This document shows positions 1 to 64,000 of a stretch of DNA of 64,000 bases, in pieces (within the stretch, counting starts at the first letter, position 1; the number at the start of each line of letters is the position of its first letter). Made by a program: the position numbers and the translations under genes. The notes under the pieces were generated by a model. It searched no databases and was not told where the DNA came from. It was given only the letters and a program-made list of their open reading frames with translations. Source of the stretch: Microcoleaceae cyanobacterium (lineage in GTDB: Bacteria > Cyanobacteriota > Cyanobacteriia > Cyanobacteriales > Microcoleaceae); the NCBI GenBank assembly GCA_051652765.1, contig JBOFUV010000115.1:1-64000 (forward strand). Direction: 5' to 3'.

Positions 1-248
1 AAACTTGATTGGGTTGTGTCGGTTGGCCTCGAACTTGAAGCTCAAGGTTCTTGAAGGTTTATTGGATTACTGAGGGTCAACTCAACCTATCATTTTGATT
101 TAGACAAACTACTCTCTAGCCAAAAATTTGGCTAGAGAAAAGTATTCAAAGTTCAACAGATATGGTATCTGTGAAGGGTGCTAGGTCATATTGATGGGTT
201 TCATTCCAGCACTTAGCGCTGTCCTTTAGTCATCTGCACTCTCTAACG

Positions 249-2015
249 ATGTCATCTATTCCCCAAATGATGCCCAAAACCAAACCCTCTCCGCTCTTGC
301 CCCTGGGATTGGCTGCCCTTCTGGTGGGTGGCAGTGTTGGAGCCTATTATGCGTTTGTCTCCAAACAAGCTGTTGAGGGACTCCCAGTTGGTGCAGCGGT
401 TTTGCCTCAAGATGTCATGGTTGCCCTGTCCCTTTCGACCGAACCAAAGCAATGGGAAAGGTTACAGCAGTATGGCACTACCGATTCAAAAGCAGCGCTA
501 GACAAGTTTTTGCAAGGATGGCGCGATCGCTTCTTTACGGAAAAGGGCTACGACTTCCAAAAAGACATTCAACCTTGGGTCGGAGATAAGGTAATGCTCG
601 CTTGGCTACCCAACCAAACCTTGGCTTCTGGTCAGCCCCCCCAACCCGGAACCCCTCTCGCCTCTCCCAATCAATCTGCCTTGGTTGCTATTTTGCCCAT
701 TGCTGATCCAGGAAAGGCTCAAGAAATTCTGGCTCAGCCTCGCCTACTGACTGAGGGAGATGTGGTCGAGCGTACCTATCGTGGGATTAATATCATTGAA
801 ACCCAGAATGCCTCTGTAGAGCAAAACTACTCTGTTGCCGTCCTCGGTCGAGAGTTTCTGGTTGTTGCGAATGATACTAGCGCCCTAGATCGGATTATTG
901 ATACCTATCGGGGAGAAGCGTCTTTGGGGAAAACCCCTGGGTATGCCAGTGCCGTTCAGAAAATTGAAATCCCTCGAACCTTTGCTCAGGTCTATCTCAA
1001 TGTTCCAGTTGCAGCGAGTGTGGCTTCTTTTACGTCAAGCCAGCCCATCCCGCCCGCCAGCTTAGAAAAGCTGCAACAAACCCAGGGCTTTGCCTCGAAC
1101 GTCATGCTAGAGCCTGAAGGTTTAGCCTTTAAAGGGATATCTTGGTTGAAGCCCAATAGCCAGCGTACCCTCAAGGTTGAGAATCAGGCAAAAACCATGC
1201 TGAAAAGGGTTCCCGACAATGCCATTATGGTTGTCTCTGGGGGCAGCCTCCAAAAACTCTGGCAAGATTATACTCAAGGGGCCCAAGCAAATCCCATCGC
1301 TCCCTTCAATCCTGAAGCATTGGTCAAGAGTTTAAAGCAATCTACCACCTTAGACTTGAATCAAGATATTCTCAGTTGGATGAATGGAGAGTTTGCCCTG
1401 TCCCTGATTCCAGCACCTCCCGAGAAAGACACCCCCCAAAAGTTTTCGGCTGGATTTGCTCTGATGGCCCAAGTTAGCAATCGGAATGCAGCAGAAGAAG
1501 CCCTGAAAAAACTGGATGAGTCAGTTAAGGTACAAAACTTTAAGGTCGGTGAAGCCAAGATTCAAGGTAAGCCGATTACCCAGTGGACATCTCCCTATGG
1601 GGGCTTTACCGTAACACGGGGTTGGTTGGAGAATAACGTTTTGTTTGCAACGTTAGGGGCCCCCATTGCGGAGCAGTTTGTTCCTACCCCTGAGGTTTCT
1701 ATTACCACTGACCCGCTATTCAAGCAAACCTTACCCCCAGAGCCCAATCCAAACAACGGCAACTTTTTTCTCAATGTAGAGCAGGCATTTGATCGACAGA
1801 ACCTTTCCCTGCCTCAATTGCCTCCCCATCAACAAGTCTGGGTTAATGCAATCCAGTCCATTGGAGTAACGGCAGCGGTGAATAATGAACGGACAACTCG
1901 TTACGACACTTTTGTGCGGCTAAAAACAGCAAATCCTCTACCAGAAGGAGATACAAAGAATCCAGAACAGCCCCAAGATTCTTCGGCCTCAGACCGTGAG
2001 GAGAAGAAAAATTAG
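249..2015 (+). CDS. DUF3352-type membrane-anchored protein
   Basis: 588-aa ORF with an N-terminal TM segment; the motifs 'DIQPWVG' and 'DILSWMNGEFAL' resemble cyanobacterial DUF3352 proteins. Confidence 0.75.
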   Translation: MSSIPQMMPKTKPSPLLPLGLAALLVGGSVGAYYAFVSKQAVEGLPVGAAVLPQDVMVALSLSTEPKQWERLQQYGTTDSKAALDKFLQGWRDRFFTEKGYDFQKDIQPWVGDKVMLAWLPNQTLASGQPPQPGTPLASPNQSALVAILPIADPGKAQEILAQPRLLTEGDVVERTYRGINIIETQNASVEQNYSVAVLGREFLVVANDTSALDRIIDTYRGEASLGKTPGYASAVQKIEIPRTFAQVYLNVPVAASVASFTSSQPIPPASLEKLQQTQGFASNVMLEPEGLAFKGISWLKPNSQRTLKVENQAKTMLKRVPDNAIMVVSGGSLQKLWQDYTQGAQANPIAPFNPEALVKSLKQSTTLDLNQDILSWMNGEFALSLIPAPPEKDTPQKFSAGFALMAQVSNRNAAEEALKKLDESVKVQNFKVGEAKIQGKPITQWTSPYGGFTVTRGWLENNVLFATLGAPIAEQFVPTPEVSITTDPLFKQTLPPEPNPNNGNFFLNVEQAFDRQNLSLPQLPPHQQVWVNAIQSIGVTAAVNNERTTRYDTFVRLKTANPLPEGDTKNPEQPQDSSASDREEKKN

Positions 2016-2244
2016 CTGGAATGAGGCTAACTGGAATGGGTTCAATGCTTGGAGTCGTAGGTTAGCCAAGTTAGATCGGTTGTACTCAGTTCAGTTCTGG
2101 CAGCAGCACGACTTCAGGTCAATTTCTCCCAACTGTCCCTGAGTAAGAGGAGATATTGTAGTCAGGAGAACATCCTGCTGCTTTGGTTCAACACCCGATT
2201 GGCATGAGTTGAATCAAGGGTAGACCTCTTGCCTGTGCCACACC

Positions 2245-2820
2245 TTAACTCTTGGCTTGAATCACACCACACCCTAGTCGCCCTCCTCCAGCTCCACCTT
2301 TCACCCCAGTTGTGCCTTTGTCTTCATCGACATGAACAATCATGGTGCTACCATTATCATCCAATATGCTCAACGGCCCCGATGTTAGAGTAATACGGCT
2401 AGTGCGGTGAATAACAGTTGCTTTTCCACTAGCATCAGCAACAAGATTGGGCAAATCTCCCATATGAAACGGGTGATTTGCGTCAGGATTACTCTCGCCG
2501 TAAGGCCCTGGATCAAAATGTCCTCCTGCTGCACCAAAGTCAGGGGCACAGGTTCCTATTTCATGAATATGCAATCCGTGTATCGTGTTAGGGGGCAATC
2601 CGGTGACTTCTGCCCTAACTTCAACGGTGGGTAAAATCCCCTCTGGTTGTTCCTGAATAAACGTGACAGTCCCAGTAACCTGGTTGTCTGGAGCATTCAC
2701 AATAGTTGCAGTAGCGACAATCTTAGGACTTGACTCTGATAATGTGGGTCGTTGGCCACAGCCAATAATGGCAATTATGCTGAATAGACCGGCCAATAGA
2801 ATAATTACAAGCTTTTTCAT
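2245..2820 (-). CDS. sodC: Cu/Zn superoxide dismutase, predicted lipoprotein
   Basis: Metal-ligand motifs HGLHIHE, GGHF, NHPFHMGDL, IVH and C-terminal GGRLGCGVI. Start taken at MKKLVII (ATG 2820), followed by a hydrophobic stretch and lipobox IIGC. Confidence 0.9.
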   Translation of the reverse strand: MKKLVIILLAGLFSIIAIIGCGQRPTLSESSPKIVATATIVNAPDNQVTGTVTFIQEQPEGILPTVEVRAEVTGLPPNTIHGLHIHEIGTCAPDFGAAGGHFDPGPYGESNPDANHPFHMGDLPNLVADASGKATVIHRTSRITLTSGPLSILDDNGSTMIVHVDEDKGTTGVKGGAGGGRLGCGVIQAKS

Positions 2821-2885
2821 GACAGTTTTAGGAGTATTTGAGTTAAAAATTCTCAAAGTTTGACACGCTGTCTTAGAGATATCAC

Positions 2886-2932
2886 AGATAAGGATTCTCG
2901 AGCAAACTAAACCTGCTTGAGAATCCTTATCT
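2886..2932. terminator. Long inverted repeat / stem-loop upstream of sodC
   Basis: AGATAAGGATTCTCGAGCA-aactaaacc-TGCTTGAGAATCCTTATCT: 19-bp stem with one non-Watson-Crick pair and no clear U-tract. Confidence 0.45.
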
Positions 2933-3144
2933 AGTTCAGGTCAATTCCCTGGCCCTATCAACTCCAAGGTAGCCATTCTAAAGCAACTCATCTGAGGTAT
3001 TCTTGCCTGTGTTGACGAGAATTTAAACTGAGATCAAGGAACTGAAATCAAGGAGAGGCGTAAAGATTTGGGGTGTTGAAACTATAGTCGAGAGCAGTCA
3101 ATACAGTTAGACAATACAAGTTAGACAATACAGTTAGAAAAAGC

Positions 3145-3366
3145 TTAAAAAAAGCTAGACTCCTTTGAACAACTGACTCGGAGCAAGCGCAACATTCCAA
3201 ACACAACCAAAAGCTGAACACTCCAATGGGCAAACGCAAAGCCCCAGACCAAACAAGCAACCCCGGTCAAACCTGCTAAAACTTTAGGAATATCTTCGGA
3301 AGTTTGTAAATACATCCAGACGGAACCAACCGTAAATGCAATCAGGACAGGATACATAGAGGGCAT
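3145..3366 (-). CDS. Small hydrophobic membrane protein
   Basis: 73-aa ORF with 2-3 hydrophobic segments and an AGGAGG RBS upstream. Confidence 0.65.
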   Translation of the reverse strand: MPSMYPVLIAFTVGSVWMYLQTSEDIPKVLAGLTGVACLVWGFAFAHWSVQLLVVFGMLRLLRVSCSKESSFF

Positions 3367-3460
3367 TGTGCACTACCTCCTGAAATTTATCCGATCACGC
3401 CAATTATTACACGTTCTAAACTATTACATGTTCTAAACTATACACGTTCTAAACGACTGC

Positions 3461-4243
3461 CTAAAACACTGCATTGTGCAAGTCTGCTGGAACTAGATTG
3501 CTATGAACGACTTGGCCATCCTTGAACCAAACAACCCGTTTGGTCTGGCGGGCAACGTCAGGCTCGTGAGTCACCATCACAACGGTAATTCCAGTCCCAT
3601 TCAGTTCTGTAAAAATATCCATGACTTCTTGAGTTGTTTTGGAGTCTAAGGCTCCAGTTGGCTCGTCTGCCAGGAGTAATACGGGCCGATTCACAATGGC
3701 ACGGGCGATCGCCACCCGCTGTTGCTGACCGCCAGAAAGTTGATTAGGTCTATTATTGAGTCGCTGTCCCAGGCCAATTCGAACTAAGGCTTGAGTCGCT
3801 CGTTCTCGCCGTTCAGCCTTGGGAACTCCGGCGTAGAGCATGGGCAGCATGACATTATCCAAGGCCGATAACTGAGGCAACAGATGAAACTGCTGGAAGA
3901 CAAACCCAATTTTGAGGTTGCGGATTTTTGCCAAATCAGTTTCGGACATCTGGGAGACGTTAGTGCCATCTAGGTAGTAATTCCCAGCTGTGGGGCGGTC
4001 GAGACAGCCAATGATATTCATAGCAGTGGATTTTCCTGAACCCGAAGCCCCCATAATGGCGCAATATTCACCCTCGTTAACGGTTAGGCTGACCCCATTC
4101 AAGGCTCGGACTTCAATATCTCCCATGCCATAGACTTTAGTAATCATTTCGAGCTGAATAATCGCCTTCTGCTGAAGTGAATTAGAGCTATCTTGAACAT
4201 CAGAGTTGTCTTGAAGCAGTGATGGGGAGAGTTCTGTGGTCAT
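3461..4243 (-). CDS. ABC transporter ATP-binding protein (MacB/LolD family)
   Basis: Walker A GASGSGKST, signature LSGGQQQRVAIARA, Walker B LLLADEPTGALD. Confidence 0.95.
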   Translation of the reverse strand: MTTELSPSLLQDNSDVQDSSNSLQQKAIIQLEMITKVYGMGDIEVRALNGVSLTVNEGEYCAIMGASGSGKSTAMNIIGCLDRPTAGNYYLDGTNVSQMSETDLAKIRNLKIGFVFQQFHLLPQLSALDNVMLPMLYAGVPKAERRERATQALVRIGLGQRLNNRPNQLSGGQQQRVAIARAIVNRPVLLLADEPTGALDSKTTQEVMDIFTELNGTGITVVMVTHEPDVARQTKRVVWFKDGQVVHSNLVPADLHNAVF

Positions 4244-4293
4244 GGGTTGCTAGGGATGGGTAAGGATTTTAGAGCAGGTTTTAGGGTCAATTT

Positions 4294-5511
4294 CTACGCA
4301 CTTCTCAACGCAACAATCGGGTCAAGCCCTGCTGCACGACGGGCAGGAACCACCCCAAAGAACAGGCCAATTCCTCCCGAAACTCCAACAGTGAGCAGGA
4401 TGGCTGTTGCCGAAACTCCCGCTTCCAAAGGGGTGAATGCGCCGAGGATCAAAATGCCCCCAACCCCAACGGCAGTTCCAACCAATCCCCCAGCAGCGGC
4501 CAGAATCACAGCTTCAATCATGAACTGAACCAGAATATCCTGTTGAGAGGCACCAATTGCTTTGCGTAAACCAATTTCTTGCGTCCGTTCGGTCACAGAG
4601 ACCAACATAATATTCATAATCCCAATTCCCCCAACAAATAGAGAAATTGCCGCCGTTGAGGCTAATAAAATAGTGAGGGCTCCTGTAATTCTTCCCAGAA
4701 TATTCATCAGATCCTTCTGGTTCCGAACGGTGAAATCGTCCTCATCAGTAATTTTGTGCCGCAGACGCAACAAGTTCTCAATCTGAAATTGGGCCGCTCG
4801 CATACTGTCTTGATCTTTAATCGAAGCTGAAATAAAGGTGACTTGAATGCCGTAGGGAGAGGTACGACCGACAACTCGATTTGCCATTGTGGTCAGGGGC
4901 AGGAAGGCGTTCATATCTTCGTTTGAGCCGAAACTGGTGCCCTTGGGCTGCATCACACCAACGACTTTCAAACTAATATTTTTTAGCCTGACTTGCTTGC
5001 CGAGGGGGTCTTCACTGCCAAACAATTTCTCTGCCAGTTCTGATCCTAACGCCACAACATTTTCTTGTCGCTTCAAGTCTAAATCAGTCAGAAATCGACC
5101 TTGGGCCACATCAAAACTCCGCACCGATAGAAATTCAGGGGTCGTTCCCACAACTGAGGCCGAGGCATTTTTATTGCGATAGGAGATCAAATCACTGCTG
5201 TTTAACGTGGGGGCAACCTCTTCCACGGAAGGCACTTGAGTTGCGATCGCCTCAGCATCTGCCAGCACCAAATTCTGGGGCGGATAGACTGGGCGGCTCT
5301 GAGCCTCTGGGCTGCCGGGAAGAATAAACAGAATATTCGGCCCCAAAGAATTGACCTGGTCGCTTACAAAGGTTTGCACCCCTTCCCCAATGCCAACCAT
5401 GCCAATGACGGAAGCATTGCCAATAATAATTCCTAGCATCGTTAAACTACTTCTTAGCTTGTTGGCCAAGAGAGTTGAAGCAGACATTTGTAAACTTTCG
5501 AGGAGGTTCAT
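4294..5511 (-). CDS. ABC transporter permease (MacB/FtsX family)
   Basis: Motifs 'LRSSLTMLGIIIG', 'GIMNIMLVSVTERTQEIGLRKAIGA' and 'PARRAAGLDPIVALR'. Confidence 0.95.
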   Translation of the reverse strand: MNLLESLQMSASTLLANKLRSSLTMLGIIIGNASVIGMVGIGEGVQTFVSDQVNSLGPNILFILPGSPEAQSRPVYPPQNLVLADAEAIATQVPSVEEVAPTLNSSDLISYRNKNASASVVGTTPEFLSVRSFDVAQGRFLTDLDLKRQENVVALGSELAEKLFGSEDPLGKQVRLKNISLKVVGVMQPKGTSFGSNEDMNAFLPLTTMANRVVGRTSPYGIQVTFISASIKDQDSMRAAQFQIENLLRLRHKITDEDDFTVRNQKDLMNILGRITGALTILLASTAAISLFVGGIGIMNIMLVSVTERTQEIGLRKAIGASQQDILVQFMIEAVILAAAGGLVGTAVGVGGILILGAFTPLEAGVSATAILLTVGVSGGIGLFFGVVPARRAAGLDPIVALRSA

Positions 5512-7316
5512 GATTCTAATTTCTCCTGACCCACAATTTTCTCCAACTTTTGTCCTTCAGGGAGTTCAATGAAGACCTGTGTGCCCGCTTGCACCCCATC
5601 TAGAATTTGAATTTGATTCCCAATCGTTGAACCCACGGTGACGGGTTTAAATTCCGGTTGATTTTTCTCGTTTGGCACCAAGACCCCGGTTTCGCCTTTA
5701 TTCGTAACAATCGCTACCGTTGGCACTACCAAGGCGTTGTCCAGCTTACTACCCACAAACTGGAGATCAACGTTCATGCCGGACTGCAATTTGTCTTCCC
5801 CGGAGATAATGTCAATGCGAGCTTGGAACAAGGTCACATCCCGCTCTTTAACCGCCTCTGGAGCGACCAATTGAACTCGGCCTTCAAACACTTGATCAGG
5901 GTAAGCATCAGCGACAATTTCTACGGATTGATTCGGCTGAATTTGTCCAATATCCGCCTCTGGAATTTTGGCCAAGACCTCTAAATCCTGGGCCAAGGCC
6001 ACAATAGACGTTGAAGTTGCTGATGACGCTTCCGAAGCCGAAGTAGCCGGGGTCACGAAGGCCCCCTCAACGGCATACCGTTGGGTAATAATCCCCGCAA
6101 AGGGCGCACGCACCTCAGTATCTTCGAGTTGAGTTTGATAATACTGAACTTGTCCCTGGGCCTCTCGCACATCTGCTTGGGCCGCGACAATATCCTCAGA
6201 ACGACTGCCATTTTGCAGCTCATCTAATTTACTCTGGGTCTCAGCCACTTCTGCCTTGGCCCGAGCCACTTCCTCAGGACGAGACCCATTTTGCAGCTTG
6301 AGCAGGTTTTGGCGCTGTTGCTCAACGGTGGCCTGCAACTGCTCAACCTGCGATCGCTGGCTTTGTTGCAGTTGGGCAATCCGCTCCTGGGTTTGATTGA
6401 CAATCGCGTTTAACCGTCGTTTGTCCCGGATGAACTCTTCCAAAGAATCTTGGGAAATCGCCCCTTCTTGTCTCAGGCTTTGGTTGCGCTGTACTCGATC
6501 TTGGGCGAGTTGTAGCTCTGCGGTGTTGGCTTCTAACTGGAACTTGGCCTGGGCAATTTCATCCTGCAAACTCCCCGACTGAGCATCAGACAGACGAAAC
6601 TGGGCCTCGGACAACTGGGCTTGAGCGGCTGCAACTTCTTCGGAACGGGTTCCCGCCTGGATCTCTGCCAACTTTGCTTGGGATTGATTGACTCTAGCTT
6701 GGGCAGCGGCAATTTCTTCGGGACGAGTGCCAACTTGCAATTTTTCTAGGTTTGCCTGGGAACGCGCTAGCCGAGCTTGGGCCTGCAATAATTGCGCTTC
6801 AAGTTCACGGCCCTCCATTTTGGCAACGACCTGGCCTGCCTCAACGCGATCGCCTTGCTCCACGTAAAGTTTTTCTAAGCGCCCTTGGGTTTTGGGACTG
6901 AGGTTGACTCGCCGCACGGGTTGGACAACACCACTCCCACTAATCCGTACCGTTAAATCCTGGGTTTCTACAGGAACCGTCAAACTTGCTAGAACTTCTG
7001 CATCGACCTGGGTTTGTTGTTTTGTGAGGTACCAGGCCACGGGGACTGTAGCCAGACCTGCCAACAGCAACCCAAGCAAGCCCCATTTCAAGGGACGAAA
7101 AGGTTTCTGCGGAGCAACTTTTTGGGGTGCTACAGGTTCATTCGGCTTCAAACTCTCTGATTGAGCCACCATGACAGCCTGGGGATGAACCACCGTACTG
7201 TCGAGGGGTTCAGGGCTCACACCGATAGAGCCGTTGCGTTGTAGCGTTTCTTCCTGGCCGGACAACATTAAAATTTTCTCCAACTCGTTGTTGAGCAGAG
7301 CAGAGAGTTTTATCAA
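5508..7316 (-). CDS. Efflux membrane-fusion / periplasmic adaptor protein (HlyD/MacA family) with long coiled coil; start uncertain
   Basis: TM segment, lipoyl-like halves 'VEQGDRVEAGQ' and 'VRAPFAG', repeated G(T/S)R(P/S)EE coiled-coil units; first gene of an operon with the permease and ATPase. Confidence 0.9.
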   Translation of the reverse strand: MIKLSALLNNELEKILMLSGQEETLQRNGSIGVSPEPLDSTVVHPQAVMVAQSESLKPNEPVAPQKVAPQKPFRPLKWGLLGLLLAGLATVPVAWYLTKQQTQVDAEVLASLTVPVETQDLTVRISGSGVVQPVRRVNLSPKTQGRLEKLYVEQGDRVEAGQVVAKMEGRELEAQLLQAQARLARSQANLEKLQVGTRPEEIAAAQARVNQSQAKLAEIQAGTRSEEVAAAQAQLSEAQFRLSDAQSGSLQDEIAQAKFQLEANTAELQLAQDRVQRNQSLRQEGAISQDSLEEFIRDKRRLNAIVNQTQERIAQLQQSQRSQVEQLQATVEQQRQNLLKLQNGSRPEEVARAKAEVAETQSKLDELQNGSRSEDIVAAQADVREAQGQVQYYQTQLEDTEVRAPFAGIITQRYAVEGAFVTPATSASEASSATSTSIVALAQDLEVLAKIPEADIGQIQPNQSVEIVADAYPDQVFEGRVQLVAPEAVKERDVTLFQARIDIISGEDKLQSGMNVDLQFVGSKLDNALVVPTVAIVTNKGETGVLVPNEKNQPEFKPVTVGSTIGNQIQILDGVQAGTQVFIELPEGQKLEKIVGQEKLES

Positions 7317-8188
7317 CGGTCTGTTTCTGACTCTAAGATTATTTTAACAATCCGTAACAAATAAAAACAGAATTCTATATTCCACCTTGTAGGGTGTCCT
7401 ATAGCCGGGGGACAGTTGGGCCTAGAGCCTATTGTTCAGTCCTGTTTCCCAGTCCCGTTCCTTCGAGTTTTGGCAATATTGAGGAAAGCACAGAAACGAG
7501 TTTAGCCTGTGACAGTTTGCAAACTGTCCTACTTCTTGCTCATTCTACAGTGGTCTAATTTGAGGCATAAACACATGAGCCTTAGTTCTTTCTCTGGGCA
7601 ATTGAAGCGGACAGTATTTAACTAAAGATTTATCTTTCCTTAACCTTTTAAACTTAACATTCTAAGTGAGGCAAATACTGATGTTTACACTACAGTTTTG
7701 ATTCTGTTCTTAGAGAGAGTGTTCATCGTTTCTTCCCGGAATGAAACCAGACTTGAATTGAGTTGTGCGTTAATGACTTGGCTGCAGGCTAAGTTTTTAT
7801 TGTCAACTCAACAAAGCCCTTGACAGTTGGCTTGAGAATGTTGGGTCTTGCCAGTTCGACACTAACCCCATAGCAACCTGATTTGAAGTGTGAACTTTGA
7901 GGTGTGAACTTTGAAGTGTGAACGTGGGATAAGCGTCTGCTCGCGCAGGTTAGAAGCTTACGCCACAAACAGTTCACAAATTGTTTCTGCTTGTTACCTG
8001 TAATCGAATCTTAGAGATCTGTGCAGAATTCTAGTCAATAGAATTCTGAGTTTTTTTGGTGCATCTAGATTAACAATTTACATCCGCAGTCTACTGGTCT
8101 CAACCAAAGTTTTGAGCAAGACTTTGAGCAAAGTTTTGAGGGAAAACATCGTACATGCAAGTCACTTAACCCGAGAGGAAATTCACCC

Positions 8189-11100
8189 ATGGCAACAATT
8201 CTCACGTATACATCCGCAAGCGGAATTTCTCTTGCCCCGTCTACCCAAGGGGTTGGAGTAACCGGTTTAGATTTAACTCGGGGTTCAGGAATTATTTCAG
8301 CAACCGGGAGTACGTTTAATTCCAGTGGATGGAACGATAGTGTCGATCTCCCCGGCGCGATCGCCAACAACGATTTTTTACAGTGGGGTTTTAACTCAAC
8401 AACCGCTTATGACCTGTCTGATTTAGATATTCGTTACGACCGTTCAGGAACTGGCCCCAATCAAGTCAATATTCAGATTTCGGTGAATGGCGGAGCCTTT
8501 CAAAGCTTCTTTTCTGATAGTAGTGTGAGTGATGTAGGGGAGAATAATCCAGACTTGAATTTGTCTGGGTTCACAAATGTTACCGCTGCAACGTTTCGTC
8601 TGTATGGCTTTGGGGCAACTGCTGCGGCTGGAACGTTTGACATTGAGAATGCCCTCGATTTTGGTAATACCGGGATTGTGCTTTCTGGAACTGAGAGCGG
8701 TGGTGGTGGCACTGTTCCAACGGTGAGTATTGCTGCAACTGATGCTGAGGCAGCGGAAGCGGGACAAAATCCTGGTACGTTTACCATCAGTCGCACAGGG
8801 GAAACAACCAATGCTCTGACCGTTAACTATGCTGTTGGTGGAGTTGCAACCAATGGCACAGACTACACTCCAACCCTGAGCAACACCGTGAGCATTCCGG
8901 CAGGTGAGTCTGCTGTAGCCATCACGGTTACTCCCGTAGATGATAACGATGTAGAACCGACTGAAACTGCAATCCTGACCCTAACTGATACGGCTGACTA
9001 CAACTTAGGGACTGCCAGTGCCACAGTGAATATCGCGGATAATGACACTATCGTTACCCTGACTCCAATTTATGAAATTCAGGGAGATGGGGATGACTTT
9101 AGCTCCCCAGTTTATGCATCGCCGCAGCTTGGGAATCAAGTTACAACCCAGGGAATTGTGACCGCGATTGACTCTAATGGTTTCTATATTCAAGATCCCG
9201 ACGGAGATAGCAACAACGATACCTCTGACGGCATCTTCGTCTTTACCAACTCAGCGCCTACAGTAACCTTGGGGAGTGCCGTACAGGTCAAAGGAACCGT
9301 GGCTGAGTTCTTCCAAGCCACTCAGATTGCTTCTATCACCCAGATTACGCCAATCTCAAACCCGTTTACAAACAGTTCAGTTGCACCAATTGTGCTGGGA
9401 ACAGACCGGGTTCCACCCACAGAAATTGTGGATGATGCTGGGTCTAACGATTATGACGTGACTCGGGATGGTCGGGACTTTTGGGAAAGCCTAGAGGGCA
9501 TGTTAGTCACCCTGCCTGATGCGGTAGCTGTCGGTTTAACGAACCAATTTGATGAATTCTATGCGATCGCCAATCAAGGCACAGGGTCAACGGGAGCAAA
9601 CCCTCGCGGTGGGATTACGGTTCGGGACGACAATAGCCCCAATAACCCCATCGGCGCAGATCTCAATCCTGAGCGGATTCAGATTGATGAAGATCTGGTG
9701 ACCAGCAACAACCCCGATGTGAATGTAGGGGACTTGCTGGGGGACATCACCGGAATTATTGATTTCAACTTTGATGACTATTCCATCGTTCCCCTAAGCC
9801 CAGTTTCAGCAACTTCTGGGGGCCTAACCCGTGAAACCACAACCCTCACCGGGGACGGCGATCGCTTAACTGTTGCTGGCTTCAACGTCGAAAATCTTGA
9901 TCCCTCCGATGGCAGTCGTTTTGATGCCATTGCCAGTCAGATTGTGAACAATCTTCAAGCTCCTGATGTTATCGGGTTGCAAGAGGTACAGGACAATGAC
10001 GGCGCAAGCAACACCAACGTGACGGCAGCCAACGTAACCCTGCAACAGCTTGTTGATCAGATTGTTGCCGCAGGTGGCCCAACCTATGAATTCATCGATA
10101 ATCCCTTTATTGGCGATGATACCAACGGCGGCGAACCCGGTGGCAATATCCGCACGGCTTTTTTGTACAATCCCACTCGGGTTGAGGTTGTAGCGGGGTC
10201 GATTCAGACCGTGACTGACCCAACGGATCAGCAAACCAACCCTAATAATCCCTTCTTTGGCAGTCGCCTGCCTTTGGTGGCAACCTTTACCTTCAACGAT
10301 CAGGCCGTGACCTTGATCAACAATCATTTCTCTTCCAAGGGCGGCAGTGATCCGTTATTTGGCAATAGTCAGCCTCCAGTGAACGGGAGCCTAGACGAAC
10401 GGGAAGACCAAGCAACAGCAGTTAATGGGTTTGTGGGCGGTCTCTTGAATACTGATTCAGGGGCGAACATTATCACCCTTGGGGATCTAAACGAGTTTCA
10501 GTTCTTCTCTCCTCTGGAAACCCTGGAGCAGAACCTAACCAATCTCACTGAGACTTTGCCTGAGAATGAGCGGTATACCTTCAACTTTGAGGGGAACTCT
10601 CAAGCCCTGGATCATATATTAGTCAGCAGCAGTCTGACGGCGGATGCTGAATATGACATCGTTCATATCAATAGCGAATTTGACAATCAGGTCAGCGACC
10701 ATGATCCCCCAGTCGCTCGCTTTACCCTGGTTCGCCCCAACGCCGCTCCGATCGCAGTTGCTGATACGTTCACAACGGATGAGGACACAACCTTCGTCAC
10801 GGGCAACGTCCTGAATAATGATTCTGACCCCGATGGCGATTCCTTAAATATTGTCAGCATTGACACGACCGGAACGTTGGGTACCGTGACAGATAACGGT
10901 GACGGCACGTTCACCTATAACCCCAACGGTCAGTTCGAGGCTCTGAATGATGGGCAAACCGCGACGGACTCCTTCTCTTACACAATTAACGATGGCAATG
11001 GCGGTACGGATACCGCAACTGTTACCGTAACTATTGATGGAGTCAGCGATGCTGTTGTGATTAGCGGCACTCGTAACAACGACAATCTCCAAGGCACTTC

Positions 11101-11890
11101 GGGCCAAGACTTAATCTTCGGCAACAATGGCAATGATACGATTAATGCTCTCGCCGGGAATGATACGGTCGAGGGGGGTCGTGGTGGTGATAGCATTCGA
11201 GGCGGTGCTGGAGATGACGTTCTCGCTGCCGATCAAGTGAACCGTTTTGATGACCTAGATGGCACAACGAGTGTGATCTTGGGAGACGATGGCAATGACC
11301 TGTTGATTGGAGGCAGTAAAGCTGACTCTCTCCGGGGCGGTAACAATGACGATACTCTCCTCGGCAAAGGGGGTAACGATCAGATGTTTGGAGAAGGTGG
11401 CAACGACTTGCTTAATGGAGACATTGGCAACGATACCCTGAATGGTGGCGGAGGCACCGACACCGCTGACTATTCTGACCTGATCTTCAACGCTACTTCA
11501 GGGATTGTGGGTCTGGATATTAATCTCAGAACCCGTGTTGCCCTACACTCGAGCCCCGACAATGCTCTCACCTGGACAGATACGGTGAAGGATGTTGAGA
11601 CTGTGATTGGGACGAATCTAACCGATCGCTTTGTTGGCAATGGTGGCAACAACCGGATCGAGGGGGGAGCCGAAAGCGCCAGTGTGGTCACATTGACCGA
11701 TTCCAAGGGGAATAGCTATACCGTGACTGGCGATGTGGTGGAATATAGCAATCCCCGCAGTCGGTTCACAGTCGGGGGAACCGTTGATAACTTAACCCTA
11801 ACTCGCACCGGAGATGGAACCGATACCCTCCTAGACATTGAATTTGTCAAGTTCAGTGATGGGGTGTTTGCCGCGTCTGAATTATTCTAA
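8189..11890 (+). CDS. Large extracellular nuclease (ExeM/NucH-like EEP domain) with Calx-beta-like, Ig/cadherin-like and RTX Ca-binding repeats
   Basis: EEP motifs FNVENL, LQEVQD, NHFSSK, GDLN, LDHI, SDHDP; OB-like 'QGIVTA...GFYIQD'; C-terminal GGxGxD nonapeptides; no N-terminal signal peptide. Confidence 0.85.
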
Positions 11891-11911
11891 GTAACTCAGA
11901 TTCAATCTAAG

Positions 11912-11944
11912 AAAAGTCTTTCAGCTAGCTGAAAGACTTTTTTT
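11912..11944. terminator. Rho-independent terminator, probably bidirectional
   Basis: Perfect palindrome AAAAGTCTTTCAGCTAGCTGAAAGACTTTT plus T-tract between convergent genes. Confidence 0.85.
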
Positions 11945-12041
11945 GTTGCTAATTGTTATTGCTAAGTTTGTTGCTAATTATAGGGATAACTCATGAAGGA
12001 CTTGGTACGTTCCAGAACCTTAGATCATGAAATTAAGCATA

Positions 12042-12734
12042 CTAGGATTTTCCCTTGAATTCATCTCCGTTCAGCAGATTACAACAGGCTTCTACGGACG
12101 TTCGCTGGGCCATAGCTGTTACTAGGGCATCATATTTGGGTCGATGGTTTTCAATTAACGAGCGGGCCTGAAGGATTGCCCACCGTTCTTTAGTCTCTGC
12201 TTCTGACAAAGGACGCTTGAGTTGAGTCCAGACCGACCGAATTTTCTGCCGGTCTTCAAATCCGCCCTCTGCTTTGTCATACACCAATTTTTCTGCAGCA
12301 ATTCCTGCCATCCAAACTTTGCAATATTGATCCAGTAGTTGGGAAGATAGCTCTCCGCGTTGCAATTGACCTAAGACGGTCTGATCATTAAATCGCACTC
12401 CTCCTTGAGCTTTTTGCCCCTGACGAAAGGCTTCCCAAGCATTCAACGCATAGCCCTCAATTGGAATATTCAACAAGTGGGCAATCAGAAAATGTCCGGC
12501 TTCATGGTGCAAAATCCGGTCTTGCTTGGCTGTGGACGAACCGACTAACCAATCGCTGAGAATCGCTGTTCCCTGTCCTTCTAACGCAAAATTGTCCAAG
12601 GTCGCCAGAGCCATCAGACCAAACACCATGCCCGCTGGAACAAACGGTGAAATTCCAACTGAGGGGCCAACTAGGGCAGATAGAGTCAGCAGGAAGATAG
12701 TGACTGCGATTAGATTGAGGGAGGTGTCTTTCAT
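12042..12734 (-). CDS. Membrane-anchored Zn-metalloprotease (peptidase M41-like domain, no AAA module)
   Basis: HHEAGH zinc motif, 'MAGIAAE' and two N-terminal TM segments. Confidence 0.8.
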   Translation of the reverse strand: MKDTSLNLIAVTIFLLTLSALVGPSVGISPFVPAGMVFGLMALATLDNFALEGQGTAILSDWLVGSSTAKQDRILHHEAGHFLIAHLLNIPIEGYALNAWEAFRQGQKAQGGVRFNDQTVLGQLQRGELSSQLLDQYCKVWMAGIAAEKLVYDKAEGGFEDRQKIRSVWTQLKRPLSEAETKERWAILQARSLIENHRPKYDALVTAMAQRTSVEACCNLLNGDEFKGKS

Positions 12735-12756
12735 CGCCAGTTGAATCGCTTAAATA

Positions 12757-13737
12757 TTAAGGTTGTACAGGGATCTTAGGGTTTTCTGGTGTTTCTGAGG
12801 GTGCTTCCGTTTCATTCAAGGATGACGCTGAAGGCTCACTCTTCTGAACCTGCTTAACGCCTGATTTGGCTTTATAAAACGTTTCTAAACTGTCGCGATC
12901 GCCGACATAGCGCCAGTGCCAGGGTTCGTAGCTGACTCCTTGAGGGTTATCCCGAGGAAAGGACAGTTCAAAGCTGTGAAAGGCTGCATGTTCTTGCAGC
13001 CACTTAAAAGCTTTTGTTTGTTCAAAGCTTTCACTCACATGGGTACTGGCAGCATCCCCATCGCCAATATCGATGGCATAACCCGTGTGGTGTTCGCTAT
13101 AGCCGGGAGGAGCACTGACCTCAGCCCGCTTTGCAACATTCTGCCCGCGTTGCTCTTTAACCTTGAAAAATAGATATTCCTGCTCGGCTTGAGTCCGAAA
13201 TCCAGAGAGAGGCACTAAAGTCACACCATTCCTCCGAGCGGCCTCTGCCATCTCAAGATAAGCTGAGGCTGCAGTTTTATGGAGTTTGATGCTGCTGTCA
13301 GCCGTGAGACTTTCTAGGCTTTCGGATGTCACTTCTTCGTAGGGCAAATGACCCAGTAAATCCTCTTCTGTTGGACTTGGAGAAGCAGTTGCCTTTGGGG
13401 AGGGAGTTCCTGAGACTGGAACAGTTGGTAAGGCCCCAGGGCTTGGAGATGCAGGGGCAGCAGTAACTCCTCGGGTTGTGTCCATCACCTTTGACCAGAG
13501 TTGTTCAGTAAACACCCCGTATTGATAGTTCAGCCATAGACTCAAGCAGAAGGTCAGAAGCCCTAATCCTAAGAGCTTCCAAAATAACCGTTTGCCTTTG
13601 GGACGAGGCGAAACGGCTAGCGGAACGGCAACATCTCGCTGTGCCTCTGGAATATCATCTAGGGCTGCTTCTAGGCTGCTCTTAGCTTGTTCAGGCAAAC
13701 TTGGATTATTCAGACTTGTGTTACTCAAAAGCCTCAC
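12757..13737 (-). CDS. D-alanyl-D-alanine carboxypeptidase (M15B / VanY-like)
   Basis: Motifs SGFR, APPGYSEHHTGYAID and YEPWHWRYVG; TM anchor. Confidence 0.9.
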   Translation of the reverse strand: MRLLSNTSLNNPSLPEQAKSSLEAALDDIPEAQRDVAVPLAVSPRPKGKRLFWKLLGLGLLTFCLSLWLNYQYGVFTEQLWSKVMDTTRGVTAAPASPSPGALPTVPVSGTPSPKATASPSPTEEDLLGHLPYEEVTSESLESLTADSSIKLHKTAASAYLEMAEAARRNGVTLVPLSGFRTQAEQEYLFFKVKEQRGQNVAKRAEVSAPPGYSEHHTGYAIDIGDGDAASTHVSESFEQTKAFKWLQEHAAFHSFELSFPRDNPQGVSYEPWHWRYVGDRDSLETFYKAKSGVKQVQKSEPSASSLNETEAPSETPENPKIPVQP

Positions 13738-13800
13738 TCCCGCACATTAGTCAAGTCTCAACAATTATTGATTGTAAACTGAGACCAGCAGATTCATGCC

Positions 13801-14763
13801 ATGGTTGCCATGTCTAGTTCAGTTTCTCCTCTCATTCAGCTTTATCAGTGGCTCATTGGCGGGGTTCTGTGTGGTTGGATCTTAGGTCGGCTCCTCCCCC
13901 GAACAGTTCCGGCTGACCTTGGTCAATTCCTATTTTGGGTTGGCGTTCCGGTTGGTGTTGTGATCTTCATGCGTCAGGCAGATCTGTCTGGAAATATTTG
14001 GTTGGCTCCTCTTGTGGCTTGGATCGCGATTAGTTCAGGGGCTGGACTGGCTTGGATCTGGATTCAACACAGGATTTCCGGGCCAGTTGCTGCCACATCC
14101 CCGCCAACATTCCTGCGGAGTCAACCCACCCAAGGCAGCTTTCTCTTGGCCTCAATGGTGGGGAATACAGGCTACATTGGTTATCCTGTTGTGTTGGCCC
14201 TAGTTGGCTCCCAATACTTCGGTTGGGCAGTGTTTTATGATGGCCTTGGTTCAACCATTGGGGCCTATGGATTTGGGGTTGCTTTAGCTGCTCGATTTGG
14301 CCAGGGAACTCAAAACCCCTGGGAACTCTTTGGGGTCACGTTGAGAAATCCAACCTTTTGGAGTTTATGGTTTGGGTTGAGCCTGCGGAGTGTTTCTTTT
14401 CCCAATGGTGTTGAACAAGGACTCGATCTTGTAGGCTGGAGCGTGATTGGATTATCCCTGGTGCTCATGGGGATGCGCTTGAGCCAGTTATCCTCCCTAC
14501 GTTATCTTAAACCGGCTGCTGTTAGCATTTTGATCAAAATGCTAATTGTACCCCTAGTCTTGGGAACAGGTCTGGCTCTAATGGGATTGCGAGGTGAGCC
14601 ATTGTTAGTTCTTGTCTTGCAAATGGCAACACCTCCGGCCTTTGCAACTTTGGTTCTGGCAGAAACCTTTAACCTGGATCGGGAATTTACGGTGACAGCC
14701 CTGGCCCTAGGTTCTGTTGGGCTACTGCTAACTCTCCCAGTCTGGTTGTTTCTGTTTGGATAG
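13801..14763 (+). CDS. AEC (auxin efflux carrier) family transporter
   Basis: About 10 TM segments; motifs 'GNTGYIGYP' and 'QMATPPAF'. Confidence 0.85.
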   Translation: MVAMSSSVSPLIQLYQWLIGGVLCGWILGRLLPRTVPADLGQFLFWVGVPVGVVIFMRQADLSGNIWLAPLVAWIAISSGAGLAWIWIQHRISGPVAATSPPTFLRSQPTQGSFLLASMVGNTGYIGYPVVLALVGSQYFGWAVFYDGLGSTIGAYGFGVALAARFGQGTQNPWELFGVTLRNPTFWSLWFGLSLRSVSFPNGVEQGLDLVGWSVIGLSLVLMGMRLSQLSSLRYLKPAAVSILIKMLIVPLVLGTGLALMGLRGEPLLVLVLQMATPPAFATLVLAETFNLDREFTVTALALGSVGLLLTLPVWLFLFG

Positions 14764-14840
14764 TCTGTACCGCGTAATTTGATCCCCACTTGGTTTTTAC
14801 ATGCGACAACTGTAGTTTTGTAAAAGATTTGACAAGAAAA

Positions 14841-14868
14841 TTAACAATCTGTTACAATTCTTAACATG
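14841..14868 (+). promoter_or_regulatory. HLR1-like (RpaB-binding) direct repeat upstream of the hli gene
   Basis: TTAACAAT-ct-GTTACAAT-tc-TTAACATG: octamers resembling (G/T)TTACA(T/A)(T/A) spaced by 2 nt, 23 bp before a high-light-inducible gene. Confidence 0.7.
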
Positions 14869-14891
14869 AAAGATTTACAGGAGTAGAAGTT

Positions 14892-15107
14892 ATGGATACA
14901 ACTCGCGGCTACACGACTGAAGAGGGTGGACGTTTGAACAATTTTGCAGTCGAACCTCAAATGTATGTAGAAGAAACGTCTGGTGTAGGCTTTACCCCCT
15001 TCGCTGAGAAGCTAAACGGACGACTGGCGATGATTGGTTTTGTTTCCTTACTGGTTTTAGAAGCTTCTACAGGTCAAGGTTTGTTGGGTTGGCTCACCAG
15101 TTTGTAA
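14892..15107 (+). CDS. hliA: High-light-inducible protein (HliA/HliB type)
   Basis: Chlorophyll-binding motif [13 protein letters not shown], plus N-terminal [16 protein letters not shown] shared by HliA/B and Psb34; hliA versus hliB cannot be resolved from the sequence. Confidence 0.8.
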
Positions 15108-15237
15108 TCTAGCTTTCAGTTTAAGCACACTGTTGTTCACTCTTGCTGCTCTAGGAGATACCCCCCTAGGGCATTGTCTAATTCTTCAAAAGTTTGTTAC
15201 CTAGAAGGGTGAATGATAATTATTTAGGCAGTTTGTA

Positions 15238-16134
15238 ATGAAGAAGCAGTATTTTGCTCTCAGTGGCATCGCTCTTATGGCTTCCCTGAGCATCCTGAGT
15301 TGTGCTCAGACCTCTCAGACTGAGACTTCTACGACTGAAGCCAGTCCAACAGTTGCAGTTGATACGGCTTCACCTGAGCCAGATCAAACCGCATTGGCTA
15401 CGGGTGGAACAGGAACGATGCAGTTTCGAGCGAATGGAGAGGATTTTGTTCGGCAGGGATTTGTTTCTAAGGATGGTTGGCAGATTAACTTTGACAATAT
15501 TTATCTTCACATTACAGATGCCAAAGCCTACGAGACGTTTACGCCCTATGACCCTCGGGCAGGGGGAGAGCCTCAGTTTAAACAAGAGATCAGCTTAGTG
15601 ACCGAGAAAACGGTTGACTTAGCTGAGGGTGATGACAGTGCTGAAACTATTTTGATCAATGAAGTCGCTGTTCCCCCTGGAAGATACGGCGCTGTATCTT
15701 GGAAAATGACTAAGGCACCAGACGGCCCTGCTAGCGGTCAAGTCATGGTGATGCGGGGAACTGCAACTAAGGATGGAACGACCATTCCGTTCACGTTAAA
15801 GGTTGATCAGGAACTTGAGTTTACCTGCGGTGACTATGTTGGAGATGACCGTAAAGGCATTCTTGAACCCGGAAGCAAAGCGGATTTGGAAGCAACATTT
15901 CACTTTGATCATCTGTTTGGAGATGGAAAAGCTGCTCCTGAGGAAGACATTAACACCGGTGCTCTGGGGTTTGAGCCCATTGCTGCGATCGCTCAAAATG
16001 GTCAAGTTGATGCGGATTTGGCAACTTTGAAAACTCAACTTTCAGCCGCAGAGTATGACAAGTTTATTCAGATCTTGCCGAGCTTGGGTCACGTTGGCGA
16101 AGGGCACTGCAAAGAGTCCAAAGTCAGCAGCTAG
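15238..16134 (+). CDS. Putative metal-binding lipoprotein (DUF4382-like) at the head of the Co/Ni ECF operon
   Basis: Lipobox ILSC; motifs ANGEDFVRQGF, TFHFDHLFGD and C-terminal GHVGEGHC. Confidence 0.7.
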   Translation: MKKQYFALSGIALMASLSILSCAQTSQTETSTTEASPTVAVDTASPEPDQTALATGGTGTMQFRANGEDFVRQGFVSKDGWQINFDNIYLHITDAKAYETFTPYDPRAGGEPQFKQEISLVTEKTVDLAEGDDSAETILINEVAVPPGRYGAVSWKMTKAPDGPASGQVMVMRGTATKDGTTIPFTLKVDQELEFTCGDYVGDDRKGILEPGSKADLEATFHFDHLFGDGKAAPEEDINTGALGFEPIAAIAQNGQVDADLATLKTQLSAAEYDKFIQILPSLGHVGEGHCKESKVSS

Positions 16135-16185
16135 GTCAGAACTGTTGAGATGATTTTTAAGAAACCGTCAGTAGAGAGGGCGACT

Positions 16186-16728
16186 ATGAAGGTGAATATA
16201 GGATGGCAACTCATGACTTCACTGCTTTCATTACCAGGAATTTTGTTATTCTTTGGGGGAGCGGAGCAGGCGATCGCCCATGGTGTAAAACTAACCCACC
16301 AAACGACTTCCGCAGTTGAGATTAAAGCGGCCTATGATTCGGGTAGCCCCATGGTAAATGCCCAAGTAAATGTTTATACACCAGATGACCCTGTTAATCC
16401 TTGGAAGGTCGGTGTAACTGATGCCCAAGGTGTGTTTATCTTTGCCCCAGACGTGGAAAAGACAGGGTACTGGGAGGTTCAGGTTCGGCAGGCAGGGCAT
16501 GGGGGTGTTGTAAGTGTTCCGGTTCAAGTGAACTCTAGAACTCAGTTCACTACACCTTTGCCGGGGGAAAGTTCTTCTCAGTCAAGTACCACAGGAGGGT
16601 ATAGTCCTTTGCAAAAAGGTGTGATGATCGGGTCAGTGATTTGGGGACTCGTTGGCACGGCTTTATTTTTCAATCGGTTGCAGCATACTCCTCAACAGGT
16701 CAGTTCCCGCTCTGAGCTTGAGCGTTAG
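16186..16728 (+). CDS. CbiL/NikL-like accessory component (signal peptide, beta-sandwich, C-terminal TM)
   Basis: AIA-HG signal cleavage would expose a His; motifs 'G.TD..G.F.F.PD' and 'AGHG'; C-terminal TM; lies directly before cbiM. Confidence 0.7.
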   Translation: MKVNIGWQLMTSLLSLPGILLFFGGAEQAIAHGVKLTHQTTSAVEIKAAYDSGSPMVNAQVNVYTPDDPVNPWKVGVTDAQGVFIFAPDVEKTGYWEVQVRQAGHGGVVSVPVQVNSRTQFTTPLPGESSSQSSTTGGYSPLQKGVMIGSVIWGLVGTALFFNRLQHTPQQVSSRSELER

Positions 16729-16775
16729 TTTTCAGGGTCAGTTTTTACAGTCTGTTTTCATTCATATTTGCTTTT

Positions 16776-17450
16776 ATGCATATTTCTGAAGGGCTGCTCC
16801 CAGCCAAAATTTGTATTAGTGGGTATGGCGTTATGGGTCTAGTCACCTGGTATTCACTCCGCCAAATCAATCGGTTGAGTCATCCTACTGAGGGTATTCC
16901 CAAGGCGGCCCTGCTCACAGCCGCATTTTTTGTCGCTTCGAGCCTGCGGATTCCGATTCCTCCGGCCAGTGTCCACTTGGTGCTGAATGGGTTGTTAGGG
17001 GCTGTGTTGGACATTTATGCGTTTCCGGCAATCTTAGTCGGCTTGGTGTTTCAGGCAATTATGTTTGGTCATGGTGGATTTTCAACCCTGGGAATTAATG
17101 CTGTGATCATGGGGGTTCCTGCTTTGGTTGCTGCCCAGATTTTCCAACTCCGCTACAGCCTAGGACGGCGTTTGCATGAAACATTGAGCTTGAATTTATT
17201 TGGCTTTCTGGCAGGAGCAACAGGAGTTGGGCTATCTTGTCTGTTGTTTTTTGGGCTGACGATTCCGAATATTCCCTCTGGGTTTGATGTTGCCACTGAG
17301 CAGGTTGCGATTCAAGGGTTGCTCCTAGCTCATATTCCGTTGATGCTGGTTGAAGGAGTGTTCACTGCTATGGTCGTTAGCTTTTTGCATCGAGTCAAAC
17401 CAGAACTGTTAATGTCTTATCCCTCACCTTATGAAGCTGGCAATCGATGA
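16776..17450 (+). CDS. cbiM: Cobalt/nickel ECF transporter S component CbiM/NikM
   Basis: N-terminus MHISEG; motifs 'SVHLVLNGL', 'QAIMFGHGG' and 'VEGVFT'. Confidence 0.9.
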   Translation: MHISEGLLPAKICISGYGVMGLVTWYSLRQINRLSHPTEGIPKAALLTAAFFVASSLRIPIPPASVHLVLNGLLGAVLDIYAFPAILVGLVFQAIMFGHGGFSTLGINAVIMGVPALVAAQIFQLRYSLGRRLHETLSLNLFGFLAGATGVGLSCLLFFGLTIPNIPSGFDVATEQVAIQGLLLAHIPLMLVEGVFTAMVVSFLHRVKPELLMSYPSPYEAGNR

Positions 17451-18201
17451 GTACGCCCATTTAAACTCTCCCATCCATTGTTGGGATGCGCGATACAAAT
17501 TGATTGGATTATTGGCACTCATCTTAGCTTTCGCTTTTGTCGAAGATCTACGACTGGTTCCTGCTATGTTGTTGGTTGTTGTAGGACTGTATATCCTCTC
17601 AAACTTGCCGTTATCATTCTTAGCCACTCGACTCCAATATCCAGGAATCTTTATTTTGGCAATGGTAGGACTGTTGCCTTTTTTTTCGGGAGAAACTATT
17701 CTTTGGCAGATAGGTTTCTTAACGATTCGACAGGAAGGCTGTTTAGCAATGCTTTTGATCGTTGGTCGATTTCTGGCGATTTTTACGACGGGGTTAGTGC
17801 TGTGTGGAACGGGTTCTTTTGTGACTTTAGTGAAGGCGATGCGTTCCTTGGGTTTGTCCCAGGTCTTGACTGATATCACCCTGCTCTCTTATCGCTATCT
17901 GTTTGAGCTGTCTGACCAATTCATGATGATGCAGCGGGCAACCCAATTGCGGGGATTTCGGCCCCTGAAACTCAGCCGACGAACTCTGGAAATTTATGCA
18001 GCCTTGGCTGGAAGTCTGGTCGTCCGCAGCTATCATCAGTCCCAAGAAGTTTACAAGGCGATGCAACTGCGGGGCTATGGCAGCTCTGAAGGTTTCATCC
18101 CTACCAGAAACCGCGTTAACCTAGATGTTTATAGCGCGATCGCCCTTTCAATAGCACTCATTATCTCAATGGGGTTTATTGGATTTGAGGTGTTTGCTTG
18201 A
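17431..18201 (+). CDS. cbiQ: Cobalt/nickel ECF transporter T component
   Basis: Motifs 'SPIHCWDARYKL', 'YRYLF', 'QLRGF' and 'AMQLRGY'; overlaps the cbiM stop. Confidence 0.9.
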   Translation: MKLAIDEYAHLNSPIHCWDARYKLIGLLALILAFAFVEDLRLVPAMLLVVVGLYILSNLPLSFLATRLQYPGIFILAMVGLLPFFSGETILWQIGFLTIRQEGCLAMLLIVGRFLAIFTTGLVLCGTGSFVTLVKAMRSLGLSQVLTDITLLSYRYLFELSDQFMMMQRATQLRGFRPLKLSRRTLEIYAALAGSLVVRSYHQSQEVYKAMQLRGYGSSEGFIPTRNRVNLDVYSAIALSIALIISMGFIGFEVFA

Positions 18202-18295
18202 GAGGGTGCAGTTCGGTAGTTTTAATTTAGTAGCTTTAATTCAGTGGTTTTAATTGAGTGGTTTTAATTCAAAATATAGTCAACTCTAGGTTCCT

Positions 18296-19069
18296 ATGCT
18301 GAATGTGTCTTCCCCTGATTCATCCCTCGTTGCCCAGCTTTCCCCTTCAACACCAGCCGGAATTCAGGTGTCCAACTTGACTTTCAGCTACCCCAACCAA
18401 GCCCCTGTGCTCAACAATATTTCTTTCACTTTTCAGATCGGAGAACGAATTGCCTTATTAGGACGGACGGGCACTGGAAAAAGCACCCTAATCGAAACTC
18501 TTGTGGGACTCAAACACCCCACTTCAGGTCAAGTCCAAATTTTAGGAACTATTCTAGAACCTGATACCCTGTTCCAGATTCGGCAGCAGATTGGCTTTGC
18601 CTTTCAAGATCCAAACGACCAACTCTTCATGCCCACCATTTTAGAAGATGTGATTTTTGGCCCCTGCAACTACGGGGTTCCTGAGGACGTGGCTACAGCG
18701 CAAGCCCATCACTTGTTAACAGAGTTTGACTTGGCTGAAGTTGCCCATCGTCCCGTCCATGAACTGTCTGGGGGACAAAAACGGCTAGCGGCCTTGGCAA
18801 CGATCCTGATCCTGAACCCAGCGGTGTTGATCCTAGATGAACCCACCAATGGTCTTGATCCGTGGTGGCGACGGCACTTGGCAGAAGTCTTAGCCCAACT
18901 TCCGATTCAAGTTTTGCTGATTGCCTCCCATGATTTACACTGGGTGAATCAGGTGACTCAACGGGCATTGGTGCTTAAACAAGGACAGATCGAGGTAGAT
19001 CGGTCAACGGCAGATCTTTTGCAGGATCGATTGACTTTAGAGAATTGTGGTTTACCCTTAGATTACTAG
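18296..19069 (+). CDS. cbiO: ECF transporter ATPase
   Basis: GRTGTGKST, FQDPNDQLF, LSGGQKR, LDEPT. Confidence 0.9.
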   Translation: MLNVSSPDSSLVAQLSPSTPAGIQVSNLTFSYPNQAPVLNNISFTFQIGERIALLGRTGTGKSTLIETLVGLKHPTSGQVQILGTILEPDTLFQIRQQIGFAFQDPNDQLFMPTILEDVIFGPCNYGVPEDVATAQAHHLLTEFDLAEVAHRPVHELSGGQKRLAALATILILNPAVLILDEPTNGLDPWWRRHLAEVLAQLPIQVLLIASHDLHWVNQVTQRALVLKQGQIEVDRSTADLLQDRLTLENCGLPLDY

Positions 19070-19090
19070 TGGTTGGCCTAGAGCAATTTT

Positions 19091-19178
19091 CTAGGTTGGG
19101 TTCATGCCCAGAGACCCAACAAACCGTTGAGGGGGCTAGTTTAAGAATATTAGGTCTCCCAGCTCAAAACTAACCTAC
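19091..19178. repeat. Degenerate REP/REPIN-like inverted doublet
   Basis: (C)TAGGTTGGGTT...GAGACCCAACA at the left and TATTAGGTCTC...AACTAACCTAC at the right are mutually complementary arms, resembling cyanobacterial GTAGGTTGGGTT...AACCCAACCTAC repeats. Confidence 0.55.
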
Positions 19179-19284
19179 GCAACCCACATCAAGATTGAGA
19201 AACCACCAGATTGAAGCCGTTGCTGTTTTACAATGAGAAGCAACCAAGAGAAGCAACAAGAATTAATCTAGAGTGATCTTACCC

Positions 19285-19617
19285 ATGTTACTCAAGTCAA
19301 CAACTCGTCATATCCATATTTTTACAGCCGAAGTTCAGGACAGCGAACTCGTCTCGAACGATCAAGTCCTGACTCTGGATATTGATCCAGATAATGAATT
19401 TAATTGGTCAGAGTCGGCTCTCAACCAGGTTTACCGCAAATTTGATGAATTGGTTGAAGCCTCCAACGGTGAGGACTTGACCGAGTATAATATGCGACGT
19501 ATCGGATCGGATTTAGAGCATCTAGTGCGATCGCTTCTCCAATCGGGTCAAATTAGCTACAATCTTGAAAGTCGAGTCCTAAACTACAGCATGGGATTAC
19601 CTCGATTAGACCGTTAG
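19285..19617 (+). CDS. ndhM: NDH-1 subunit M
   Basis: [13 protein letters not shown]...[11 protein letters not shown]...RRIGSDLEH...NYSMGLPR. Confidence 0.95.
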
Positions 19618-19936
19618 TAGAAATAGAGCTGGGGTGGGCTCAATTGAGCAAAAGAGATTCTTTAATTCTTCTGCCCCTATATCTCTGCTGATGTTCATTC
19701 TAGCTATTCACCCGATCCGCTGTGTGGGATTTGGAGAGAGAAACACTACAATAGCTTGAAAGTTTTGATATCTTTGGACTGGTATAAAAATTTTTCGTAA
19801 AACCCTTTGATCTCCAAAACCTGGTTCATGTTGGGCAGTGTTGCCAGAAATTTATGGAAAAGTTGAGGTAGATGCTAGATAGTCAGTTTAGTTTTACAGT
19901 CCAAAGTTAGGCAAGTGAGGGACTCAGAGAACCTCT

Positions 19937-22156
19937 ATGCAGGATGATATGTCGAAATACTACCTATGGACAATTGGTGAGGGCATCGGGGCGCTTTCCT
20001 CCAAGACGTTAATTGCAGACCGCTACGCCATTTCTAGCCCGCTACAGCAGATCGTGGTTGATACTCAACCTGAACAGATCCCAGAAATGCCGGATGAGGT
20101 TCCGAGTGAAATTCTTCCTTACTTGAAGTTATTCCCTTACCGTGTCCATGTTCCGGTGATCTATGGTGTTATTCCGGCCACAAAAACGCCTCAGGGAAAA
20201 GTTCTCTGGCTGTTGGAACAAGGAGGAGTGAGTGTTCAGGGGAATTTGTTGCCCCAAATTTCAGTAATTTGGCAAGATGCAACAGCCATGCGTCAACTGA
20301 ACTGGTTATGGCAAATGGCTCGACTTTGGTATCCCCTCAGTTGTGAGCGGGTTGCTTCTAGTCTCCTCAATCCAGGCTTGCTCAGAACTGAGGGTTCTCT
20401 GGTTCGACTGCTAGAGTTGCAGATGGATTGGAAACCTGCGACCTTAGCTCAACTGGGTCAACTCTGGATCTCCTGGGTTTCTGGCGCAGATAGCCGAATT
20501 CGCAACTTTCTGCAGCAGCTCGCCCAACAAATGATTGCAGAGGAGCTTCGCACTGCCGATCAACTAGTGCATCAACTGGATCAAGCCTTAGTCATTTGTG
20601 GCCGATCCTTTGAGCGTCAGGTTGAAATCGCCACGGGGACAGACACGGGGCCAACCCGTGCCCAGAATGAAGATGCCTGTTATCCGGCAGAAGGAACAGT
20701 GGTCACATTGCCCGATCACTCTCCAGGCTTGTCAATTGTTTGTGATGGAATTGGGGGTCAAGAGGGGGGAGAAGTTGCGTCTCAGTTGGCCATTGAGATT
20801 CTTCGGGAAGAAATTGCCAAACTGCCTCTACATCCTGCGAATACCGACTCTCGCTCCCTCACCCCTAAGCTTAAACGGGTAGTCAGCTTGGCAAACGATG
20901 CCATCTGTAACCGCAACAATCAAGAAAATCGCCAAGGTCGAGAGCGGATGGGAACAACGATGGTGATGGCTCTGGATCAGGGCCATGAAGTCTATATTAC
21001 CCATGTTGGAGACAGTCGTGCCTATTGGATTACTCGAACGGGTTGCTATCAGGTGACTTTAGATGATGATGTTGCGTCTCGAGAAGTTCGATTGGGCTAT
21101 GCAGTTTATCGAGATGCTCTTCAACCTCGATCGGCTGGGGCGTTAATTCAAGCCCTAGGAATTACCTCATCAGCCAATTTATATCCAACCATTCAACGCT
21201 TCCCCCTAGATGAAGATTGTATTTTTCTCCTCTGTTCCGATGGGTTGAGTGATCATGAACAGGTTGAACAGGGTTGGCAGGCTGAAATCTTGCCAGCACT
21301 CAACGGCGAAACGGATTTAGCAACTGTCCGAGATCGATTGATTCGAATCGCTAACACCCAAAATGGTCACGATAACGTCACTGTGGCTTTGCTTCACTTC
21401 CACATCACTCCTAAATCTGGCCCCAAGTTACTCCCTGAAATTTCTGTACCTCTGGTCATCCCTTCAAGCAGCGAATCTTCAGAAGAGGATACGTTAGACC
21501 CCGTTGATACTGAAGAGATAGAGTCCCCGACAGAATTTATTGAGGCTCCGATAACCCCTCAGCGGCAGTTAGGGCTGTTGGCCTTTGGAGTGGCTCTGTT
21601 ATTGGGGTTGGGGGGGCTGCTTCTGTATTTCCTGCTCGCCAAGCAAAACAACGATTCTATTCAACCGACAACCCTACAACCTGCAACTTCCACTTCCACA
21701 GAGTTTCCCGTTGAGCTTAAAACAATAATTCAGCTTGGGGAGACATCGGCAGACCCTCCTCCCATTCAGCTCTTGAAGGAATTTGGGAAACCTTATATTA
21801 AGGGAATCGTACCATCAGGAAGCATCTTTCAGGTGCTCGAAAAGCAGTCTACGCCTCAGTCAGGGACTTGGTTGGAGATTAAGGTCTGCGCGATCCGAAC
21901 CGAACAACCCACTCCTGCCACAAAAAATTCTTCTCCAGAAGAATCAAGTGCTTCATTGCCTTTAGGGATTGCTTCCCCGAATCCAGTTGACCCAGTTCTT
22001 TCCAAGCCAGCTAAGGATCAATCTTCAACACCTGAAACCGCTATAACAGCGTTGCAACCTGGAGACATTGGCTGGATTCGAGGGCTGGACATTCTTGATA
22101 ACTTAAAGCAAAACTCCACGGTTCCTCAAGATCAGCAAGGAGTCTGCAATCAGTAA
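19937..22156 (+). CDS. PP2C-family Ser/Thr phosphatase with degenerate kinase-like N-terminus and a TM segment
   Basis: PP2C motifs RAQNED, VCDGIGG, MGTT, HVGDSR, LCSDGL and GHDN; TM 'LGLLAFGVALLLGLGGLLLYFLL'. Confidence 0.85.
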   Translation: MQDDMSKYYLWTIGEGIGALSSKTLIADRYAISSPLQQIVVDTQPEQIPEMPDEVPSEILPYLKLFPYRVHVPVIYGVIPATKTPQGKVLWLLEQGGVSVQGNLLPQISVIWQDATAMRQLNWLWQMARLWYPLSCERVASSLLNPGLLRTEGSLVRLLELQMDWKPATLAQLGQLWISWVSGADSRIRNFLQQLAQQMIAEELRTADQLVHQLDQALVICGRSFERQVEIATGTDTGPTRAQNEDACYPAEGTVVTLPDHSPGLSIVCDGIGGQEGGEVASQLAIEILREEIAKLPLHPANTDSRSLTPKLKRVVSLANDAICNRNNQENRQGRERMGTTMVMALDQGHEVYITHVGDSRAYWITRTGCYQVTLDDDVASREVRLGYAVYRDALQPRSAGALIQALGITSSANLYPTIQRFPLDEDCIFLLCSDGLSDHEQVEQGWQAEILPALNGETDLATVRDRLIRIANTQNGHDNVTVALLHFHITPKSGPKLLPEISVPLVIPSSSESSEEDTLDPVDTEEIESPTEFIEAPITPQRQLGLLAFGVALLLGLGGLLLYFLLAKQNNDSIQPTTLQPATSTSTEFPVELKTIIQLGETSADPPPIQLLKEFGKPYIKGIVPSGSIFQVLEKQSTPQSGTWLEIKVCAIRTEQPTPATKNSSPEESSASLPLGIASPNPVDPVLSKPAKDQSSTPETAITALQPGDIGWIRGLDILDNLKQNSTVPQDQQGVCNQ

Positions 22157-22194
22157 AAAGTTTGAAAGGGTAGGATTTGTATAGTTGGGTAAGA

Positions 22195-22266
22195 TGGGTC
22201 GCCTGGGATTCGAACCCAGGACTAATCGGTTAAAAGCCGAGTGCTCTACCGCTGAGCTAGCGACCC
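22195..22266 (-). tRNA. tRNA-Lys (anticodon UUU)
   Basis: Reverse complement GGGTCGCTAGCTCAGCGGTAGAGCACTCGGCTTTTAACCGATTAGTCCTGGGTTCGAATCCCAGGCGACCCA folds as a cloverleaf; CCA is not encoded. Confidence 0.97.
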
Positions 22267-22383
22267 GAAGGAATTGCAAAAAACTTTTGCAACAGCTACT
22301 TATTCTAGCACGTTCTCAAAGAAACCACTAGCATCTTTTTGAGAACATGAAAATTTGTACTGATAGCAATCTGGATGAATGAC

Positions 22384-22406
22384 TAGGGCGAGGTCACCTC
22401 GCCCTA
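22384..22406. repeat. REP-like palindrome downstream of gcvP (may act as a 3' stem-loop)
   Basis: TAGGGCGAGG-tca-CCTCGCCCTA. Confidence 0.5.
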
Positions 22407-22430
22407 AACGTTGTAATAAAGTGTTGGTCG

Positions 22431-25400
22431 CTAATCCTGGCTGTAGGCATCCATCGGTAAACAAGAACAGACAAAATTGCGATCGCCAAAGGCATTGTCA
22501 ATCCGTCCAACCGCAGGCCAGAATTTGTGTTCCCGCAGCCAAGGTGCAGGGTAAGCAGCCTGCTGACGGGAATAGGGATGATTCCAGTCGGCCACCATCA
22601 ACGATTCAGCCGTGTGGGGCGCGTGCTTGAGCAGATTGTCCTCAGCATCCATTGTCCCCGCCTCAATCTCCTGAATTTCCTGACGAATGGCAATCATGGC
22701 CTCGCAGAACCGATCCAGTTCGGCCTTGGACTCGCTTTCCGTTGGCTCTACCATCAGGGTTCCGGCAACAGGCCAGGAAATTGTGGGAGCATGGAAGCCA
22801 TAGTCCATTAACCGCTTGGCCACATCATCCACCTCAATCCCGGCTGTTTTTTTCAGCGATCGCAAATCCAGAATACACTCGTGGGCAATCAGCCCATTGC
22901 TGCCTTGATAAAGCACGGGATAGGACGAATCCAAGCGTTGGGCAATATAGTTGGCATTCAAAATTGCAATTTGAGTGGCCTCTGTTAATCCCTTAGCCCC
23001 CATCATGGCAATGTACATCCAGGAAATAACCAAAATACTGGCGCTGCCCCAGGGTGCAGCAGAAACAGCGCCTGTGAATGATTCAGGGCGATTTGTCAGG
23101 AGCTGAGTTAGGGGTTGGCTCGGTTGGCCCTTGTCTAAAGGGATCACCCCATGACCGGGAAGGAAGGGAAGCAAATGGGACTGAACCCCAATTGGCCCCA
23201 TGCCAGGGCCACCGCCACCGTGGGGAATGCAAAAGGTTTTGTGCAGATTCAGGTGGCAAACATCCGCTCCAAAGTCTGCCGGACGACACAATCCAACTTG
23301 AGCATTCATATTGGCCCCGTCCATGTAGACTTGACCTCCATGGCGATGAACAACCTCACAAATTTCCCGAATACCTTCCTCAAATACTCCATGGGTTGAG
23401 GGGTAAGTCACCATCAGGGCCGCCAAGTGATCCCGATGTTGCTCAGATTTGGACTTGAGGTCTCTAGTATCAATATTGCCCGCTTCATCGCACTGGACTG
23501 AAACCACCTTGAAGCCACACATGACGGCACTAGCGGGATTCGTACCATGGGCAGATTCGGGAATCAGGCAAATATGGCGCTGGCCTTCGCCTTGATGTTG
23601 GTGGTACTGACGAATCACCAACAACCCCGCATATTCCCCTTGAGATCCGGCATTTGGCTGTAGAGAAATTCCTGCAAATCCAGTGATTTCCGCCAACCAA
23701 GTGGCTAACTGTTGAAACAGAACCTGGTACCCTTGGGCCTGAGCTAGAGGAGCAAAGGGATGAATCTTGCCAAACTCTGGCCACGTCACAGGCATCATCT
23801 CGGCAGTTGCATTCAGCTTCATGGTGCAAGATCCCAGGGGAATCATCGAAGTTGTCAACGACAAATCCTTGGTCTCTAATCGATGCAAATACCGCAAAAG
23901 TTCTGTTTCAGAATGATAGCGGTTGAATACAGGATGGGTCAGGTAATCAGTTGTCCGCTGTAGCTCCGTTGGAATCGCAGAACCCGCTGTTGAAGCAATG
24001 GTAACCAGATCCTCCCAAGGCTGCTCAGCCCCACTGCTTGCAAAAATTTGCCAAAGGTAGGTCAAATCTTCGACCGTTGTCGTTTCGTCCAAGCTAATGC
24101 CAATGGTGGTGGGGTCAATTACCCGCAGGTTAATCTTGTGTAAAATTGCCCGATCGAGTACGTCCTGCAACGCCGTACTGCCAAGCTGAACCGTCAAGGT
24201 GTCGAAGAAGGATTCAGCTCCGAGAGTGTAGCCCAACTGCTTCAGCCCAACTGCTAGGGTAGCCGTCAATTGATGAATCCGTTGCGCGATCTGTTTGAGT
24301 CCCTTGGGCCCGTGGTAGACCCCATACATCCCAGCCATCACAGCCAACAAAACCTGAGCCGTACAGATATTACTAGTGGCTTTGTCCCGCCGAATATGCT
24401 GTTCACGGGTTTGCAGGGCAAGGCGTAGGGCTGGATTTCCATTTGCATCCCTGGAAACCCCTACCATCCGCCCCGGCACTTGACGCTTGAAGGCTTCCTT
24501 CGTCGCAAAATAAGCAGCATGGGGGCCTCCATATCCCAGAGGCACTCCCAACCGTTGAGTGTTCCCCACGACAATATCTGCCCCAAACTCTCCGGGCGGG
24601 GTCAGCAATGTCAGACTCAAAATATCCGCTGCAACGGTAACTAGTGCCCCTGCATCATGGGCCATTTCAATCAACTCTTGGTAGGGATCAATGGCCCCAT
24701 CCGTGGCTGGATACTGTAACAAGACTCCAAAAATCGGGACATCAAATTCAAACGTCTTCGGATCTCCAACAATCACCTCAATGCCCAGGGGAATTGCTCG
24801 AGTGTGAATCACATCAATCGTTTGGGGATGACAGTTCTGGGCAACAAAGAACCCATTGGCTTTAGTTTTGCTCAGACCATAACTCATACCCATAGCTTCT
24901 GCTGCGGCTGTGGCTTCGTCTAGCAGGGATGCGTTGGCAATTTCCATCCCCGTCAAGTCAATCACCAAGGTTTGAAAGTTGAGTAACGCCTCTAGCCGAC
25001 CCTGAGCAATTTCAGCTTGGTAAGGCGTGTAAGCGGTATACCAACCCGGATTTTCTAAAATATTGCGCTGAATCACCGGAGGAGTGACACAATTGGAGTA
25101 ACCCATGCCGATGAAGGAATGGAAAATCTGATTTTTAGCAGCAATTTCCTGAAGTTGGGCCAGAGCACCATACTCGCTTTTTGCCTCTGGGAGATGTAGG
25201 TGACGGTTCAACCAAATACTCTGGGGTACAGCTTGCTCCACTAAGGCTTCTAAACTCTCAAAGCCCAAGGCTTCTAGCATCTGTTGAACTTCCTCATGAC
25301 TGGGGCCAATATGCCGCTGGGCAAAGGACTGAGTTGAATCACTAATGCTCAAGAGTTGAGGCTCGGATGTAGAACCATGACCATAGCGTTCAACGGTTAC

Positions 25401-25469
25401 AGGATCTGGAGGCTCTACCTGACTGAACTCTATCTGACCTAACTTTGGAGCGGAACTAGACTCTAACAT
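22431..25469 (-). CDS. gcvP: Glycine dehydrogenase (decarboxylating), glycine cleavage P protein
   Basis: [47 protein letters not shown] (PLP lysine), MVEPTESE; start placed at MLESS, exact start uncertain. Confidence 0.97.
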
Positions 25470-25703
25470 AGGATTCCAACTGGATTTAAGGGAAACTTGC
25501 AACTCAGAGCTGAACCTAGACCTAGGGAGACTGCGATCGCCCAACTCCAGGAATAAAACTACAGATCTCTGATCTATTTGTAACAAATTCCTACAGTTAG
25601 CCGGGAGAGACAGTTACAGGGAATACAGTTAGTTGCTAAAACGAAGATATTAAACATGGATGGGTTATAGTCAAAGCGTTTTATGTTGATCTATTGCCTG
25701 ACC

Positions 25704-26093
25704 CTATTCCCCTTCTACTAGAGCCTGGTATTCCTTGGAGGATAGAGATTCATCTAAGTCACTCACATCGTCGATCCGAACTTTGATCAGCCACCCCTCG
25801 CCATAGGGATCTTCGACCAGTTGTTCGGGGGATTCTACTAATGCCTCGTTGCGCTCAATCACAGTGCCACTCAGGGGTGCTTTCAAATCCTCAACAGCTT
25901 TGACCGATTCTACGGTGCCAAAGGATTCTCCCTTTTCCAAAGCCTCATTCACATCAGGCAGTTCTAGGAACACAATGTCTCCCAATTGGTCAACTGCAAA
26001 GGCACTGATCCCAACCGTTGCAATCTCGCCATCAAGCCGGACATATTCGTGGGTGTCAGTATATTTGAGGTCGTCTGGGTACTCTAGGGACAT
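25704..26093 (-). CDS. gcvH: Glycine cleavage system H protein
   Basis: Lipoyl-lysine motif VESVKAV and DPYGEGW. Confidence 0.97.
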
Positions 26094-26154
26094 ATCAGTT
26101 GTTTATCAATCTAAGATTAAGTTCAAGATCAGTTTAGTTCAGAGCGCCATAAAC

Positions 26155-27018
26155 ATGGACAAAGATTTGCTTAAATTGAATCGATCATTTATCTTAGGTA
26201 AGTTTTCCTGCCAACGTCTGATCCGATCTACACTTTTGATTTATAGTGCTGTAGGGCTGTGGGCTTACTTCTACAGCGATCGCCTAATTTTTTTGCCGTC
26301 CCCCAGCACGTATTCCCACAGTGAAGATTTAAAGTTTTTAACAACTGCAGACAGGACTCAGATTGCCGCCTTATATTTACCTAATCCCCAAGCAACCTAT
26401 ACGATTCTGTACAGCCACGGGAACGCGGAAGACATTGGTGATAATCGCTCTCGTTTAGTCGGGATGCGAGATATGGGGTTCTCCATGATGATTTATGATT
26501 ATCCCGGCTATGGGTTGAGTGGGGGCAATCCCTCAATACCAGGAACCTATCAGGCGATTGATGCGGCCTACACCTATCTGACCCAGGAGTTGAATATTCC
26601 TAGCGATCGCATTATTGTCTACGGGCGTTCGGTTGGCGGTGGGCCAGCGATTGATTTAGCCAGTCGCAAATCCGTTGGGGGTTTAGTCGTAGAGAGTTCC
26701 TTCACCAGTACCTTTCGGGTCAGGACTAAAATTCCAATTTTCCCCTTTGATAAATTCCCCAATCTTGACACGATTAAACGGGTTCAATGTCCAGTATTGA
26801 TCATGCATGGAGATCAAGATCAAGTCATTCCGATTTCCCATGGCAAACAGCTTTATGCAGCCGCTCCAGATCCAAAAATGGCATTTTGGGTCAAAGGGGC
26901 CGATCATAATAACTTACAAGAAATTGCTGGAGAACAGTATCAGAAAGCGCTACAAGACTTTAAACAACTCATTGAACGGCAACGTTCAGGCAAACAAGCT
27001 ACTCGTAATACATTCTAG
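26155..27018 (+). CDS. Alpha/beta hydrolase (ABHD17/Bem46-like)
   Basis: SHGNAEDIG, YDYPGYG, GRSVG nucleophile, HGDQD, ADHNN; start moved to ATG 26155 to avoid overlap with gcvH. Confidence 0.85.
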   Translation: MDKDLLKLNRSFILGKFSCQRLIRSTLLIYSAVGLWAYFYSDRLIFLPSPSTYSHSEDLKFLTTADRTQIAALYLPNPQATYTILYSHGNAEDIGDNRSRLVGMRDMGFSMMIYDYPGYGLSGGNPSIPGTYQAIDAAYTYLTQELNIPSDRIIVYGRSVGGGPAIDLASRKSVGGLVVESSFTSTFRVRTKIPIFPFDKFPNLDTIKRVQCPVLIMHGDQDQVIPISHGKQLYAAAPDPKMAFWVKGADHNNLQEIAGEQYQKALQDFKQLIERQRSGKQATRNTF

Positions 27019-27071
27019 ATTCTAACTAACTAAGTTCTAACTAACTAAGTTCAACTAAAGTCAAATCACGT

Positions 27072-28727
27072 CTAATTGCGCCAACGTTTTGCAACTTTAT
27101 CCAGGATTTTTGCAAGTTCAGATTCACTCAAGGTTCGAATCACAAATAAATCGTAAGGCGCTTGGCTAATGGCTTGGCCATAGGCCGCCTGCAAGTAGAT
27201 GTCGTACCCTGAGCGTTCTGCAACGTGGGTTGCAAAGAAGGCAACTGTCAGAGCATTAACATATCCTCGGGTGGTTTGGATGACAGGAGAAATTAGCCCC
27301 CCCACATTGGGGAAAGTTGGAGAACCCGGTTCTTCCATATCGTAGAAATGATGGTCGTTTTTCTTGACAATCAGATACCGATCAGGGGTTCCTAGCCAGG
27401 TGAAAGTCTGAACCTGTTCAGTCACTAAGGGAGTTAACAGATCTTTGCTACTGCCCACCATCATGACTGGGATTCGGACTTGACTGAGGCTAGCTTGACC
27501 AAAAATACTGCTGCTCACCGGATTGAGTAGGGTGATTGCCCCCACTCGTTGATCCCGCAGACTATCGGGTTTTTGAGGCAGATCTAAGGCGCGACACTGA
27601 AGGAACAAGGAGGGATTCAGGGGGGGTTTGTCTGGCTTGCAATCGGTCTCCAGTTGATTGAAATTTAGGGTTGCTCCGGCTAGGGCTAGGGCGGTATACC
27701 CCCCAAAGGAGTGGCCAAACACGCCAACTTGTTGGAGATTTAATTGACCCCCAAACTCCGTTTTGTTTAAGCGTTCTAGCTCGTTCAGCAATTCAGTCAC
27801 ATCTAGGGGCCGATCAATAAATTCTTGCAGGTCGAAGAATTCAGCTTTTTCTCCTTTGAGCAGGGATTGTAGCCGTTGGCGATCGCTGCCGGGATGTTGG
27901 GGTACTGCGACCACAAAGCCATGGGAGGCCAGATGTTGGGCGATGGGTTGAAACCCTTTACGATCGGAAGCAAGTCCATGGGAAATCACAATCACAGGCA
28001 CAGATCCAGTTTTCTGGGCAGCCTGATTCAAGGGCATAGGCAGATAGAGGTCAGCTTCAAGGGAACCCCCTCGCCGAGAATTGACAAATGTTTGCTCCCG
28101 GCGAGTCACTTGAAATGATCCAAATTGGCGCAGATCAGGGTGTTTCCTCCAGTCAACGGCGGGAGAGCGACTAGCCTCAATTCGTGCCAGGTTTGCAATT
28201 TCATCAACGACGGCATCTGTTTGCTGGATCAGGGTGCCAACATCCACCAAAAGTTCCAAGCTTTCTAAGACATCAACCCGAATTTGTGAGCCGGGAAACT
28301 CGTGCAAAATATCTAGCAGCGTAAAGCCTTGGGGTTGAGCTGTGACGGATTTCAGGGCAGTTTGGATGGCTTCTGCTCCATTTTCGCGGGTTTCAGTTTG
28401 AATCGCCTGACCGACTTTGAACAAAAAGGTCGCGATCATGGGTGAACTGAGAAGTCCCTGCACAGCGACAGGGTCGAGCTGATAGCGGGATTGTAAGATC
28501 TCTCGAATTTCATCTGCTTCTTCTGGACTAAATAAAGGAGTTTGAAGGACTAGAGAGTTCTTCGAATTTAGGGATTCTCTGCCTTCAACATAGGCTTCTA
28601 GGGAACTAATGGGCAGCTTGACTTCTGCTTCACCCACGGGAAAAGAAATAAACTCAGCGGCTACTGCGGTCTGAGCGATAACCAAAGTAGAGCTAATGCT
28701 TGAGATTAAAAGTTTCAGCCAATGCAT
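27072..28727 (-). CDS. Alpha/beta hydrolase with N-terminal DUF1400-like domain
   Basis: Signal peptide ending AVAAE; SHGLAS, HPGSD, DRPLDV and GHSFGG nucleophile. Confidence 0.85.
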   Translation of the reverse strand: MHWLKLLISSISSTLVIAQTAVAAEFISFPVGEAEVKLPISSLEAYVEGRESLNSKNSLVLQTPLFSPEEADEIREILQSRYQLDPVAVQGLLSSPMIATFLFKVGQAIQTETRENGAEAIQTALKSVTAQPQGFTLLDILHEFPGSQIRVDVLESLELLVDVGTLIQQTDAVVDEIANLARIEASRSPAVDWRKHPDLRQFGSFQVTRREQTFVNSRRGGSLEADLYLPMPLNQAAQKTGSVPVIVISHGLASDRKGFQPIAQHLASHGFVVAVPQHPGSDRQRLQSLLKGEKAEFFDLQEFIDRPLDVTELLNELERLNKTEFGGQLNLQQVGVFGHSFGGYTALALAGATLNFNQLETDCKPDKPPLNPSLFLQCRALDLPQKPDSLRDQRVGAITLLNPVSSSIFGQASLSQVRIPVMMVGSSKDLLTPLVTEQVQTFTWLGTPDRYLIVKKNDHHFYDMEEPGSPTFPNVGGLISPVIQTTRGYVNALTVAFFATHVAERSGYDIYLQAAYGQAISQAPYDLFVIRTLSESELAKILDKVAKRWRN

Positions 28728-28762
28728 ATTTGGGTTAATTGGGTCTAGGACATACAACTGGG

Positions 28763-28871
28763 CTTGTCTAAACTCAACTTGTCTAGACCTAGCTTGTCTA
28801 GACTTAACTTGTCTGAACTTAGCTTGTCTAGACTTAACTTGTCTAGACTTAGCTTGTCTAGACTTAGCTTG
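28763..28871. repeat. Tandem array of seven 15-bp units CTTGTCTAGACTTA(G/A)
   Basis: Units start at 28763, 28778, 28793, 28808, 28823, 28838 and 28853; most contain the palindrome GTCTAGAC; there are no spacers. Confidence 0.9.
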
Positions 28872-28911
28872 AACACAAGTTAAGTTGCGTTTAGTGAGCC
28901 TTTAAATCTAT

Positions 28912-30645
28912 TCATTGAGATTGCAGCCAATTCCCTAAGAAAATTTGTGACTCTATGGATTGACCTTCAGGAGTCTGGGCTTGCTCAATCGCTCGAAAAA
29001 ACTGTTCTGAGGTGATGGATTGTACCAAGCTCAATGGATAAGGATCTTGGCTGATGGCCCTGGCATAGCTAGCCTGAAGATAGGGTTGGTATTCACTCTC
29101 ATTCGCGATATGAACCTTAAAAAAGGCCAAACCCAAAGCATTGATATAGCTGCTGACAGTAACAGGAACAGGGGCAATAATCTCTTGCAATGAAGCACTC
29201 ACTGTCCGATTTATGAAGCTCAGGTCAAGATTAATATGTTGGTCTCCTTCAGTCAGCAGCAAATACTTATTCGGTGTTGTCAACCAAGTAAAAGAACGCA
29301 CTTGTTCCCACGCAACGGGCGTGATTTGATCCTCTCCACTGGTCTTCCACAGCACGGGAACTTGGATGTGACTCAAGCTCTGCTGGCCAAAGATACTACT
29401 ACTCACCGGATTGATCGGCATGATCGCTTTCACCCGTTCATCTTGCAAGCGATAACGTTGTTGGGGCAGCCCCAAGGCACGACATTGGAAAATTTGAGCT
29501 AGATTGAGAGAGTCTAGGCTGAAAGCACATTCAGTCTCCAAATTCTCAAAGTCAATCTTTGCTCCTGCCAGGGCAAGGGCTGTATAAGCACCAAAGGAAT
29601 ACCCCGCCACTCCAACTTGACTCAGGTTCAAGTTGTCATTAAACTCAACGTCGTTGAGACGCTCCAGTTCATCTAAGAGGTAGCTCACGTCCAGGGGGCG
29701 GTCAATAAAGTCATGCACCTCAAACACATCAGAAGCCTGACCCGAAAGCCACCTCTGAACCTGGTTGCTGTCACTCCCTGGATGCTCAATCAAAGCAACT
29801 GCAAATCCATAGGACGCAAGATGCTGAGCAAAGCTTTCATAGCTGGTTCGGTTTTCTCCCAAACCATGGGACACCACAATCACAGGAATCGATCCGGGGG
29901 GGCGACGAATCCCTGACCCTAAAGGTCTCGGGAAGTAGAAATCAACGGGAATCGAGCGATCGCGCCGTCGATCCTTCAGTAACCAACCCTGCTTTGAAAC
30001 CTCAAAGGAGCCAACTTGCCTCAAATCTGGCTTTTGGGCGAAGTCAAATGGCGTTGCTTGTCGAGCCTCCTGGGAAGACAACTTGACAATCTCTGCAACG
30101 ACAGCATCAGTTTCCTTGAGCAGGATTTCAACTTGATCTCGAATTTCAAATAAAAGCTGAGTATTGAGCTGAATGCCTTCACTGGGAAACTGTTTCAAGA
30201 TTTCTAGTAGACTAATTCCTTGAGGGTTTTGAGCGGCTTCAATCAAGGCAGTGCGGATTTCATCGGAGCCATTGCGAAAAATCTGCTGACCCTCTCTGCT
30301 GGATTGAGCCTGAATTAAGTCGCCGATCCGCTGAAGAAACATTTCCCCAGTTGGAGAGTAGAGAAATTGGGAGATGACTGCCGGATCAACCCTAACAGTA
30401 TCTTGTAAAATACTGCGAAATTGCTCTTGATCTGAAGCACTCAGGAGGAGCAAGTACCCTTCTAGCTCTGGGCTAACGCGACCCTGGTTGACATAGTCTT
30501 CTAAACTTTGAACCGATACAGAAACATTGGCAGAGACAAAGGACAAATAGACCCGCTCCGCAGCCTGAGCCGGAAAAGACAAACAGACAGAACTTGCAAT
30601 ACCCAGAATCAACCCTCGAATCCAACCTTGCACAATCACCCTCAC
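28912..30645 (-). CDS. Alpha/beta hydrolase with N-terminal DUF1400-like domain (tandem paralogue)
   Basis: PAQAAE signal; SHGLGE, HPGSD, DRPLDV, GYSFG; clearly similar to 27072..28727. Confidence 0.85.
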   Translation of the reverse strand: MRVIVQGWIRGLILGIASSVCLSFPAQAAERVYLSFVSANVSVSVQSLEDYVNQGRVSPELEGYLLLLSASDQEQFRSILQDTVRVDPAVISQFLYSPTGEMFLQRIGDLIQAQSSREGQQIFRNGSDEIRTALIEAAQNPQGISLLEILKQFPSEGIQLNTQLLFEIRDQVEILLKETDAVVAEIVKLSSQEARQATPFDFAQKPDLRQVGSFEVSKQGWLLKDRRRDRSIPVDFYFPRPLGSGIRRPPGSIPVIVVSHGLGENRTSYESFAQHLASYGFAVALIEHPGSDSNQVQRWLSGQASDVFEVHDFIDRPLDVSYLLDELERLNDVEFNDNLNLSQVGVAGYSFGAYTALALAGAKIDFENLETECAFSLDSLNLAQIFQCRALGLPQQRYRLQDERVKAIMPINPVSSSIFGQQSLSHIQVPVLWKTSGEDQITPVAWEQVRSFTWLTTPNKYLLLTEGDQHINLDLSFINRTVSASLQEIIAPVPVTVSSYINALGLAFFKVHIANESEYQPYLQASYARAISQDPYPLSLVQSITSEQFFRAIEQAQTPEGQSIESQIFLGNWLQSQ

Positions 30646-30859
30646 AAACCGTTGAAGTAATAAGCTGTTGCTGAAACACCGACCTATTCTCCGTGAGTGC
30701 TGTCGAGACCTTCACTCTGTGAGAAAAGCCTGAGGATGCCTGAAAAACCCTTGCATCTTATTATTATAGCTAGAGGATTTTTTTCCAAAAATCCTTAACC
30801 CTTGTCAAAAGTGGGCCAATGCAAATACCCATGCATCTGGAGCTTAGAGATGATTCTAA

Positions 30860-33800
30860 CTATTCGCGTCTCAGGCCCAAGCTTTGCTTCAACTGTTCTA
30901 AAAGCTCTACCATTGAGATTCGACTGGGGAAAATTTTGATTTTCATCGGGTCAACTAAATGCTGAATACGGGCAGACAGTTCCGACCGATCTTCTGAGGT
31001 TTCTTGATCTGGGGATTCACTAATTCCCACCCTAAAATTAGATTGGTCAAAAATGATAATCGGCGGTTTAGTTCTGACTTCCTGCAGGCTAGCGAGCTTT
31101 TGAACCAATACCTCTGACGTAGAATCTCGGGCACAAATCAGCAGTAAATCCACGCTCTGACATTGAATTTGTTGGAGAACCTCCATCCAGGAATGACTCA
31201 TTGAACCCCGAAATCCGGCAGTTTGTAGATATTGCACCAAGGCTCGGTCAATCCTTGAAGTTGGATCGCAGTTTAGAAAAGGATCAGGGCTGGACATAGG
31301 GCAGTCTATTTCAGGGGGTTTGACTTCATGGTGTTCAGCTTTGGACTGAAGATTAGGGTGAGTTCCAGTTCCCAAGTCAGCCAAACTGCCCAAGTCAACC
31401 ACTAGAATATTAGGCTTCCAGGTCATCCCAACGGCAACTTGAATGGCTTGTAATAGGGAAGACAGAGGGCGGGGAGTTGTAGAGGCATTCTGTTCACCCG
31501 GTTGGGCAATGAGACAGGGAAACACGGCCAGGTTTTCAACTTGATTTGCCATTTGGGTCGTTGTTGAATCCAAGGTGATCAATGGGATTTCCATTAAGTA
31601 AGACTGCTGACTGAAATCCTGAAAGAACTGAACCAGAATCGGTTCAGAGGCATTCACTTGCAACACAGTGACATCAGGATGCCAAATCCGAGCAATTAAC
31701 TCAGCTTGATCGAGATCATCAGCTTCCAACACCCGACAGGGGGAAAAGTGATTTAACACCGCAGAGGCATAATCAACGGAGGTCGCTTCGCTGCAAGATG
31801 TTGGAGCTTGAGCCGGTGGCACCTCTAGATCGACCGGGTTTAGCCAAAGAATCGTCAATCGTTGTTGGAGAGATTGGGGGGCAACACAGGGATTCAATAT
31901 AGCCAAGATCTTCTGCAACTCTGATTTTTGGACAGGCACACTCAGAAACCCGTCACAATGATTGGAGAGAGCCCGTTTTTTTTCTCCCAAGGTTGCCGTG
32001 ATGATCAGTGGAATTTGGCGCGTGTGGGGATCTGTTTTCAGCAACGTTAGAACATCCCACCCTGACAACAACGGCAATAAAGGATTAAGGAAAATCACCC
32101 GAGGCTGCAACCGTCGCGCTTTTTCAACAGCTTCGGTGCCCGAACGAGCAACCACCACTCGATAGCCAAAATGGGTCAACTGATCAGTTAAATCGTGAAT
32201 AAAGCGAGATGCCGCTTCTACAATCAAGACGAGGCGAGACTGAGTTTGGGGGGGAGAAGTTTGGCCGGACTCAGGAACCCTAGCATAGGTTAGGGGCGAA
32301 GTCTGGCAATCCCCTACAGGATAACGAGGGGGTTCCCAGTCTCTTTGGGGAGGGCTAGGGGGCAGTAGCAATGTAAATTCACTGCCTTGACCCTGTTTAG
32401 AGATAAAGCTAACATCTCCCCCATGGAGCCGAGCTAGGCGCTGAGTCAAGACTAATCCCAGTCCAGTTCCTTCAAACTGTCGAGTCAGAGGACTCTCAAG
32501 CTGCTGGAATTTTTGAAAGATCAGATGTTGTTTGTCTTCAGGAATGCCAATTCCTGTATCCCACACTGTGAAAGCAATCCAGTCTTCCCAATGGCTGACG
32601 CGCAAGCCAATATCTCCTTGATTTGGGGTGAACTTCAGGGCGTTAGACAGCAGATTGACCAACATTTGTTGCAGTCGCAGCTCATCAGCAACAATTAGGG
32701 TTAAACCGGCCTCAATCTCTAAATGAAACCGTCGTTGGGGATCGGGATCTGAGGGGGTCGCAGCAGCAACGGCAGGTTCTGAACGACGTTGGAGTTTTAG
32801 GACAGCTTCAAAGGCGCGATCGCAAATTTCTTGAATTTGAACAGTTTCTGGAGCCAAGTCAAGTTGGCCTGTCTCCATGCGGGTTAGATCCAGAATGTCA
32901 TTGACCACCATCATTAAGTGGCGGCCACTCTGATGAATCAGTTGAGCATAGCGGAGTTGGCGATCATTCAATACACCAATAGCCCGCTCCTTCAACAAAC
33001 TCGAGAGTCCTAAAACTGCGGTCAGTGGAGTCTTGAGTTCATGGCTAATGCAGGCCAAAAACTCATCCTTGAGACGGTTTAGCTGCGTCAGATCAGCATT
33101 CTTCGCGGCCAGTTCTTGGGCAACTCGGTGCTGTTCTGTAATATCCTGAGCCATCACCAACCACAGTCGAACAGACAGACCAACTTGAGTATTCATAGGC
33201 AGCAGGGTTTCAGACCCTCGCTGTCCATCATCATAGGCATCACCATCTAGGGGCTGCCGAATAAATTGCCAAACGCGCTCCTGATCCTCCGGAACCGGAC
33301 AGACACAAATATAGGTATCCGGTTGAGTGCCGGGATGACACCACTGCGGGAGTTTTGCCTTGGGTTTGAGTTTAAGTTCACAGGCTAAAGGAGCTGTTAA
33401 GAACAGATCCTCCAGTGCTTCTTTCTGCCAACGTTGCTCCAAACCAGCCTCAGGATTGGATTGAGAATAAGCAGACGACACCAAAGGGTCAGCAACCCGG
33501 TGACTGGTGGCAAAATGATTAGTCGCGAAGCGAGAGGATCGAGTCTTTAGCTCTGCAGAAATCTCTTGATCCTGAAACGTTGAGAACCATTGGGCTAGGG
33601 TTGCTGCGGTTTCCCGCACGATCAAATGCTCCTGACCGATCTGCAACTGCCAAGCTTGATTCTGATGTACAACCTCTCCCGTCTCCAGTTGGAGCATCAG
33701 GGGAATGGGGAACTGCTCTAGCAATTGGAGTAGAGCATCGGGAATCTTAAAAGGGGAGAGTTGTCTTTGGGGATGCAGCGGCTGGGTCAGGTTCGTGCTT

Positions 33801-34387
33801 AATTCTTGAGGATGGGTCGCCATCCATTGCAAGAGACCCAAACTATCCAGCAATCCCAGAAAACGGCCTGAGGAATTAACCAAGGCCAATTGAGGGGTGG
33901 ACTGAACCGATCCCGCCCTGGGAAAGTCCTGCTGCAAATCTTGCAAGTATGTCCAGAACTTTGACCAATCCAATTCAATTGAAACAGGTCGAACAGGTTC
34001 TAGAATCAAGTCAGCTACCCTCTCTAAGGTGTGTTGCCAATGGGTTAGATCTCCTAACCCAGCCTCTGAAGAAACCTCCTGAGAACTCCGAGAACCCTGA
34101 GAAAACACTACCTGGGCTAGATGAAGCGGATTGCCCTGGCCTAAAGCAGGAAGAGTCGGAAATAGATAAGCCAGGAGGCGACCCAGGCTCACAAGGTTTC
34201 TAGGACATTGCCCTTGATCGAGGACGACAATGTGACTGCAACTCTCTCGACAAAACACTGACCAAACATCAGCAACTGTATCTGTTGACGAACAAACAGG
34301 GACAGGTTGACAAAATGTTTGTAGAAGGGATGGGGGAGGCATGTAGAAAATAGTATTAACTGCTGAGAAATCTACTTGTTCCTCCAT
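30860..34387 (-). CDS. Hybrid sensor histidine kinase with CBS-like N-terminus and C-terminal (pseudo)receiver domains
   Basis: H-box ISHELKTPL, N-box NLLSNALKFT, G1 DTGIGI, G2 GTGLGL, followed by receiver-like segments. Confidence 0.9.
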   Translation of the reverse strand: MEEQVDFSAVNTIFYMPPPSLLQTFCQPVPVCSSTDTVADVWSVFCRESCSHIVVLDQGQCPRNLVSLGRLLAYLFPTLPALGQGNPLHLAQVVFSQGSRSSQEVSSEAGLGDLTHWQHTLERVADLILEPVRPVSIELDWSKFWTYLQDLQQDFPRAGSVQSTPQLALVNSSGRFLGLLDSLGLLQWMATHPQELSTNLTQPLHPQRQLSPFKIPDALLQLLEQFPIPLMLQLETGEVVHQNQAWQLQIGQEHLIVRETAATLAQWFSTFQDQEISAELKTRSSRFATNHFATSHRVADPLVSSAYSQSNPEAGLEQRWQKEALEDLFLTAPLACELKLKPKAKLPQWCHPGTQPDTYICVCPVPEDQERVWQFIRQPLDGDAYDDGQRGSETLLPMNTQVGLSVRLWLVMAQDITEQHRVAQELAAKNADLTQLNRLKDEFLACISHELKTPLTAVLGLSSLLKERAIGVLNDRQLRYAQLIHQSGRHLMMVVNDILDLTRMETGQLDLAPETVQIQEICDRAFEAVLKLQRRSEPAVAAATPSDPDPQRRFHLEIEAGLTLIVADELRLQQMLVNLLSNALKFTPNQGDIGLRVSHWEDWIAFTVWDTGIGIPEDKQHLIFQKFQQLESPLTRQFEGTGLGLVLTQRLARLHGGDVSFISKQGQGSEFTLLLPPSPPQRDWEPPRYPVGDCQTSPLTYARVPESGQTSPPQTQSRLVLIVEAASRFIHDLTDQLTHFGYRVVVARSGTEAVEKARRLQPRVIFLNPLLPLLSGWDVLTLLKTDPHTRQIPLIITATLGEKKRALSNHCDGFLSVPVQKSELQKILAILNPCVAPQSLQQRLTILWLNPVDLEVPPAQAPTSCSEATSVDYASAVLNHFSPCRVLEADDLDQAELIARIWHPDVTVLQVNASEPILVQFFQDFSQQSYLMEIPLITLDSTTTQMANQVENLAVFPCLIAQPGEQNASTTPRPLSSLLQAIQVAVGMTWKPNILVVDLGSLADLGTGTHPNLQSKAEHHEVKPPEIDCPMSSPDPFLNCDPTSRIDRALVQYLQTAGFRGSMSHSWMEVLQQIQCQSVDLLLICARDSTSEVLVQKLASLQEVRTKPPIIIFDQSNFRVGISESPDQETSEDRSELSARIQHLVDPMKIKIFPSRISMVELLEQLKQSLGLRRE

Positions 34388-34695
34388 CCTTTTCGAGAAA
34401 AGCAGTATAGGAGGATCATTTAACCCTAAAAATTAAAAGACTAAGGATGTAACTATCAATAGCTTCTGTTGTTAGAGTAGCGCTATGACTTGTTAAATCG
34501 TATGTCAAAAAATCAGCCTAAAACCCTCACTAGAAAAGGGGTTTAGTTGTTAAGCTAGCTCTTGGGCTTCTTTAGCTTTTCTTCAGAGCAATCCGATTCT
34601 TGAGATGAATACTTCTATTTTTCAAAATTTATTTAGCTTTACTAAGCTACATTGCTAAATCATAATCTTCCTTAAGAAAGACCAGATTAAATGTT

Positions 34696-35097
34696 ATGAA
34701 AATACTGCCGATTCGACTGAAACCGGATCAAGACCTCAAACTAAGCCTAGAAGAGTTAACCAAAACCCATCTCCTTCAAGCAGGTTTTATTCTGACCGCC
34801 GTAGGGAGCTTGAAGCAGGCAACCCTCCGATTTGCCGATCAGTCCACCAGCACCTGCTGGCCCCAAAAGTTTGAAATTGTTTCCCTGGTCGGAACCCTTT
34901 CTGTTCACGGGGTTCATCTTCACATTGCTTTGGCCGACAGTCAGGGACAAACCTGGGGAGGACATTTACAGATGGGATGCCTAGTCTACACTACGGCTGA
35001 AATTGTTTTGGGAATCAGTGAAGCACATGTTTTTGATCGAACTCTAGATGATCTGACTGGGTTTCGTGAGTTAGACATCATTTGTACTCAAGGCTAG
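34696..35097 (+). CDS. PPC/DUF296 domain protein
   Basis: RLKPDQDL, AVGSL, FEIVSLVGTL, HLHIAL, GGHL, TTAEI. Confidence 0.9.
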   Translation: MKILPIRLKPDQDLKLSLEELTKTHLLQAGFILTAVGSLKQATLRFADQSTSTCWPQKFEIVSLVGTLSVHGVHLHIALADSQGQTWGGHLQMGCLVYTTAEIVLGISEAHVFDRTLDDLTGFRELDIICTQG

Positions 35098-35117
35098 TCT
35101 AAATCCTAGTCTAGATC

Positions 35118-36227
35118 CTAGTCTAAAATTGAGCCGAGGGCCTCTGAAAGGTAGTTGGCTGTTGCTTCAACTAGGGCGATCGCACTTTCGTACTTCATGC
35201 GGGTTGGCCCCAAGACACTCACACTCCCAGCGGGTTGGGTTTCTTGATAATATTGGGCTGAAATCAAAGTACAACTTTGAATCGGTTCTAGAGGGTTTTC
35301 TGACCCAATCCGTACCTTCACTTGCCCTTGCTTCCCGACTGGGGAAATCAGGGGCCACAGTTGCTCGGGTTCATCCTCGATCAGGTGAATAATGGTTTGA
35401 GTCTGCTGCACTTGAGAAAACTCCGGCAAGCGCAACACCTCTGATACCCCACTAAATTGAATCCGCCCGTACTCCGGCGGCTGACCCTGACTTTCCAAAT
35501 CCGTCAAGAGTCTACAGAGTAAATTGGCATAACATTGGAACTCTCGATCCAACTCATTCCAATCGAGTGTCGAAAACTCAGTTAAGGCTCGTCCCCGCAG
35601 ATGGCGATTGAGGAAGTTGGACAGGACTTGTAACTCTTGCTCAATCAGCTCTTCGCTCTCAGGCAAGGTCTCCGAACCAAACTCTGAATGGGCCGAGTTG
35701 CCAGTGTGGGTCGGCAGTTCCATGACGACAGACTGGGTTTGATAAGTATCGGTCACGACCATTAACATCACCTTTCCTGGCTCAATCGAAATCAATTGTA
35801 AATGCCGGAGACAAGTAGCTTGAGTTTGGGGTATGGTAATCAGAGTTAGATAACCGCTTAAGGTGGCCAGAATTTGGGCGGCTCCTCGTACAATCGCCTC
35901 TATACTACATTTTCCTAATTTGAGATGCGATCGCAGCAATTGATTCACAGCCTCGGCTGAGGAGCCAGAAGGGGTCATGAGCTGGTCAACATAAATCCGA
36001 TACCCAGAATCTGACGGAACTCGACCGGCTGAAGTATGGGGCTGATAGAGCAGTCCTGCCCGCTCCAAAGCACCCATCCCACTCCGAATCGTTGCAGGAC
36101 TTACATTCAGGTTGTATTCTGCGCCCAAAGCCTTTGATCCAACAGGCTCAGCCGTTTCAATGTAGTGACGGATTGTGGCCCAAAGAATCCGCTGTTGCCG
36201 CTGAGTTAACTTAACTGATGCTGCCAT
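35118..36227 (-). CDS. hrcA: Heat-inducible transcription repressor
   Basis: [45 protein letters not shown]. Confidence 0.95.
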
Positions 36228-36427
36228 TGAATGTTATTGAGTTTGGTTTTAGTGAAGTAGCTGATCTAAAAAAACAGAACCAGATCGAGTAACCCTGAAT
36301 CAATAATGAGTGACAAACGAAACTGGGCAGCCCATCCCCAACTGCGGGAGAATTGCCTAGGCTCGCAAATCAGAAAAGTTTTCATTCAAGATAGCAGATA
36401 TTCAAACTCTAGATAGCACCTTAGGAT

Positions 36428-36799
36428 CTACCAACCTACTTCAGCCTGTTGAGTAACATAGGCGGCAACATCATCAATCTGCTTGGGCGAGAGGCGGCCC
36501 TTAAAAGCAGGCATGACGTTTCTACCATTGGTGATTTGGTAGGTGATTGCCAGTTCGGCATTTTCAGCGAAGTCCTTGAGGTATTTCTGCAAGGCACTTT
36601 TCTGTAAGGTTTTACTCGCAACAATCACGTTTCGACCCCCCATATGACAAGCCGTACAGTTTGCCGAGAAGACTCTAGCACCACTATTAACATTCCCAGC
36701 CCAGGCATTACTCCCAGTTGCTAGACCAGCGATTAAAACTGATCCAACGACTAGGGTCATTAGCAAAAATCGTTCAAAGAATTTAAACAGTATTTTCAT
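36428..36799 (-). CDS. petJ: Cytochrome c6
   Basis: Signal peptide ending AWA; heme motif CTACH, GGRN, axial Met in MPAF. Confidence 0.9.
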   Translation of the reverse strand: MKILFKFFERFLLMTLVVGSVLIAGLATGSNAWAGNVNSGARVFSANCTACHMGGRNVIVASKTLQKSALQKYLKDFAENAELAITYQITNGRNVMPAFKGRLSPKQIDDVAAYVTQQAEVGW

Positions 36800-36961
36800 C
36801 GGCAAGACTCTATAAAAAATTCTCTCTTGATCACTCAGAGGCTGATTGCAGCATTATCCAAGCAAATCAGACGACTCTAGTTAATCAAGAGAGAAAATTT
36901 GGATGGCGTTGGCGAGCACCAAGCCAAACTGTGTAGTCTACAAAGTAATCAACAAAAAGAA

Positions 36962-37375
36962 CTACTTCGCAAGGGTGATTTTAGCAACCATACCTGCTCC
37001 TCGGTGAGGCTGGCAGTAGTACTCATAGGTTCCTGGTGGCATATCATCAGTAAAAGTCACCTTGAAATCTTCACCGGGCTTGTAGAGCAACTGTTCATGG
37101 GATAACTTGGCTGCAACCTCAGCACTTGGGGCTTTAGCCTTATCAAAGACAACGTTGTGGGGAGGGAGCTTGTTGTTAACGAAATCAACTGTATCTCCAG
37201 GCTTGACGGTTAGAGCCTTGGGTTCAAAGGCCAACATCCCGTTGTCAGCACCCATTTTTACAGAATAAGTTTCAGCAGCAGCGGGTGCAATATTGAGAAT
37301 GAAGCTGCTAACTACGAGCAGAACGACGGACAGACCTAAAGCAACTCGCTTGGAAATAGATAAAGCAGAATGCAT
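36962..37375 (-). CDS. petE: Plastocyanin
   Basis: Cu ligands PHN and [10 protein letters not shown]; signal ending AAAE. Confidence 0.97.
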
Positions 37376-37579
37376 TTTTTTCTCTGTTAAATTTTCAACA
37401 ACACTTTCAATCTCTATGATAAACCTTTAGCTGTCTTAAGGTTCACAATCTATGGAAGAACCCGGTTAACACAGACTTTCTGGATTGGATGTCTTAGCAG
37501 TGTGTGGGTTGCCTAGAAATCTTGTTTCCTTGCCTTGTTAGAAATAGACAAAATTGATTGAGATCATGGGCCGCAAGAC

Positions 37580-37695
37580 TATAACGATCCTAAGTCAATC
37601 ATGAGAGATCTTAAAGAGGGGTTTGGGGACGAAGTCCTCAAGGAGGGAGCAACACCCCTTCTACCCCTTCTCACAAATCATTTGAGATTGCTATA
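37580..37695 (+). mobile_element. ~116-bp MITE-like element, copy 1
   Basis: Imperfect terminal inverted repeats TATAACGATCCTAAGTCAATCATGAGA / TCTCACAAATCATTTGAGATTGCTATA; internal hairpin TTGGGGAC-GAA-GTCCTCAA; second copy inverted at 62671-62787. Confidence 0.7.
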
Positions 37696-37924
37696 CAAGC
37701 AGAAAAGATTATGGACAGACCACTCGTTACATCCGTCAGTTTCATAAATTCTTTGACTCAATCTGATAAAGGGAATAGTGCAATAAACGTTCCTCTATAT
37801 GACTAATTTGCTCCCCGAACCCGAGCCCTACCGTTCTCCTGGGCTTCCGTTATACTCAAGTCAACTAAAAGTTTTGGGTTCGTGCAAATATCAAGGCACG
37901 AAGTATTTGAGCAAGGGGAACTGT

Positions 37925-38641
37925 ATGGATGAACAACGTCTAGAAACATTAATTTTTGAGTTATGCCAATCCGAACCTGGAAGCAACCACCGCCGAAAAT
38001 GCTTCAGCAGATTGATCATCTCAATCCAGAAACATCCAAAGCTCTACCGCTCCTGTCATGAAGATTATCCAGAAGCCCAGAACCTCACCTGGGAGTGGGC
38101 GTTCAAAAATATCGATGCCTTTGAACCCCGGTCTGCCTCCACCGTTGACAGCTTTTTAGTTTGGATTAATGGTTATCTGAAATGGCGCGTTCGAGATCTC
38201 TTTGCCCCAGACTCCAAATACCACGATGAGACTTCTCTGGATCAGCCTGTTGGTTCCTCAGAAGATCCAGTCACCCTTGGAGATCTGCTCCCTGGACGGT
38301 TCCGGAACGATCTGGACGACCTGATCGAGCAAGCACAACAGGAACAACGGCATCGCCTCGGAGAAGCCATCTGGGACTATATCGAACACGATCCAGAGCA
38401 CAAGCTAAAACACTGCCACCTCCGCGATCATCCAGACTGTAACGCCCAAGTGCTAGCCATTCGACTATTGCTCAAAGATCCACCCCAACGGATTCGAGAT
38501 CTTGCTAGAGAGTTTGAGATCAGCGATCAAACTCTCTATAGTCACTGGAAGAGAAAGTGCATACCTCTATTGCAAAGTATTTCCCAAAGTATTTCCCAAA
38601 GTATTTCCCAAGATCTTGCCCATCATTCTGGAGAAATTTAG
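37925..38641 (+). CDS. Sigma70/ECF-like RNA polymerase sigma factor
   Basis: Sigma2-like 'YPEAQNLTWEWAFKNIDAFEP...FLVWINGYLKWRVRD', 'SLDQP', and C-terminal HTH 'IRDLAREFEISDQTLYSHW'; start at MDEQRL with AAGGGG upstream. Confidence 0.75.
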   Translation: MDEQRLETLIFELCQSEPGSNHRRKCFSRLIISIQKHPKLYRSCHEDYPEAQNLTWEWAFKNIDAFEPRSASTVDSFLVWINGYLKWRVRDLFAPDSKYHDETSLDQPVGSSEDPVTLGDLLPGRFRNDLDDLIEQAQQEQRHRLGEAIWDYIEHDPEHKLKHCHLRDHPDCNAQVLAIRLLLKDPPQRIRDLAREFEISDQTLYSHWKRKCIPLLQSISQSISQSISQDLAHHSGEI

Positions 38642-38643
38642 CC

Positions 38644-39642
38644 ATGAATTCCACTCAATCTGAAGCCTTAACCGTGTTGTTGGAAAAGCACGCCCATACG
38701 TTTGCCAAACGATTTGCCTCAGAACAGGCCAACCCTCAAAAAGGCAAACAAGTTTATCTCAATACTTTAGCCGTTTACGCCGTCCATTCCTATCTCAAAT
38801 GGTTGGATATTAAAACGAATTTGGATCGTGGAGAAAGCTGGAATGCTGGCTTGAGAGCGACTTTTAATGTTGCTGATTTGGTTCTTCCGGGTGTGGGCAA
38901 ATTAGAATGTTGTCCGGTGTTATCCGGTGATGAAATTTTAATGATTGCCGATGAGGTTCTAGACGATCGAATTGGCTATGTTGTTGTTCAATTTGATGAT
39001 GATTTAAATCAAGCTCAACTGTTAGGATTTGTTCCTAATAGAAAGCTCTCTCAACCGCCTAAACCCATTCCCTTGAATCATTTACAATCCCTGGATGAAT
39101 TAATTGACACGATTGCTTGGCATGAACGTTGGGCAAAACTCTGGGGTACATTGGAGAAGTGGCAACCTGCTGAATTGCTCTACGCTCAATCCATGGGTGC
39201 CAGATTTGCTAATAAGCTAGCGAGTTCACCGACTCGAGCCACCGGAATTCGTTCTGCTTTATCTGAACGCAGTATTACCCGAGGGAAGTTAGTGACGCTT
39301 AGATCTGAATCGGCATCTGAGATCTCTTCTTCCTTGGATTTCCCTACGTTTGACTCCACACTAAATGAGGATCAAAACCTGCTTTTGACTCTCAGTGTGA
39401 GCGATCGCTCTCTGGAAGAAATTGATATTAGTTTGCGAATTTATCCCTATGGAGAAGTTGAACACCTCCCTACTGGGTTGCAAATTGCGGTGATTGATGA
39501 AACTGGAACCCCTCAAATGAATGCCCAAGCGCGGGATGCTGATGATTGGATTCAGTTAGAGTTTAGTTGTCAGCCGGATGAAACCTTTAGTGTGCAGATC
39601 GACCTAGGAAATCAAACCTTGATTGAGCAATTTACAGTGTAA
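38644..39642 (+). CDS. DUF1822 family protein (putative anti-sigma / protease substrate)
   Basis: Motifs 'VYLNTLAVYAVHSYL', 'ADLVLPGVGKLECCPV', 'DRIGYVVVQF', 'LPTGLQIAVIDE' and 'WIQLEFS...FSVQI'; begins 2 bp after the sigma stop. Confidence 0.8.
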   Translation: MNSTQSEALTVLLEKHAHTFAKRFASEQANPQKGKQVYLNTLAVYAVHSYLKWLDIKTNLDRGESWNAGLRATFNVADLVLPGVGKLECCPVLSGDEILMIADEVLDDRIGYVVVQFDDDLNQAQLLGFVPNRKLSQPPKPIPLNHLQSLDELIDTIAWHERWAKLWGTLEKWQPAELLYAQSMGARFANKLASSPTRATGIRSALSERSITRGKLVTLRSESASEISSSLDFPTFDSTLNEDQNLLLTLSVSDRSLEEIDISLRIYPYGEVEHLPTGLQIAVIDETGTPQMNAQARDADDWIQLEFSCQPDETFSVQIDLGNQTLIEQFTV

Positions 39643-39666
39643 ATTCATTAAACCTATGTCAAACTT

Positions 39667-42378
39667 ATGCCAAATTCATCCTCAAATTCACTACTCAATT
39701 CACCTGCGAATTCTCTCCCAACGACCATTAAACTAACCCTATTTTGGAATAGTAGTAAATCTCAATTTCGGGCCAGACTGACCACTAATGACGGCAGTTT
39801 TAACACCCAGAGCGGTTTCTTGCCCAAGTTTCCCTCAGAACTAGAAACGGCGTTGAGAAGTTGGCGGGAAGTCTATTCCGAGCTTCCCCAGATTCGGCTT
39901 AAAAGTAAAGGCGTGACCCATGCTCCCGATTCAAATGCCCATCAACAAGCAAAGGTCTATTTAAATCAGATCAAAGCTCTGTTGAATACCTGGCTAGATG
40001 GTAGTGATCAAGATTGGCAACCGATCCGAGAGACTTTGATCAAGGCTTCTGGTCAATTAGGAGAACAGGCCCATTTCTTGGTTGAGATTGAAGATCAAGA
40101 TGAAATTGGCCAGCTTCAGCCTCTCTCGCCTTTGTTACGGCGCTTGCCCTGGCAAGAGTGGAATTTGTTTAAACATCATTTTCCTCACGCTGAAATTGTC
40201 CTGCGGGTTGAAGGCAGTAGCGGAAAACTGAAACCGTTGCCACAGTTAAAACCCAGAATTTTAGTCGTATTTGGAGACAATGATGGCATTGACCTGACTC
40301 CTGATCGGCAAGTCATTCAAGTTCTACAACAGCAGGGAGCAGAGGTTAAGCTCCTGGAGCAACCCAGCCATGACGAACTTTCAGAGGCCCTCAGATCAGA
40401 CCCTGGGTATCACATCTTTATTTTTTCAGGCCATAGTCGCAGTGATAGCAAGGGTTCTATTGGCTGGCTGGAACTCGGGGCTAACCGATCATTGGAAATC
40501 CATAGCGATGGCTTTAGTCGAGCCTTCAAGCAAGCGGTGAACCAGGGACTACAGCTCGCAATTTTCAATTCTTGTGATGGGATGGGATTGGCCAATCAGA
40601 TGGCTAAAGTCGGGCTGCCCCGCAGTATTGTCATGCGGGAAGTGGTTCCCAATGAGGTTGCCGCCAGTTTTTTGAAATATTTTTTCAAGGAATTTGCCGG
40701 AAAGCATCACGCCCTTGTGCCCGCTTTTCATCATGCCAGGGAACAGCTCGAAGACTGTCATTATGATAGCCCCTACCCCGGAGCCACTTGGTTGCCTAGC
40801 CTATGTCTGCAAGATACCGTTGCGGCTCAGTCTCTATTCTGGCAAGATTTGATCCTGCAGCAACCCTTCTCCCGATTTCCAGGATATTTGAGGTTAGGAA
40901 TTTTAGTGCTGGTTCTTTTGGGTCTGGGGTTAAGTTTAGGATATTGGCAACTCAAATCGAAGTCTAAAGAGATTTCCAAGTCAGTTTCCTCCCCACTGTC
41001 AAACTCCAAACTTTCAAACTCCAAGCCACCGATTGATCAGCTTATTAGCCAGGGCGAACGCTTGTTAATTTCAAGCAACACGAATCCAGCTAAAGACGCA
41101 GGAATTCGGGCTTATTCTACCAAGAACTATGGGGAGGCAATTCAACAGTTTCGGCAAGCACTGAAGGCCAATGTCAATGATCCTGAAACTTTGATTTATT
41201 TGAATAATGCGATCGCTGAGCAAAAAATGGCAACAAATACTGGCAAAGTATTTGAAATTGCCATTAGCGTCCCGATTAAAAATGAACCCAATGTATCTCA
41301 GGAAATGTTACGGGGAATTGCTCAGGCTCAAACTGAACAAAATTGTGGTCAATCCAGTCAACAAATCAGCCAAGTCTTACAGGCTAATTTTAATTGCTTA
41401 GGGCAAAATAGTACCTTTGTAAAAGTTACAATTGGAGATGACGAATATGAACCAAATGTAGCCGAAAAAATAGCTGAATCTTTCGTTCAAAATCCAAATA
41501 TTTTAGGAGTAATTGGTCATCATTCCAGCGACATGACCTTAAGAGCCGGGGCAATCTATGAAAAACATCAGTTAGCTGCAATTTCTTCAACTAGCACTTC
41601 TATCCGGATTTCTAACTTTAACCCCTATGTTTTCCGAACCGTTCCCAATGATACTATTGCCGCTCAAAGCCTGAAAAATCATCTTGAAAGTACTCTCGGA
41701 ATGGGAACCAAAGTGGCTGCTGCCTACGTTCCCAATAATGCCTATAGTGACTCTCTCACTCAAGAATTTTCTAGAGTTAGCGCCCAACCTTTTGTTCATG
41801 AGTGCGACTTATCCACCAGTAATTTTAATGCGGCAGATTGTTTGACCAAAGCTCAACAAAAAGGAGCTAAAGCATTACTGTTAGTTCCAGCAACAGATCG
41901 TTCTCTATCCGAGGCAATTCTGGCAATTACAAACAATAATGGTCGTCTACAATTATTAGCAGGTGACTCAGTTTATAGTCCCAAGATTTTACAAAATTCA
42001 GGTCAAAATGCAGTTGCTGGAACGTTAACAGTTGCGGTTCCCTGGCATCGCAGTGAACAGTCCAAATTTGCTCAACAAGCCGAACAATTCTGGCAAGCTG
42101 CTGTAAGTTGGCGGACTGCAACCACCTATGACGCTACTCAGGCTCTGATTCATGCCATCAATCAGTGCGGCAATAGTTGTCATCGTCGGCAAGTGCAGCA
42201 AATTCTTTCTAGTCCTGATTTCTCCGCCGAAGGGGCAACCGGAACCGTTGAATTTGAACCGTCGGGCGATCGCAAATTGACCTCCGACGAACTTAGTGTT
42301 TTAGTTCAAGTCAAGCCCCGCTCAACCGAAAGCTTAGGAACAGGAACAGATTATGAGTTTAGGCGAGTCGAACCGTAG
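39667..42378 (+). CDS. CHAT protease - TM - TPR - LivJ-like (branched-chain amino-acid-binding family) periplasmic domain fusion
   Basis: CHAT motifs LRRLPWQEW, IFIFSGHS (His codon 40432) and IFNSCDG (Cys codon 40573); TM 'LGILVLVLLGLGLSLGYW'; TPR 'NYGEAIQQF...DPETLIYLNNA'; binding-protein motifs 'EMLRGIAQAQ', 'ILGVIGH', 'VFRTVPND'. Confidence 0.85.
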   Translation: MPNSSSNSLLNSPANSLPTTIKLTLFWNSSKSQFRARLTTNDGSFNTQSGFLPKFPSELETALRSWREVYSELPQIRLKSKGVTHAPDSNAHQQAKVYLNQIKALLNTWLDGSDQDWQPIRETLIKASGQLGEQAHFLVEIEDQDEIGQLQPLSPLLRRLPWQEWNLFKHHFPHAEIVLRVEGSSGKLKPLPQLKPRILVVFGDNDGIDLTPDRQVIQVLQQQGAEVKLLEQPSHDELSEALRSDPGYHIFIFSGHSRSDSKGSIGWLELGANRSLEIHSDGFSRAFKQAVNQGLQLAIFNSCDGMGLANQMAKVGLPRSIVMREVVPNEVAASFLKYFFKEFAGKHHALVPAFHHAREQLEDCHYDSPYPGATWLPSLCLQDTVAAQSLFWQDLILQQPFSRFPGYLRLGILVLVLLGLGLSLGYWQLKSKSKEISKSVSSPLSNSKLSNSKPPIDQLISQGERLLISSNTNPAKDAGIRAYSTKNYGEAIQQFRQALKANVNDPETLIYLNNAIAEQKMATNTGKVFEIAISVPIKNEPNVSQEMLRGIAQAQTEQNCGQSSQQISQVLQANFNCLGQNSTFVKVTIGDDEYEPNVAEKIAESFVQNPNILGVIGHHSSDMTLRAGAIYEKHQLAAISSTSTSIRISNFNPYVFRTVPNDTIAAQSLKNHLESTLGMGTKVAAAYVPNNAYSDSLTQEFSRVSAQPFVHECDLSTSNFNAADCLTKAQQKGAKALLLVPATDRSLSEAILAITNNNGRLQLLAGDSVYSPKILQNSGQNAVAGTLTVAVPWHRSEQSKFAQQAEQFWQAAVSWRTATTYDATQALIHAINQCGNSCHRRQVQQILSSPDFSAEGATGTVEFEPSGDRKLTSDELSVLVQVKPRSTESLGTGTDYEFRRVEP

Positions 42379-42592
42379 AACAGAAATTTCTTGAGAGCAG
42401 CGCCTTGAATTTTAAATATTCTGCCTTCGTAACGTTTCTAACCTCGGTTTCCACGATAAACTAAATTTATGATCATCAGATTAAAACTGAGCGCAACGAC
42501 CCATTGTCTGAACTTTGTCTGAACCCTAAACATGATCTGGCTGACTCCAATCGAATGAACTCCCCACCCACTTTAAATACAATTCAGTTTGT

Positions 42593-43222
42593 ATGGAAAC
42601 TGTCAGAATCAAGCTCAGACGCTCTTTAGAATCTGGATTCTTAGTCACCCTTTATTGTCAAATTAAGCAACAAGTCAAGGAAATTGAGGGTTTTTTGCCC
42701 CTACCTCCAGAAGAATTGCAACACTCTTTTGATCATTGGCAATGTGCCTACCGACAAATTGAAGCAGTTCGTCAGCAGGTAGACTTTCGCCTAACTGCAA
42801 AAAGAGTTGAGTTTGGTTGTTCTCTCGCAGAAGTCGAGAATATTAAAACTCATCTTAATCAATGGCTAAATGCTCATAGTCCGGGTTGGCAAACGATTCG
42901 AGATTGTCTGATTCAGACCTCTGCTCAGTTGCATCCAGATATCCAAGTTATCCTAGATGCAAAAGAGCCTGAACTGCGGCGTTTACCCTGGCAAGAATGG
43001 GATTTATTAGAAACCTACTACCCCAAAGCAGAGGTCGTTTTAAGCATTTCTAGAACCCAAAGCAGAGGTACTACTCAACCTGCTTTGCATCGTCTCAAAA
43101 GTCATCATGCACGAATTTTAGTTGTCGTTGGACAGAGTGAAGGAATTAATACTGCATCTAAAGCTTTATTAGAAACTAAAGGCTTACACGCTGGAGCCTT
43201 GCAAGTCAAAAATGTCCCCTAG
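42593..43222 (+). pseudogene. Truncated CHAT-protein paralogue (N-terminal part only, no catalytic His/Cys)
   Basis: Aligns by eye to both neighbours through 'LNQWLN', 'LRRLPWQEWDL' and 'RILVVVG..EGIN', then diverges and stops 22 codons later. Confidence 0.7.
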
Positions 43223-43294
43223 GGAATGTCCTCTAGGGACAGAGTAATCTGGAACCAATTAGAACTTAGAAAGATATTAGAGGAAACGGGAAAT

Positions 43295-45472
43295 ATGTCA
43301 ATTGTAAAACTCGAATTGGATGATGGCCCAGAACAAGGTTATCGATTGAATTTAACATCTCTTAGATCAGAGCACTTTGAGTCAACCAAGAGCAATCTTC
43401 CAGCACTGACAAAGGATTTAAACGAATCATTTGAAGATTGGCGAAGTGTTTACTATAGTTCGGATTCTGTTCGGAAAATGAATCCAGGGTTTAAGCCTAA
43501 AGGAATTAAGCAATCAAGTTCCCAGGCTCGCGATAAAGTCAAAAACAACCTGAATCAATGGCTTAACTCAGGAAATGATAGTCGATGGCAACATTTTCGA
43601 GAAGAGTTGATTTTACTATTGAATCGCTCCAAAGAATCCGATGAAGAAATCCAAATCTTATTGGATGCTGAAGACCTCGATCTCAGCCGTTATCCCTGGC
43701 AAGAATGGGATCTGTTAGAATCTCGCTTTCCTCAAGCTGAAATTGCAATTCGAGTTCGGGGTAAAGGGTCTAATAAAATTCGGCCAATTGTCAAGGCTCC
43801 TAAGGTCAAAATCTTGATGGTAGAAGGTGAAAACGGTGGATTGGATACTCATCTTGATGTCGAAGTGATTAGAAGCCTAGAAGCACGAGGAGCAGAAGTT
43901 AAATGTCTATCTCAACCCACTCGCGAGCAACTTTCGGAAGCATTTTTAGAGGAAGATGGATATCACATTTTCATTTTTTCTGGCCATAGTCGAAGTGATA
44001 AAAATGGCAAAATTGGTTGGATCGGATTAAAAAAAGATGATGAATTATCTATTGATGAGTTTAAAAGAAATTTCAGGGTTATGATTGATCGAGGATTACA
44101 ACTGGCAATTTTTAACTCCTGTGATGGTTTGGGATTGGCTCATCAGTTGGCAGAGCTAAATCTGCCCCAATGTATTGTGATGCAAGAACCTATTCCTGAC
44201 GAGGTTGCAGTTAAGTTTTTAAAGAACTTTTTCGACGAATTTACTCGAAATAAATCCTTGTTTGCGGCCATGCATCGAGCCAGAACTGCCTTGGAAAGCT
44301 TTGACAATTCTAAGCAATACCCAGGGGTAGTTTGGTTGCCAACATTGTGTACCCGAGAGTCGGCTTTAGATGATCCTTTGACTTGGGAAAAGCTGATTAA
44401 ACCGGAGACCCAACCTGATCCTTTCCCTGACCCTGAGCCCAAGCGCAAAAAATGGCCGTTTGCAATTTTGGGAGTTCTGGCTGCGGGTTTGATTGGCGGA
44501 ATTGTCTATTCTATAGCTCCTGTTTCTGCGCCAAAGTCATGCCCAACCCAAGCTGTTAAGGTACCACGGGGGCTGAATGGAGATGAATGTCTGGCCTATG
44601 TTAGTGTTCCGAGTGGCAGTATTTTGCATGGGGGCAGCACAACTTGGGCTCCGATTCGAGACAAGATTAACCCAAAAATTGAAACCATTCATCCCCAATT
44701 TAAACTCACGTATCAGCAACCCTCTGGCCAAGCTCCAGGGTCGGGCACCGGGATTAATATGCTCATCAAAAATCAGATTTCTTTTGCTGAATCGTCTCGT
44801 TCCCTTTTACCCGAGGAGGTTCAGGCTGGAAATGCCCAGGGATTTTTGCTGAAATCTATTCCAGTTGCGATTGATGCGATCGCCATTGTGGTTCATCCCA
44901 GTCTTGAGGTAAAGGGATTGACTGTGGAACACCTGCGAAAAATTTACCGGAGTGAGATCACAAACTGGAATCAAGTTGGAGGGCCAGATTTACCGATCAC
45001 CCCCTATTCCCGTCCCCTTGAGAGTGGCACAACAGAGTTCTTCAAGGAAAATATCTTGGGTAATCAGGCATTTGGTACAAACGTCATCAGCGTCCCCACA
45101 ACCACAGATGCCATTCGCAAGCTCAGCCAAAACAAGGGTGGAATTTACTATGCAACGGCTTCGGAGGTGGTCTCGCCCTGCGGTGTCAAGCCTTTACCAA
45201 TTCAATCCAGTGCCGCTAGCCCTCTAGTTGCTCCCTATCAAGAACCTCTAATTCCTCCTGGTGAATGTCCTGGAAAGCGCAACCAACTGAATGTAGCAGC
45301 ATTTCAAGAGGGTCAATATCCCGTCACTCGTCGGATTTTTGTCATTGTCAAGCAGGACGGATCAGTCGATGAAAAAGCTGGAGAAGCCTATGCTAATTTG
45401 TTACTAACCAGTGAAGGACAGAAGTTAGTGAAAGCAGCAGGATTTATTCCGATGCGTTCAACAGATGAATAA
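43295..45472 (+). CDS. CHAT protease - TM - PstS-like phosphate-binding domain fusion
   Basis: YPWQEWDL, IFIFSGHS (His codon 43985), IFNSCDG (Cys codon 44120); Pro-rich linker and TM 'WPFAILGVLAAGLIGGIVY'; PstS-family motifs GGSTT, GSGTG, SSR, VAIDAIAIVVH, SGTTEFF, YPVTRRIF; start at MSIVKLEL. Confidence 0.85.
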   Translation: MSIVKLELDDGPEQGYRLNLTSLRSEHFESTKSNLPALTKDLNESFEDWRSVYYSSDSVRKMNPGFKPKGIKQSSSQARDKVKNNLNQWLNSGNDSRWQHFREELILLLNRSKESDEEIQILLDAEDLDLSRYPWQEWDLLESRFPQAEIAIRVRGKGSNKIRPIVKAPKVKILMVEGENGGLDTHLDVEVIRSLEARGAEVKCLSQPTREQLSEAFLEEDGYHIFIFSGHSRSDKNGKIGWIGLKKDDELSIDEFKRNFRVMIDRGLQLAIFNSCDGLGLAHQLAELNLPQCIVMQEPIPDEVAVKFLKNFFDEFTRNKSLFAAMHRARTALESFDNSKQYPGVVWLPTLCTRESALDDPLTWEKLIKPETQPDPFPDPEPKRKKWPFAILGVLAAGLIGGIVYSIAPVSAPKSCPTQAVKVPRGLNGDECLAYVSVPSGSILHGGSTTWAPIRDKINPKIETIHPQFKLTYQQPSGQAPGSGTGINMLIKNQISFAESSRSLLPEEVQAGNAQGFLLKSIPVAIDAIAIVVHPSLEVKGLTVEHLRKIYRSEITNWNQVGGPDLPITPYSRPLESGTTEFFKENILGNQAFGTNVISVPTTTDAIRKLSQNKGGIYYATASEVVSPCGVKPLPIQSSAASPLVAPYQEPLIPPGECPGKRNQLNVAAFQEGQYPVTRRIFVIVKQDGSVDEKAGEAYANLLLTSEGQKLVKAAGFIPMRSTDE

Positions 45473-46389
45473 TCCCCAGACTGAGCATAAATACACTGAG
45501 CATAAACATACTGAGCATAAACACTCTGTCTGAACGGTCTGAATTTTACGGTTACTGTTTCCTAATAACTTCGGTTCATAACTTCGCTTCAAAGAGTTGT
45601 TCGCTAAACTAGTTGTTCGCCAAACTAGTTGCTTGCCAAACCAAAGACAGACAATACCAGGAATCTAATCCATTCTGCTGGGGATTGCTAAGATTAGTGA
45701 ACTCTTCTCCTCAATAAATTAAGGCGTTCTAGCGCCATTGCTATAAAAATTAACAAAATTCTGAGCCAAAGTTATTTTGAGTATTTTTACTTATCTTTTT
45801 GTCCCGGCCTTCACTGGGATATGACCCGTAGTCTCAGCTTCAACACGACATCGCATTTTACGGCCTGATGATCTTTTAAAACCCAGGGAAACGGTCTGTC
45901 AAGATTGAAACCTCGTGGAAAAGGGCACTACATTTCCCAAGGAGTTCAGATCAAAATCTGATGCCGGAGGACAACATTGTGCTGCCGCCAATTGTTCATG
46001 CAGCCTGAAATATTCATTTTTACTTTTGTCACTCTTTTTATACAAAAAGTTATTCAAAGTCTTTAAAAAATCTATAAAAACAACTGAGATTCAATAAAGC
46101 CGCTTAGGATACCTCAAGTAAACTATAAAAAACTCTGAAGCCCTTTTAAATACCATTGCATTCCATGACCCTCTTTCTTTTCCTCAAGACTCAGACCATA
46201 ATGCTGATCAACGAAAGGAAATCAAAGAGACTTTTTCCGAGGAACAAGTGTTGAACTTCCCCAAGTTCAGGGTTTCTGTTCCCATCCAACAGGTCAATAC
46301 CTTTTCAACAATCGCTGTAATAACGGTTTGACAAAAGACGATTTGACAAAAGACGATTTGACAAAAGTTCGACTTAGGAGAAACGCACT

Positions 46390-47256
46390 GTGAAGCTCTC
46401 TGTTTATGGCAAAGGTGGAATTGGCAAGTCAACTACAAGCTGCAATATTTCAGTTGCCCTAGCCAAGCGAGGTAAGAAAGTCTTGCAAATTGGCTGCGAT
46501 CCAAAGCACGATAGTACCTTTACCTTGACTGGATTTTTGATTCCCACAATCATTGACACCCTCCAAGAAAAGGACTACCACTACGAAGATATCTGGCCCG
46601 AGGATGTGATCTACAAAGGCTATGGTGGCGTGGATTGTGTCGAAGCAGGGGGCCCTCCAGCCGGAGCGGGCTGTGGTGGCTATGTCGTCGGAGAAACCGT
46701 GAAACTGTTGAAGGAGCTGAATGCCTTTGATGAATATGACGTGATTCTGTTCGATGTGTTGGGAGATGTGGTCTGTGGTGGCTTTGCTGCACCCTTGAAC
46801 TACTCCGACTACTGCTTGATTATCACGGATAACGGATTTGATGCTTTGTTTGCCGCCAATCGAATTGCTGCCTCCGTTCGGGAAAAAGCACGAACTCACT
46901 CTTTGCGTTTGGCTGGATTGGTGGGGAATCGTACCTCCAAGCGCGATTTGATTGACAAGTATGTGGAGTCAGTTCCCATGCCTGTGTTGGAAATTTTACC
47001 CTTGATTGAAGATATTCGAGTGTCCCGCGTTAAGGGAAAAACGCTATTTGAGATGGCGGAAACTGATCCCGCTCTCAACTACGTTTGTGACTATTACCTG
47101 AATATTGCCGATCAAATTCTGGCAATGCCTGAGGGAATTGTGCCGAAAGAGTCCCTCGATCGGGAGTTATTTACTCTATTGTCAGATTTTTACCTGAATT
47201 CTAGCCAAACCCCTAGTAAAAATCCCGAAGATGAGCTAGACATGATGATGGTTTAA
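46390..47256 (+). CDS. chlL: Dark-operative protochlorophyllide reductase Fe protein
   Basis: [39 protein letters not shown] start with AGGAG RBS. Confidence 0.98.
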
Positions 47257-47291
47257 TATGTTCATCTGCTCAGGATGAGGTAATAGAGGTT

Positions 47292-48257
47292 ATGGCATTT
47301 TTCAAGGATTTTACTGGTTCTCTCAGAGACAAATGGCTGCAGTACTACCAGGTCAATAGGGACTGGATTGTGATGCAGATGGAGCTCAACCCAATCAAAA
47401 CTCCTGATGGAGGTCGCAGACCTGCCTCCGCTCTCATTTTGGGCACGATTAACGCGCTAGAGCCTGAAGCAGCGCAATTGATGATCCCCTTTTCTCAACT
47501 GAATCCCGACCCAGAGAGACTCATTGAGGTATTGGGACTAAATTTTGATCCTGATTTGGCCTTAGGGACTGATGGTATTCAGGTACCATCTCCTAGAATA
47601 GCCCTCAGTTCTCCTCCTCCCGTTCAGAAACCTTCGGCAACAGCCGTCTTGACAACTCCAGTCATTGAGGACGTACCTGTTCTAGTCGATGAAGACTTAG
47701 GCATGGACGATGACTTGGATGTAGCCCTGGATGAGGATGAAGACTTAGGCATGGACGATGGCCTAGATATGGGTCTTGATGCCGAAGGGGATCTGGCCAT
47801 GGACGACGACCTCGACATGGATCTCGATGAGGATGAAGACGATCTGGCCATGGACGATGACCTCGACATGGATCTCGATGCCGAAGGGGATCTGGCCATG
47901 GACGATGACCTAGATATGGATCTTGATGAAGACGATCTGGCCATGGACGATGGCCTAGATATGGATCTTGATGTCGGAGGGGATCTGGCCATGGACGATG
48001 ACCTCGACATGGATCTCGATGTCGAAGGGGATCTGGGTTTAGAGGATTCTGGCTCAGATGATCTCGGAGATTTAGACCTTGGGGATCTAGGAGATCTTGG
48101 AGATGATGACCTCGGGGATTTATCTTCAGATGACTTGGACGAACTTAGTCTGGATGATTTAGGGCAAGTCACAACGGGTGACTTGGATGACATTGATTTG
48201 GCAGGATTGACAGACTCCCTGGATGAGGATGATGACTTTTCTCTAGACCTGAAGTAA
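47292..48257 (+). CDS. DUF5331-like protein with a long Asp-rich repetitive tail
   Basis: N-terminal 'KWLQYYQVNRDWI...GGRRP...LNPDPERLIEVLGLNFDPD'; tail of DLAMDDDLDMDLD repeats. Confidence 0.75.
   Translation: MAFFKDFTGSLRDKWLQYYQVNRDWIVMQMELNPIKTPDGGRRPASALILGTINALEPEAAQLMIPFSQLNPDPERLIEVLGLNFDPDLALGTDGIQVPSPRIALSSPPPVQKPSATAVLTTPVIEDVPVLVDEDLGMDDDLDVALDEDEDLGMDDGLDMGLDAEGDLAMDDDLDMDLDEDEDDLAMDDDLDMDLDAEGDLAMDDDLDMDLDEDDLAMDDGLDMDLDVGGDLAMDDDLDMDLDVEGDLGLEDSGSDDLGDLDLGDLGDLGDDDLGDLSSDDLDELSLDDLGQVTTGDLDDIDLAGLTDSLDEDDDFSLDLK
47686..48040 (+). repeat. Coding tandem repeat, ~48-54 bp units GATCTGGCCATGGACGATGACCTCGACATGGATCTCGAT...
   Basis: About seven imperfect copies visible in both DNA and protein. 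Confidence 0.85.
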
Positions 48258-48451
48258 GGCTGTTAGAGTTCGGTCAGACCCTCACGGCTTCTCCGGTTAT
48301 CGGTGGGTGAGTAGCCTACGCTTGCGTTTTTGGGGTAGGTGTTGTTTTGCCAGCCCTTACAATCCTGCCACCCACTTCAATTTGAAACTTTGATTTGAAC
48401 CTTCAAATCTTGAACTTGAATTTTAACTTGATACAACTAAGGAGACCATAG

Positions 48452-49849
<1,398 letters not shown>

Positions 49850-49878
49850 TCTTGGTCAATTCCACAGCATTATCTAAC

Positions 49879-49911
49879 GTCCTAGGACTGCCATGTCCTA
49901 GGACATTTTTT
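49879..49911 (+). terminator. Rho-independent terminator after chlN
   Basis: GTCCTAGGAC-tgccat-GTCCTAGGAC followed by ATTTTTT. Confidence 0.8.
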
Positions 49912-50042
49912 GATCCTTAACCTTTACAACATTCCCTCCCATTGCTGATACTCGAAAGCTAAGTTTTACGGTAACGTTAGATCCAGGTAGTCTAGAATAC
50001 TACGGTCTAGCCTAACCCGCACTTGCTAACTGCTGGCCTAAC

Positions 50043-50888
50043 ATGAGAATCCTGAATCATCTACTCGCAAGACCTGCTCAACCGATTGTTCCTCAGATTA
50101 ACTCTCAACCCAAAAAGGGACGACGAGGAATCCATCTCAAATCTCCTCAAGAAATTGAGATTATGAGGCAGGCAGCTCGAATTGTTGCAACGGTTTTAAA
50201 AGAGATTTCGGAACTCGTCAAACCCGGAATGACGACAGCAGACTTAGATGCCTACGCCGAACAGCGAATCCGAGAGATGGGCGCAACTCCCAGCTTCAAA
50301 GGATACTACGGCTTCCCAGCCTCAATCTGTGCTTGCATCAACAACGAGGTTGTCCACGGCATTCCAAACCGTCGCAAGGTAATTCGGACTGGAGATGTTC
50401 TAAAAGTTGATACTGGGGCTTATTTCCAGGGATTTCATGGGGATTCTTGTATTACCATTCCAGTCCTGGAAGTCACCCCTGAAGCAGCTCGATTGATTCG
50501 AGTGGCGGAGGAAACCTTGTACAAAGGCATCGAACAGGTCAAAGCGGGGGCTCACTTGCTGGATATCGCTGGCGCTATTCAGGACTATGCTCAGGCAAAC
50601 GGCTATCAGATTGTCGAAGAATTCACAGGTCATGGCGTTGGACAGAACCTACACGAAGAACCTGCTGTGTTCAATGTCCGCACCTACGATTTACCGAATG
50701 TTAAGCTCAAGGCTGGAATGACCCTGGCTGTTGAACCGATTTTGAACGAGGGCTCTCGCTTTACGCGGATTTTATCAGATCGTTGGACGGCTGTAACCGT
50801 TGACAATTCTTTATCTGCCCAGTTTGAACATACGGTTCTGGTCACGGAGACAGGGTATGAAATCTTAACGGATCGCTCTCGAGTTTAA
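50043..50888 (+). CDS. map: Type I methionine aminopeptidase
   Basis: [12 protein letters not shown]...HGDS, TGHGVG...HEEP, AVEP, SAQFEHT. Confidence 0.95.
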
Positions 50889-50904
50889 GGAGAGTGAATC
50901 TTGC

Positions 50905-52011
50905 TTAAGGATTGACGATCATTTCCCGAACCAGTTGGGCCGTTGCCGGGGCCAAGAGAACGCCGTTACGGTAATGTCCGGTGGCCAGAAGCACGTTATC
51001 AAACCCCGGCAAGCTCTGAATCACTGGAGCCGCCTGTCCTTCGGGTCGAGGTCTGAGTCCTGACCACTGTCGAACAATTTTTGACTCTCTCAACCCTGGG
51101 CACATGGAAATGGCTTGGTTCATTACCCCGTTTAGTTTTTCAGCCTCAGCAACCCCATCTCCACTTCCCTGAAGGAATTCTACCGTTGCCCCAATCCAGT
51201 ACTCCCCCTCACGGATCGCCACAATATGAACATCTTCTCCCGTGATCACAGGTAGATTCTGGCCCAGAGAAGTCTCTAGCTGCACCTGTAAAGCTTGTCC
51301 CAACACAGGTCGAATCATTGGTGCTTGGGCGGCAAGGGGTGTTGTTCCCAGTCCAGCAGCAATCACAACCCAGTCAACCTCTAGGGTTCCGGCAGAGGTT
51401 TGGAGTTGCTGGCAAGATTGAATGTCTTGAGCAGATATAGAGTTTGTCAGAACTTGATTGCCAGATGGCAACGGCTCCACCGTCACCCCGAACTGAAACG
51501 TCGCGCCGTTGTGTTGGGCCGCTTTTACTAGGGCCAGGGTTAACACCACCGGGTCAACCTGTCGATCCTGAGGAGAATAAACCGCACCGATGACAGATTG
51601 GCAATTAATAGCAGGATATTGGGCCTGAACTTGATCTGTTGTCAACAGATGCAGCAACCAACCCTGACTCCGCCGAATTTCTACCAGGTTTTCCCAAACC
51701 CGCAAGTCTTGCCCTATAAAACAAAGGTTGAGAATTCCTTGGCGATTGTAAGGAATCTTTTGACCCGCGATCGCCTCAAGTTCGGGAATCAAAGTTTCAT
51801 AGCGCTGTAAACTGCGCGATCGCAACTCCCAAGCCCTGCCCTTGGTTTTTTGGCTGATGATCCCCACCAAAACTCCCAGAGCCGCTCCTGTGGCTGCTTG
51901 AGCTGGAGGATTTTGATCCAGGACTGTAATGTCTAAATCGGGAACTTGGCTGAGTTCGTAGGCGATCGCAGCCCCAATCACGCCACATCCAATAATTGCA
52001 ACTTTGGTCAT
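50905..52011 (-). CDS. FAD-dependent oxidoreductase (glycine oxidase / DAO family, ThiO-like)
   Basis: GCGVIG FAD motif, WSGLRP, ATGHYRNGVLLAP. Confidence 0.85.
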   Translation of the reverse strand: MTKVAIIGCGVIGAAIAYELSQVPDLDITVLDQNPPAQAATGAALGVLVGIISQKTKGRAWELRSRSLQRYETLIPELEAIAGQKIPYNRQGILNLCFIGQDLRVWENLVEIRRSQGWLLHLLTTDQVQAQYPAINCQSVIGAVYSPQDRQVDPVVLTLALVKAAQHNGATFQFGVTVEPLPSGNQVLTNSISAQDIQSCQQLQTSAGTLEVDWVVIAAGLGTTPLAAQAPMIRPVLGQALQVQLETSLGQNLPVITGEDVHIVAIREGEYWIGATVEFLQGSGDGVAEAEKLNGVMNQAISMCPGLRESKIVRQWSGLRPRPEGQAAPVIQSLPGFDNVLLATGHYRNGVLLAPATAQLVREMIVNP

Positions 52012-52216
52012 ATCGCAATCCTAAACCAATCCTGAGAAAACCAAACAGGGGTTTGGGGCCAAAATCCCCAAGAAAGGCAACGCTCCATTGCCCAAATCAT
52101 TTGGGATTGCCATACCGTCAAATTTAACGATAAGTTTACTACCCAATTTACAGGCCATTCTTGAACAACCATGAAAGAATAGGACTTAGGACTTACGATA
52201 CCAACAGACGTTAAAC

Positions 52217-53410
52217 ATGGATACAAAAGCCTTTAGACGTACCCTGCAAAAGTCAGACTCCTACCATCGCAAGGGCTTCGGTCATGAAGAAGAGGTGGCA
52301 GGCGTGATGCAGTCTGCCTATCAAAGCAATCTGATTCAAACCATTCGGGACAATCGTTATACCCTGACCGAAGGCAACGTTACGATTCATCTTGCCCAAG
52401 CCTTTGGCTTTTGTTGGGGAGTAGAACGGGCAGTGGCCATGGCCTACGAGACTCGTCAACACTTTCCGACTGAGCGGTTGTGGATTACGAACGAGATCAT
52501 TCACAATCCTTCTGTCAATCAGCATTTGCGGGATATGCAGGTGGAGTTCATTCCGATGACCGAGGGGCAAAAGGATTTCTCCAGCATTCAACCGGGGGAT
52601 GTGGTGATTCTGCCTGCGTTTGGAGCGAGTGTTCAGGAAATGCAAGTGCTGGATGACAAGGGCTGCAAAATTATAGATACCACTTGCCCTTGGGTTTCAA
52701 AAGTTTGGAACACGGTTGAAAAGCATAAAAAGAAAGATTACACCTCCATTATTCATGGCAAATACAACCATGAAGAAACCGTTGCAACTAGTTCTTTTGC
52801 CGATAAATATTTAGTTGTTTTAAATTTAGAACAAGCTGAATACGTCTGTGATTACATTCTCAGAGGAGGCAATCACGATGAATTCATCGCGCAATTTAAC
52901 AAGGCTTGTTCCCAAGGATTTAATCCCGATCAAGATTTAACCTGTGTTGGTATTGCCAATCAAACTACCATGCTCAAGAGTGAAACGGAGCAAATTGGCA
53001 AGCTGTTCGAACACACAATGATGAAGAAATACGGCCCCGATCAATTGAACGATCACTTCCAAAGTTTCAACACTATTTGTGATGCCACCCAGGAACGTCA
53101 GGATGCCATGCTAGGTCTAGTCGAGGAAAATTTGAATTTAATTATTGTGATTGGCGGGTTCAATTCTTCCAATACAACTCATCTGCAAGAAATGGCGATC
53201 GCGCGGAATATTTCCTCTTATCATATTGATGGCGTGGAACGAATTCTATCGGCTGAACAGATTGAACATAAATCGCTTGAAAAAGCCATTGAAGTCACTG
53301 AAAACTGGTTGCCCAACGGGAAAATTTCCGTTGGTGTTACTTCTGGTGCTTCTACTCCTGACAAAGTCGTTGAGGAAATTATTGCCAGGATTTTTGAGTT
53401 AAAAAATTAG
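52217..53410 (+). CDS. ispH: 4-hydroxy-3-methylbut-2-enyl diphosphate reductase
   Basis: [52 protein letters not shown]. Confidence 0.97.
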
Positions 53411-53541
53411 CGGGATAGCAACCCCAAATGGCTTGTTATAATTTGGAGTGTAGGCTTCAAGTGGCTCGGGAAAGCTGCCCAAACTAACGCGCACAATTCA
53501 AATAGGAATCCAAATTAGATTGCGATAGTAAAGAGGCAAAA

Positions 53542-54189
53542 TTGTTAAGTATAGAGCGTGCATTCAGCCAAGCCCTCATTCTAGTTCTATTCAACTTTTT
53601 GGGGAATTCTCCTGGATTAACTCAGACCGCTGTGTTAACTGAAGAAGCGTTAACCGAAGAGTTGCCTTTTCTAGAACTTGGTAAATCTCCCAAGTCCTGC
53701 TTTTCAGAAAAGGAAGAATTGCCTCCTCCGCCGTTATCCCAAACAGAACCCAGTATTCCTAATTTGTGGCTGGCAAAAGAACTTTATGGCACTGCCAGCC
53801 AACATCCAATTCCCCCTAATAATTCATCTTCTGAGATTAAAGAAAACTCCAAAAATATCATCTTGGAAACTTGGTTTATCGAGCCGAAAACCGTTCGACT
53901 TGCTCCGGGTTTAACCGTTGATAATCTTGTGACTTTGATCGTGGATCGCTATGTTTGGAGACATGAGCGTTACATGGGTCAATATGTATTTGTTCACCGT
54001 TTCGGTGCAGTGGTTCGGGACTATGGATACAATCTACGAGTTTGTAATCGTGAAGGGGATTGGTTGGCCCACTATATTTGCGACTTTGAAACAGCGCCTT
54101 TGGAATGTCGGATTCAGCTTAAAACTGATGGGCTACGAATCCGAGATTTCAAGCTATTCGAGGTCAAACCCGCTGCAGAATTGAATTGA
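53542..54189 (+). CDS. Hypothetical protein, possibly exported
   Basis: 215-aa ORF filling the gap; hydrophobic N-terminus; start uncertain. Confidence 0.6.
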   Translation: MLSIERAFSQALILVLFNFLGNSPGLTQTAVLTEEALTEELPFLELGKSPKSCFSEKEELPPPPLSQTEPSIPNLWLAKELYGTASQHPIPPNNSSSEIKENSKNIILETWFIEPKTVRLAPGLTVDNLVTLIVDRYVWRHERYMGQYVFVHRFGAVVRDYGYNLRVCNREGDWLAHYICDFETAPLECRIQLKTDGLRIRDFKLFEVKPAAELN

Positions 54190-54294
54190 ACACTTTAGGA
54201 TGGTCGCCTCGGCTGTCAACAGCAGGTAGAAACAGCGCTAGTGATTCTAGAGGTTATTGACTCTAGAAAGGCACCTTACCCGCAGTTATCAGCC

Positions 54295-55383
54295 TTAGTT
54301 GACTAAGTCAGGAAACACTTCCTGGACAGCAGGATGAATCAGTTGATGATTTTCCACATTGAGTCCCTTAGCTAGAACTGGATACAATCCTAGGGCTTTG
54401 ACTCCATGATCTGCCAGTTGGAGAACATAGGGTAAAGTGCTGTTGTTTAAGGCTTGAGTCGCTGTCCAAGGCACAGCTCCGGGCATATTGGGCACTCCGT
54501 AATGAACGACTCCGGCTTCCACATAGGTTGGGTGGGTGTGAGAAGTGGGCCGCAAGGTTTCGATACATCCCCCTTGATCTACAGCCACATCGATGATCAG
54601 CGAACGGGGCCGCATTTTAGAGACTAGGTCACGGGATACGAGGATGGGAGCCCGCCGCCCTAGAATCAACACAGAGCCAATCAGCAAATCCGCCTCTGGG
54701 ACAACCTGTTCAATGTGAGACAGATTGCTGTAGAGCAGTTCAACTCTAGACCCAAACAGGGTTTCCAAATAGGCTAACCGATCGACATTGATGTCTAAAA
54801 TTTGTACCTGTGCCCCCAAACCTACGGCAATTCGGGCCGCTTCTGTGCCAACAACACCGCCGCCCAGAATTACCACTTTTCCAGGTTTCACTCCAGGCAC
54901 CCCCCCCAACAACACACCACGTCCCCCCTGTTGCCGTTCTAAAAATCGAGCCCCAAATTGCACCGAAAGACGACCTGCAATAATACTCATCGGGGTCAGC
55001 AGGGGGAGTCTACCATCTGGAAGTTCTACGGTTTCGTAAGCGATCGCCTTTACGCCACTCTCCATTAACGCTTCAGTCAAGGTTCGATCTGCCGCCAAAT
55101 GCAGATAGGTAAATAGCAATTGTCCCTTCTGAATACAGGAATACTCTAGAGGCAGAGGTTCTTTGACTTTGACCACAAGTTCCCGATTCCAAGCCTCTGC
55201 GGGAGAATATACAATTTCAGCGCCGACTTGCAGGTAGTCTTCATCTGTAAATCCTGCTCCTTCGCCCGCTCCTGTTTGCACAAAGACCTGATGTCCTTTT
55301 TCCACGCAAACCCTGACGCTACTGGGACTCAGACCCACGCGAAATTCTTGATCCTTGATTTCCTTTGGAACACCAATTTCCAT
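54295..55383 (-). CDS. ald: Alanine dehydrogenase
   Basis: IGVPKEIK, KVKEP, FTYLHLAA, GGGVVG, DVAVDQGGC, VPNMPGAVP. Confidence 0.97.
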   Translation of the reverse strand: MEIGVPKEIKDQEFRVGLSPSSVRVCVEKGHQVFVQTGAGEGAGFTDEDYLQVGAEIVYSPAEAWNRELVVKVKEPLPLEYSCIQKGQLLFTYLHLAADRTLTEALMESGVKAIAYETVELPDGRLPLLTPMSIIAGRLSVQFGARFLERQQGGRGVLLGGVPGVKPGKVVILGGGVVGTEAARIAVGLGAQVQILDINVDRLAYLETLFGSRVELLYSNLSHIEQVVPEADLLIGSVLILGRRAPILVSRDLVSKMRPRSLIIDVAVDQGGCIETLRPTSHTHPTYVEAGVVHYGVPNMPGAVPWTATQALNNSTLPYVLQLADHGVKALGLYPVLAKGLNVENHQLIHPAVQEVFPDLVN

Positions 55384-55599
55384 CTGCGACCTCAATGACT
55401 CTGTAATTCACACTGTAATTCAAACTCCCTCTAATTTTAGGGACTTCTGAATCTGGAGTCTGAAGTCTGTCATACCTTTTCCTGTTAGCCTTTGACCCAT
55501 TTTAGAGGAGAATTTCTAGACTTAGACCCCTAGACATATGGCATCTTTCCGGTAGAATCAGAACAAAAATTAACGAATGTCAATCGAACGTCTGAAATC

Positions 55600-56964
55600 T
55601 TGGAGGCCAGTCCTATTACACTCACTGTAAATTCATCAGAACTCTCAACTGCATCCGATGCAAACCAGTCCCTCCTGAAAATTTCAGGGCGGTCTCAGCT
55701 TCAGGGACAGGTACGGATTAGTGGCGCTAAAAATGCTGCTTTAGTGATTCTTGCGGGTGCCCTTTTATGTTCCCAGGATTGTCGAATTCGCAACGTTCCT
55801 TCGTTGGTTGATGTCAACCGCATGGGCCAAATCCTCTTGGCTTTAGGAGTGAAATTACGCCAAGACAGAGACATTATAGACATCAATGCGTCTCATCTGA
55901 TTCAGTCCCAGGCTCCTTATGAGTTGGTCAGTCGATTGCGGGCTAGCTTTTTTGTGATTGGCCCTCTGTTAGCTCGGTTGGGATTTGCCAAGGTACCCTT
56001 ACCGGGTGGTTGTGCCATTGGTGCGAGACCTGTTAATCTCCATGTTCAGGGACTTCGAGCAATGGGGGCAGAGGTTCACATTGATCATGGAGTTGTTCAC
56101 GCTTGTGTTCCTGGAACCAGACGGCGGTTGCGGGGAGCCAGAATTTACTTGGATTATCCTAGTGTTGGGGCCACAGAAACCTTGATGATGGCAGCAACAC
56201 TGGCAGAGGGAGAAACAATTATTGAGAATGCTGCCCAAGAGCCAGAAGTTGTAGATCTAGCAAATTTCTGTCAAGCGATGGGGGCACGGATTCAGGGAGC
56301 TGGATCAAAAACTTTGGTTGTTTCTGGGGTTCCAGAACTCCACTCTGTTGACTATTCCATTATTCCTGACCGGATCGAGGCCGGAACATTTTTATTGGCA
56401 GGGGCGATCACCCGGTCAGACATTAATGTGTTTCCAGTGATTCCTGAACACCTCACGGCAGTTATTTCTAAGTTGCGGAAGATGGGGGTACAGATCACTC
56501 CAGATGCCAATCAGAATTTGCGGGTGAATGCCACGGGGGAATCGCTGATTGCAACGGATATTGAGACCTTGCCCTATCCTGGTTTTCCCACGGACATGCA
56601 GGCTCCTTTTATGTCGCTATTGACCTTGTGTGAAGGGAATAGCTTGATTACTGAAACGGTGTTTGAAAACCGTTTAAACCATGTGCCGGAGTTGAATCGG
56701 ATGGGGGCAGATATTCGAGTCAAGGGGAATACAGCAATTGTTCGAGGGGTATCAACGTTGTCGGGTGCTCCGGTGATTGGTTCAGATCTGCGGGCTTCGG
56801 CTGCCCTTGTAATTGCCGCACTGGCCGCCAATGGCACAACTACGATTCAGGGGCTGCAACACTTAGATCGGGGCTATGAAAATATCGAACAAAAGTTGCG
56901 GCAGTTGGGGGCAAGGGTTGAGCGGATTCAAGCAGAGATAGACCCTCAAACGGTTAAAGTCTAA
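55600..56964 (+). CDS. murA: UDP-N-acetylglucosamine 1-carboxyvinyltransferase
   Basis: [51 protein letters not shown]. Confidence 0.97.
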
Positions 56965-57200
56965 CTAAAGTCAATCTCTGGCATATTCTGGCTGAATTGG
57001 CCTATCTTAAAAGATAAGTTGTGAATTCTGGGCTCCTCTCTAGTTTCCGGTTGTGGTTTGGCAGTTGACTCCCCTCCAACTTTAGGAATGGGGAAAATAG
57101 TAAGCTGTGGTCATTTTGAACAGCAAACTTGAACAGCAAACTTGAACAGGCCGTTACAGCAATTCACAGCTTGTAGTCTCTCTCGGTAATTTCTTTCATC

Positions 57201-58076
57201 ATGTCTTTTTCCCCAGTTCCCTTGATGGGTTTGAAAGCCGATCATTTCCGTCATCCCCTGGATTTTCAAGCGACAACTGCCCTAAAACAAATGCCGGGGC
57301 TAGATATTTTAGTTAGACAGCTCTTGGGCAACTTAGGGGAACAGTTTTTTTATCTAGAAAATATCGCGTCCAGCATTTTGGTGGGCGAGCAACAGCTCCC
57401 GGAGCTACATCGACTGTTACTTGATGCCTGCAAAGTTCTAGACCTTGATCCGCCTCAGCTTTATGTTCGCCAGAATCCAGTCCCAAATGCCTACACCTTT
57501 GCGATGCGGGGTCAACGTCCTTTTATTGTGTTGCATACTGCTCTGATTGAATTGTTGACCCCTGATGAAATCCAAGCGGTCATTGCCCATGAGCTGGGAC
57601 ACCTCAAGTGTGAGCACGGGGTTTACTTAACCTTGGCCAATCTCCTCATTGTGGCGGCAGGGCAACTTTCTCCTATTGGAGCAGTTTTAATGCAGGGTTT
57701 TCAGGCTCAGATCTTGGAGTGGGTGCGGTGTGCGGAGTTTACTTGCGATCGCGCTGCCCTACTGGCCACTCAAAATCCTAGGGTGGTGATGTCACTTCTG
57801 ATGAAGCTATCTGGAGGTTCTCCAAGTCTGGTATCTCAGCTCAATTTGGATGCATTTTTGGCCCAAGCCCGAGCCTACGATGAGATGAGTGGCACTGAAT
57901 TGGGAGACATGCTGAAGCAGGCCCAAACGGCCCAATTGTCCCATCCCCTCCCTGTCCTGCGAGCGCGGGAGATTGAGCGGTGGTCTAGTACGCCTGATTA
58001 TCACCGCTTGTTAAAAGGGGACTTAGATGTGTATACTGAGAAAGTTAACCACCAGGGCGGGTGGCGGAATTGGTAG
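57201..58076 (+). CDS. M48 family Zn-metallopeptidase
   Basis: PNAYT, AHELGH, AEFTCDRA, SHPLP. Confidence 0.9.
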   Translation: MSFSPVPLMGLKADHFRHPLDFQATTALKQMPGLDILVRQLLGNLGEQFFYLENIASSILVGEQQLPELHRLLLDACKVLDLDPPQLYVRQNPVPNAYTFAMRGQRPFIVLHTALIELLTPDEIQAVIAHELGHLKCEHGVYLTLANLLIVAAGQLSPIGAVLMQGFQAQILEWVRCAEFTCDRAALLATQNPRVVMSLLMKLSGGSPSLVSQLNLDAFLAQARAYDEMSGTELGDMLKQAQTAQLSHPLPVLRAREIERWSSTPDYHRLLKGDLDVYTEKVNHQGGWRNW

Positions 58077-58136
58077 ACGCACCACACTCAAAATGTGGCG
58101 ACTTCGGTCGTGAGAGTTCGAGTCTCTCTCCGCCCA
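58055..58136 (+). tRNA. tRNA-Leu (anticodon CAA)
   Basis: GGGCGGGTGGCGGAATTGGTAGACGC-ACCACA CTCAAAA TGTGG-long variable arm CGACTTCGGTCG-TGAGAGTTCGAGTCTCTC-TCCGCCCA. Confidence 0.96.
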
Positions 58137-58214
58137 TACTTAACCTTAGTATTTCGCAGTTTTCAGCAGGTTCCTGTCTGATTGAGTCTTATACTGTACT
58201 GGAGCACCTGCAAT

Positions 58215-58853
58215 ATGTTATTGAACCTGCAACAGTTAACGGTGCCGCCAGGAAGTCATTTTTTGCTGCACAATATCAGTTGGCAAGATTTTGAGCAAAT
58301 TCTAGAGGACTTGGGGGAACATCGTTCCGCTCGAATTGCTTATGAACACGGAATTTTAGAAATTATGGTTCCTCTATCTGAGCATGAGATTGGGAAGGTG
58401 ATCATTGGAGATTTAGTGAAAGCATTACTTGAGGAGCTTGAGATTGATTTTTGGTCATTAGGTTCAACCACGTTCAAGAGTCCTGAAATGTTTAAAGGAA
58501 TTGAACCTGATGATTGTTTTTATATCGAACAGGAAGCTAAAATACGCAGTCAAGATCGAATTGACCTAACCGTTGACCCTCCTCCGGACTTGGCGATTGA
58601 AATTGACGTGACCTCTCGGACTCATTCTAGTATTTATGAAACTTTAAACGTTTCTGAGCTTTGGCGCTTTGAGAAAGGCAAGCTTCAGATTAATGTCTTG
58701 CAAGCTGGAAAGTACGTTGAAGTTGAATATAGCCCACACTTTCCGGGTTTTCCGCTCAAATCAATGATTCCTGAATATTTACAACGCTGCAAAACCGACG
58801 GTAGAAATAAAACTATGAAAGCCTTTCGAAGTTGGATTAGAAGTATTCAATGA
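58215..58853 (+). CDS. Uma2 family putative restriction endonuclease-like protein
   Basis: ISWQDFE, LEIMVP..EHE, LGSTTF, EPDDCFYI, PPPDLAIEIDVTS. Confidence 0.9.
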   Translation: MLLNLQQLTVPPGSHFLLHNISWQDFEQILEDLGEHRSARIAYEHGILEIMVPLSEHEIGKVIIGDLVKALLEELEIDFWSLGSTTFKSPEMFKGIEPDDCFYIEQEAKIRSQDRIDLTVDPPPDLAIEIDVTSRTHSSIYETLNVSELWRFEKGKLQINVLQAGKYVEVEYSPHFPGFPLKSMIPEYLQRCKTDGRNKTMKAFRSWIRSIQ

Positions 58854-59185
58854 CAGAGGTTACCTCTGCAGACTTTGATCAAATTGAGATTCGAGTTGGC
58901 AGAATTATTCGGGCAGAGCCCTTTCCTGAAGCTCGAAAACCCGCCTACAAACTTTGGATTGATTTCGGTGAATTGGGGGTAAAAAGATCCAGTGCTGGAT
59001 TAACGACGCTTTATCAACCTGAAGCATTGGTGAACAAACAAATTCTAGCTGTGACCAACTTCCCACCCAAACAAGTTGCCAATTTCATCTCCGAGGTCTT
59101 GGTTTTGGGAGTTGTTTTAGATCAAGGGGCGGTGGTGCTCGTTCATCCGGATCAAGAGGTTCCTCTGGGAAAAAGGATCTTGTAA
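58850..59185 (+). CDS. csaA: tRNA-binding / secretion chaperone CsaA
   Basis: IRVGRI, FPEARKPAYKLWIDFG, VTNFPPKQVANFISEVLVLG. Confidence 0.9.
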   Translation: MTEVTSADFDQIEIRVGRIIRAEPFPEARKPAYKLWIDFGELGVKRSSAGLTTLYQPEALVNKQILAVTNFPPKQVANFISEVLVLGVVLDQGAVVLVHPDQEVPLGKRIL

Positions 59186-59370
59186 CTAACTTTTCTGATG
59201 AACTAACCGATCAGGCAAGGTTAACCGTTAAGTCAGTCGGCATGATTCAGTAGAAGACCTCCTGTAGTCTCCCTTGGCAAAGGAGACGGCGATCGCTGGG
59301 TTAGGCAAAGGCTTCAAGTTCAAATCTTCAAGTTCAAATACAAGAGTTCAAATACAAGAGTTTACTGACT

Positions 59371-59679
59371 TCACAACATCCACTCCGAGGCTCTTGAACC
59401 TAGGTTTAAAGGGACATTTACGGCCTTTCCGAGTCGGGGTTTTTCCCGAGTGTTGCAGATGAAGACTTTTACCTGTTCAGCGCTATCCCAACTATTCAGA
59501 TGTTCAGTCACTGCGTCTAAATGGGCAAGGTAGTCCGCTTGGCTCATGGGAAAAGAGGCTTGCTCCACATACTTCCACATAATTTGGAGGAAAATCTTAT
59601 CGGAGGCACGGCGCAACTGAACATCATAGGAAACGCCCCACTTATCAAGCAATAGTTGCTGAAGATCTTGACCTGTCAT
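59371..59679 (-). CDS. DUF3067 family protein
   Basis: KWGVSYDVQL, LQIMWKYVEQASFP, PRLGKAV, RASEW; AGGAG RBS. Confidence 0.85.
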   Translation of the reverse strand: MTGQDLQQLLLDKWGVSYDVQLRRASDKIFLQIMWKYVEQASFPMSQADYLAHLDAVTEHLNSWDSAEQVKVFICNTREKPRLGKAVNVPLNLGSRASEWML

Positions 59680-59702
59680 AAATAGCTCCTCAATCACTAA
59701 AA

Positions 59703-59720
59703 TTTACATTTCGTCACAAT
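59703..59720 (+). promoter_or_regulatory. Possible HLR1-like site in the DUF3067/petC divergent promoter
   Basis: TTTACATT-tc-GTCACAAT. Confidence 0.35.
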
Positions 59721-59897
59721 AAAAGAAGAAGTTAAAAAATGTAATAATACTGTCAGAATCAATGTTTTACCAAGTGGTTTCCCGATTGGGTTTTGCTAAA
59801 GATCGTCGGTTTCATCTGTCACCTTCAGCAATCTGCAATTTATTCGACTCCCACTTTGCTAAGAAAAGTAACATAAGACTCATAAACTCCGTCAACC

Positions 59898-60437
59898 ATG
59901 ACTCAACTTTCTCAGACACCAGATGTTCCCGGAATGGGTCGTCGCCAATTCATGAACTTGCTGACCTTTGGTTCAGCCGCAGGGGTTGCTGCAGGAGCAC
60001 TGTATCCCTTCATCAAGTATTTTGTCCCGACTTCCAGCGGTAACGCAGGGGGTGGTGTGACGGCGAAGGATGCCCTGGGTAACGATATCGTTGTCAGTAC
60101 ATTCCTCGCTAGCCATCAACCCGGCGATCACGTGTTGGCTCAGGGCTTAAAGGGCGACCCAACTTATCTCATCGTTGAGAATGATGGCACCCTTGCCAGT
60201 TTTGGCCTCAATGCTGTATGTACCCATTTGGGTTGCGTTGTTCCCTGGAACAGCGGCGAGGGCAAGTTTATGTGCCCTTGCCATGGTTCTCAGTATAATG
60301 CTGAAGGCAAAGTTGTTCGAGGGCCTGCTCCTTTGTCCTTGGCCTTGGCCCATGCTGAAGTTGCAAATGACAGGGTTGGCTTTACCACCTGGACAGAAAC
60401 TGACTTCCGCACAAATGAAAATCCTTGGTGGGCTTAG
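59898..60437 (+). CDS. petC: Cytochrome b6f Rieske Fe-S subunit
   Basis: Tat motif RRQFMN, CTHLGC, CPCHGS, GPAP. Confidence 0.98.
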
Positions 60438-60577
60438 GTAGATTTTTGATTCAGGATTCTAGGCTTTAGGGTTTGATCTCAAGTTTAGGTTAAATGTTTG
60501 AACTTGGCGTTCAACCTCACAATTTTAGTGTCCATAACTCATTAACGATTGATTCAGAGAGAGATAAAGTTATTCAG

Positions 60578-61564
60578 ATGTCAAAGCTTGACTCCTTTAC
60601 AACCCAATTCTGCAATGCCCAAGCATTGCGAAAGTTGACCTTGATTCTGGTTGCAACTGTAACCCTGTTCTTCGCTAACGATCTTTTACTTCCGCAAAGT
60701 GCTGCTGCCTATCCATTCTGGGCCCAACAAACTGCGCCAGAAACGCCCCGTGAAGCCACAGGGCGAATTGTTTGTGCTAATTGCCACTTAGGGGTTAAAC
60801 CCACTGAGGTTGAAATTCCCCAGTCTGTTCTGCCTGACACGGTATTCAAAGCCATTGTCAAGATCCCCTATGACCTCACCGCTCAGCAAGTGTTGGGAGA
60901 TGGTAGCAAAGGGGGTTTGAATGTTGGGGCGGTCTTGATGCTCCCTGAAGGCTTTAAAATTGCTCCTCCTGAGCGAATTTCAGAAGAACTGAAGGAAGAA
61001 GTTGGCGATCTCTATTTCCAGACCTATCGCGAAGATCAGGAGAATGTCGTTCTGGTTGGCCCTCTGCCAGGGGAACAGTATCAAGAGATTGTCTTCCCGG
61101 TTCTGTCTCCTGACCCACGCACAGATTCCTCCGCTCACTTTGGCAAGTATGCAGTGCATGTTGGGGGCAACCGAGGTCGAGGCCAAGTTTACCCCGCCGG
61201 AAATGCTAGCAATAATGCTGTTTACAAGTCTCCGATCGCAGGAACTGTCAGCAAAATTGCGAAGGAAGAAGAAGGCTACCAAGTGACCGTTTTATCTGCT
61301 GATGGCAAAGAGGTGATGGAAACGATTCCCCTTGGCCCTGAGCTGATTGTTGTTGAGGGACAAGCAGTGGAAGCCGCTGAACCCTTAACCAATAATCCTA
61401 ATGTAGGCGGTTTTGGTCAGGATGATGGTGAAATTGTTTTACAGAGCGCGACTCGGATTCAGTGGCTCTTGGGATTCTTTGCCCTAGTGATGCTGACTCA
61501 GATCTTCTTGGCGCTCAAGAAGAAGCAAGTCGAAAAAGTTCAGGCTGCTGAGATGAACTTTTAA
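60578..61564 (+). CDS. petA: Apocytochrome f
   Basis: [23 protein letters not shown]-terminal TM and KKKQVEKVQ; start placed at MSKLD. Confidence 0.97.
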
Positions 61565-61591
61565 ACCTGGCCAACATTGACGTTATCCTTC

Positions 61592-61646
61592 GAGGAGTAA
61601 ACGATTGGTTGTGAAGGAATGCTTCATCGCTAATAGTTTACTCCTC
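61592..61646 (+). terminator. Long stem-loop at the 3' end of petCA
   Basis: GAGGAGTAAAC...TGAAG-gaatg-CTTCA...GTTTACTCCTC: perfect 11-bp outer stem plus inner pairing, followed by AACTTTT. Confidence 0.6.
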
Positions 61647-61669
61647 AACTTTTAGAACGTTATTTTCTA

Positions 61670-61717
61670 AAGTAACTTTAGAAGTAACTTTAGAAGTAAC
61701 TTTAGAAGTAACTTTAG
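61670..61717. repeat. Four perfect copies of the 12-bp unit AAGTAACTTTAG
   Basis: Read directly from the sequence. Confidence 0.9.
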
Positions 61718-61805
61718 AAAGTCAAATTCAAGGTTTGACAGAGAGATTTAAGATCAGTTCTTAGAATTAAGCTCTAGAATTAAGCTTTAGGATTGAGCTC
61801 AAGGC

Positions 61806-62645
61806 GTGGATAAACGGTCAGTCAAAGTTGGTTCGTTAGAGTGGTTTTATCGTGAAGCAAATCCTGGTGAAACGGAAAAGTTACCTGTTGTTTTACTCCA
61901 TGGATTAGTTTCCCAAAGCTACAGTTGGGTTTTAATTATGGAGGAACTGGCCAGTCAGGGGTATCGAGCGATCGCCCCCGACTGGATTGGAGCGGGGTTT
62001 TCGGAAAAACCTGATAAACGAGACTTTAGTTATACTCCAGAGGCGTTCCTCTGTTCATTGACAGACTTATTGGCCACTTTAGAACTCAATAAATTTCATC
62101 TGGTTGTTCAGGGATTCTTGGGTTCCGTTGGACTCCAGTACACCCTCCGAAATCCCGAAAAAATTGAACGGTTAGTCATTCTCAATACGCCGATTTCCCC
62201 TCAGGCAAAATTGCCCTGGAAACTTCAGCAGTTGGGGTTGCCCCTAATAGGGGACATGATGACTCAAGATCCTCTGTTAGTGGATCGCACCTTGGAAGGG
62301 GGAAGTGGTTATGTGATTCCAGACCAGGATTTGGATGTGTACCGTCGTCCTTTTTTGAAAACATCAGCAACCGGGCGATCGCTGATGGCAACCCTGAAAA
62401 ACTTGCAACTCAAACAGGCGATGACAGAAATTTCTACAGGGTTTAAAACCTGGGAAAAGCCCACACTATTGATCTGGGGATTGGCAGATCCTTGGTTACC
62501 GTTTGAACCTGTTCAAGACTTTGCGAACTGTCTCAAACGTTCAGAGATCATAAAATTAGAAAAAGCCGGACATTATCCTCAAGATCACTGGGCAAAAGAA
62601 ATTAGTGAATCCATATCACTTTTTCTCCGAAAACAGATGGTTTAG
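61806..62645 (+). CDS. Alpha/beta-fold hydrolase (haloalkane dehalogenase-like)
   Basis: LLHG, APDWIGAGFS, IWGLADPWL, AGHYPQ. Confidence 0.85.
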   Translation: MDKRSVKVGSLEWFYREANPGETEKLPVVLLHGLVSQSYSWVLIMEELASQGYRAIAPDWIGAGFSEKPDKRDFSYTPEAFLCSLTDLLATLELNKFHLVVQGFLGSVGLQYTLRNPEKIERLVILNTPISPQAKLPWKLQQLGLPLIGDMMTQDPLLVDRTLEGGSGYVIPDQDLDVYRRPFLKTSATGRSLMATLKNLQLKQAMTEISTGFKTWEKPTLLIWGLADPWLPFEPVQDFANCLKRSEIIKLEKAGHYPQDHWAKEISESISLFLRKQMV

Positions 62646-62670
62646 AGAAGAAAATCTAGAGAAAATAGTC

Positions 62671-62787
62671 TATGGCAATCTCAAATGATTTGTGAGAAGG
62701 GGGCATTGCCTTGGCCACCCCCTTCTTGGGGACGAAGTCCCCAAACCCCTTTCTAAGATCTTTCAGGATTGATTTAGGATTGTTACA
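62671..62787 (-). mobile_element. ~117-bp MITE-like element, copy 2 (inverted relative to copy 1)
   Basis: Reverse complement TGTAACAATCCTAAATCAATCCTGAAAGATCTT...CCCCTTCTCACAAATCATTTGAGATTGCCATA aligns end to end with 37580-37695. Confidence 0.7.
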
Positions 62788-62878
62788 GAGAAGAATATAA
62801 GGGCAAGCTCACGTCGCCCCTGCGGGACAATTTAAACTTAAAGTCTGACAAAAATCATCCATAACAATCCTCAAAACC

Positions 62879-63052
62879 TTAATAAAACCGTGAACCCCCC
62901 TCACTTACTTTAGGAGGACGCGGGCTAGAAGAAGTATCTTCAGCAGTTAGTTTAGGATTGATTTTAACTGAGCCTTGGGGAATACGATAACAACCATTCA
63001 TTGACAGAATAGTGATTGTAACTGCGGCTAAAACACCCTTTAATTGAGCCAT
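62879..63052 (-). CDS. Small exported peptide / lipoprotein, 57 aa (below the ORF-track cutoff)
   Basis: Hand translation MAQLKGVLAAVTITILSMNGCYRIPQGSVKINPKLTAEDTSSSPRPPKVSEGGSRFY*; GAGG 7 nt before the ATG; signal-peptide-like N-terminus. Confidence 0.6.
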   Translation of the reverse strand: MAQLKGVLAAVTITILSMNGCYRIPQGSVKINPKLTAEDTSSSPRPPKVSEGGSRFY

Positions 63053-63137
63053 CTCAAATCCTCAACTCTAATATTAGATCAGAGAGATGGCTAGAATTTA
63101 TGAACTAAAGTGATAGCTTCGAAACCGAATCCTTAAT

Positions 63138-64000
63138 TCAGTCTCCTGCACTAATTGTTTTCATCACTTCAACAACCCGCTTAGAGATAAAGGGTAAAAG
63201 TTCTGTATTTTGACTCTGGGCTTTACCCTCTGTAAATACGGTAAGGAGATAGGGTCGTAAGCTCGGGATTTCAACATAGGCAATGTCGTGGCGCACTCGG
63301 CTCATATGTCCTGCTTTTGACCAAAGTTGAGCCGTCTGAGGCAATCCTTCCCCCAGGAATCCAACGACTTGGTTTTCTAGATCTTCTGCCAACTCTGCTG
63401 GATCAAGGCTACGCCTCATCAGCTTCATCATGGCCTGGGATGCCTGAGATGACACCGCAACCCCGCCTACAATACTGTGTAATAGACGAGCCGTTGCGTT
63501 CGTTGTCAGGATGTTGCGATTTTCCATCATTTCTCCCAAAAAGGCCCGCTCTCGCCCATAGGTTCCATCACACCAAGTTTTCTGGTTAACATTCACTCCC
63601 TTCAACTCAGGCCAATTCAGGGACTGAAAGTACCGATTCACTAAGTTCCGCTGAGCTTTCCAAGTTTCAAAAGGGCCAGGGGCAATGTCTGGGCCGCTAG
63701 TTGTTCCCGTGAGAATGTCTACCACTAAGCTAGTGGCATCATTGCTGGAGTCCACAATCATATCCCGTGTGGCTCGTTCAAGCTCTGGTGAAAGGCTGAC
63801 CATGCCCTTTTCCAACCATTCATGTAGGGCAACCAGATAGAAGAGCTTCACAACACTGGCTGGGTAGATCCGCTCAATGCCTCGATACGCAAACCCTCGC
63901 ACTGGATAACTCCAGAATTCTTCAGGGGTCAAGGCTCCACCTGTATTCACAGGAACAGGCGGGTCATAGACCAACCAAGTGAGCGCCAGTTGATCGGCTG
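63138..64000 (-). CDS. Serine hydrolase, class A beta-lactamase-like fold (5' end lies beyond the window)
   Basis: PASVVK (SxxK), SSND (SxN), SKAG (KTG-like); the frame stays open to the window edge. Confidence 0.85.
   Translation of the reverse strand, partial: ADQLALTWLVYDPPVPVNTGGALTPEEFWSYPVRGFAYRGIERIYPASVVKLFYLVALHEWLEKGMVSLSPELERATRDMIVDSSNDATSLVVDILTGTTSGPDIAPGPFETWKAQRNLVNRYFQSLNWPELKGVNVNQKTWCDGTYGRERAFLGEMMENRNILTTNATARLLHSIVGGVAVSSQASQAMMKLMRRSLDPAELAEDLENQVVGFLGEGLPQTAQLWSKAGHMSRVRHDIAYVEIPSLRPYLLTVFTEGKAQSQNTELLPFISKRVVEVMKTISAGD

Follow-up and report, generated by a model that had tools for sequence, protein, structure and literature searches.

A cyanobacterial operon predicted to link ligand-binding receptor-proteases to a divergent sigma factor through DUF1822

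We describe an operon that probably turns an outside nutrient signal, phosphate for example, into transcription through the cutting of an inhibitor, and we lean modestly towards a receptor-protease/anti-sigma/sigma relay of the HetF-PatU3-sigmaHetZ kind, gated by small molecules outside the cell. The genes, domains, dyads, linkage and motif conservation given below were computed; the folds, topology and sigma:DUF1822 binding were predicted. The operon occupies positions 37925-45472, forward strand, of the window (the whole stretch of 64,000 nucleotides that was analysed), where an ORF check confirmed the five co-oriented genes of a preliminary description: a sigma-like factor (37925..38641), a DUF1822 protein (38644-39642; Pfam PF08852, E 5e-65), receptor-protease 1 (CHAT1, 39667..42378), a 209-aa ORF (42593..43222) and receptor-protease 2 (CHAT2, 43295..45472). 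Gaps of 2 bp and 24 bp separate sigma from DUF1822 and DUF1822 from CHAT1, respectively. The ORF of CHAT2 is open from 43226, and its start is probably 43295, which matches the orthologue start.

The linkage of sigma and DUF1822 is far beyond chance; in all 80 related loci the gene following sigma was DUF1822. Further downstream, 64 of these loci had an EACC2-type CHAT and 3 more a TPR-CHAT, so this neighbourhood survey upheld the three-family linkage first noticed in the window. CHAT was absent from the fetched DNA in 8 loci and 7 kb upstream in 1, indicating that the sigma-DUF1822 pair can stand alone; in the other 4 the fetched DNA ended too early for CHAT to be scored. Six other sigma-DUF1822 pairs are present in the same genome.

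The sigma assignment rests on fold, because Pfam gave no sigma match for the first gene's protein and NCBIfam matched only SigF, weakly (E 0.026). With the AlphaFold2 model (pLDDT 81), the top VIA match was SigW sigma2 (Z 9.4, rmsd 2.2, 81 aligned) and the best 30 VIA rows were sigma-factor entries throughout; Foldseek also placed sigma factors in its top rows (best E 4.8e-3). Sigma2 comprises residues 1-96 and sigma4, with its HTH, about 130-225; a low-confidence loop spans residues 96-128 and includes a SLDQP...TLGDLLP stretch (104-124), which we take to be finger-like. The models support a sigma2+sigma4 fold and a divergent alternative sigma factor, bearing out the earlier sigma-like label. 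The reading frame is open from 37799, and the start used by homologues is 37925.

DUF1822 was modelled as an N-terminal alpha/beta domain, the predicted anti-sigma part (38644..39192), a disordered linker carrying a candidate CHAT cut site (39193..39270), and a C-terminal Ig-like beta-sandwich (39271..39642). The predicted sigma:DUF1822 complex scored 0.81, as against 0.01 for the best of three controls; the mark used for this score is attained by 116 of the 157 solved complexes and by 2 of the 215 mismatched pairs, figures that apply roughly here, as our own alignments were used. At least 84% of contacts agreed between runs, with partner pLDDT of at least 74. All of the sigma contacts fell within DUF1822 residues 7-158, in the N-domain, and on sigma they involved regions 19-61, 126-153 and 178-224, covering the sigma4 recognition helix (201, 205, 208, 209) and the sigma2 helices. 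DUF1822 is predicted from these models to bind sigma, as had been suggested, and to do so over the polymerase- and DNA-binding faces; the C-domain is free in the complex and may be a protease-docking or stability module. The N-domain has a PD-(D/E)XK-like fold in the model, without the Lys (D78, E88-C-C/R), and its fold matches were I-Ssp6803I (Z 7.6, rmsd 3.0, 118 aligned), NhoI (Z 6.8) and Hjc (Z 6.5), all middling scores. Such nuclease-like matches (Z 6.5-7.6) would suit a DNA-binding co-activator, whereas contacts on the sigma4 recognition helix and sigma2 helices fit occlusion; we regard this reading, together with its variant in which the binding domains feed transporters encoded at other loci and are linked to sigma through co-regulation only, as very improbable.

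In the linker, pLDDT fell below 50 at residues 194-206. The best-fitting candidate cut site is I-R203-S at 39250, with R198 and R187 as alternatives, three candidate Arg making the window's linker atypical. Among DUF1822 homologues, 60 of 60 linkers contained an Arg and 41 of 60 contained hydrophobic-Arg-[STGA], compared to a mean of 13.5 and a maximum of 25 in 1000 shuffles, a count that overstates significance because Arg is abundant in the linker and the sequences, being related, are not independent samples. An Arg cut site for CHAT in this linker is plausible. Since the predicted sigma contacts (7-158) lie upstream of it, the fragment that holds sigma would survive a cut in the linker and would have to be degraded before sigma is released, which makes the "one-step" pathway of the preliminary description doubtful. 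At the three TPR-CHAT loci DUF1822 was short, with a tail of helical appearance following a T-R-E word in place of the beta-sandwich, suggesting that the tail changes with protease type (n = 3). A C-domain that is free in the complex and varies with protease type fits docking as well as cleavage: an uncut DUF1822 could be an anti-sigma or adaptor bridging sigma and receptor through the Ig-like domain, by membrane sequestration and release, while the protease targets sigma (which has its own low-confidence loop at 96-128), the receptor tail or an unlinked protein. We consider this unlikely, given that the linker Arg (60/60) and the enriched hydrophobic-Arg-small motif mirror the HetF site of PatU.

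The architecture of PatU is similar to that of DUF1822, with a disordered Arg-bearing linker and then an Ig-like C-domain. A conserved PatU Arg was found in 118 of 120 sequences at a median of 141 residues from the end, which is also how far the HetF site R117 lies from the end of PatU3 (258 aa). In the ESM Atlas the two C-domains led in both directions (0.76 and 0.86); hhalign gave a probability of 46% and a pairwise E of 2e-4 at best, with P varying with the profiles (0.05, 0.006, 0.03 and 2e-4), and HMMER found no DUF1822-PatU homology. These results are suggestive only of homology between the C-domains.

Domain searches with Pfam and NCBIfam, together with hydropathy, showed the two receptor-proteases to be built alike. 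Both begin with a pre-CHAT domain, EACC2-type in CHAT1. Pfam assigned CHAT1 a CHAT domain at 216-370 (E 1.5e-9) and Peripla_BP_6 at 585-874 (E 1e-20), with a weak TPR at 479-509 (E 0.03-0.06; one TPR-like hairpin), and CHAT2 a CHAT domain at 210-362 (E 8e-12) and PBP_like_2 at 464-729 (E 1e-34). The FSGHS/FNSCDG dyads reported earlier are intact in both, at His256 (40432) and Cys303 (40573) in CHAT1 and, numbering from 43226, His254 (43985) and Cys299 (44120) in CHAT2; homologues of at least 400 aa kept xGHS in 70/71 and FN-x-CDG in 68/71. Hydropathy revealed one hydrophobic segment behind each protease, the TM at 40882-40938 (residues 406-424) in CHAT1 and 44459-44515 (residues 412-430) in CHAT2, followed by a LivJ/ANF-type binding domain (41239-42375) and an S-type PstS-like domain (44612-45454), respectively; a second, weaker segment in CHAT2 (539-557) lies inside the binding domain. 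A hydropathy heuristic, which is not a signal-peptide predictor, found no hydrophobic N-terminal stretch in either protein, and of 69 homologues, 54 had more Lys/Arg on the N-terminal side of the helix, 9 had equal numbers on both sides and 6 had fewer. An N-in topology with CHAT cytoplasmic and the binding domain outside is predicted, in agreement with the earlier claim.

Sensor tails (n = 67) comprised 44 PstS-like, 17 LivJ-like, 3 CHASE2 and 3 without a match. The best 120 matches of the LivJ-like ectodomain included 60 CHAT proteins, 41 Ser/Thr kinases, 3 peptidase C14 and 16 that were neither; its presence on Ser/Thr kinases fits a receptor module and favours the ligand-binding role first proposed. 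Databases name the ectodomain matches ABC substrate-binding proteins, and a stand-alone PstS-like paralogue, 56% identical, is present in the same genome, both of which would suit domains feeding transporters elsewhere. The flanks of the locus, judged from the translations of the neighbouring ORFs, lack permease or ABC ATPase ORFs, as the preliminary description had it, and in each of the 49 related loci that had room downstream there was no ABC permease or ATPase gene within 2.5 kb on the same strand, one PHO4-family phosphate transporter being found in that interval; moreover, neither co-activation nor feeding of transporters explains the intact protease dyads.

The best PDB match of the PstS-like domain was Synechocystis Sll0540 (E 5e-21). 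Residues S471, T472, S523, S524, R525 and G601 were invariant in 45/45 aligned domains and R596 and T602 were kept in 43/45; by sequence, the phosphate-site residues are retained in the CHAT2 sensor. The ectodomains of CHAT2 and CHAT1 share fold and binding-site motifs with S-type PstS (Sll0540, PDB 9L8J) and LivJ-family proteins; unlike these, they are fused through one TM helix to a cytoplasmic protease, without transporter genes alongside. Sll0540 is a weak phosphate binder with little response to phosphate limitation (PMC13614923), and the HetF CHAT domain on its own cuts PatU3 with no signal present (PMC9457339, PMC13342950, PMC8406250), so that gating by an outer domain is not established even for HetF. 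Both observations would suit a proteolytic relay without small-molecule gating, whose outer domains help the receptor to dimerise or to localise, or bind a partner protein or a cell-wall polymer; the protease would then be constitutively active or governed by its expression level. The phosphate-contact motifs invariant in 45/45 domains, and the interchange of three unrelated ligand-binding folds at one position, argue against it, and we give it little credence.

The fourth gene is a deletion remnant of a third receptor. Its 209-aa product had no CHAT match in Pfam and aligned to the N-terminus of L011:13607-15991, a sister-genome gene whose full-length product is a 795-aa CHAT-TM-PstS-like receptor (CHAT + PBP_like_2); the DNA match covers 42589-43152 only, similarity stopping at 43152. 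What remains is the pre-CHAT domain, with dyad, TM and sensor lost; the "truncated CHAT" described earlier is truncated, as claimed, but is a pre-CHAT stump rather than a CHAT domain. In another sister genome, whose locus is intact, this gene is missing, and within one genus loci carry three receptors, two, or two and a stump.

Such fast turnover would also suit a conflict or immunity system, as Kaur et al. (2021, eLife, PMC8195603) proposed for this gene set: invaders or damage would be sensed, the caspase would cut itself (EACC2 region) and sigma would drive defence or cell death; DUF1822 would bind sigma without necessarily being the substrate. They report STAND, WD40 or kinase tails in other members. 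In our clade nutrient-type binding domains make up 61/67 tails, the phosphate-site residues show no diversification, being invariant, and the proven CHAT relays described in the HetF and Csx29 papers cut an anti-sigma in trans; we think a conflict role improbable. The architecture is not new: that study described, by computation, EACC2-caspase genes whose small-molecule sensors vary and whose neighbours encode an ECF sigma and DUF1822. The novelty that the preliminary description tentatively raised is not supported, given that study and HetF-PatU3-sigmaHetZ, a characterised membrane CHAT cutting an anti-sigma. A literature search found no experimental study of the EACC2-caspase/sigma/DUF1822 set. 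Shared with the published set are the constant N-terminal alpha+beta and caspase-type domains, the variable C-terminal small-molecule-binding part with a TM helix, the ECF sigma and DUF1822 neighbours, and a predicted stimulus-to-transcription relay. The terms "PBP" and "periplasmic" are absent from its main text, and "PBP" from its Figure 3 data file; the phrase "several small-molecule-binding domains" may cover PBP-type sensors. Kaur et al. favour autopeptidase activation and treat DUF1822 as a TPR protein, whereas we propose DUF1822 as the substrate and model it as a nuclease-like alpha/beta domain, linker and Ig-like domain, with a predicted sigma clamp.

The characterised relay is that of Anabaena PCC 7120 (PMC9457339, PMC13342950, PMC8406250). 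HetF, like the receptors here, is reported to be a single-pass membrane CHAT protease with its C-terminal part periplasmic; it cuts the soluble anti-sigma PatU3 after Arg, as we propose for DUF1822, and the PatU3 region after the cut may be homologous to the DUF1822 C-terminal region. As in hetZ-patU3, the (here predicted) anti-sigma is encoded behind an atypical ECF-type sigma with which it is co-transcribed, and sigmaHetZ uses a bipartite promoter with a 16-17 nt spacer, similar to our candidate promoter. CHAT1 and CHAT2 are not HetF orthologues (29 and 36 bits, where the HetF cut-off is 1200), the window's sigma was not matched by the HetZ model, and a hetF-like gene and hetZ-patU are present at other places in the genome. 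HetF is described as having TPRs outside, acting at the divisome and being unlinked to hetZ-patU, whereas the present locus has ligand-binding domains outside and proteases within the operon. In the type III-E CASP system Csx29-Csx30-CASP-sigma (PMC10028731), a CHAT protease likewise cuts an anti-sigma once; the Csx30 N-domain alone binds sigma, as predicted for that of DUF1822, CASP-sigma motifs lie within its own locus, and the proposal is that sigma is released only after further degradation. By analogy, release here probably needs a second degradation step. Csx29 differs in being a soluble TPR-CHAT activated by RNA-bound Cas7-11, with a defence output and without a membrane receptor.

Cleavage, ligand gating, release and promoter use, which we infer, would operate as follows. 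DUF1822, made together with sigma, would clamp sigma2 and the sigma4 helix-turn-helix through its N-domain. Two single-pass receptors would face the cytoplasm with CHAT and the periplasm with a Venus-flytrap domain; the PstS-like one is probably a low-affinity sensor of phosphate or oxyanion, and the LivJ-like one probably senses an amino acid or amide. Gain or loss of ligand would activate CHAT, which would cut DUF1822 after the linker Arg and remove the Ig-like domain; housekeeping proteases would then degrade the N-fragment, freeing sigma to transcribe TCATAAA-N14-CWGATA promoters, its own operon first and a few targets. Several receptors may serve one sigma, being freely gained, swapped and lost.

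A candidate autoregulated promoter, TCATAAA-N14-CTGATA (-35/-10 boxes), was identified by conservation at 37742..37768 (+), with 16 nt between CATAAA and GATA. Among 81 upstream sequences (the window and 80 loci), CATAAA-N15-17-GATA occurred within 500 nt upstream of sigma in 36, with a spacer of 16 in 34; shuffles gave a mean of 0.36 and a maximum of 2 in 200 runs, and the antisense strand gave 3. Central spacer identity was 31% among 27 distinct sites. In favour of promoter use, the motif was spread over separate clades (29/60 rows; 6 changes along the sigma tree) and was not found upstream of 6/6 other sigma-DUF1822 pairs of the same genome. Against it, the motif was missing upstream in 45/81, including nearly all Nostocales, though their sigma2/sigma4 motifs are the same, and genome-wide counts were near control. 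A second conserved word, GTTAnACTCA (37849..37858, +), was present in 16/81 upstream regions, counted without a control, 63-126 nt before the start.

The preliminary description had listed five co-oriented ORFs, the first three spaced by 2 and 24 bp, and these were found as proposed, all on the + strand, in a source genome of 5.04 Mb (158 contigs, 99.97% complete). The sigma-like ORF (37925-38641) is followed after 2 bp by the DUF1822 ORF (38644-39642; Pfam DUF1822, E 5e-65) and 24 bp later by the ORF for CHAT1, the LivJ-type receptor-protease (39667-42378), which matched Pfam CHAT and Peripla_BP_6/ANF_receptor and, weakly, TPR; the fourth ORF (42593-43222) had no relevant Pfam match, and the fifth encodes CHAT2, the PstS-type receptor-protease (43226-45472; Pfam CHAT and PBP_like_2). 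From the translations we take the flanking genes to be a divergent plastocyanin/cytochrome c6 pair on one side and chlL on the other. Both full CHAT genes retain the His-Cys dyad claimed for them (His256/Cys303 in CHAT1, His254/Cys299 in CHAT2), with Pfam CHAT above cut-off in both. The fourth gene had been called a truncated CHAT; the truncation stands, but Pfam sees no CHAT domain, and the ORF is a stump left from a lost receptor gene. Its intact counterpart in a sister genome (locus L011) is 795 aa long and contains both CHAT and a PstS-like domain; the DNA match to that gene breaks off at position 43152. CHAT2 probably starts at 43295, not 43226. Two tandem near-palindromes, TGTCCCCTAGGGAA and TGTCCTCTAGGGACA, lie at the stump/CHAT2 junction (43212-43240) and are possibly the scar of a deletion. 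Several other repeats occur nearby. A dispersed, mobile-element-like repeat of ~118 bp (37578-37697) separates the presumed plastocyanin gene from the promoter motif discussed below; blastn gave 49 further pieces of it in its own genome, two more copies lie in the window (near 52018 and at 62671-62788), and the two sister genomes each contain many. Two short arrays of 15-nt tandem repeats (45477-45528 and 46323-46367) lie in the operon-chlL spacer, and a DUF5331 gene between chlL and chlN (47292-48257) carries a long acidic repeat tail of DDDLDMDLD-type units.

Scanning a single genome per species yielded 195 relatives, of which the best 80 were used; this sample leans to close kin because only the best-scoring relatives were kept. 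The neighbourhood survey bore out the expected linkage of sigma, DUF1822 and CHAT across genomes: DUF1822 was the next gene after sigma in 80/80 loci, and a CHAT gene of the same type started within ~1.1 kb downstream in 64/80, a few as fragments or cut by a contig end. Among the other 16 loci, 4 end within 800 bp, 3 have a 1,600-aa TPR-CHAT, 1 has a CHAT 7 kb upstream, and 8 have none in the DNA examined. Receptor number varies within the genus: one sister genome has three (the first as two separate ORFs), another has two, and here there are two plus the stump. One sister genome (G151) has an intact copy on contig C51, where the promoter motif is present as the variant CATAAC, and also a second, decayed copy (L193:4730-5990, contig C59) that kept the motif and DUF1822, has lost the sigma gene down to a short tail, and is without CHAT. 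The window's own genome has six further DUF1822 genes (seven in total), with a sigma-like ORF beside each one inspected, and ~9 CHAT receptors, several of them CHAT-CHASE2, three of which are away from sigma-DUF1822 pairs. Across the phylum DUF1822 matches occurred in 89/151 sampled genomes, about half of the 89 being weak N-domain matches in small genomes. Two loci from genomes of 1.7-2.3 Mb (L142:4122-6908 and L143:4108-7272) encode a ~1,000-aa protein with solely the DUF1822 N-domain, at its start; their surroundings gave no sigma or CHAT profile match, and the L142 protein had no Pfam match at E 0.001. These proteins may be relevant to how the N-domain arose. A second subfamily pairs a divergent DUF1822 (~400-490 aa) with sigma-like proteins of 450-500 aa (L005, L007 and L127, on contigs C74, C113 and C106 of the window's genome, and L124-L140); CHAT-CHASE2 and DUF928 genes often follow it, with two-partner secretion genes nearby.

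Among 78 CHAT-type matches, the 67 with a tail longer than 60 aa were scanned, giving 44 PstS-like, 17 LivJ-like and 3 CHASE2 tails and 3 without a match. In the 71 CHAT proteins of at least 400 aa, xGHS was present in 70/71 and FN-x-CDG in 68/71 (of the three exceptions, two returned another site and one returned none), and hydropathy gave a TM-like segment in 69/71 and a hydrophobic N-terminus in none. Lys/Arg residues were more numerous before that segment in 54, equal in 9, and more numerous after it in 6. A cytoplasmic CHAT with its binding domain outside, as had been proposed, is therefore the predicted topology, from hydropathy and the positive-inside bias of 54/69 homologues; CHAT1 itself has the reverse bias (1 Lys/Arg before the segment, 3 after), so that its predicted orientation draws on the family and the absent signal peptide. 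The claim that no permease or ATPase genes accompany the binding domains held at the locus and also in 49/49 loci with room downstream, where no ABC ATPase or permease was found; one of the 49 has a PHO4 phosphate transporter. A co-activator or transport role, to which these counts are also relevant, seems to us very improbable. Some loci have a protease-less TM-TPR-LivJ protein between two CHAT receptors (L174:8301-9881, L032:6300-7772), which could be a co-receptor or decoy.

The preliminary description knew of no characterised example of this exact architecture, without excluding one; novelty is not supported, as the gene set is in Kaur et al. 2021 and a relay of this type, with a membrane CHAT, has been characterised as HetF-PatU3-HetZ. 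In its available text, the former paper describes EACC2+caspase genes with variable small-molecule-binding tails, reports that most EACC2 neighbourhoods without TRADD-N have ECF sigma and DUF1822 genes, and labels the CHAT-CHASE2 architecture EACC2+CASPASE+CHASE2+TM+TM (PMC8195603). The locus shares with this set a His-Cys CHAT, a variable sensor tail after the TM, and ECF-type sigma and DUF1822 neighbours; it differs in that the paper calls DUF1822 TPR, with which the predicted structure of this member disagrees. EACC2 was checked indirectly, since no EACC2 alignment was found in the alignment supplement of PMC8195603: the 200-aa part before CHAT is common to the CHAT-CHASE2 paralogues (E 8e-44, residues 49-395). 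The locus shows every testable feature of the set, the part before CHAT being a candidate EACC2 domain, and we conclude that it is real and belongs to this predicted kind of gene set. The same accessible text proposes stimulus-driven autoproteolysis ending in transcription (PMC8195603); that the operon is a self-cleaving conflict system we consider improbable. Literature searches, with incomplete coverage of subscription journals, found no experiment on a sigma-DUF1822-CHAT operon, and 'CHAT' did not appear in the available portions of the ECF re-classification or the cyanobacterial sigma survey.

In the accessible part of the report on it, HetZ is shown to be a sigma of ECF type that PatU3 inhibits (PMC13342950); with this, the relay of membrane CHAT, anti-sigma and sigma in HetF-PatU3-HetZ is a characterised one. 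HetF has a cytoplasmic CHAT, one TM and a periplasmic C-terminal part, as predicted here. Neither CHAT1 nor CHAT2 is a HetF orthologue (28.6 and 36.2 bits against the cut-off of 1200 for model NF045509, with which another gene of the same genome scores 827.6 bits), nor is the sigma HetZ, a protein with insertions i1-i3: the HetZ model NF037963 matches three other genes and none at the locus, hhalign gave a probability of 0.3%, and the protein has 238 aa versus ~390. The locus would work like HetF-PatU3-HetZ without being a member. Type III-E CASP also differs, having a soluble TPR-CHAT linked to Cas7-11 and a CRISPR array. The receptors of the locus are membrane proteins whose CHAT is N-terminal, and between 30 and 52 kb of the window no ORF as large as Cas7-11 lies beside the operon.

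Assignment of the first gene as a sigma factor needed a fold search, because the comparison with PDB sequences gave nothing significant; in profile searches Pfam returned weak HTH matches only and NCBIfam only SigF (E 0.026). The AlphaFold2 model (40 sequences, pLDDT 81) has two helical domains. In a search of 48,161 chains the best match was sigma2 of SigW (Z 9.4, rmsd 2.2, 81 residues), rows 1-30 were all sigma-factor entries, and residues 124-230 matched sigma4 of SigL, SigH and SigE; for helical bundles these Z values are modest when taken singly, and both halves nonetheless point to one family. The top Foldseek rows were also sigma factors, none of them reaching E 0.001. The stretch at 104-124 (SLDQP...TLGDLLP, of SLDxP...TL type) resembles what we take to be a sigma3.2 finger, from which the weak SigF/SigH matches arise. 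As modelled, the protein has sigma2 and sigma4 and neither a sigma1 nor a sigma3 domain, as in ECF (group 4) factors, and we conclude that the predicted structure is that of a divergent, ECF-like sigma2+sigma4 factor. We assign it to no ECF group because the sigma70 family profiles (Pfam r2/r4, TIGR02937) do not match it; a paralogue matches Sigma70_r2 below cut-off. A 12-nt tandem repeat at 38573-38620 encodes a C-terminal SQSI-SQSI-SQSI tail, and a similar IAQE repeat stands at the same place in the decayed copy of the sister genome.

In the DUF1822 model (60 sequences, pLDDT 85), a predicted alpha/beta domain (1-183) is joined to a beta-sandwich (210-331) by a linker whose pLDDT falls below 50 at 194-206. 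Neither Pfam nor the model supports a TPR protein, and the Pfam family assignment holds. Fold matches were middling for both domains: with a best Z of 7.9, the sandwich resembles Ig-like domains of a generic kind, and the N-domain resembles PD-(D/E)XK enzymes (I-Ssp6803I, Z 7.6, rmsd 3.0, 118 residues); D78 and E88 are invariant, with no Lys after them. Complex prediction with sigma residues 1-225 gave a score of 0.81 (runs 0.81, 0.83 and 0.80; at least 84% of contacts shared, partner pLDDT at least 74), a mark reached by 116/157 solved complexes and 2/215 mismatched pairs, which is a rough guide for the alignments used here. The best of three controls scored 0.01, and the binding asked for in the preliminary description is thus supported by prediction. 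The predicted contacts involve sigma residues 19-61, 126-153 and 178-224, including recognition-helix residues 201, 205, 208 and 209, and on DUF1822 residues 7-158 only. No anti-sigma was among the fold matches of the N-domain, so recall of a solved complex is less likely. The models support DUF1822 as an anti-sigma-like clamp that would leave its linker and C-domain free.

In the available text, HetF cleaves PatU3 after Arg117 (PMC9457339) and PatU3 has 258 residues (PMC13342950). The window's genome has its PatU behind hetZ, and in PatU proteins (own and relatives) an Arg was found in 118/120. Its median distance from the C-terminal end is 141 residues (106 measurable), the same as that of the HetF site in PatU3 (258 minus 117). 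Every DUF1822 linker has an Arg (60/60), and hydrophobic-Arg-[STGA] occurred in 41/60 against a mean of 13.5 and a maximum of 25 in 1,000 shuffles, a count that kinship inflates. Where the CHAT is a TPR-CHAT (three loci), DUF1822 has 253 aa and a different tail after T-R-E. By sequence, I-R203-S fits best as the candidate cut site here. That DUF1822 is instead an adaptor that is never cut appears unlikely to us. A relationship between DUF1822 and PatU was sought in their C-domains. ESM Atlas, taken as a lead only, returned PatU as the top three for the DUF1822 C-domain (0.76, DUF1822 clusters excluded) and DUF1822 for PatU (0.86, 185 shared features). With hhalign the C-domains scored 15.3, 20.2 and 27.2 as profile depth grew, mostly in one register; the best pair (27.2, probability 46%, pairwise E 2e-4) compares with a maximum of 19.9 in 40 column shuffles and 11.5 for the reversed profile. 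A mixed profile gave 16.1, with 1/60 shuffles scoring higher, and the divergent DUF1822 subfamily gave 13.6 and 17.0 and did not provide a bridge to PatU. HMMER found nothing between DUF1822 and PatU in either direction, the DUF1822 N-domain was found in 0/120 relatives of PatU-C, and hhalign gave no alignment of the N-domains. We put homology of the C-domains at about even odds. PatU also occurs in fusions, since three proteins of 720-894 aa (P0365, P0391, P0412) end in a PatU-type domain.

The TPR+LivJ-like ectodomain of CHAT1 had 802 matches; the best 120 of them comprised 60 CHAT, 41 Ser/Thr kinase and 3 peptidase C14 proteins and 16 with neither, and on this comparison it is a mobile receptor module. 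Among solved structures it is nearest to amino-acid binding proteins (E 2.5e-15). For the PstS-like domain of CHAT2, the nearest is Synechocystis Sll0540 (E 5e-21), described in the accessible text as S-type, a weak phosphate binder outside pst operons and of role not known (PMC13614923). Residues S471, T472, S523, S524, R525 and G601 of CHAT2 are invariant in 45/45 aligned domains, and R596 and T602 are kept in 43/45. Aligned to PstS structures, this S-type domain has the phosphate-site motifs GST, GS, SSR and R-x4-GT. PstS proteins of ABC systems are stand-alone and encoded with PstCAB, whereas the CHAT2 domain is fused to CHAT with no ABC genes and scores below the PstS cut-off (TIGR02136, 153.9 versus 206.6 bits). 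The plain reading of the sequence is that it would be a low-affinity sensor of phosphate or an oxyanion. A protease ungated by these domains strikes us as quite unlikely. A TM-anchored PstS-like protein that stands alone is encoded elsewhere in the genome (L010:3470-4453, contig C47); it shares 56% identity with this outer domain, and no permease ORF was evident beside it.

TCATAAA emerged from word counts in the regions preceding 45 sigma genes. The pattern CATAAA-N15-17-GATA was present on the sense strand within 500 nt upstream in 36/81 regions, 34 with a 16-nt spacer, against 0.36 (maximum 2) in shuffles and 3 on the antisense strand. The spacer centre is 31% identical among 27 distinct sites and the carriers fall in separate clades (29/60 rows, 6 changes), which argues for selection on the two boxes, not mere descent. 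The boxes resemble TAAA and GCCGATAA, which we take to be those of sigma28. The site at 37742-37768 is the best in the genome, and it was part of the training set. Since autoregulation is usual among ECF factors, according to the part of the review available (PMC7826278), we read the motif as the candidate promoter of this sigma. It is missing from 45/81 upstream regions, including nearly all Nostocales, and from before 6/6 other sigma-DUF1822 pairs of the genome.

We propose the following relay: DUF1822 would keep the sigma from acting, a shift in outside ligand occupancy, in either direction, would switch the CHAT protease, CHAT would cut the DUF1822 linker after Arg, the N-fragment would then be degraded, and the freed sigma would transcribe its own operon and a few targets. 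As a whole, this relay has in our view slightly better than an even chance of being correct. Because all of the predicted sigma-binding part precedes the proposed cut, a second degradation step would be required, and the 'one-step' release first suggested is doubtful, the predicted binding part being intact after linker cleavage. Csx30 poses the same release puzzle, with further degradation as the answer given in the accessible text (PMC10028731), and PatU3, in the part of the report available, is undetectable when HetF is present (PMC9457339). A more tentative reading, which we think may well be wrong, joins these elements: DUF1822 would be a large PatU-related family of protease-cleavable anti-sigmas and HetF-PatU-HetZ one specialised branch of a general cyanobacterial class of 'receptor caspases', in which interchangeable periplasmic sensors, common with receptor Ser/Thr kinases, would steer unrecognised sigmas through hydrophobic-Arg-Ser linker cleavage, the operon being a PhoR/SphS-independent pathway for phosphate and amino acids via TCATAAA-N14-CWGATA. 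If the model is true, cyanobacteria have a phosphorylation-free class of receptor-proteases beside two-component systems and receptor kinases, and the origin of the heterocyst switch HetF-PatU3-HetZ would be explained, as would what gates such proteases; for synthetic biology, a membrane protease that is gated by a ligand and has a swappable sensor would be a usable part. Newly added here are the predicted anti-sigma interface, candidate cut site, possible PatU link, candidate promoter and candidate ligand. With candidate phosphate ligand, cut site, interface and promoter all named, the locus is a good test case, and the published E. coli system with Anabaena RNA polymerase adds to its suitability.

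In a genome-wide search for targets no regulon stood out: strict matches numbered 2 at the right spacing versus 0-1 at others, and in relatives motif counts were near the reversed-pattern control. A scan for sigma70 promoters and terminators was at chance level (14 vs 14.3). A site before a 5-oxoprolinase gene was rejected as a target, as it abuts a mobile-looking repeat and is absent in 4/4 other genomes with the gene. The 26 matches with a 15-nt spacer were mostly a coding artefact, the reverse strand of the DUF1822 codons for YLNTLAVYA; in the window this reverse complement (38755-38780, - strand) resembles the motif and points into the sigma gene, as in 22/80 loci, and is probably a coding coincidence, an antisense promoter there being the less favoured alternative. 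A single motif site on contig C38, ahead of a gene for 197 aa, is a lead. Three extra motif copies lie directly downstream of the operon at another locus (L174:12508-18530, genome G161, contig C195), where they precede two paralogous membrane-protein-like ORFs with no Pfam match and a short ORF, which are candidate local targets of the sigma.
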